This document shows, piece after piece, positions 1-22,295 of a stretch of DNA of 22,295 nt (position 1 is its first letter; the number at the start of each line of letters is the position of its first letter). The stretch lies in contig JBHLLT010000036.1 in NCBI GenBank assembly GCA_048938855.1, forward strand, positions 1 through 22,295, read 5' to 3'. The stretch is from Promethearchaeota archaeon. GTDB lineage: Archaea; Asgardarchaeota; Lokiarchaeia; Sigyniarchaeales; SOKP01. A program made the translations under genes and the position numbers. Under the pieces are notes generated by a model, which was not told the origin of the DNA, did not search any database, and saw nothing but the letters and a program-made list of their open reading frames with translations.

Positions 1-375
1 TACAGATAGGAAATTTTCTGAGTATTTACCACGAGCAGATTTGACCATTTGATTAATAATTTTATTTCTCAAAGTATGATCTTCAACCATTTCTAACTTG
101 CCCTGCATTGAAATAAAATAATAACTACTGAGATCTGCTTCGAATTTTTCTATAGAAACACATACATTGGGATTTTTAGTAAGTATTCTTTTTTTTTTAC
201 CATAATCTGTGAAGTGGAAATATAGATTTCCTTCAAATAACACATATTGAAAAGGGGAGATGTATGGATATTTATCATCCACAAACGCAATTCTACATAG
301 ATCTTGGGAATCGATTGCTTCTTTTATTTCTTTTTCACTCATTTTTGGTAATTTAATTACACTCATATTTTGCAT
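1..375 (-). CDS. Pyridoxamine 5'-phosphate oxidase / NimA-like flavin-binding split-barrel protein (3' end runs off the window)
   Basis: Absent from the ORF track. Manual translation from ATG 375 (alternative ATG 366) is open to base 1: MQNMSVIKLPKMSEKEIKEAIDSQDLCRIAFVDDKYPYISPFQYVLFEGNLYFHFTDYGKKKRILTKNPNVCVSIE. The CRIA..PY..P..Y....LYFH...GKK...NPNVC pattern is typical of PNPOx-like proteins. Confidence 0.8.
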   Translation of the reverse strand, partial: MQNMSVIKLPKMSEKEIKEAIDSQDLCRIAFVDDKYPYISPFQYVLFEGNLYFHFTDYGKKKRILTKNPNVCVSIEKFEADLSSYYFISMQGKLEMVEDHTLRNKIINQMVKSARGKYSENFLSV

Positions 376-397
376 CAATTTTTATTAATAATTAATT

Positions 398-1324
398 TTA
401 AAAAATGTTATTGTCCATTTGTAATTTAGGTATATTTTGAAATGCTCTATTAGTTTTCAGAGTATTCATAGCAACTATAGTACTTCTTTCTTTATCTTTA
501 ATTTCTAGCATTATATCAAGATCATATTCTTTTATCATTTCAATAAACTCCTTAAAATGATTTATATCAATTTCATCAGCATGTCTACATTTTCCTTTAG
601 TTGGATGTTCTGAACTGTAATGTAATATTGGCAATCCATCTTTTCTTTTCCAAGTTGTTATGGCTTTTTTAATTGCCTCAAACAATGATTCTCCTGAATT
701 TTTACATGTATGATGGTATATATCCAGGATAACAGGGATACCAGTATATTCATGAACTAATAAACAATCATTTAAATCATAACTTTTATCATCATTTTCA
801 ATTACATAATGATTCTTAATTGAGGGATCAAGTTTTTGATAATTATCAATAAATCTTTTTAGGCTTTCTTGCTTGTTCTCATAGACTCCACCAATATGAG
901 AAATTATTTTTGCTGATGAATCTAATTTTAATAAATCGAGAACATCAGCATGATATTTTAATTCCTTGATACTATTGTTTAAAACATTTGATTTTCTTGA
1001 GTTAAGTACAGTATATTGGCCAGGATGCATTGTAATCCGCATGTGATTGGTTTTAATAAAATTACCAATTTCTTCAAATCTTTTCTTAAAATAGCTTTGC
1101 CAGTCAAATTTCATTATAGGATGAGAAGCAAATGGTATTAAGTCAGAAGATATTCTGAAAAATAATATTTTATTTTCATAATTGAATTTAAGTATTCTTT
1201 TTAAACAATCTAAATTATTTCCAATAGTATCGATTAATCTTTCTTCTGAATAATTTTTCAAACGAAAAGATCTACTACTCCTACAATTTAGGGTTAAATT
1301 AATGCAGGGATATCCAATTTTCAT
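398..1324 (-). CDS. uvsE: UV DNA damage endonuclease (UvsE/UVDE family)
   Basis: MKIGYPCIN N-terminus with FRISSDLIPFASHP, MHPGQYTVLNS, HIGG, IENDDK, LDIYHH, HAD and MLEIKDKE motifs of the UVDE TIM barrel. Confidence 0.93.
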   Translation of the reverse strand: MKIGYPCINLTLNCRSSRSFRLKNYSEERLIDTIGNNLDCLKRILKFNYENKILFFRISSDLIPFASHPIMKFDWQSYFKKRFEEIGNFIKTNHMRITMHPGQYTVLNSRKSNVLNNSIKELKYHADVLDLLKLDSSAKIISHIGGVYENKQESLKRFIDNYQKLDPSIKNHYVIENDDKSYDLNDCLLVHEYTGIPVILDIYHHTCKNSGESLFEAIKKAITTWKRKDGLPILHYSSEHPTKGKCRHADEIDINHFKEFIEMIKEYDLDIMLEIKDKERSTIVAMNTLKTNRAFQNIPKLQMDNNIF

Positions 1325-1372
1325 TGTTTTTAGTTATGTTCTTTAATGATTTAGAAAAATATAAAAAAATTA

Positions 1373-1864
1373 TTATTTAATTTTATACCAAGGACCACCA
1401 TTCAATTCCTGAAAGAAATACTCCTGATCATCTTTCTTATTTATCTTTTCCCCTGCTTCTTTCGCTAATTCAAAGTATTTTTCAAAATTCTTTTTATTTT
1501 TTACCAAAGCTGATGCTCTAGCCATTGCTTCATAAGCAAATGCCAAATCAAAATCTTTGATATTATTGCTTTCTGTTAATTCTAAACATTTTTTTGCATG
1601 GTATAAAGCTGGTTCCCCTCTTTCTAAGGTAGAATAGACTCGTGAAATAATCCATTCGCCCCTCTGAAGATTTATTGCTCCACCCTTTCCTTCAGAAACT
1701 AAGATTCCCCAGTGATATCTTGATGTGTGAGCTGTATGAATCATATTTAGATCATCCTCATCATTTCGATCTTTTTTGTCAAGATAATCCCAAGTTTCAT
1801 TAAATGTATGTTTTGCTATTTTTTCATGGAATTCAATATTTTCACTTTCGATTACTTCTGACAT
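1373..1864 (-). CDS. Hypothetical all-alpha (TPR-like) protein
   Basis: 163-aa ORF with coding-like composition and motif-like segments FNETW, AHTSRYHW, RGEWIISRVY and AFAYEAMARA. Function not recognised. Confidence 0.75.
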   Translation of the reverse strand: MSEVIESENIEFHEKIAKHTFNETWDYLDKKDRNDEDDLNMIHTAHTSRYHWGILVSEGKGGAINLQRGEWIISRVYSTLERGEPALYHAKKCLELTESNNIKDFDLAFAYEAMARASALVKNKKNFEKYFELAKEAGEKINKKDDQEYFFQELNGGPWYKIK

Positions 1865-2037
1865 GTTTTATATTCACCTTTAGATGTATAAGTAATATTT
1901 ATTTCTTGAATTCTTTAATAAACCTTTTTAGAAATATAAAAATTTTTAAGCTAAATGCTAAAATGAGAAAAGCAGAGAGTGGATTATTTTATGAATTATT
2001 AATCAGCTTTTAATGAGACCAAAAGTTTAAGTTTAAA

Positions 2038-2829
2038 TTATCTGGTTTCAAAATAGAACTTAGGTCTTCTATCATTCAAAATATCATTAAATTCATTTAA
2101 CCGTTTGTCTCGCGCTCTTTGAATATCAATCTCAATAATATCGATATATGGTTTATCAATAGGAGCAGATGATAATATTTCTCCATTATAAGAAGTTATT
2201 TGACTTTTCCCTGTAAACTTAAAATGATCGGAGCCTCGTTTTTCTTCTCCAATCCTATTCGAGGTTATTATGAACACTCGATTTTCCAAACTTCTTGTCA
2301 CCATAGCATTTTGACAATATGGAAGCACTAAATTTGATGGATGTGCAATTATATCAGCACCTAAAAGTGATAGAGATCTTGCAGTTTCAGGGAAGATCCA
2401 ATCAAAACAAATCATAATACCCACTTTAAATCCATTTAAGTCATATACTTTCAAAGGTTTGTTTCCTGGAGAAAACCATAATTTTTCCTTGTAATACAAA
2501 TGAAGTTTACGATAAGAACCAATTGCACCTTTATTTGAAACTATTAGAGCAGCATTGTATATTTCTTCTCCATCTTTCTCAATAAAGCCCCCAATGACTA
2601 TAGAGTTAGTTAATTGAGCAATGTTGATAAGGAATTGGGCAGTTTCACCCTTAAGATCCTCTGCCATAGACCAAGCTTCCTCCTTATTGATAAATGTATA
2701 ACCTGTAGCAAAAAGTTCTGGTAAAACAATCAAATCTGCTTTCAGATTTTTTATAGCTTTTTCAATTTCTTTAAAATTCCGATTTTTATCTCCAAATTGT
2801 GGAGAAGTTTGTATATATCCAATTTTCAT
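2038..2829 (-). CDS. Nitrilase-superfamily carbon-nitrogen hydrolase (amidase/acyltransferase)
   Basis: Glu-Lys-Cys triad motifs LPELF, YRKLHLY and ICFDWIFPE; RSLENRVF; C-terminal DRRP. ATG 2829 (MKIGYIQ) is preferred over TTG 2838. Confidence 0.92.
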   Translation of the reverse strand: MKIGYIQTSPQFGDKNRNFKEIEKAIKNLKADLIVLPELFATGYTFINKEEAWSMAEDLKGETAQFLINIAQLTNSIVIGGFIEKDGEEIYNAALIVSNKGAIGSYRKLHLYYKEKLWFSPGNKPLKVYDLNGFKVGIMICFDWIFPETARSLSLLGADIIAHPSNLVLPYCQNAMVTRSLENRVFIITSNRIGEEKRGSDHFKFTGKSQITSYNGEILSSAPIDKPYIDIIEIDIQRARDKRLNEFNDILNDRRPKFYFETR

Positions 2830-2876
2830 AATTATCAAACTAAAAAATTTTTATAAAATATTAAAAAAAATGTATA

Positions 2877-3728
2877 TTAACCATTTTTAGATTTCTTATC
2901 CTTTCGCATAGTATAGAAGTCTTCGTAATTTTCCTTTGATTCAATTTCCCCTTTCATTTGTTCCTTTATGATTTTTTCTAAACCATCTTCTTGAAACACA
3001 TTTTTTTTAAATTTTTTCGCAGGAGCCCCTAAATATATGAAATTTTCTTCTAATTCTTGACCAACTTTAGTCATTGAATGTCCTCCTAAAATAGAATTCT
3101 TTCTTATATGTGTACCAGGCATAACAAGACTCTGAGATCCAATTACTACATTATCTTCAATAGTGGTCTTCTTTATAATAAATAAGTTTCCAATTATCAG
3201 AGCAGATTGAATCACAGCGCCCTGTCCTACAACAACATTCTTACCAAACTCAATGAACTCTGTATCAACCCACCCTTCGAATAAAGAATTAGAATATTTA
3301 GTTCTAACTCCAAACATCATAAAACAAATATTATTCATAAATGGAAAAGGAAATTTATGTGATATCCAAATTGGCCACTTTTTTATTGTATTCCTCAGAC
3401 TCCAATATTTATAATCCTTATCTGATCGATCTCTTATGAAAATACCCTCACGAGGTTTATGAATTAGATTAACAATCAAAAGCAAAATCTTAGCGAAAAT
3501 TAGAGAAACGATGATTGATGTGAGGTACATTATAAAAATTCCGATAGGTAAAAAGATGTAAAATTGAGCAAATTTATTATTAAAATATAGTTTCCAAAAT
3601 AGCCAAAATTCAAATTGAATTGAAAAAATGCTGATCCAGATTAAAAAAATATAGTATATGAGATATCTCTTCTTTACTAAAATAAGACTTGTATTTGGTC
3701 CAACTTTTAAACTAGAAGGAACAGACAT
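2877..3728 (-). CDS. Membrane-anchored hexapeptide-repeat (LbH) acyltransferase-like protein, paralog 3
   Basis: Two hydrophobic helices, HKPREGIF..DYKYWSLR linker, hexapeptide repeats (IEFGKNVVVGQGAVI, TIEDNVVIGSQSLVMPGTHIRKNSILG) and terminal YLGAPAKK. Confidence 0.8.
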   Translation of the reverse strand: MSVPSSLKVGPNTSLILVKKRYLIYYIFLIWISIFSIQFEFWLFWKLYFNNKFAQFYIFLPIGIFIMYLTSIIVSLIFAKILLLIVNLIHKPREGIFIRDRSDKDYKYWSLRNTIKKWPIWISHKFPFPFMNNICFMMFGVRTKYSNSLFEGWVDTEFIEFGKNVVVGQGAVIQSALIIGNLFIIKKTTIEDNVVIGSQSLVMPGTHIRKNSILGGHSMTKVGQELEENFIYLGAPAKKFKKNVFQEDGLEKIIKEQMKGEIESKENYEDFYTMRKDKKSKNG

Positions 3729-3731
3729 TAT

Positions 3732-4637
3732 TTACTTTTCCTCCTTATCATTGTCTAAGAGTTCTTTCTTATCTTCATCGATATTAATTTCTTGTTGAAC
3801 CTCATACTTAATTTCATCATCTACATTTACCTTATAGATGACATCTCTTCTTTGTTCTGCATATTTATTTGGTTTAAGTTTTCTAGCAAATTGAGGTCCT
3901 AAATAAATCCATCCGTCTTCTAAATATTGATTTGGAATAGTTGCCGAAAAAGCTCCGAGCACAGATTCTTTACCGAGAATTGACCCTGGAGTAACATGTG
4001 ATAATCCCCCTACAACAGTATGATCACCTAAGACAACTTTTTTTATTATTAAATATTTACCTACAACCATTGAACTCATTACAACAGCGCCTTGACCGAC
4101 AGTTACATTTCTCCCAAACTCAATGAATCCACAATCCGACCATGCATCTTGCATATGACTTGAGAAGTCTACATGAATGTTCATCCATCTAAATCCCCAC
4201 ATTATAATCCAAGGTAAGGGACCATTATTCATAAACCAGAAGACTAATTTTTTTAATTCAACTCGTAATCTCCAAAATTCATAATCTCGATCACCTTCTT
4301 CAGCCTTGAACACTCCTTCTTTAGGTTTATGAATCATATTAATAATTATCAGGAATGCTTTTGTAAACATTGCGATTCCAAATACAAAAATGAAATATAA
4401 TACAAACAACCAGACAGGGATGAGAAACATAGTAATAATCCAGGTTCCCGTTTGTTGAAAAATTAACCAAGAAACATCAAAAAATACAGCAATAGCCATA
4501 TATCCAGAAATCCATAAAATTGGGAGATAAAAACCAAGGAATTTATATCCTATTTTGCTTATCGCACTGGTTGTGACAAAATCTATAGTATAATCAACCT
4601 TTTCAGTACCTCTTTCTTTTTCTCCCTGTTCATTCAT
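3732..4637 (-). CDS. Membrane-anchored hexapeptide-repeat (LbH) acyltransferase-like protein, paralog 2
   Basis: Two TM helices, HKPKEGVF..DYEFWRLR, GPLPW, hexapeptide repeats (IEFGRNVTVGQGAVV, VLGDHTVVGGLSHVTPGSILGKESVLG) and YLGP. ATG 4637 overlaps the upstream stop (TGATG). Confidence 0.8.
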   Translation of the reverse strand: MNEQGEKERGTEKVDYTIDFVTTSAISKIGYKFLGFYLPILWISGYMAIAVFFDVSWLIFQQTGTWIITMFLIPVWLFVLYFIFVFGIAMFTKAFLIIINMIHKPKEGVFKAEEGDRDYEFWRLRVELKKLVFWFMNNGPLPWIIMWGFRWMNIHVDFSSHMQDAWSDCGFIEFGRNVTVGQGAVVMSSMVVGKYLIIKKVVLGDHTVVGGLSHVTPGSILGKESVLGAFSATIPNQYLEDGWIYLGPQFARKLKPNKYAEQRRDVIYKVNVDDEIKYEVQQEINIDEDKKELLDNDKEEK

Positions 4638-5557
4638 CAATTTGGACCTCTTTTTTTTTTTTTACTCTTTCTTTGTCTTTTTAGCTCTTGTTGTTTCTTA
4701 TAGTCTTCTGCTCGTTTCAAATCCTCTTCAGTGATTTGTAGATATTCCAAAACCTTTCTTTTAAAAATCTTTCTCAACGGAGTACCGAAATAGAAATTAT
4801 TACCTTTTACTATGTTGTATTTTGTGGTACCCGTCATAGGGAGCCACCATGAGTTATCTCCAATCTCTACTCCAGGACCGAAAAAATTAAATCCCGCAGC
4901 AGTAACATTATTTTTTATTTTAACTTTAGCAAAAGAAATGTTACCAAAAACACCTTCTACAGCGTGTGAACTGATTCCTGGATTAGTACCAATATAAGTA
5001 TTTTCTCCCACTTCTACAAATCGGTCACCAGCTAGTTGTTCTTCAATTACAGATCCTTTACCAATTTTATTAGTCCCAACAAAATTATACATCCATTTTA
5101 ATAACCAAGGGAATGGACCACGTGAAAACACATTTTTCGGATATTTTATTATGAAACTACGAAAATGATAATAATCCAAAGTTTTACTTGGTATATTTCG
5201 CGGAATGATTCCTGATTTGGATGGAGATTTCTTTTCTGAATATTTCCAGAACCATCGAGTTATGACTGCTACAATAAATGAGTGAAGCAAATAACATAGT
5301 ATTATTACGATAGGTATTGTTAATGAAGCAATAAGTGAAGGTAAATTAGTGAAAAGCGCTATAAAATTCGGGATATCTAAGAAATATATTTTATAAAACA
5401 ACATGATATAAATCATAAAAATGATTCCTGGAAATAAAAAGGAGAAAAAGTAAATCACATAGAACAATGGTAGCCACAACCGTAAATTTAGACTGATTTC
5501 TTCTTTTATAATCCCATTACCAGTATCTATATTATTTTCTGAATTTTTTGATTCCAA
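4637..5557 (-). CDS. Membrane-anchored hexapeptide-repeat (LbH) acyltransferase-like protein, paralog 1 (His-containing)
   Basis: TTG start, two TM helices, PSKSGIIP..DYYHFR, GPFPWLL..GTNKIGKG, VEVGENTYIG, SSHAVEG, GPGVEIGDNS, YFGTP and a basic tail. Confidence 0.8.
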   Translation of the reverse strand: MESKNSENNIDTGNGIIKEEISLNLRLWLPLFYVIYFFSFLFPGIIFMIYIMLFYKIYFLDIPNFIALFTNLPSLIASLTIPIVIILCYLLHSFIVAVITRWFWKYSEKKSPSKSGIIPRNIPSKTLDYYHFRSFIIKYPKNVFSRGPFPWLLKWMYNFVGTNKIGKGSVIEEQLAGDRFVEVGENTYIGTNPGISSHAVEGVFGNISFAKVKIKNNVTAAGFNFFGPGVEIGDNSWWLPMTGTTKYNIVKGNNFYFGTPLRKIFKRKVLEYLQITEEDLKRAEDYKKQQELKRQRKSKKKKRGPN

Positions 5558-5629
5558 TTTTTCTCACAAAGATTCTATTCTTCACTAAAGCTTATGTGTC
5601 GTATATTTCTTGATTATATTATGTTACTA

Positions 5630-5643
5630 TTTATAAATTTTCA
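5630..5643 (-). promoter_or_regulatory. Candidate BRE/TATA promoter of the LbH operon
   Basis: Minus strand reads gaaaaTTTATAAA about 73 nt upstream of the 5557 start. The AT-rich background makes this uncertain. Confidence 0.35.
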
Positions 5644-5771
5644 GATTAAAAATCGTAGGATAAGTGGATAAAAACATACTTTTATTTCCTTTTATTAAAA
5701 ACGCGTAATTAAAAAATTAGTAATCCAAATCTGATTTTTTCTTTAAATTTATTCAAATATTATAAGTTATA

Positions 5772-5790
5772 GATAATGACCGACATTATT
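5772..5790. promoter_or_regulatory. Palindromic operator-like site ATAATG-N5-CATTAT
   Basis: GATAATGACCGACATTATT lies in the middle of the divergent intergenic region between the LbH operon and nrdJ. Confidence 0.3.
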
Positions 5791-6038
5791 CCGACTTAAA
5801 ATTATCAGAAAATTTTAAACTATAACCATTAAAAATAAATTTACAAATTTGTGTATATTCCATAGATTTATCAAACTATAAATAATCAACCGTTAGAGAA
5901 ATCAATCAATAGCTTAATAGAAAGTAAACATTAATTTTAAATTAAAAGAAATCATAAGTTTATAGGACGGTTAAGGCAATAAAAAAAAATTAATAATTAA
6001 TTAAGCCGATAAAATTACAAGAATAATAGTTTACATAA

Positions 6039-8294
6039 GTGTTGATGAAGAAAATGCCTAATAATTCCTTCTCGTTAATAGATTTGTATCCGAAATATGT
6101 TATTAATTCAAAAGGAGAAAAGAAAAAATTTGATGAAAATAGTATAGCAAAGATATTAAACAAAGAAACTGGACTTGATATGAATATTGCGGAAAAAATT
6201 GCTGAAGACACGATTAGAAAAATCATTGGTCTCGGCGTTAAAGAAATTACCACTAATTATATAAGAGAATTAGTGTGTGTTGAATTAACTCAACGGGGTT
6301 TGAATAAGTATAGAAATCTATTTGCTCGAGCGATTAATTTAGAAAATATTTCATTTAAACTTGATGACGATTTCCTTAAAAATTATAAAGGTAAACAACC
6401 AGATTGGGGTCCTCTTGGATATATCACCTATAAGCGGACATATGCAAGAATAATTGAGAAAGAAAATAGAAAGGAAGAATTTTGGGAGACTATTCAAAGA
6501 GTAGTTGAAGGTTGTTATTCTATCCAGAAAGAACACTGTATAAAATTAAGTTTACCTTGGGATGATGAAAAATCTCAAAAATCTGCTCAAATAATGTTTG
6601 AAAAAATCTGGAATTTCAAATTATTGCCCCCTGGACGTGGACTGTGGATGATGGGAACTGAATTTATTGCTCGACATGGATCTATGTCTCTTAATAATTG
6701 TGGTTTTGCTTCTACTGAAGATATTAGCCTCAAGCATTCCAAAGCGTTCGAATTTGTAATGGATGCGCTAATGCTTGGTGTAGGTGTGGGTTTTGATACC
6801 AAAGGGGCAGGCAAGATTACTATACAAAAACCTAGAGAAGGTACCTTCGAATTTGAAATCCCTGATAGCAGAGAGGGTTGGGTAGAAGCGCTTAAGTTAA
6901 TTTTAGAAGCATATTTTTTGGGTAAGCAAGTTCCTACTTTTAATTTCAATTCAATTAGACCTGCTGGTGACCCAATAAGAGGCTTTGGAGGTGTTGCTAG
7001 TGGTCCCGGTCCTTTAAAAGCAATGTTGGAAGATATTCAAAAAATATTAGAATTAAGGATTGGACAAAAGATTACTTCTGTTGATATTGTAGATGTTATG
7101 AACCATATAGGAAAGTGTGTGGTTGCTGGAAATGTCCGTAGAAGTGCTGAAATCGCATTAGGGGATCCTACTGACCTTGATTTTGTAACTTGTAAGCAAG
7201 ATGAAAAAGCATTATACTCTCATAGATGGGCAAGTAATAACTCTGTTTTCGCAGTTAAAGGATTAGATTATTCGTTTATTGCGAATCAAATAGCGGTGAA
7301 TGGCGAACCGGGGGTTTTCTGGCTTGAAAATGCCAGAAATTATGGTAGGATGGGTGATCCGCCTAATTTTAAAGATAGTAAGGCAGCAGGGGTAAATCCA
7401 TGTGGAGAACAAACTTTAGAATCTTTTGAACTATGTTGCCTTGTAGAAACTTTTCCTTCCAGACATGAAAGTTATGAAGAATACCAGGATACATTAAAAT
7501 ATGCATATTTATATTCTAAATCAGTTACCCTTGTCAACACCCATTGGCAAGAAACTAATGCGGTCATGTTAAAAAATCGCCGAATGGGTATATCACAGAC
7601 GGGTATTATTGAAGCATTTGTAAGACATGGGAGAAGGCGAATGTTAGAATGGTGTAGTCGAGCTTATAATTATTTACAAGAATTAGATGAACAATATTCT
7701 GGTTGGCTTTGCATTCCACGTTCAATTAAGATAACTACCGTAAAACCAAGCGGAACTGTTAGTTTACTTCCAGGAGTACCACCAGGAATTCATTATCCAC
7801 ATTCAGAATATTATATAAGAAGAATTCGGCTTTCTAGTAATTCTGATCTCATAAAACATATCAGAGATGCTGGATATAAGATTGAGGATGACCTTTATTC
7901 ACCAAACACAGTGGTAGCGGAATTTCCTATTCATGAACAATATTTTGATCGTTCGAAAAACGAAGTATCCATTTGGGAACAAGCCGAAAATGCCGCGGCA
8001 TACCAAAAATATTGGTCTGACAATCAAGTATCAATTACCATTACATTTAAAGAAGAAGAAGCAGATCAAATTAAACACGTTCTTGAATGCTATGAAGATA
8101 AGTTGAAGAGCGTGAGTTTCTTACCAATAAAAGAACACGGATATAAACAAGCTCCTTATGAAGAAATTACGAAAGAACAATATGAAGAAATGATCTCAAG
8201 ATTAAAACCATTTAATTTAGATGACACAAAAGACAGAGCTATAGGTGAAAAATTTTGCGATTCGGAGTCTTGTGAAGTCAGATTTGACTTGTAA
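6039..8294 (+). CDS. nrdJ: Adenosylcobalamin-dependent (class II) ribonucleotide reductase, monomeric RTPR-like, with N-terminal ATP-cone
   Basis: ATP-cone (KYVINSKGEKKKFD...IRELVCVEL), YKRTYAR, PPGRGLW, LNNC, GNVRRSAEI, thiyl-radical motif NPCGEQ, ELCCLVE, TTVKPSGT and C-terminal redox pair FCDSESC. The true start may be ATG 6045 or 6054. Confidence 0.95.
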   Translation: MLMKKMPNNSFSLIDLYPKYVINSKGEKKKFDENSIAKILNKETGLDMNIAEKIAEDTIRKIIGLGVKEITTNYIRELVCVELTQRGLNKYRNLFARAINLENISFKLDDDFLKNYKGKQPDWGPLGYITYKRTYARIIEKENRKEEFWETIQRVVEGCYSIQKEHCIKLSLPWDDEKSQKSAQIMFEKIWNFKLLPPGRGLWMMGTEFIARHGSMSLNNCGFASTEDISLKHSKAFEFVMDALMLGVGVGFDTKGAGKITIQKPREGTFEFEIPDSREGWVEALKLILEAYFLGKQVPTFNFNSIRPAGDPIRGFGGVASGPGPLKAMLEDIQKILELRIGQKITSVDIVDVMNHIGKCVVAGNVRRSAEIALGDPTDLDFVTCKQDEKALYSHRWASNNSVFAVKGLDYSFIANQIAVNGEPGVFWLENARNYGRMGDPPNFKDSKAAGVNPCGEQTLESFELCCLVETFPSRHESYEEYQDTLKYAYLYSKSVTLVNTHWQETNAVMLKNRRMGISQTGIIEAFVRHGRRRMLEWCSRAYNYLQELDEQYSGWLCIPRSIKITTVKPSGTVSLLPGVPPGIHYPHSEYYIRRIRLSSNSDLIKHIRDAGYKIEDDLYSPNTVVAEFPIHEQYFDRSKNEVSIWEQAENAAAYQKYWSDNQVSITITFKEEEADQIKHVLECYEDKLKSVSFLPIKEHGYKQAPYEEITKEQYEEMISRLKPFNLDDTKDRAIGEKFCDSESCEVRFDL

Positions 8295-8486
8295 AGATTT
8301 AAAAAATAAATTTAGTCATTTACAAATTAATATCAATTTTATACTATTACTCAAAAATCTTAAATATAAGAATTTTTAATTGATTTTATAATATAGTTAT
8401 AGTTTTACGTAAAAAATATTAATAATCCAAATGAAAATAAATTTAACAACATAAATTTTAGAAAAATAACTAATAGATGTGATATT

Positions 8487-9449
8487 ATGTCGGAAGAAGA
8501 AGAATTACCACCAGAAGCGATTGAGGAACTTGAAAAGGCTGCTAAAAAAGCGGAAAAAAAACCTCGTAAAACTACAAGAAGTACGCCAACAAAGAAGAAA
8601 GTCAAAAAACCATCGAAGAAAGCTGCTGAGACTCCCGAAGTTGCTCCAAAACCTAGCCGAGCGGTTCATAAAAAGATAAAAGTAAATTTTTGGCGTACAA
8701 GACTACACGATGAGGAATTAGGGGTTCATCAACAACTAAAATACCAAGCGAAAACTCGTTGGTTTAGTAAGAATTTTGATATTGAAGGAGTTGTTGAAGA
8801 AGATGGAGAAAAGAAATATATTATTGGTTTCAGTAAAAACGATTGGGAAGAAAAACCTCTTGAAGAAAAAAGGTTGACGCTCCGAGTATTTACAATTATG
8901 GAAGAAAAAATAACAGATTCTGGTACTGCTAAAGGTGGGAATTTCAAAGGTGGTTTTGAATTAAGTGTATCCCATTCACTCATTCAAAGTTATGAAATTA
9001 AGCATCATGCTCCTGTATTCATAATGCAAGTACCTAGAACAATATATTTATCAAGAGTCGTAAGAGGTTGGAGGTTAGTGGGTACTTATTGGTCATGGCC
9101 ATTGCTTCCAGAGCAAAAGGATGATAAGCTCCAAGTTGTTCGAGCTAAAGGAATTGTAGGCCCTGGAAGGAATTATTGGATTTATATTGGTGATCAAAAA
9201 ATTGCCCGAGTTGACGGCCAAAGAATACAGAAAAATTTTGAAATTCAAATCTTTGATGAGACTTATGCAAAAGATAAAATGTTTATAATGCACATGATCT
9301 TATTTGGTTGTATGTGTAATTTTATGAGAATTGCTGAGAAAATGATTAAACAGCTCTATAAAAAGATGAAGAAAACAGCAACAACAGATTACAAAATTCC
9401 TAGAAATGAATTAACATTATTCCGTAATCCAAGAATGATGAGAAGATAA
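8487..9449 (+). CDS. Hypothetical protein with an acidic then Lys/Pro-rich N-terminus and a possible Tubby-C/LURP-one (scramblase-like) barrel
   Basis: 320-aa ORF with a beta-rich body ending in GRNYWIYIGDQKIARVD..FEIQIFD followed by the hydrophobic helix MFIMHMILFGCMCNF. Confidence 0.6.
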   Translation: MSEEEELPPEAIEELEKAAKKAEKKPRKTTRSTPTKKKVKKPSKKAAETPEVAPKPSRAVHKKIKVNFWRTRLHDEELGVHQQLKYQAKTRWFSKNFDIEGVVEEDGEKKYIIGFSKNDWEEKPLEEKRLTLRVFTIMEEKITDSGTAKGGNFKGGFELSVSHSLIQSYEIKHHAPVFIMQVPRTIYLSRVVRGWRLVGTYWSWPLLPEQKDDKLQVVRAKGIVGPGRNYWIYIGDQKIARVDGQRIQKNFEIQIFDETYAKDKMFIMHMILFGCMCNFMRIAEKMIKQLYKKMKKTATTDYKIPRNELTLFRNPRMMRR

Positions 9450-9471
9450 AACCCTATATGTCAATATATCC

Positions 9472-9492
9472 TTTTTTTACTTTTTTTTTTTT
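9472..9492 (+). terminator. Archaeal U-tract terminator
   Basis: T7-AC-T12 starting 22 nt after the 9449 stop, in a convergent gap. Confidence 0.6.
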
Positions 9493-9529
9493 AAATAATC
9501 AGTTATATCCAGATTTCTCTCAAATCCAT

Positions 9530-9553
9530 AAAAAAAATTTAATAAAAAAAAAA
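9530..9553 (-). terminator. Archaeal U-tract terminator of the 9564-10337 gene
   Basis: A-tracts on the plus strand (U-tracts on minus) starting 10 nt past the stop at 9564. Confidence 0.5.
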
Positions 9554-9563
9554 TTGCATAAAT

Positions 9564-10337
9564 TTAACCAGATAATTCCTTCTTCTTCCACTCAATATAG
9601 CCTCTAGTTTCCTGTCCTCTATGAATTGCTTTTTTACCCGTTTCTTTTTTATAGATTGATTGAAGTGTTCTTTCATCCATTTCTTTCAATGCTTCTTTCT
9701 TAATGCGTTCATCAACTTCAATTTCATCATCGATAGTTTTAACTCGACTAAGAACCCAAAACACGCCTCTATTCCATATTACAAAACCTAGAATAATAAT
9801 AGCTACCACTAAAAAAATCATAACTCCTACCCATAAAATCCATAATCCAACCCCAAAGTTCTCCACCATAACTGTCCATAGTCCCCATAGAGCACTCCAA
9901 AAAGCATAAGGAAGAAATCCTATTAGGAGAGCAAGTAAAGTAATATATAAACTAGCTAAAGCAGTCCCTACAAGTAATCTTAGAGTTGAATAATCTTCCC
10001 ATTTCTTTGCTAATCGACGGTCTTTAAATAAAAGGTTACAAAGCTTTACCATCCCTCCTCTAAATAGAGTGTAAAATAAGACTAGTAAAAACAAATGTCC
10101 AGTAACAATACCAGCTATTATAGCGATTTGAAATCCAAGATGGAGATTTAGAAAAGCTTGCCATGCTGTTCCTGGAATTAGTAGTGTAATAATAACAAAC
10201 CATATGCCAAGTACTACAACAGCGGTACCGACGATAAGCCCATAATAAATAAATTTAGCAATTCTGAGGTCCCAAGTGGAATATAAATCCAATGGATCTG
10301 GTTCTCTATCAGGAGCTTTACGACCTGCGCGCGGCAT
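9564..10337 (-). CDS. Hypothetical 4-TM membrane protein with an internal two-fold repeat
   Basis: Four hydrophobic segments in two hairpins, each preceded by a YST-LR motif, plus a charged C-terminal domain. Confidence 0.75.
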   Translation of the reverse strand: MPRAGRKAPDREPDPLDLYSTWDLRIAKFIYYGLIVGTAVVVLGIWFVIITLLIPGTAWQAFLNLHLGFQIAIIAGIVTGHLFLLVLFYTLFRGGMVKLCNLLFKDRRLAKKWEDYSTLRLLVGTALASLYITLLALLIGFLPYAFWSALWGLWTVMVENFGVGLWILWVGVMIFLVVAIIILGFVIWNRGVFWVLSRVKTIDDEIEVDERIKKEALKEMDERTLQSIYKKETGKKAIHRGQETRGYIEWKKKELSG

Positions 10338-10479
10338 TATTATCTCATTTTATTATGTTTTTTAATTAAATTTTGATTAGGTTTTCAAAATCTATATTTT
10401 AATAATTAGTTTTACTATTATTTATTTTTATTAGTAATTTGATAAGCAAAAGATTATTTTTTAATAGCTTTTTGATAGT

Positions 10480-10938
10480 TCATTTTTTTAAAGGAGATTG
10501 ACAAAAGGGGCAAGTACTATATTTACCATCTAGGTTTTCTCCGCAATAAGGGCATACTGATTTTATATCCTCTTTATCCTTCTCCTTCTTCCTTTTTTTA
10601 GGTTCTTGTTTCTTTGTTGGAACCTCTTCTACCTCAGATTCCTCTTCCATTAAACCTGTTTTATCTAAAATCCTTTCTTTAGGTGTCATATCTTCACGCT
10701 TCTTTTTTGGTTTAATAAAAGGTTTGTCAGAATATTCTAATTTTGTGAAACATATAGGGCAATACACTTTTGGTCTATTTGATAAATAAATTCCATAAAC
10801 AATAGCACCAATTCCTAACGTTCCTATTATGATCATAACCCAAGCTAATTTTTGCATGGTTGTTAAAGGTTTTCTCTTTGAGGTTTCAACTTCTTGTTTA
10901 CACACTTTACAGTATGCAAATTTTATTTTCTTACTCAT
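10480..10938 (-). CDS. LITAF-like zinc knuckle/hydrophobic hairpin protein with a C-terminal zinc ribbon
   Basis: CKVC, about 22 hydrophobic residues, YCPIC, a charged linker and CPYC-x10-CPFC. Start is ATG 10938 or TTG 10947. Confidence 0.7.
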   Translation of the reverse strand: MSKKIKFAYCKVCKQEVETSKRKPLTTMQKLAWVMIIIGTLGIGAIVYGIYLSNRPKVYCPICFTKLEYSDKPFIKPKKKREDMTPKERILDKTGLMEEESEVEEVPTKKQEPKKRKKEKDKEDIKSVCPYCGENLDGKYSTCPFCQSPLKK

Positions 10939-11066
10939 TTTAACCAATTTTCAAATAATTAAGTTGTATATTTTTAATAATAGATTATTTTAATTAAAAA
11001 ACGTTTTTACTACCTAATAATCAAGTTCTTTTTATAAATTGTTATATTCTTTAAAAATGGATAAAC

Positions 11067-12383
11067 GTGCAAGAAAATTCCTTTTATATTGAAACTTATG
11101 GATGTACATCCAATAAAGCAGATTCATATATTATTATGAATACGCTAGTAAATGCAAATTATTCTCAAGTCTCTTTAGAAAATGCCCAGTTCATTATTAT
11201 TAATACGTGTGGTGTAAAAGAGCAAACTGAAAATAAAATTAAAGCACGTTTAGAATCTTTACATAAGAAATATCAAAATGATCCTAATAAACATATTATA
11301 ATTGCAGGGTGTTTACCCTATATAGCTCCCAATTATGTCGAAGTTATAAAAAAGATTATTCCTTCACTTTCAGCAATAATTGATTTGAATAATATAATAG
11401 ATATTCCTAAAATTTTTCAAGAAATTAAAGATGGAAATAAAAATATAATAGTTAAATCAAATAAATCTATTGATAAAGCAAATTTTTTAATCAAACATAC
11501 ACCAGGTAAAATCACAGGAGTTATTCCAATCTCGGAAGGATGTTTGGGCTCTTGTACGTATTGTTGTGTGAAAAATGCACGAGGCAAACTCAACTGCTAT
11601 GATCCAAGCAGTATAGTAAAAAATGTTGAACATCAACTAAACCAAGGAATTAAACAAATATATTTGACCTCACAAGATTGCAGTACTTATCAATATATCA
11701 ATACCAATTTGGCACAATTAGTAAAAAATATAGTCTCTCTTGATTATAAGTTCTTTTTAAGAATAGGAATGATTAATCCAAGTTTTTTAATTGAAAATAC
11801 AGAACAACTAATCTCAATTTTTAAGCAACCTAAAGTATACCAATTTTTACACATTCCAATTCAATCAGGAAGTAACAGAATTTTAAAAAAAATGAATAGG
11901 AAATACTTAATCTCAGATATAATAGGAAATCTTGAACTACTAAGGATTGAATTTCCAAATTTAACGATTTCTACTGATATAATTTGTGGTTTTCCTGGTG
12001 AAACTGAATATGATTTCTTTAGGACTATTAATTTTATCAAATGGTTAAAGCCTGAAATATTAAATATATCAAAGTTCACACCTCGTCCAGGAACGAAAGC
12101 AAAAGAAATGGAGCAGCTTGATAGTAAAATTATAAAAGAGAGATCTATTAGATTGTCAAAAATCTTCCGTAATAGCCTATCTAATATAAATGTAAAATGG
12201 AATGGATGGAATGGAGAAGTTTTGATTTTACACGAAGGAACAGAGCATAATCAAGCATTTGGGAGGAATTACGCCTATAAAAATGTGTTTATCAATAACT
12301 ATACAAGTAGTTTTGGTAAATTTGTTAAGGTCAAAATAGTTAAGGTTGACGGTTTTAACTTATTTGGAATACCTACCCAGTAG
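11067..12383 (+). CDS. mtaB: tRNA (t6A37) methylthiotransferase, archaeal/CDKAL1-type MiaB-like radical SAM enzyme
   Basis: UPF0004 cysteines (ETYGCTSN, NTCGVK, AGCLP), radical SAM motif CLGSCTYC, RIGMINP, HIPIQSGS, TDIICGFPGET, FTPRPGT and a C-terminal TRAM domain. Confidence 0.88.
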   Translation: MQENSFYIETYGCTSNKADSYIIMNTLVNANYSQVSLENAQFIIINTCGVKEQTENKIKARLESLHKKYQNDPNKHIIIAGCLPYIAPNYVEVIKKIIPSLSAIIDLNNIIDIPKIFQEIKDGNKNIIVKSNKSIDKANFLIKHTPGKITGVIPISEGCLGSCTYCCVKNARGKLNCYDPSSIVKNVEHQLNQGIKQIYLTSQDCSTYQYINTNLAQLVKNIVSLDYKFFLRIGMINPSFLIENTEQLISIFKQPKVYQFLHIPIQSGSNRILKKMNRKYLISDIIGNLELLRIEFPNLTISTDIICGFPGETEYDFFRTINFIKWLKPEILNISKFTPRPGTKAKEMEQLDSKIIKERSIRLSKIFRNSLSNINVKWNGWNGEVLILHEGTEHNQAFGRNYAYKNVFINNYTSSFGKFVKVKIVKVDGFNLFGIPTQ

Positions 12384-12388
12384 TTATT

Positions 12389-13471
12389 TTAATTCTCAAC
12401 TTTCTTTAACAGTTCATATTTTCTCCTTGGACTTAAGATTATAGTAACTCCAATTATTATAATGAGAATACTAAAAAAGATAAGTGAATAATTTAAATAA
12501 ATATCCCACCAACTCATAAGCCAAGCTTCCGATATTATAAATGTTATACCAGATATTATATAAAAGTATGGGGGAAAAGGTAAGAACATTACTATGAGAG
12601 AAATTATAATAAATATGGGGGCTATAAATTTTTTACTAAGGTTAAATTTCATTCTTGTTATCTCATTATGCTGTTTTACATACCAGTTTAGTCTAAAATA
12701 ATATTGAATGCCATAAATTAATATAAATACAAAAATAGAAAGAATACCAAGAATAAAACTCATATATTCCCAAGTATATGGGCCAGGAGGGTAAGAACCA
12801 ATAAACCAATTCCAATGGAATGCAAAAATCCAATCTAATGTCCATCCAAATATGAAAATCAGGATAGAACTATATATTATCCCACCACTGGTTAAAATTC
12901 TATTTCCACGGCTTAAAAAACTAGATGTCCTCGAATTATTATCAGAATTGTGACTTTTAATAAATTTTTTGTAAAAATAAAATCCAATGAAAAAAATAAA
13001 TATTCCACATTGAAAGAAGAAAAAACAGATTACTAAAGGAATTAAGAAAAGGCTAGCAATTTCAACTGCAGAAAAATTATAAATATTAAAAAAAATAATG
13101 AAAGAGATAAAGTAACCAAACATATATAATACCAAAAGGGCCCCAAAAAAAGAACCTGATTTCATTAGAATTCTGTATTTTCTTAAATTCCCTCCACGTA
13201 TTTGATCTTTAATTTTCTGAGCTAAATCACGGGAATGATAAAAATGTTTAAAAATTAGACTACCTATTAGGAGGCCTATTCCGATAATTAAAATGTTCAG
13301 AACAATTATATGTAGATTTGGTACCCATGCTAAATACGAGGGAGTACTTGGTAAATTTATTACTAATAATGTTAATATTGCATAAAAAACAGTGGAATAA
13401 ATTGTTATGAATATTGCTATTATAACCATTAAATTTATCAAAATAGATTTATGAGGGATGTTCAGGCTCAT
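12389..13471 (-). CDS. Hypothetical multi-pass membrane protein (about 8 TM), paralog A
   Basis: Very hydrophobic and colinear with 13823-14917 (PS..SYLAWV, LNILIIGIGLLIGS, MFGYF, FIGSYPP, PRRKYE). ATG 13471 was chosen because it aligns with the paralog start. Confidence 0.75.
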   Translation of the reverse strand: MSLNIPHKSILINLMVIIAIFITIYSTVFYAILTLLVINLPSTPSYLAWVPNLHIIVLNILIIGIGLLIGSLIFKHFYHSRDLAQKIKDQIRGGNLRKYRILMKSGSFFGALLVLYMFGYFISFIIFFNIYNFSAVEIASLFLIPLVICFFFFQCGIFIFFIGFYFYKKFIKSHNSDNNSRTSSFLSRGNRILTSGGIIYSSILIFIFGWTLDWIFAFHWNWFIGSYPPGPYTWEYMSFILGILSIFVFILIYGIQYYFRLNWYVKQHNEITRMKFNLSKKFIAPIFIIISLIVMFLPFPPYFYIISGITFIISEAWLMSWWDIYLNYSLIFFSILIIIIGVTIILSPRRKYELLKKVEN

Positions 13472-13529
13472 CTTATATTGCCCTCTAGCATTCAAATAAT
13501 ACTTTTATGTAATTTTATATCAACTAAGT

Positions 13530-13537
13530 TATATAAA
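13530..13537 (-). promoter_or_regulatory. TATA box (TTTATATA) of paralog A
   Basis: Its nearest base is 59 nt from ATG 13471, the same offset as the box upstream of paralog B. Confidence 0.55.
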
Positions 13538-13822
13538 GGTATTTTGCCCCATCTGGATTTAAGAAAAATCAAAAAACTTTCAAAATTATAAATTAAATAA
13601 CATTGATACTTCCTTAAATATCATCTTTCCCCATTTCTGCATAATTTCCTGGTTCTCTAATCTTAAAAAGTTTAGGACATCTGCTATTATAACCTCTTGG
13701 TATGTGTAAGACGGGTGGCCTTAAAACTGATTTCTGCAAATATATTTTTGTCTAAGGTTTTAAAATATAACTTATTGAAGCTTTCAATTTTTATGCAAAA
13801 ATAATATAAATTTAAATTAAAG

Positions 13823-14917
13823 TTAAAAATTATTTATAACTTCATACTTTCGTCTTGGAATTAAAAAAACAATACAACTTATCAAAATCATTTGGATCAA
13901 AAGCAATGTAATTGTCAAAGATTCAGAATATCCCCATGGGTGATAAAACCATGGATATATAATCAAAGAAACAATATGAAATAAAAAAGCAAGATACCCA
14001 AAATAAAAATATGACTGTAAAACTAGCATGAATGTAATTATTAATATTAATATACTGCCAACTCGAATTATGAAATTAAATTTAAATTGAAAATTCTTTT
14101 TTTTCATGTAACTTAATTTTCTCTCATACTTTATTGCACGAACAAAATAGGTTATAGTCAAGGAGTGGATTAGCAAAAAAACAGATAAAACTGCCAGCAA
14201 AAAACCCATTAATTCATGTTCAAATCGTGTAGGGGGATAAGGGCCTACAAAATAGTAATTGTTAAAGAAAAAAATAGCATATACAGCACTTCCAAAAATA
14301 TATACAATAAATCCACTATAGGCACTTATAATGGTGATTAAAATTTTATATTTTTTTTTTAAGAATCTTGGGATTCCCGTCCTTATTGTAGTTTTTTGAA
14401 GTGTGAGATAATTCTTTATTATATAAAATCCTAAAAAAAAGATAAATAAACCTAACAGGAAAAATAAATACGTTATCATGAATTTCGTTAAGAAAAGCTC
14501 AGCAAACTCAACAGAATTAGTGTAGTACTTAGAAATAAATATTATGAGAGAGAAAAAATAACCAAACATTACTGAAGCTACTAATAAACCTAAAATTGAC
14601 AGTATTCCAAAAAAGATTTTATTCTTTTTAACATCTAATTTTATTGTTCGGATTTTAATTTGTTCTGAAGTTCCTAGGGCTTGACTAAATTTATTATAAA
14701 ATATACTCCCGATTAGGATCCCTAATCCAATAATTAATAAGTTCAAGTAGACTATATACGAAATTGAAACCCATGCCAAATGACTATAAATACTCGGAAT
14801 ATTTGGAGAATGAACTGCTAAGATAATAAAAACAACTCCAGAGTAAACACAAATAAATAATCCCATAAAAGTAATTAATTTAGTCAAAATAGACTTGATG
14901 CTTAAGTTAAAACTCAA
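13823..14917 (-). CDS. Hypothetical multi-pass membrane protein (about 8 TM), paralog B
   Basis: TTG start. PSIYSHLAWV, LNLLIIGLGILIGS, MFGYF, FVGPYPP and PRRKYE are shared with paralog A. Confidence 0.75.
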   Translation of the reverse strand: MSFNLSIKSILTKLITFMGLFICVYSGVVFIILAVHSPNIPSIYSHLAWVSISYIVYLNLLIIGLGILIGSIFYNKFSQALGTSEQIKIRTIKLDVKKNKIFFGILSILGLLVASVMFGYFFSLIIFISKYYTNSVEFAELFLTKFMITYLFFLLGLFIFFLGFYIIKNYLTLQKTTIRTGIPRFLKKKYKILITIISAYSGFIVYIFGSAVYAIFFFNNYYFVGPYPPTRFEHELMGFLLAVLSVFLLIHSLTITYFVRAIKYERKLSYMKKKNFQFKFNFIIRVGSILILIITFMLVLQSYFYFGYLAFLFHIVSLIIYPWFYHPWGYSESLTITLLLIQMILISCIVFLIPRRKYEVINNF

Positions 14918-14975
14918 AGATTAATTCTCTCTATTTTCTAATTTAAGATTTCTTGTTGTGATATATTAAATAAAT

Positions 14976-14983
14976 TATATAAA
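14976..14983 (-). promoter_or_regulatory. TATA box (TTTATATA) of paralog B
   Basis: Its nearest base is 59 nt from the 14917 start, mirroring paralog A. Confidence 0.55.
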
Positions 14984-15015
14984 AGTTTTCATCTTCGAAA
15001 TTTAATTTACATAAG

Positions 15016-15074
15016 GTGTAATCCTTATTATTTTATCTTTAATGATTCTAAAGATTGCTATATGATGATTACAC
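15016..15074. repeat. 59-bp imperfect palindrome (nested inverted repeats)
   Basis: GTGTAATC (15016-15023)/GATTACAC (15067-15074) and ATCTTTA (15035-15041)/TAAAGAT (15049-15055) share the same centre, 15045. Confidence 0.6.
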
Positions 15075-15200
15075 ACCACTCTTGTAAAAATTTGGAACAA
15101 TTTTTAAATATTCTCAAATTTGAAATAATTTTGATAATTATTTGATATGAATTTAAACTAATTTTATTAAAAGGAATCACGTACAAGGAAGGTTTTAAGG

Positions 15201-16370
15201 ATGACTGAGAAGTTATATTGGGAAGATGCTTATCAAATACAGTTTAAAGCTCATGTAAAACAAATTAAAGAACAAGGTGTTATTCTTGATAAAACCTTAT
15301 TTTATCCTGAAAGCGGAAATCAAGCAAGTGACCGAGGGTATTTAATATGTAGAGATCATAAATTTGAAGTAAAGAAAGTTACTAAAGAAAATGAAAAAAT
15401 AGTCCATCATATCTCTTCTGATTTTAAAAAAAAAATTAATATAGGAGATATAGTTGACGGAAAAATAGATTGGGATTATAGATACGGCATTATGAAAGCT
15501 CATACTTCTCAACATATATTTTCAGCAGTATTTAAAAATAAGTACAATATAGATACTCTTCGAGCTACTCTAAATTTCGAGGAAGTATTCCTGCAAGTTT
15601 CTAAAAAAATTGAACTTGATCAATTGAAGAAAATTCTAGTAGAAGTTAATAAAATTTGTAATTTTAAAAATTTAAACTTGAAAGCTCATATTGTTCAACA
15701 TAAGGATACAAAAGCATTTTCTAGTAAAATAAGAAGTGCGATCCCAGATGAATCTAATATTAGATTAGTCGAAATTTATAATTTAGATTTAGTCTGTTGC
15801 GGAGGTACTCATGTCAAGAATACAATAGAGATTGGGAATGTGTTCCTTTATGAGTTTAAGAAGGGTAATGAAATTCGATATGTCCTCGGAAATAAAGCTA
15901 TAGAAATGAGCTCAAAAAGTAATTTAGATCTAATAGAGATCGCTAATAATATAAATTCTCCAGTTGATCAGTTAGATAGATTGTTTAAGAAGCGTTTAGA
16001 ACTCCTAGAAAATCTGCAAGAACAAAATAAATCTTTATCCTTTAATCTTTTAGAGTTAATTTCTAAATCACCTATTAAAAAAATCAACAATATTTCATTA
16101 TTTTATATCGATTTTAATGTTGATATAAAGATTTTAAACAAGTCTTTAGAAAATTTTCCCCAAGATTCACTTATCATTGTAAAATTTGAGGGCAATAAAA
16201 TAAGAATTCTTTCCCTAAATGAAGTAGTAGATTCTAACCAAATATTACAGCAACTTATAAAAAAATTTGGCGGAAGAGGAGGAGGAAATCCTAAATCTTC
16301 TCAAGGATTTTTAGAAAATGTTCCTGAAAATATATTAATTGAAGTTGAGATTTTAATCCAAAATAATTAG
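15201..16370 (+). CDS. alaX: Alanyl-tRNA editing protein AlaX, long form with C-Ala/DHHA1 domain
   Basis: TEKLYWEDAY, LDKTLFYPESGNQASDRG, zinc motifs HTSQH and CGGTH, and C-terminal GGRGGG. No aminoacylation domain. Confidence 0.9.
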   Translation: MTEKLYWEDAYQIQFKAHVKQIKEQGVILDKTLFYPESGNQASDRGYLICRDHKFEVKKVTKENEKIVHHISSDFKKKINIGDIVDGKIDWDYRYGIMKAHTSQHIFSAVFKNKYNIDTLRATLNFEEVFLQVSKKIELDQLKKILVEVNKICNFKNLNLKAHIVQHKDTKAFSSKIRSAIPDESNIRLVEIYNLDLVCCGGTHVKNTIEIGNVFLYEFKKGNEIRYVLGNKAIEMSSKSNLDLIEIANNINSPVDQLDRLFKKRLELLENLQEQNKSLSFNLLELISKSPIKKINNISLFYIDFNVDIKILNKSLENFPQDSLIIVKFEGNKIRILSLNEVVDSNQILQQLIKKFGGRGGGNPKSSQGFLENVPENILIEVEILIQNN

Positions 16371-16423
16371 CTTTTAAAAATAAATATATAGAGAAAAGAA
16401 ATTTAAATACAAGGATTAAGATT

Positions 16424-17293
16424 TTATTTTAAACCCTTTTCTTCTAAAAATGATGTTAATCTAGTTCTATGAAATTTCAATCCAAGATCATCTGAGTTTT
16501 CTCCAAATGCAAGAGCTAATAATTCTGTCACATATAAAATAGGAACGTTAAATCCTCCTGCTTTCTTCTGATTGTTATCAAACTGCTGGAAACAAGCGGG
16601 GCAATTTACTATTATTGCTTCAGCACCTGCATTTGTAGCACTTGTCATTTTATTTTTTAATATTTGCATTGAAGACTCTTCTTCAGTATTACCGGTTCCA
16701 GTACCACAGCATAACATTTCTTCTTCATAATCAACAGGTGTTGCTCCTGTAGCTGCAACAATTTCTCTTAATTTAACAGGTTTCATAGGATCATCTGTTT
16801 GTATTTTTTCTGAAGGTCGATTATAGTGACATCCAGTATGACAAGCGACTTTCAATCCACTTAATTCATTTTTTACATTTTCCTTTATTTTATCTACATA
16901 CTCATGTAATACTTCAACAAAATGTTTCACATTAATAGTTCCCTTAAATTCCTTTCCAACTGTTTTCAAAATCTTATTAATATGTTCTTTTTCATGATCA
17001 TCATGTTTTAATTCTTCATTAACAAGTTTTAAAGTCTGAAAGCATCCATTGCATAAAGAAATTATATCTTTTCCTTCTCCTTCAGCAATAGTAAGATTTC
17101 TTGCACCCATTGCCATCCAACTGAGATGATCAGTACCATTGAATCCAACTGGATCAGGACAACATGCAAATGCAGCATCTGATGTTTTAATTCCAAGTTT
17201 ATCAAATACTTTTCTTGCTGAAGCTTCTATAAATGGAATTCTGTTGCCTATAACACAACCTTGGAACATTTTGTATTCTTCTGCTTTAGCCAT
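16424..17293 (-). CDS. hdrB: Heterodisulfide reductase subunit B (CCG-domain protein)
   Basis: Two CCG domains (FQGC..ACCPDP..CNGC and HTGCH..CCGTG..CPACFQQFD), ARNL, and the PILYVTELLALAFG..LGLKFH tail. Confidence 0.92.
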   Translation of the reverse strand: MAKAEEYKMFQGCVIGNRIPFIEASARKVFDKLGIKTSDAAFACCPDPVGFNGTDHLSWMAMGARNLTIAEGEGKDIISLCNGCFQTLKLVNEELKHDDHEKEHINKILKTVGKEFKGTINVKHFVEVLHEYVDKIKENVKNELSGLKVACHTGCHYNRPSEKIQTDDPMKPVKLREIVAATGATPVDYEEEMLCCGTGTGNTEEESSMQILKNKMTSATNAGAEAIIVNCPACFQQFDNNQKKAGGFNVPILYVTELLALAFGENSDDLGLKFHRTRLTSFLEEKGLK

Positions 17294-17772
17294 ATTAAAT
17301 CATCAAATAATATTTGAAAATAACAATAATTTGTATTTGTAAATATTGAATTTATTAAAAATCTTCTCTCTAATAATTAAGAATGATATTATTAGAATAC
17401 TTATTAAAAAATATGAATATCAAAATTTGAAATAGAATTCTTAATCTTTTAACATTATATAAGCAAAAATAGCTAAAATTTCTGGTCAAACAAATCCAAA
17501 ATGTAATTTTAATAGGGTTCTACAACACGACCGGTTCATGAGCTATTCAACATTAAAACTCCACTAATTCTGCACATAACTACTCCTTTTTTATATTTCA
17601 TATATTATCTCAAAAAATGTCAAGAACTTTGATATTAATTTGAATATAAAATAAAAGAATAGAACCATTATTTAAAGTCTGGCTAAATCTCAATCAACCA
17701 TTACTCTCAATGATACTATTTAGGGTTTTACTAATAAGTAAGCATTATTAAGAAGTAGGAATTTATCGAAAT

Positions 17773-18882
17773 ATGATAAATCCCTTTTATGAAAAATTAG
17801 CAAAATTAGCGGTAAACTATTCTATCAAAGTGCAAAAGGGAGATAGAGTATTTATTTTAGGTTCAACATTAACAGAAGAACTTTTTCGCGCTTTGTATGT
17901 CGAAATTATCAAAGCGGGAGGCTATCCTCTCTTACTCCCGACCATTGAAGGACAAGAAGATCTATTTTTTAGATATGCTTCAGAAAAACAACTCACTTAT
18001 GTAGACGATATAAGAAAACAGATATATAGAGATTTTGATTCTATGATTGCCATCAGTGGAAAATATAATACAAAAGACTTAAGTTTAGTTGATCCTAAAA
18101 TTTTAGCTAAACGTTATGGTTCTGCAGAATATAAAGAACTTTGGAAATTGTGGTATGATAGAGCTGCCAGAGAAGAAGCAAGATGGGTAATTATTCCTTT
18201 CCCATGTAACTCACATGCTCAAGACGCAAATATGGACCTATTTTCTTATTCAAATTTCATAGAAAAAGCTTTATTTCTTGATAAAGAAAATCCTATTCAA
18301 GAATGGCAAAAGATAGAAAAGGATCAAGATATATATGTTAACTATTTAAATAAAGTTGAAAAAATACAAATTCTTGGAGAAGATACTGATCTAACCTTAT
18401 CAACTAAAGGGAGAATATGGGAGAATGATTGTGGGCGTTTTAACTTACCAGATGGCGAAGTTGCTACAAGCCCTGTAGAAAACGCTGTTAATGGGCATAT
18501 TCGATTTACATACCCCGCTATATATTTAGGTAATGATGTTCAAAATATTTACTTAGAATTCAAAGATGGAAGAGTTGTAAATTCAGGTGCAGATAACGGG
18601 CAAGAATTTCTTCAAGAGATATTAAAGATTGAAAATGCAGACAGGTTAGGAGAATTTGCTATAGGGACAAACTATGGTATTACTCAATTTACAAAACATA
18701 TGCTTTTTGATGAAAAAATGGGAGGTACAATTCATATGGCTTTAGGAGACGGATTTAAAGAATTGGGTTCTAAAAATGAGTGTTCAATCCATTGGGATAT
18801 ACTAAAGAATATGAAAAAACCAGGTTCTAAAATTATTGCAGATGATAAAATTATATATGAAGAAGGACATTGGAAAATTTAA
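17773..18882 (+). CDS. Aminopeptidase, M29 family (AmpS/AmpT type)
   Basis: KLAKLAVNYS, GEDTDL, NLPDGEV, LGEFAIG, LFDEKMGGTIHMALG and SIHWD metal-binding motifs. Confidence 0.92.
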   Translation: MINPFYEKLAKLAVNYSIKVQKGDRVFILGSTLTEELFRALYVEIIKAGGYPLLLPTIEGQEDLFFRYASEKQLTYVDDIRKQIYRDFDSMIAISGKYNTKDLSLVDPKILAKRYGSAEYKELWKLWYDRAAREEARWVIIPFPCNSHAQDANMDLFSYSNFIEKALFLDKENPIQEWQKIEKDQDIYVNYLNKVEKIQILGEDTDLTLSTKGRIWENDCGRFNLPDGEVATSPVENAVNGHIRFTYPAIYLGNDVQNIYLEFKDGRVVNSGADNGQEFLQEILKIENADRLGEFAIGTNYGITQFTKHMLFDEKMGGTIHMALGDGFKELGSKNECSIHWDILKNMKKPGSKIIADDKIIYEEGHWKI

Positions 18883-18891
18883 TCTAAAAAG

Positions 18892-19707
18892 CTAAAGTTG
18901 TATTCTATTTGGATATGTGTATATATTCATTCGAGCTCCACGAGCAAAACCAATTAAAGTAATTCCATAACCAAATGCCAGTCGAATTCCAGATTCTATT
19001 GCTGCAGATAGAGATGCGACGATAGGAATTCTTGCTCTTATTGCTTTAAGAACTGAATCTCCTGTCAATCGACCCGTTGAGGTTAAAAATACATTCTCAA
19101 ATTTATAACGCTTTAATAACATTTCTCCAATGACTTTATCAATAGCATTATGCCTACCAATATCTTCTTTAACACATAACAAATTTCCCTTAACATCAAA
19201 TATTGCAGCTCCATGACAACCTCCCGTTTCACGATAAAGAGGAGTTTTTACTTGCATTTGTTTTATTGCGGTAAAAATAATGCTTGCATTGATTTTTATG
19301 GAATCGTTGGATTTAATTTTATCTTTTGTATTTGATTTATCTAGAGTTTCTTTGATTACGTTTCTCCAAGGAGATGGGATACCACAAGTAGTGTCTATAA
19401 CTCGGCTAACTGGATTGATATCAAGATTTTCTAGATTAAAATCAATTTCATTATCTAATTCTATGAAAATTGAATTTTCTAATTCATTTACTTTGATATT
19501 CTTAATATCTTCCATCGAATTAATTATACCTATTGAATACAAAAATCCAATAGATAACTCTTTTAAATCTTTAGCTAGGCAAATTATATTAACTAGTGGT
19601 TTAGTATTTACATATATATCAATAGGAGTCTCATATAAGATGATATCTTCTATCTCTTCTTTCTTTCCTTTATATATTCGTGAAATCTTTACTTTTCTTC
19701 TGAACAA
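18892..19707 (-). CDS. fdhD: Formate dehydrogenase accessory sulfurtransferase FdhD
   Basis: ETPIDIYVN, IGFLYSIG, TTCG, TGGCHGAA, EDIGRHNAIDKVIG, TGRL and LIGFARG. TTG start. Confidence 0.92.
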   Translation of the reverse strand: MFRRKVKISRIYKGKKEEIEDIILYETPIDIYVNTKPLVNIICLAKDLKELSIGFLYSIGIINSMEDIKNIKVNELENSIFIELDNEIDFNLENLDINPVSRVIDTTCGIPSPWRNVIKETLDKSNTKDKIKSNDSIKINASIIFTAIKQMQVKTPLYRETGGCHGAAIFDVKGNLLCVKEDIGRHNAIDKVIGEMLLKRYKFENVFLTSTGRLTGDSVLKAIRARIPIVASLSAAIESGIRLAFGYGITLIGFARGARMNIYTYPNRIQL

Positions 19708-19833
19708 GAAAAACCAATCAACTTGATTTTTTAAAATATATTTATATGATTAGTATATGCTATTTTTCTTAAATATAATGTACTAAAAAAGAATTATACC
19801 TATGAAATATAGGTAGTTGAAAATTTAATATAA

Positions 19834-20772
19834 TCAATTAATTTGATAGATTCTTTGGGTTAAATTTGGTATTACATAAAATCCAAATTTCTTGTAGAGT
19901 CCTAAAGCTTTTTCATTTTTAGTATCAACACCTAATTTAATTGTTTTACATCCTTTTTTACGAAGCGCTTCAATACTAGTCGCGAGTAGAGCACTCCCAA
20001 TTTTTCGGTGTTGATGACTTGGAAGAACACCAAAGTTTGCAATTAATCCGCTTTGATCTTGTTCAGGATTTAGATAAATATCACAGATTCCAACATACTT
20101 ATCGTCTTCATATGCAACACAGTGCTCAATGATATGATTTTTTTTAGCAATTTCTGTCATTTTCTTCCATCTAACTTTAGTAATCGGTTTATACATAAAA
20201 GAATCAGCGAATGCTTCATTCAATACGTTAATAGTTCCCGCAAAATCGTCCATTTCCTTTAGATTCTTGATCATAATACCTTCAGGAATCCCTGGGTGTG
20301 AAAATAAATTGAAATTATCTAACTGCATTGACCAAGTGTAATTAACTGGGCTATAACCTAAACTTTCTAATTTCTTGTCAAAGGGAGCAGACAGATCTCC
20401 ATTTGTCTGAAATAAAATTTTTCCAATGTTTCGTTTCTTTTTAAGATCCAAAGTAGCATCAACTAATTCTCCAGGAAGTTCTGAATCAAAATATTCTGGT
20501 TGTACAGCATATACAACGGAATATGCATCTTTAATCATTGGTAGAAGCGATAACCCAGTAAAAGCAATAATTTTACCTTGATTATTTTCAAAAACTAAAT
20601 AATCTCTTGAAAAAACAGTTTCTTGACCCAAGTATGAGCGGGCTAATTCTTCAGTTATGCGTAATGTTGCTTCAGGATTTAAGTATTTAGTCATCTTGTT
20701 GAATAGATCTACAATTAACGATAAACCAAGAGAATCATTATAAGGTTTAACATTAAACAAATTCGCCTTCAT
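19834..20772 (-). CDS. Tandem GNAT N-acetyltransferase
   Basis: The C-terminal GNAT has the acetyl-CoA motif GVLPSHQHRKIGSALL and N..ALGLYKKFGF. The N-terminal GNAT is degenerate (AVQPEY..LESLGY). Confidence 0.85.
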   Translation of the reverse strand: MKANLFNVKPYNDSLGLSLIVDLFNKMTKYLNPEATLRITEELARSYLGQETVFSRDYLVFENNQGKIIAFTGLSLLPMIKDAYSVVYAVQPEYFDSELPGELVDATLDLKKKRNIGKILFQTNGDLSAPFDKKLESLGYSPVNYTWSMQLDNFNLFSHPGIPEGIMIKNLKEMDDFAGTINVLNEAFADSFMYKPITKVRWKKMTEIAKKNHIIEHCVAYEDDKYVGICDIYLNPEQDQSGLIANFGVLPSHQHRKIGSALLATSIEALRKKGCKTIKLGVDTKNEKALGLYKKFGFYVIPNLTQRIYQIN

Positions 20773-20856
20773 AAACTCTATGAAGTAAAATTAGATATTT
20801 AACAATTTCTCTTCAAAATTTTAAAAAAATTTTAAAAAAATAAAGAAAGAATAATA

Positions 20857-21483
20857 TTATATTTTAGTTCTATCAATAGTATGCCCACATTCACTACAGA
20901 ACTCGGCGTTAAATGGTAGGGAAGCACCACATTCAGGACAAAAAATATTTTGAAAAGGTAATGGAGGTTCTGTTGCACCTTCTCTTGTTTCTACTGTGAT
21001 TTCTGCTTCTTCCTCTTCTTTAGGTTTTTTAGGCTTTTTCGCAAGATTCTTTCCGATTATAGCTGTAACTACTCCAACAAATTGCATACCTGTATTATAT
21101 GTAAAAAAGCCTTCAAGTGTACTGATATATGGAACTGTAACTCCAAACCATTGGGTGACATTTGAAATTAGCCAAATAATTAGTCCTAATGTCCCAAACG
21201 TCAATCCAATACTAGTTAGCCATTTTCCTAACCGATATTGTCCAAGTGCTACAAAAATAGCACCTAAAATTACTGCTCCTCCTCCAAAATCAGCAATCCA
21301 TCTTAAGATTACAAGGCATGTATCTAGGATTGGTATAAGCCAACTTAAATCAGGAGGGAGTAAATTTACAACGTATTCGTGCAGAAATTCATAGACTCCA
21401 ATGCTACCAATGGCAGAACTAGCAATCATTAAAACTCCGCCAATTATTAATAGCGTTACTCCTATCTTATTTCTCGTTGTCAT
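20857..21483 (-). CDS. Membrane protein (about 4 TM) with a C-terminal zinc ribbon
   Basis: Gly-rich hydrophobic helices, a charged linker and CPECG-x9-CSECG. Confidence 0.75.
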   Translation of the reverse strand: MTTRNKIGVTLLIIGGVLMIASSAIGSIGVYEFLHEYVVNLLPPDLSWLIPILDTCLVILRWIADFGGGAVILGAIFVALGQYRLGKWLTSIGLTFGTLGLIIWLISNVTQWFGVTVPYISTLEGFFTYNTGMQFVGVVTAIIGKNLAKKPKKPKEEEEAEITVETREGATEPPLPFQNIFCPECGASLPFNAEFCSECGHTIDRTKI

Positions 21484-21535
21484 ATCATGAACATAGATTA
21501 TTTGTTATAAAAATTAATTGGTAGAAAAAGAAAAG

Positions 21536-22294
21536 TTATGCTTTAACAAATAATCTACCATTTGAACTATTGGAAATTTTTCCAGTTTTTTTATCAATTT
21601 TAGAGTGATTTTTCTCAACTGAGTGGTCTCCACTATATTCGGTAAATTTACCTATAACAATTTCACCGTTCATTAATTCAATTTCTTTTACCTCACCAAG
21701 TTTCTTATAAGACGGAAGGATTCTTGCTATTTTGCCCTTAACAACAATAGTACCCCGCACTTGATCTGCTCCAATGCATCTATTACAATCTCCTTCCACA
21801 ATTATGGTTCCACCATGACTATGTACTCCCAAGAAAGATCCCGCTCCACCACATATCAACGTGGGAAATCTATTTGCTGGTTTTGATCCATTAACCCATG
21901 ATAAAGCTTCGTCTCCAATCTTTCCTTTAACCTTTATTACGCCATCCTCCATACCTTTCCAAAAACCTCTATAAGCTGAACCAACATAATTTCCTGCATT
22001 GCCAGTGATCTCTAATTCGCCGCCTTTTAACATTGCACCAGCCCAATCATTAGCGTTACCATTTACCAAAATTTTTCCTCCAGACATAGTGTTCCCTACA
22101 TGCATCCCTACATTACCGTTTACCATAATTTCTCCTCCTGTCATCTTCTCTCCAATTCTTTTAACTTTTGAGAGGTCTCCATCAATTATAATTTTTGTTT
22201 CAGATATTTCTCCACTGCTTCCTGATACATCAAAGAAATCACCGATTGTTTTTTCTTCATTTCCATGGTATACAATAAGTTTCTTTATCTGAGC
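21536..22294 (-). CDS. fwdC: Formylmethanofuran dehydrogenase subunit C (5' end outside the window)
   Basis: The frame stays open beyond the ORF-track start to the window edge (AQIKKLIVYHGNEEKTIGDFFDVSG...IDGDLSKVKRIGEKMTGG). GXGXG beta-helix repeats and VGSAYRGFWKGM are present. Confidence 0.93.
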   Translation of the reverse strand, partial: AQIKKLIVYHGNEEKTIGDFFDVSGSSGEISETKIIIDGDLSKVKRIGEKMTGGEIMVNGNVGMHVGNTMSGGKILVNGNANDWAGAMLKGGELEITGNAGNYVGSAYRGFWKGMEDGVIKVKGKIGDEALSWVNGSKPANRFPTLICGGAGSFLGVHSHGGTIIVEGDCNRCIGADQVRGTIVVKGKIARILPSYKKLGEVKEIELMNGEIVIGKFTEYSGDHSVEKNHSKIDKKTGKISNSSNGRLFVKA

Positions 22295-22295
22295 T

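Follow-up and report, generated by a model that had tools for sequence, protein, structure and literature searches.

The window, that is, the whole stretch of 22,295 nt that was analysed (Promethearchaeota archaeon, assembly GCA_048938855.1, 97% complete; contig JBHLLT010000036.1, positions 1-22,295), carries three consecutive genes, here called A, B and C (Table 1). As described in the first-pass annotation, the three open reading frames are co-oriented and joined by a TGATG overlap and a 3-nt gap, and ATGA-type overlaps are observed at the same A/B junction when the sequences of relatives are compared. An A13 run before this junction was considered as a site of programmed slippage, which was rejected because relatives do not share the run. 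The T8 run past C is a possible archaeal oligo-T terminator closing the three-gene unit, and the AT-rich spacer 5' of A is presumed to be the promoter region. The neighbouring genes encode RNR, UvdE, a CN hydrolase, an ADH and an AFOR, and no pathway for the cassette could be named from them. The CN hydrolase was rejected as a partner, as it lies 3' of C only in the genus of the window and is replaced there by UvdE in genus g4. A defence system was likewise rejected, as PADLOC gave no matches.

Table 1 Features of the three-gene cassette, in positions of the window.
Feature	Position	Strand	Description
Gene A	5557..4637	minus	306 aa; TM hairpin, short strand, two helices, LbH; probable catalytic subunit
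Gene B	4640..3732	minus	302 aa, ATG at 4637; predicted scaffold-type subunit without the His (S-S-M there)
Gene C	3728..2877	minus	283 aa; predicted scaffold-type subunit without the His (S-A-L there)
A/B junction TTGATG	4635..4640	minus	TGA stop of A (4639-4637) and ATG of B (4637-4635) overlap by one A: TGATG
B/C junction	3726..3744	minus	GGAGG 3744-3740, B stop TAA 3734-3732, 3-nt gap, C ATG 3728-3726
TM hairpin of A	5246..5479	minus	residues 27-104; hydropathy; two long helices here in the homologous fusion model
TM hairpin of B	4329..4541	minus	residues 34-104; hydropathy and fusion model
TM hairpin of C	3453..3662	minus	residues 23-92; hydropathy and fusion model
Codon CAC, His198 of A	4964..4966	minus	candidate general base; profile alignment
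T8 run	2863..2870	minus	7 nt past the C stop; from sequence
AT-rich spacer, 481 nt	5558..6038	none	from gene A to the divergent ribonucleotide reductase gene

In each of the three proteins, a membrane hairpin of two helices is combined with a left-handed beta-helix (LbH). Hydropathy places the hydrophobic helices at residues 27-63 and 65-104 in A, 34-61 and 63-104 in B, and 23-45 and 53-92 in C. The three proteins are paralogs, far above chance, as had been proposed from the sequence: the E-values are 6e-50 for B-C, 9e-12 for A-C and 3e-9 for A-B with phmmer, and 7e-84, 4e-43 and 6e-36, respectively, when profiles are compared with profiles. The Pfam Hexapep family (PF00132) is matched by C (35.4 bits) and B (28.2 bits) above the 27-bit cut-off and by A (21.2 bits) below it. 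With regard to the motifs that had been ascribed to all three proteins, A, B and C all contain P-[FL]-P-[WF] and Y-[LF]-G-x(0-1)-P, whereas P-x-x-G-[IV] and D-Y..aromatic..R are exact in B and C and only approximated in A (P-S-K-S-G-I and D-Y-Y-H-F-R). The best NCBIfam match of A is the heptaprenylglyceryl-phosphate O-acetyltransferase family (E 1.2e-5), and C is 65-98% identical to proteins of many Asgard MAGs.

Members of the ABC family were found in 68/68 genomes from the family of the window and in 7/7 from a sister family. Strong matches were found only within the Asgard order of the window, and the named proteins are labelled Lokiarchaeota or Promethearchaeota. Synteny in four relatives shows the order A>B>C throughout, in seven split cassettes as well as in five AB...C clusters. 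The 319 family proteins comprise the architectures C (189), CA (46), B (41), A (16), AB (13) and CAB (5), the last being fused forms of about 800 aa that occur in Asgard. AB, CA and CAB are the only natural fusions, and no order-breaking fusion was found among the confidently typed proteins of the 319. The source genome itself carries AB (588 aa), C (321 aa) and AB (614 aa) in a row on contig C10 and a CA fusion on contig C24, and a B unit opens contig C41. Orthologs exhibit similar identity across the types (59-82% for A, 65-85% for B, 62-84% for C), so that A, B and C appear to diverge in step. Homologs of 240-290 aa with a single unit, a TM hairpin and an LbH are dispersed in four distant Asgard families; they match the ABC family profile over both the hairpin and the LbH, with E-values of 1e-25 to 1e-39. 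Singly occurring homologs, which the first-pass annotation had named as a refuting observation, are thus confined to distant Asgard families, whereas within the order of the window the genes are always linked.

The AlphaFold2 model of an Asgard CAB fusion (P0123) was used as a single-chain proxy for the A:B:C heterotrimer. It has a pLDDT of 83.7 and a pTM of 0.84, contains LbH coils and exhibits three equal units forming a single pseudo-trimer body. The closest solved folds of each unit, identified with Foldseek, are maltose and galactoside O-acetyltransferases (about 186 aligned columns, target TM-score 0.57-0.63). In the alignments, His198 of A falls on the catalytic His of the maltose O-acetyltransferase (MAT) profile and on the invariant His of unit 3 of Pls, the epsilon-poly-L-lysine synthetase. 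In type A units this position is occupied by His in 50 of 61 cases and by Gln in the other 11. The general-base His at the MAT/GAT position, in the loop following the early coils, is found in type A only, as B reads S-S-M and C reads S-A-x. All 12 single-unit homologs examined, from the four distant Asgard families, retain the His, which fits an active homotrimeric ancestor. As they all retain it, these relatives probably form homotrimers that have three active sites, as is presumed for the ancestor.

A membrane-anchored 1:1:1 heterotrimer of A, B and C, as the first-pass annotation had suggested, is well supported as a model by the fixed A-B-C order, the restriction of fusions to AB, CA and CAB, the confident model of the CAB fusion and the confinement of the His to A. 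As AB genes outnumber C genes in the AB-AB-C clusters, the stoichiometry, or the choice of partners, may be less simple than this. These unequal numbers would also suit an arrangement in which A, B and C are separate homotrimeric membrane acyltransferases, each with its own substrate and linked by clustering alone, and so would the normally homotrimeric state of LbH enzymes and the stand-alone homologs of other Asgard families. However, B and C lack the catalytic His, different types are fused in a fixed cyclic order up to the triple CAB, the fusion model brings the three units into one body, and both gene order and junction overlaps are conserved. We consider independent homotrimers highly improbable.

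Based on these observations, A, B and C are probably the three subunit types of a membrane-anchored LbH acyltransferase with 1:1:1 stoichiometry, a single active site at an interface of A and a CoA thioester as donor. Each subunit would insert an N-in/C-in helical hairpin in the membrane, its cytoplasmic part being a short strand and a pair of helices followed by a CysE/MAT-like LbH. One A, one B and one C would assemble around a pseudo-threefold axis, placing six TM helices under the LbH trimer. Since only A keeps the general-base His, the single active site would lie at an interface of A, with B and C as partners without a catalytic role. Since no carrier domain was detected in the genome, a CoA thioester would be the most likely acyl donor. 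The acceptor would presumably be membrane-proximal, such as the head group of a lipid, a glycan linked to a lipid, or an amine.

The loss of the His in two of the three units could also be read as the mark of a membrane complex without enzymatic function, serving as a structural element, as a scaffold or in association with transport, in which the LbH trimer would be reused like the gamma-carbonic-anhydrase-like subunits of mitochondrial complex I. Such chains of complex I are indeed among the weaker PDB sequence matches, Gln replaces His in 11/61 type A units, and no pathway context is available. Nevertheless, the His is present in the majority of type A units and in each of the 12 single-unit relatives examined, the top structural matches are active acetyltransferases, and no partner complex is encoded nearby. 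A non-enzymatic role therefore appears very unlikely.

With regard to acyl activation, Pfam detects no AMP-binding or PP-binding domain in A, B or C, and PP-binding (PF00550) has no match in the 97%-complete genome, in agreement with the earlier description of a cassette without A or T domains. A 547-aa protein without a Pfam match exhibits the motif HSSGTT, and its Atlas model resembles PaaK/CapK/AMP-binding clusters (TM 0.50-0.58 by query). The gene of this cryptic, ANL-like (adenylate-forming-like) protein lies between cassette clusters in genera g1 and g4 and is unlinked in other genera. It is located on contig C10, which by synteny adjoins the window. Among the genomes with the cassette, 23 of the 68 from the family of the window and 7/7 from the sister family lack this gene. 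In Streptomyces, proteins with a T domain and the end module but without an A domain are found, which indicates that activation in trans exists.

These proteins bear on a Pls-like polymerase, in which a separate adenylate-forming enzyme would activate amino or other acids that are then polymerised, without a carrier, into a membrane polyamide or ester polymer. The proximity of the ANL-like gene to the clusters in g1 and g4 and the A-less Streptomyces proteins are in line with it, as is the build of the unit: a TM hairpin, a strand of four residues and two helices, followed by an LbH that a beta-hairpin interrupts, are the architecture of the Pls/PosA polymerising domain, with which the published PosA model agrees (PMC10522769). 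This domain (TM1-6 with C1-C2-C3; TIGR02353) is the C-terminal membrane part of NRPS-like synthetases, among them Pls and the delta-poly-L-ornithine synthetase. Pls also has one His-bearing unit in three. When the models of the Asgard CAB fusion and of the Streptomyces Pls end module (AlphaFold2, pTM 0.82) were compared by secondary-structure elements, the spacing of the elements differed by no more than 5 residues, and both exhibit three units around a pseudo-threefold axis. On the other side, the genome contains no PP-binding domain whereas all Pls-type modules seen have a T domain (genuine TIGR02353 members carry A and T, or at least T), and the ANL-like gene is neither universal nor generally linked. 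The sequence similarity to Pls, moreover, does not appear significant outside the LbH, and the tree sets the two triplications apart. A Pls-like polymerase is thus quite improbable.

The extent of the sequence similarity was evaluated with profiles. Scores against TIGR02353 are 13.8 (A), 26.6 (B) and 35.7 bits (C), far from the cut-off of 423.1, and are limited to profile positions of about 108-215, corresponding to one LbH. Such weak matches (E <= 0.1) occur in 14/14 control genomes and are thus unspecific. Whole-unit hhalign comparisons with Pls give E-values of 1e-7 to 1e-15 over 102-179 columns, and the MAT profile gives 1e-8 to 8e-13 over 84-93 columns. The alignments with Pls extend 20-90 columns upstream of the LbH, with the Arg and the P-W motif aligned. 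The TM segments and linker alone, however, give 0.05-0.9 between Asgard and Pls, as against 1e-8 to 6e-5 between Pls units. Judging from these profiles, the sequence likeness to Pls hardly exceeds that to soluble maltose acetyltransferases and does not appear significant outside the beta-helix, and the resemblance to Pls would be architectural. The proposed equivalence to the Pls/PosA module therefore holds for the build (six TM helices, three LbH, same spacing) and less clearly for the sequence, as TIGR02353 is matched in the LbH part only.

In the unit tree, Asgard and Pls units form separate clades, which suggests parallel, independent triplications rather than the split Pls module that had been proposed; the cassette would not be a split descendant of Pls. 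A one-to-one correspondence of A/B/C with C1/C2/C3 was rejected, as the best Pls match of each of the three Asgard types is unit 3 or 1, and the poorest is unit 2. A clade uniting A with Pls unit 3 was rejected as well (AU p 0.0014). Compositional bias, AT-rich versus GC-rich, may exaggerate this separation of the lineages. When B was searched against a representative set of 1.84 billion proteins, no NRPS-length protein was among the 150 listed of the 270 matches, and the source was Asgard in all 10 matches whose source name was checked. A word-indexed search with the CAB fusion returned Asgard proteins only (438-1395 aa), tblastn against plasmids found generic LbH tails only, and no Pls-like PDB entry was found by sequence or fold.

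As no carrier domain was detected and the ANL-like gene is not universal, the polyamide synthesis suggested in the first-pass annotation finds no support in the analyses performed. The cassette is best read as a membrane acyltransferase that depends on CoA. As a speculation that we regard as unlikely, the order-specific, multi-copy ABC complexes could be carrier-independent membrane machines for acyl transfer or polymerisation which, with the nearby ANL-like enzyme, build or decorate a component of the Loki-type envelope (for instance an acylated lipid with ester groups, an acylated glycan or a polyamide), with alternative AB fusions setting specificity. If true, such envelope-building chemistry would have no described archaeal counterpart.

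No published description of this Asgard ABC system was found in the literature. To our knowledge, the polymerising end of Pls/PosA has neither a solved structure nor a known mechanism. The cassette appears to offer the same build naturally taken apart, with one evidently catalytic and two scaffold subunits, and the split subunits together with the probably homotrimeric relatives would form a tractable series for the workings of a membrane LbH machine. For Asgard biology, it represents a strongly conserved, multi-copy predicted membrane enzyme in every searched genome of the family of the window and its sister family, and Loki-type envelope and lipid chemistry bears on ideas of eukaryotic membrane origin. 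The two lineages would also constitute a clean case of parallel evolution, in each of which a homotrimer apparently gave rise to a pseudo-trimer of three unit types and one active site.

Among known systems, the CysE/LacA/MAT group, to which maltose and galactoside O-acetyltransferases and serine acetyltransferase belong, shares with the cassette the LbH fold, the trimeric logic and the general-base His equivalent to His198 of A. In contrast, these enzymes are soluble homotrimers with three active sites, which lack the TM hairpin and the post-TM strand, and they align in sequence with the last 84-93 LbH residues only. The single-unit Asgard homologs exhibit the same profile and the same hairpin-LbH build, but are single dispersed genes with the His. 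The Pls/PosA end module has in common with the cassette its three units, with six TM helices and three LbH, of which one bears the His, namely type A in the Asgard cassette and unit 3 in Pls. It differs in that the Asgard module is split over three genes, or two, is archaeal and multi-copy, and consists of proteins without A or T domains.

Between window positions 2877 and 5557, three consecutive minus-strand genes, A, B and C, form the cassette. The first-pass annotation had described it as three coupled membrane paralogs, and the open reading frames, junctions, helices and paralogy all bear this out. The stop codon of A overlaps the ATG of B (TGATG). Between B and C lie 3 nt, a GGAGG sits 11 nt ahead of the ATG of C, and a T8 run lies downstream of the stop codon of C. 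On the other side, 481 nt of AT-rich spacer lie between gene A and the divergently oriented gene for a class II ribonucleotide reductase (RNR). Hydropathy indicates two hydrophobic helices per protein, hexapeptide repeats are the sole Pfam matches, and the three proteins are clearly paralogous (phmmer: B-C, 6e-50; A-C, 9e-12; A-B, 3e-9). The linker motifs claimed for all three fit exactly in B and C, but only loosely in A. The lysine-rich tail of gene A contains a run of 13 A (window 4651-4663) that is 12 nt upstream of the A/B junction; a single additional A would join the two genes in one reading frame. The genome contains 27 runs of at least 13 A or T; in relatives, the run of gene A is not kept, being replaced by interrupted A7-A10 runs or none.

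The genes near the cassette encode RNR, UvdE, a carbon-nitrogen (CN) hydrolase, ADH, DUF6512, AFOR and a CxxCxxCC protein, and no gene adjoining the cassette names a pathway. The CN hydrolase gene starts about 47 nt past C, beyond the T8 run, and follows C in the window's own genus only (with a 3-nt gap in one relative), not in genus g4. No match to defence-system models was found. Elsewhere in the window, the 155-aa protein also matches a double zinc ribbon, and the 320-aa protein adjoins the RNR gene in same-genus relatives too (E 1e-163 to 1e-187).

Features of the cassette, its surroundings and the compared loci (G000, the window's genome; C, its contigs; L, loci; TM, transmembrane; LbH, left-handed beta-helix)
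Feature	Location	Strand	Remarks
Gene A	window 5557..4637	minus	ORF, 306 aa
Gene B	window 4640..3732	minus	ORF, 302 aa
Gene C	window 3728..2877	minus	ORF, 283 aa
Carbon-nitrogen hydrolase	window 2038-2838	minus	PF00795, 1e-44
320-aa protein	window 8487-9449	plus	lysine-rich N-terminus, no Pfam match
155-aa protein	window 10480-10947	minus	LITAF-like zinc ribbon PF10601, E 3.4e-5, 24.4 bits (cut-off 23.8)
Two adjacent paralogs, 368 + 364 aa	window 12389-13495, 13823-14917	both minus	mutual E 8e-49, no Pfam match
Second cluster	L195 (G000:C10) 2088-7378		AB (588 aa), C (321 aa), AB (614 aa)
131-aa CxxCxxCC gene	L195 5220-5615	opposite to cluster genes	PF03692, between the cluster genes, conserved
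547-aa protein	L195 (G000:C10) 9247-10890	plus	conserved, no Pfam match
Two-gene variant	L196 (G000:C74) 2839-6059		292 aa with His (FSHLISQD) + 245 aa without His
Single-gene TM-hairpin LbH homologs	L215-L225 (genomes G143, G364, G111, G344)		240-290 aa
Bacterial TIGR02353 proteins	L138:1462-4353, L153:856-3750	minus, plus	964-965 aa, PP-binding before end module, no adenylation domain
Asgard units	relative to post-TM strand		TM helix end -6; strand 0..3; helix 1 9..28; helix 2 34..43; LbH strands 64, 81, 87, 93
Pls units	relative to post-TM strand		TM helix end -6/-7; strand 0..3; helix 1 7..26; helix 2 30-35..39-43; LbH strands 59-65, 76-82, 82-88, 88-94

The three unit types recur in a fixed order. 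The 319 fetched family proteins comprise 189 C, 46 CA, 41 B, 16 A, 13 AB and 5 CAB architectures, a few very distant proteins escaping typing, and every fusion among the typed proteins conforms to the cyclic order A>B>C. Besides the AB-C-AB cluster, the window's genome carries a CA fusion at the end of contig C24, a B unit at the start of C41, a lone A-type gene on C70 and the two-gene variant on C74. Directly after this variant comes a 531-aa protein whose two halves resemble metallophosphoesterases (GNHD and GHRH motifs). Across four relatives belonging to two genera, split cassettes always read A, B, C, and fused clusters always consist of AB (1-3 copies) followed by a single C. The ATGA-type overlap at the A/B junction recurs in relatives, and the A, B and C orthologs diverge in step. 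The fixed order, the fusions and the neighbourhood thus argue that A, B and C, one unit of each, act in a single complex; on this fusion and neighbourhood evidence, the case for the previously proposed heterotrimer is strong. Relatives carry as many as three AB genes alongside a single C, which points to a shared C subunit that can take interchangeable catalytic pairs.

The family is largely confined to the window's lineage. Homologs of C with 65-98% identity are encoded by numerous Asgard metagenome-assembled genomes that carry the label Promethearchaeota or Lokiarchaeota. Among 301 sampled genomes of the phylum, every same-family genome (68/68) and every sister-family genome (7/7) gave strong matches; strong matches also occur in the class's two other families, and only weak ones elsewhere. 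When B was searched exhaustively against 1.84 billion representative proteins, only 270 matches were obtained, of which even the most distant named ones are Asgard. A literature search found no description of the three-gene system.

With regard to catalysis, profile alignments with a maltose O-acetyltransferase (MAT) family built from Streptomycetaceae genomes place the MAT catalytic histidine at His198 of A. Type A units exhibit [NS]-H-L-W-D at this site, with histidine in 50/61 units and glutamine in 11/61, B units exhibit S-S-M and C units S-A-x, an asymmetry that holds across 61 + 24 + 61 units. Dispersed single-gene homologs (profile E 1e-25 to 1e-39 over TM hairpin and LbH) occur in four distant Asgard families, and the histidine is kept in all 12 examined. 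These are probably homotrimeric, ancestral-type forms. In the simplest history, an active homotrimer would have been triplicated in the ancestor of the window's order, with catalysis subsequently lost in two copies.

The acyl donor is, by default for this fold, presumed to be a CoA thioester. No PP-binding domain (PF00550) was detected in the genome, which is 97% complete and encodes 16 ordinary AMP-binding enzymes elsewhere, and the T domain is kept in all Pls-type modules examined, even those without an A domain. Taken together, this makes a thiotemplate mechanism unlikely. Polyamide synthesis, which the first-pass annotation had considered, would currently be the less likely function. Activation in trans does exist in the Pls family, as indicated by proteins from Streptomyces venezuelae ATCC 10712 (L138) and another Streptomycetaceae genome (L153) that have PP-binding but no adenylation domain; shorter open frames of 716-1016 aa are also among the TIGR02353 matches in Streptomyces genomes. 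A possible supplier of activated acid to some complexes is the 547-aa protein, whose Atlas model resembles PaaK/CapK/AMP-binding clusters (TM 0.50-0.58 by query, 0.47-0.68 by hit) and which carries the motif HSSGTTNSD at residues 92-100. Contig C10 adjoins the window by synteny with relatives, which places this gene a few kb outside the window, past position 1, and in >20 genomes belonging to genera g1 and g4 it lies between ABC cassettes and an AB-AB-C cluster. The gene is not an obligate partner: it is absent from 23/68 same-family and 7/7 sister-family genomes, and is not linked to cassettes in genera g3, g5, g6 and g8.

The cassette had been read as a split Pls/PosA terminal module. Genuine TIGR02353 modules (37, of which 15 are <80% identical) were obtained with the family model from Streptomyces genomes identified by a 16S signature. 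On the TIGR02353 profile, A, B and C score only 14-36 bits, the cut-off being 423 bits, over one LbH only, and weak matches also occur in 14/14 control genomes. In hhalign comparisons, Asgard units match Pls units at E 1e-7 to 1e-15 (102-179 columns) and the soluble MAT control at 1e-8 to 8e-13 (84-93 columns), so these E-values do not favour Pls over soluble MAT. The Asgard-Pls alignments reach further upstream, including an aligned Arg, the P-W motif and the His. The TM and linker region alone gives E 0.05-0.9 between Asgard and Pls, with no useful margin over reversed controls, compared with 1e-8 to 6e-5 within Pls and 1e-17 to 1e-38 within Asgard. In a linker and LbH tree, the Asgard A, B and C units form one clade (SH-aLRT 99) and the Pls units another (89), a separation possibly inflated by base-composition differences between the lineages. 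A clade uniting A with the histidine-bearing Pls unit 3 was rejected (AU p 0.0014). The cassette is neither a TIGR02353 member nor derived from that family by fragmentation; the three-type arrangement evolved twice, in parallel, from single-unit ancestors, which may or may not have shared a membrane-anchored origin. These comparisons favour a common build and do not prove sequence homology beyond the LbH.

The build, on the other hand, stands. The CAB fusion P0123 (797 aa), folded from a coverage-checked alignment of CAB, CA and AB fusions, gave a predicted model (mean pLDDT 83.7, pTM 0.84) with three equal units, in each of which two long helices are followed by a 4-residue strand, a further two helices and LbH coils that a beta-hairpin interrupts. 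The solved structures nearest to one unit are maltose and galactoside O-acetyltransferases (~186 columns aligned); likewise, the nearest solved folds to the predicted Streptomyces end module (pLDDT 79.6, pTM 0.82) belong to the CysE/MAT group, and searches of the PDB by sequence and fold gave no Pls-like entry. We compared the two models by element position, anchoring each unit on its post-TM strand. Pls unit 3 exhibits an invariant histidine (Q-T-H-L-F-H-D) at the position aligned with that of A, which persists even in 26%-identical T-plus-module proteins; unit 2 lacks it, and unit 1 mostly exhibits tyrosine. The PosA model of Patel and co-workers comprises six membrane helices and three five-turn beta-helices, between which lie two helices and a strand pairing with two strands that interrupt the beta-helix (PMC10522769). 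Both predicted models share this layout, and in build and way of working the cassette resembles a Pls/PosA end module.
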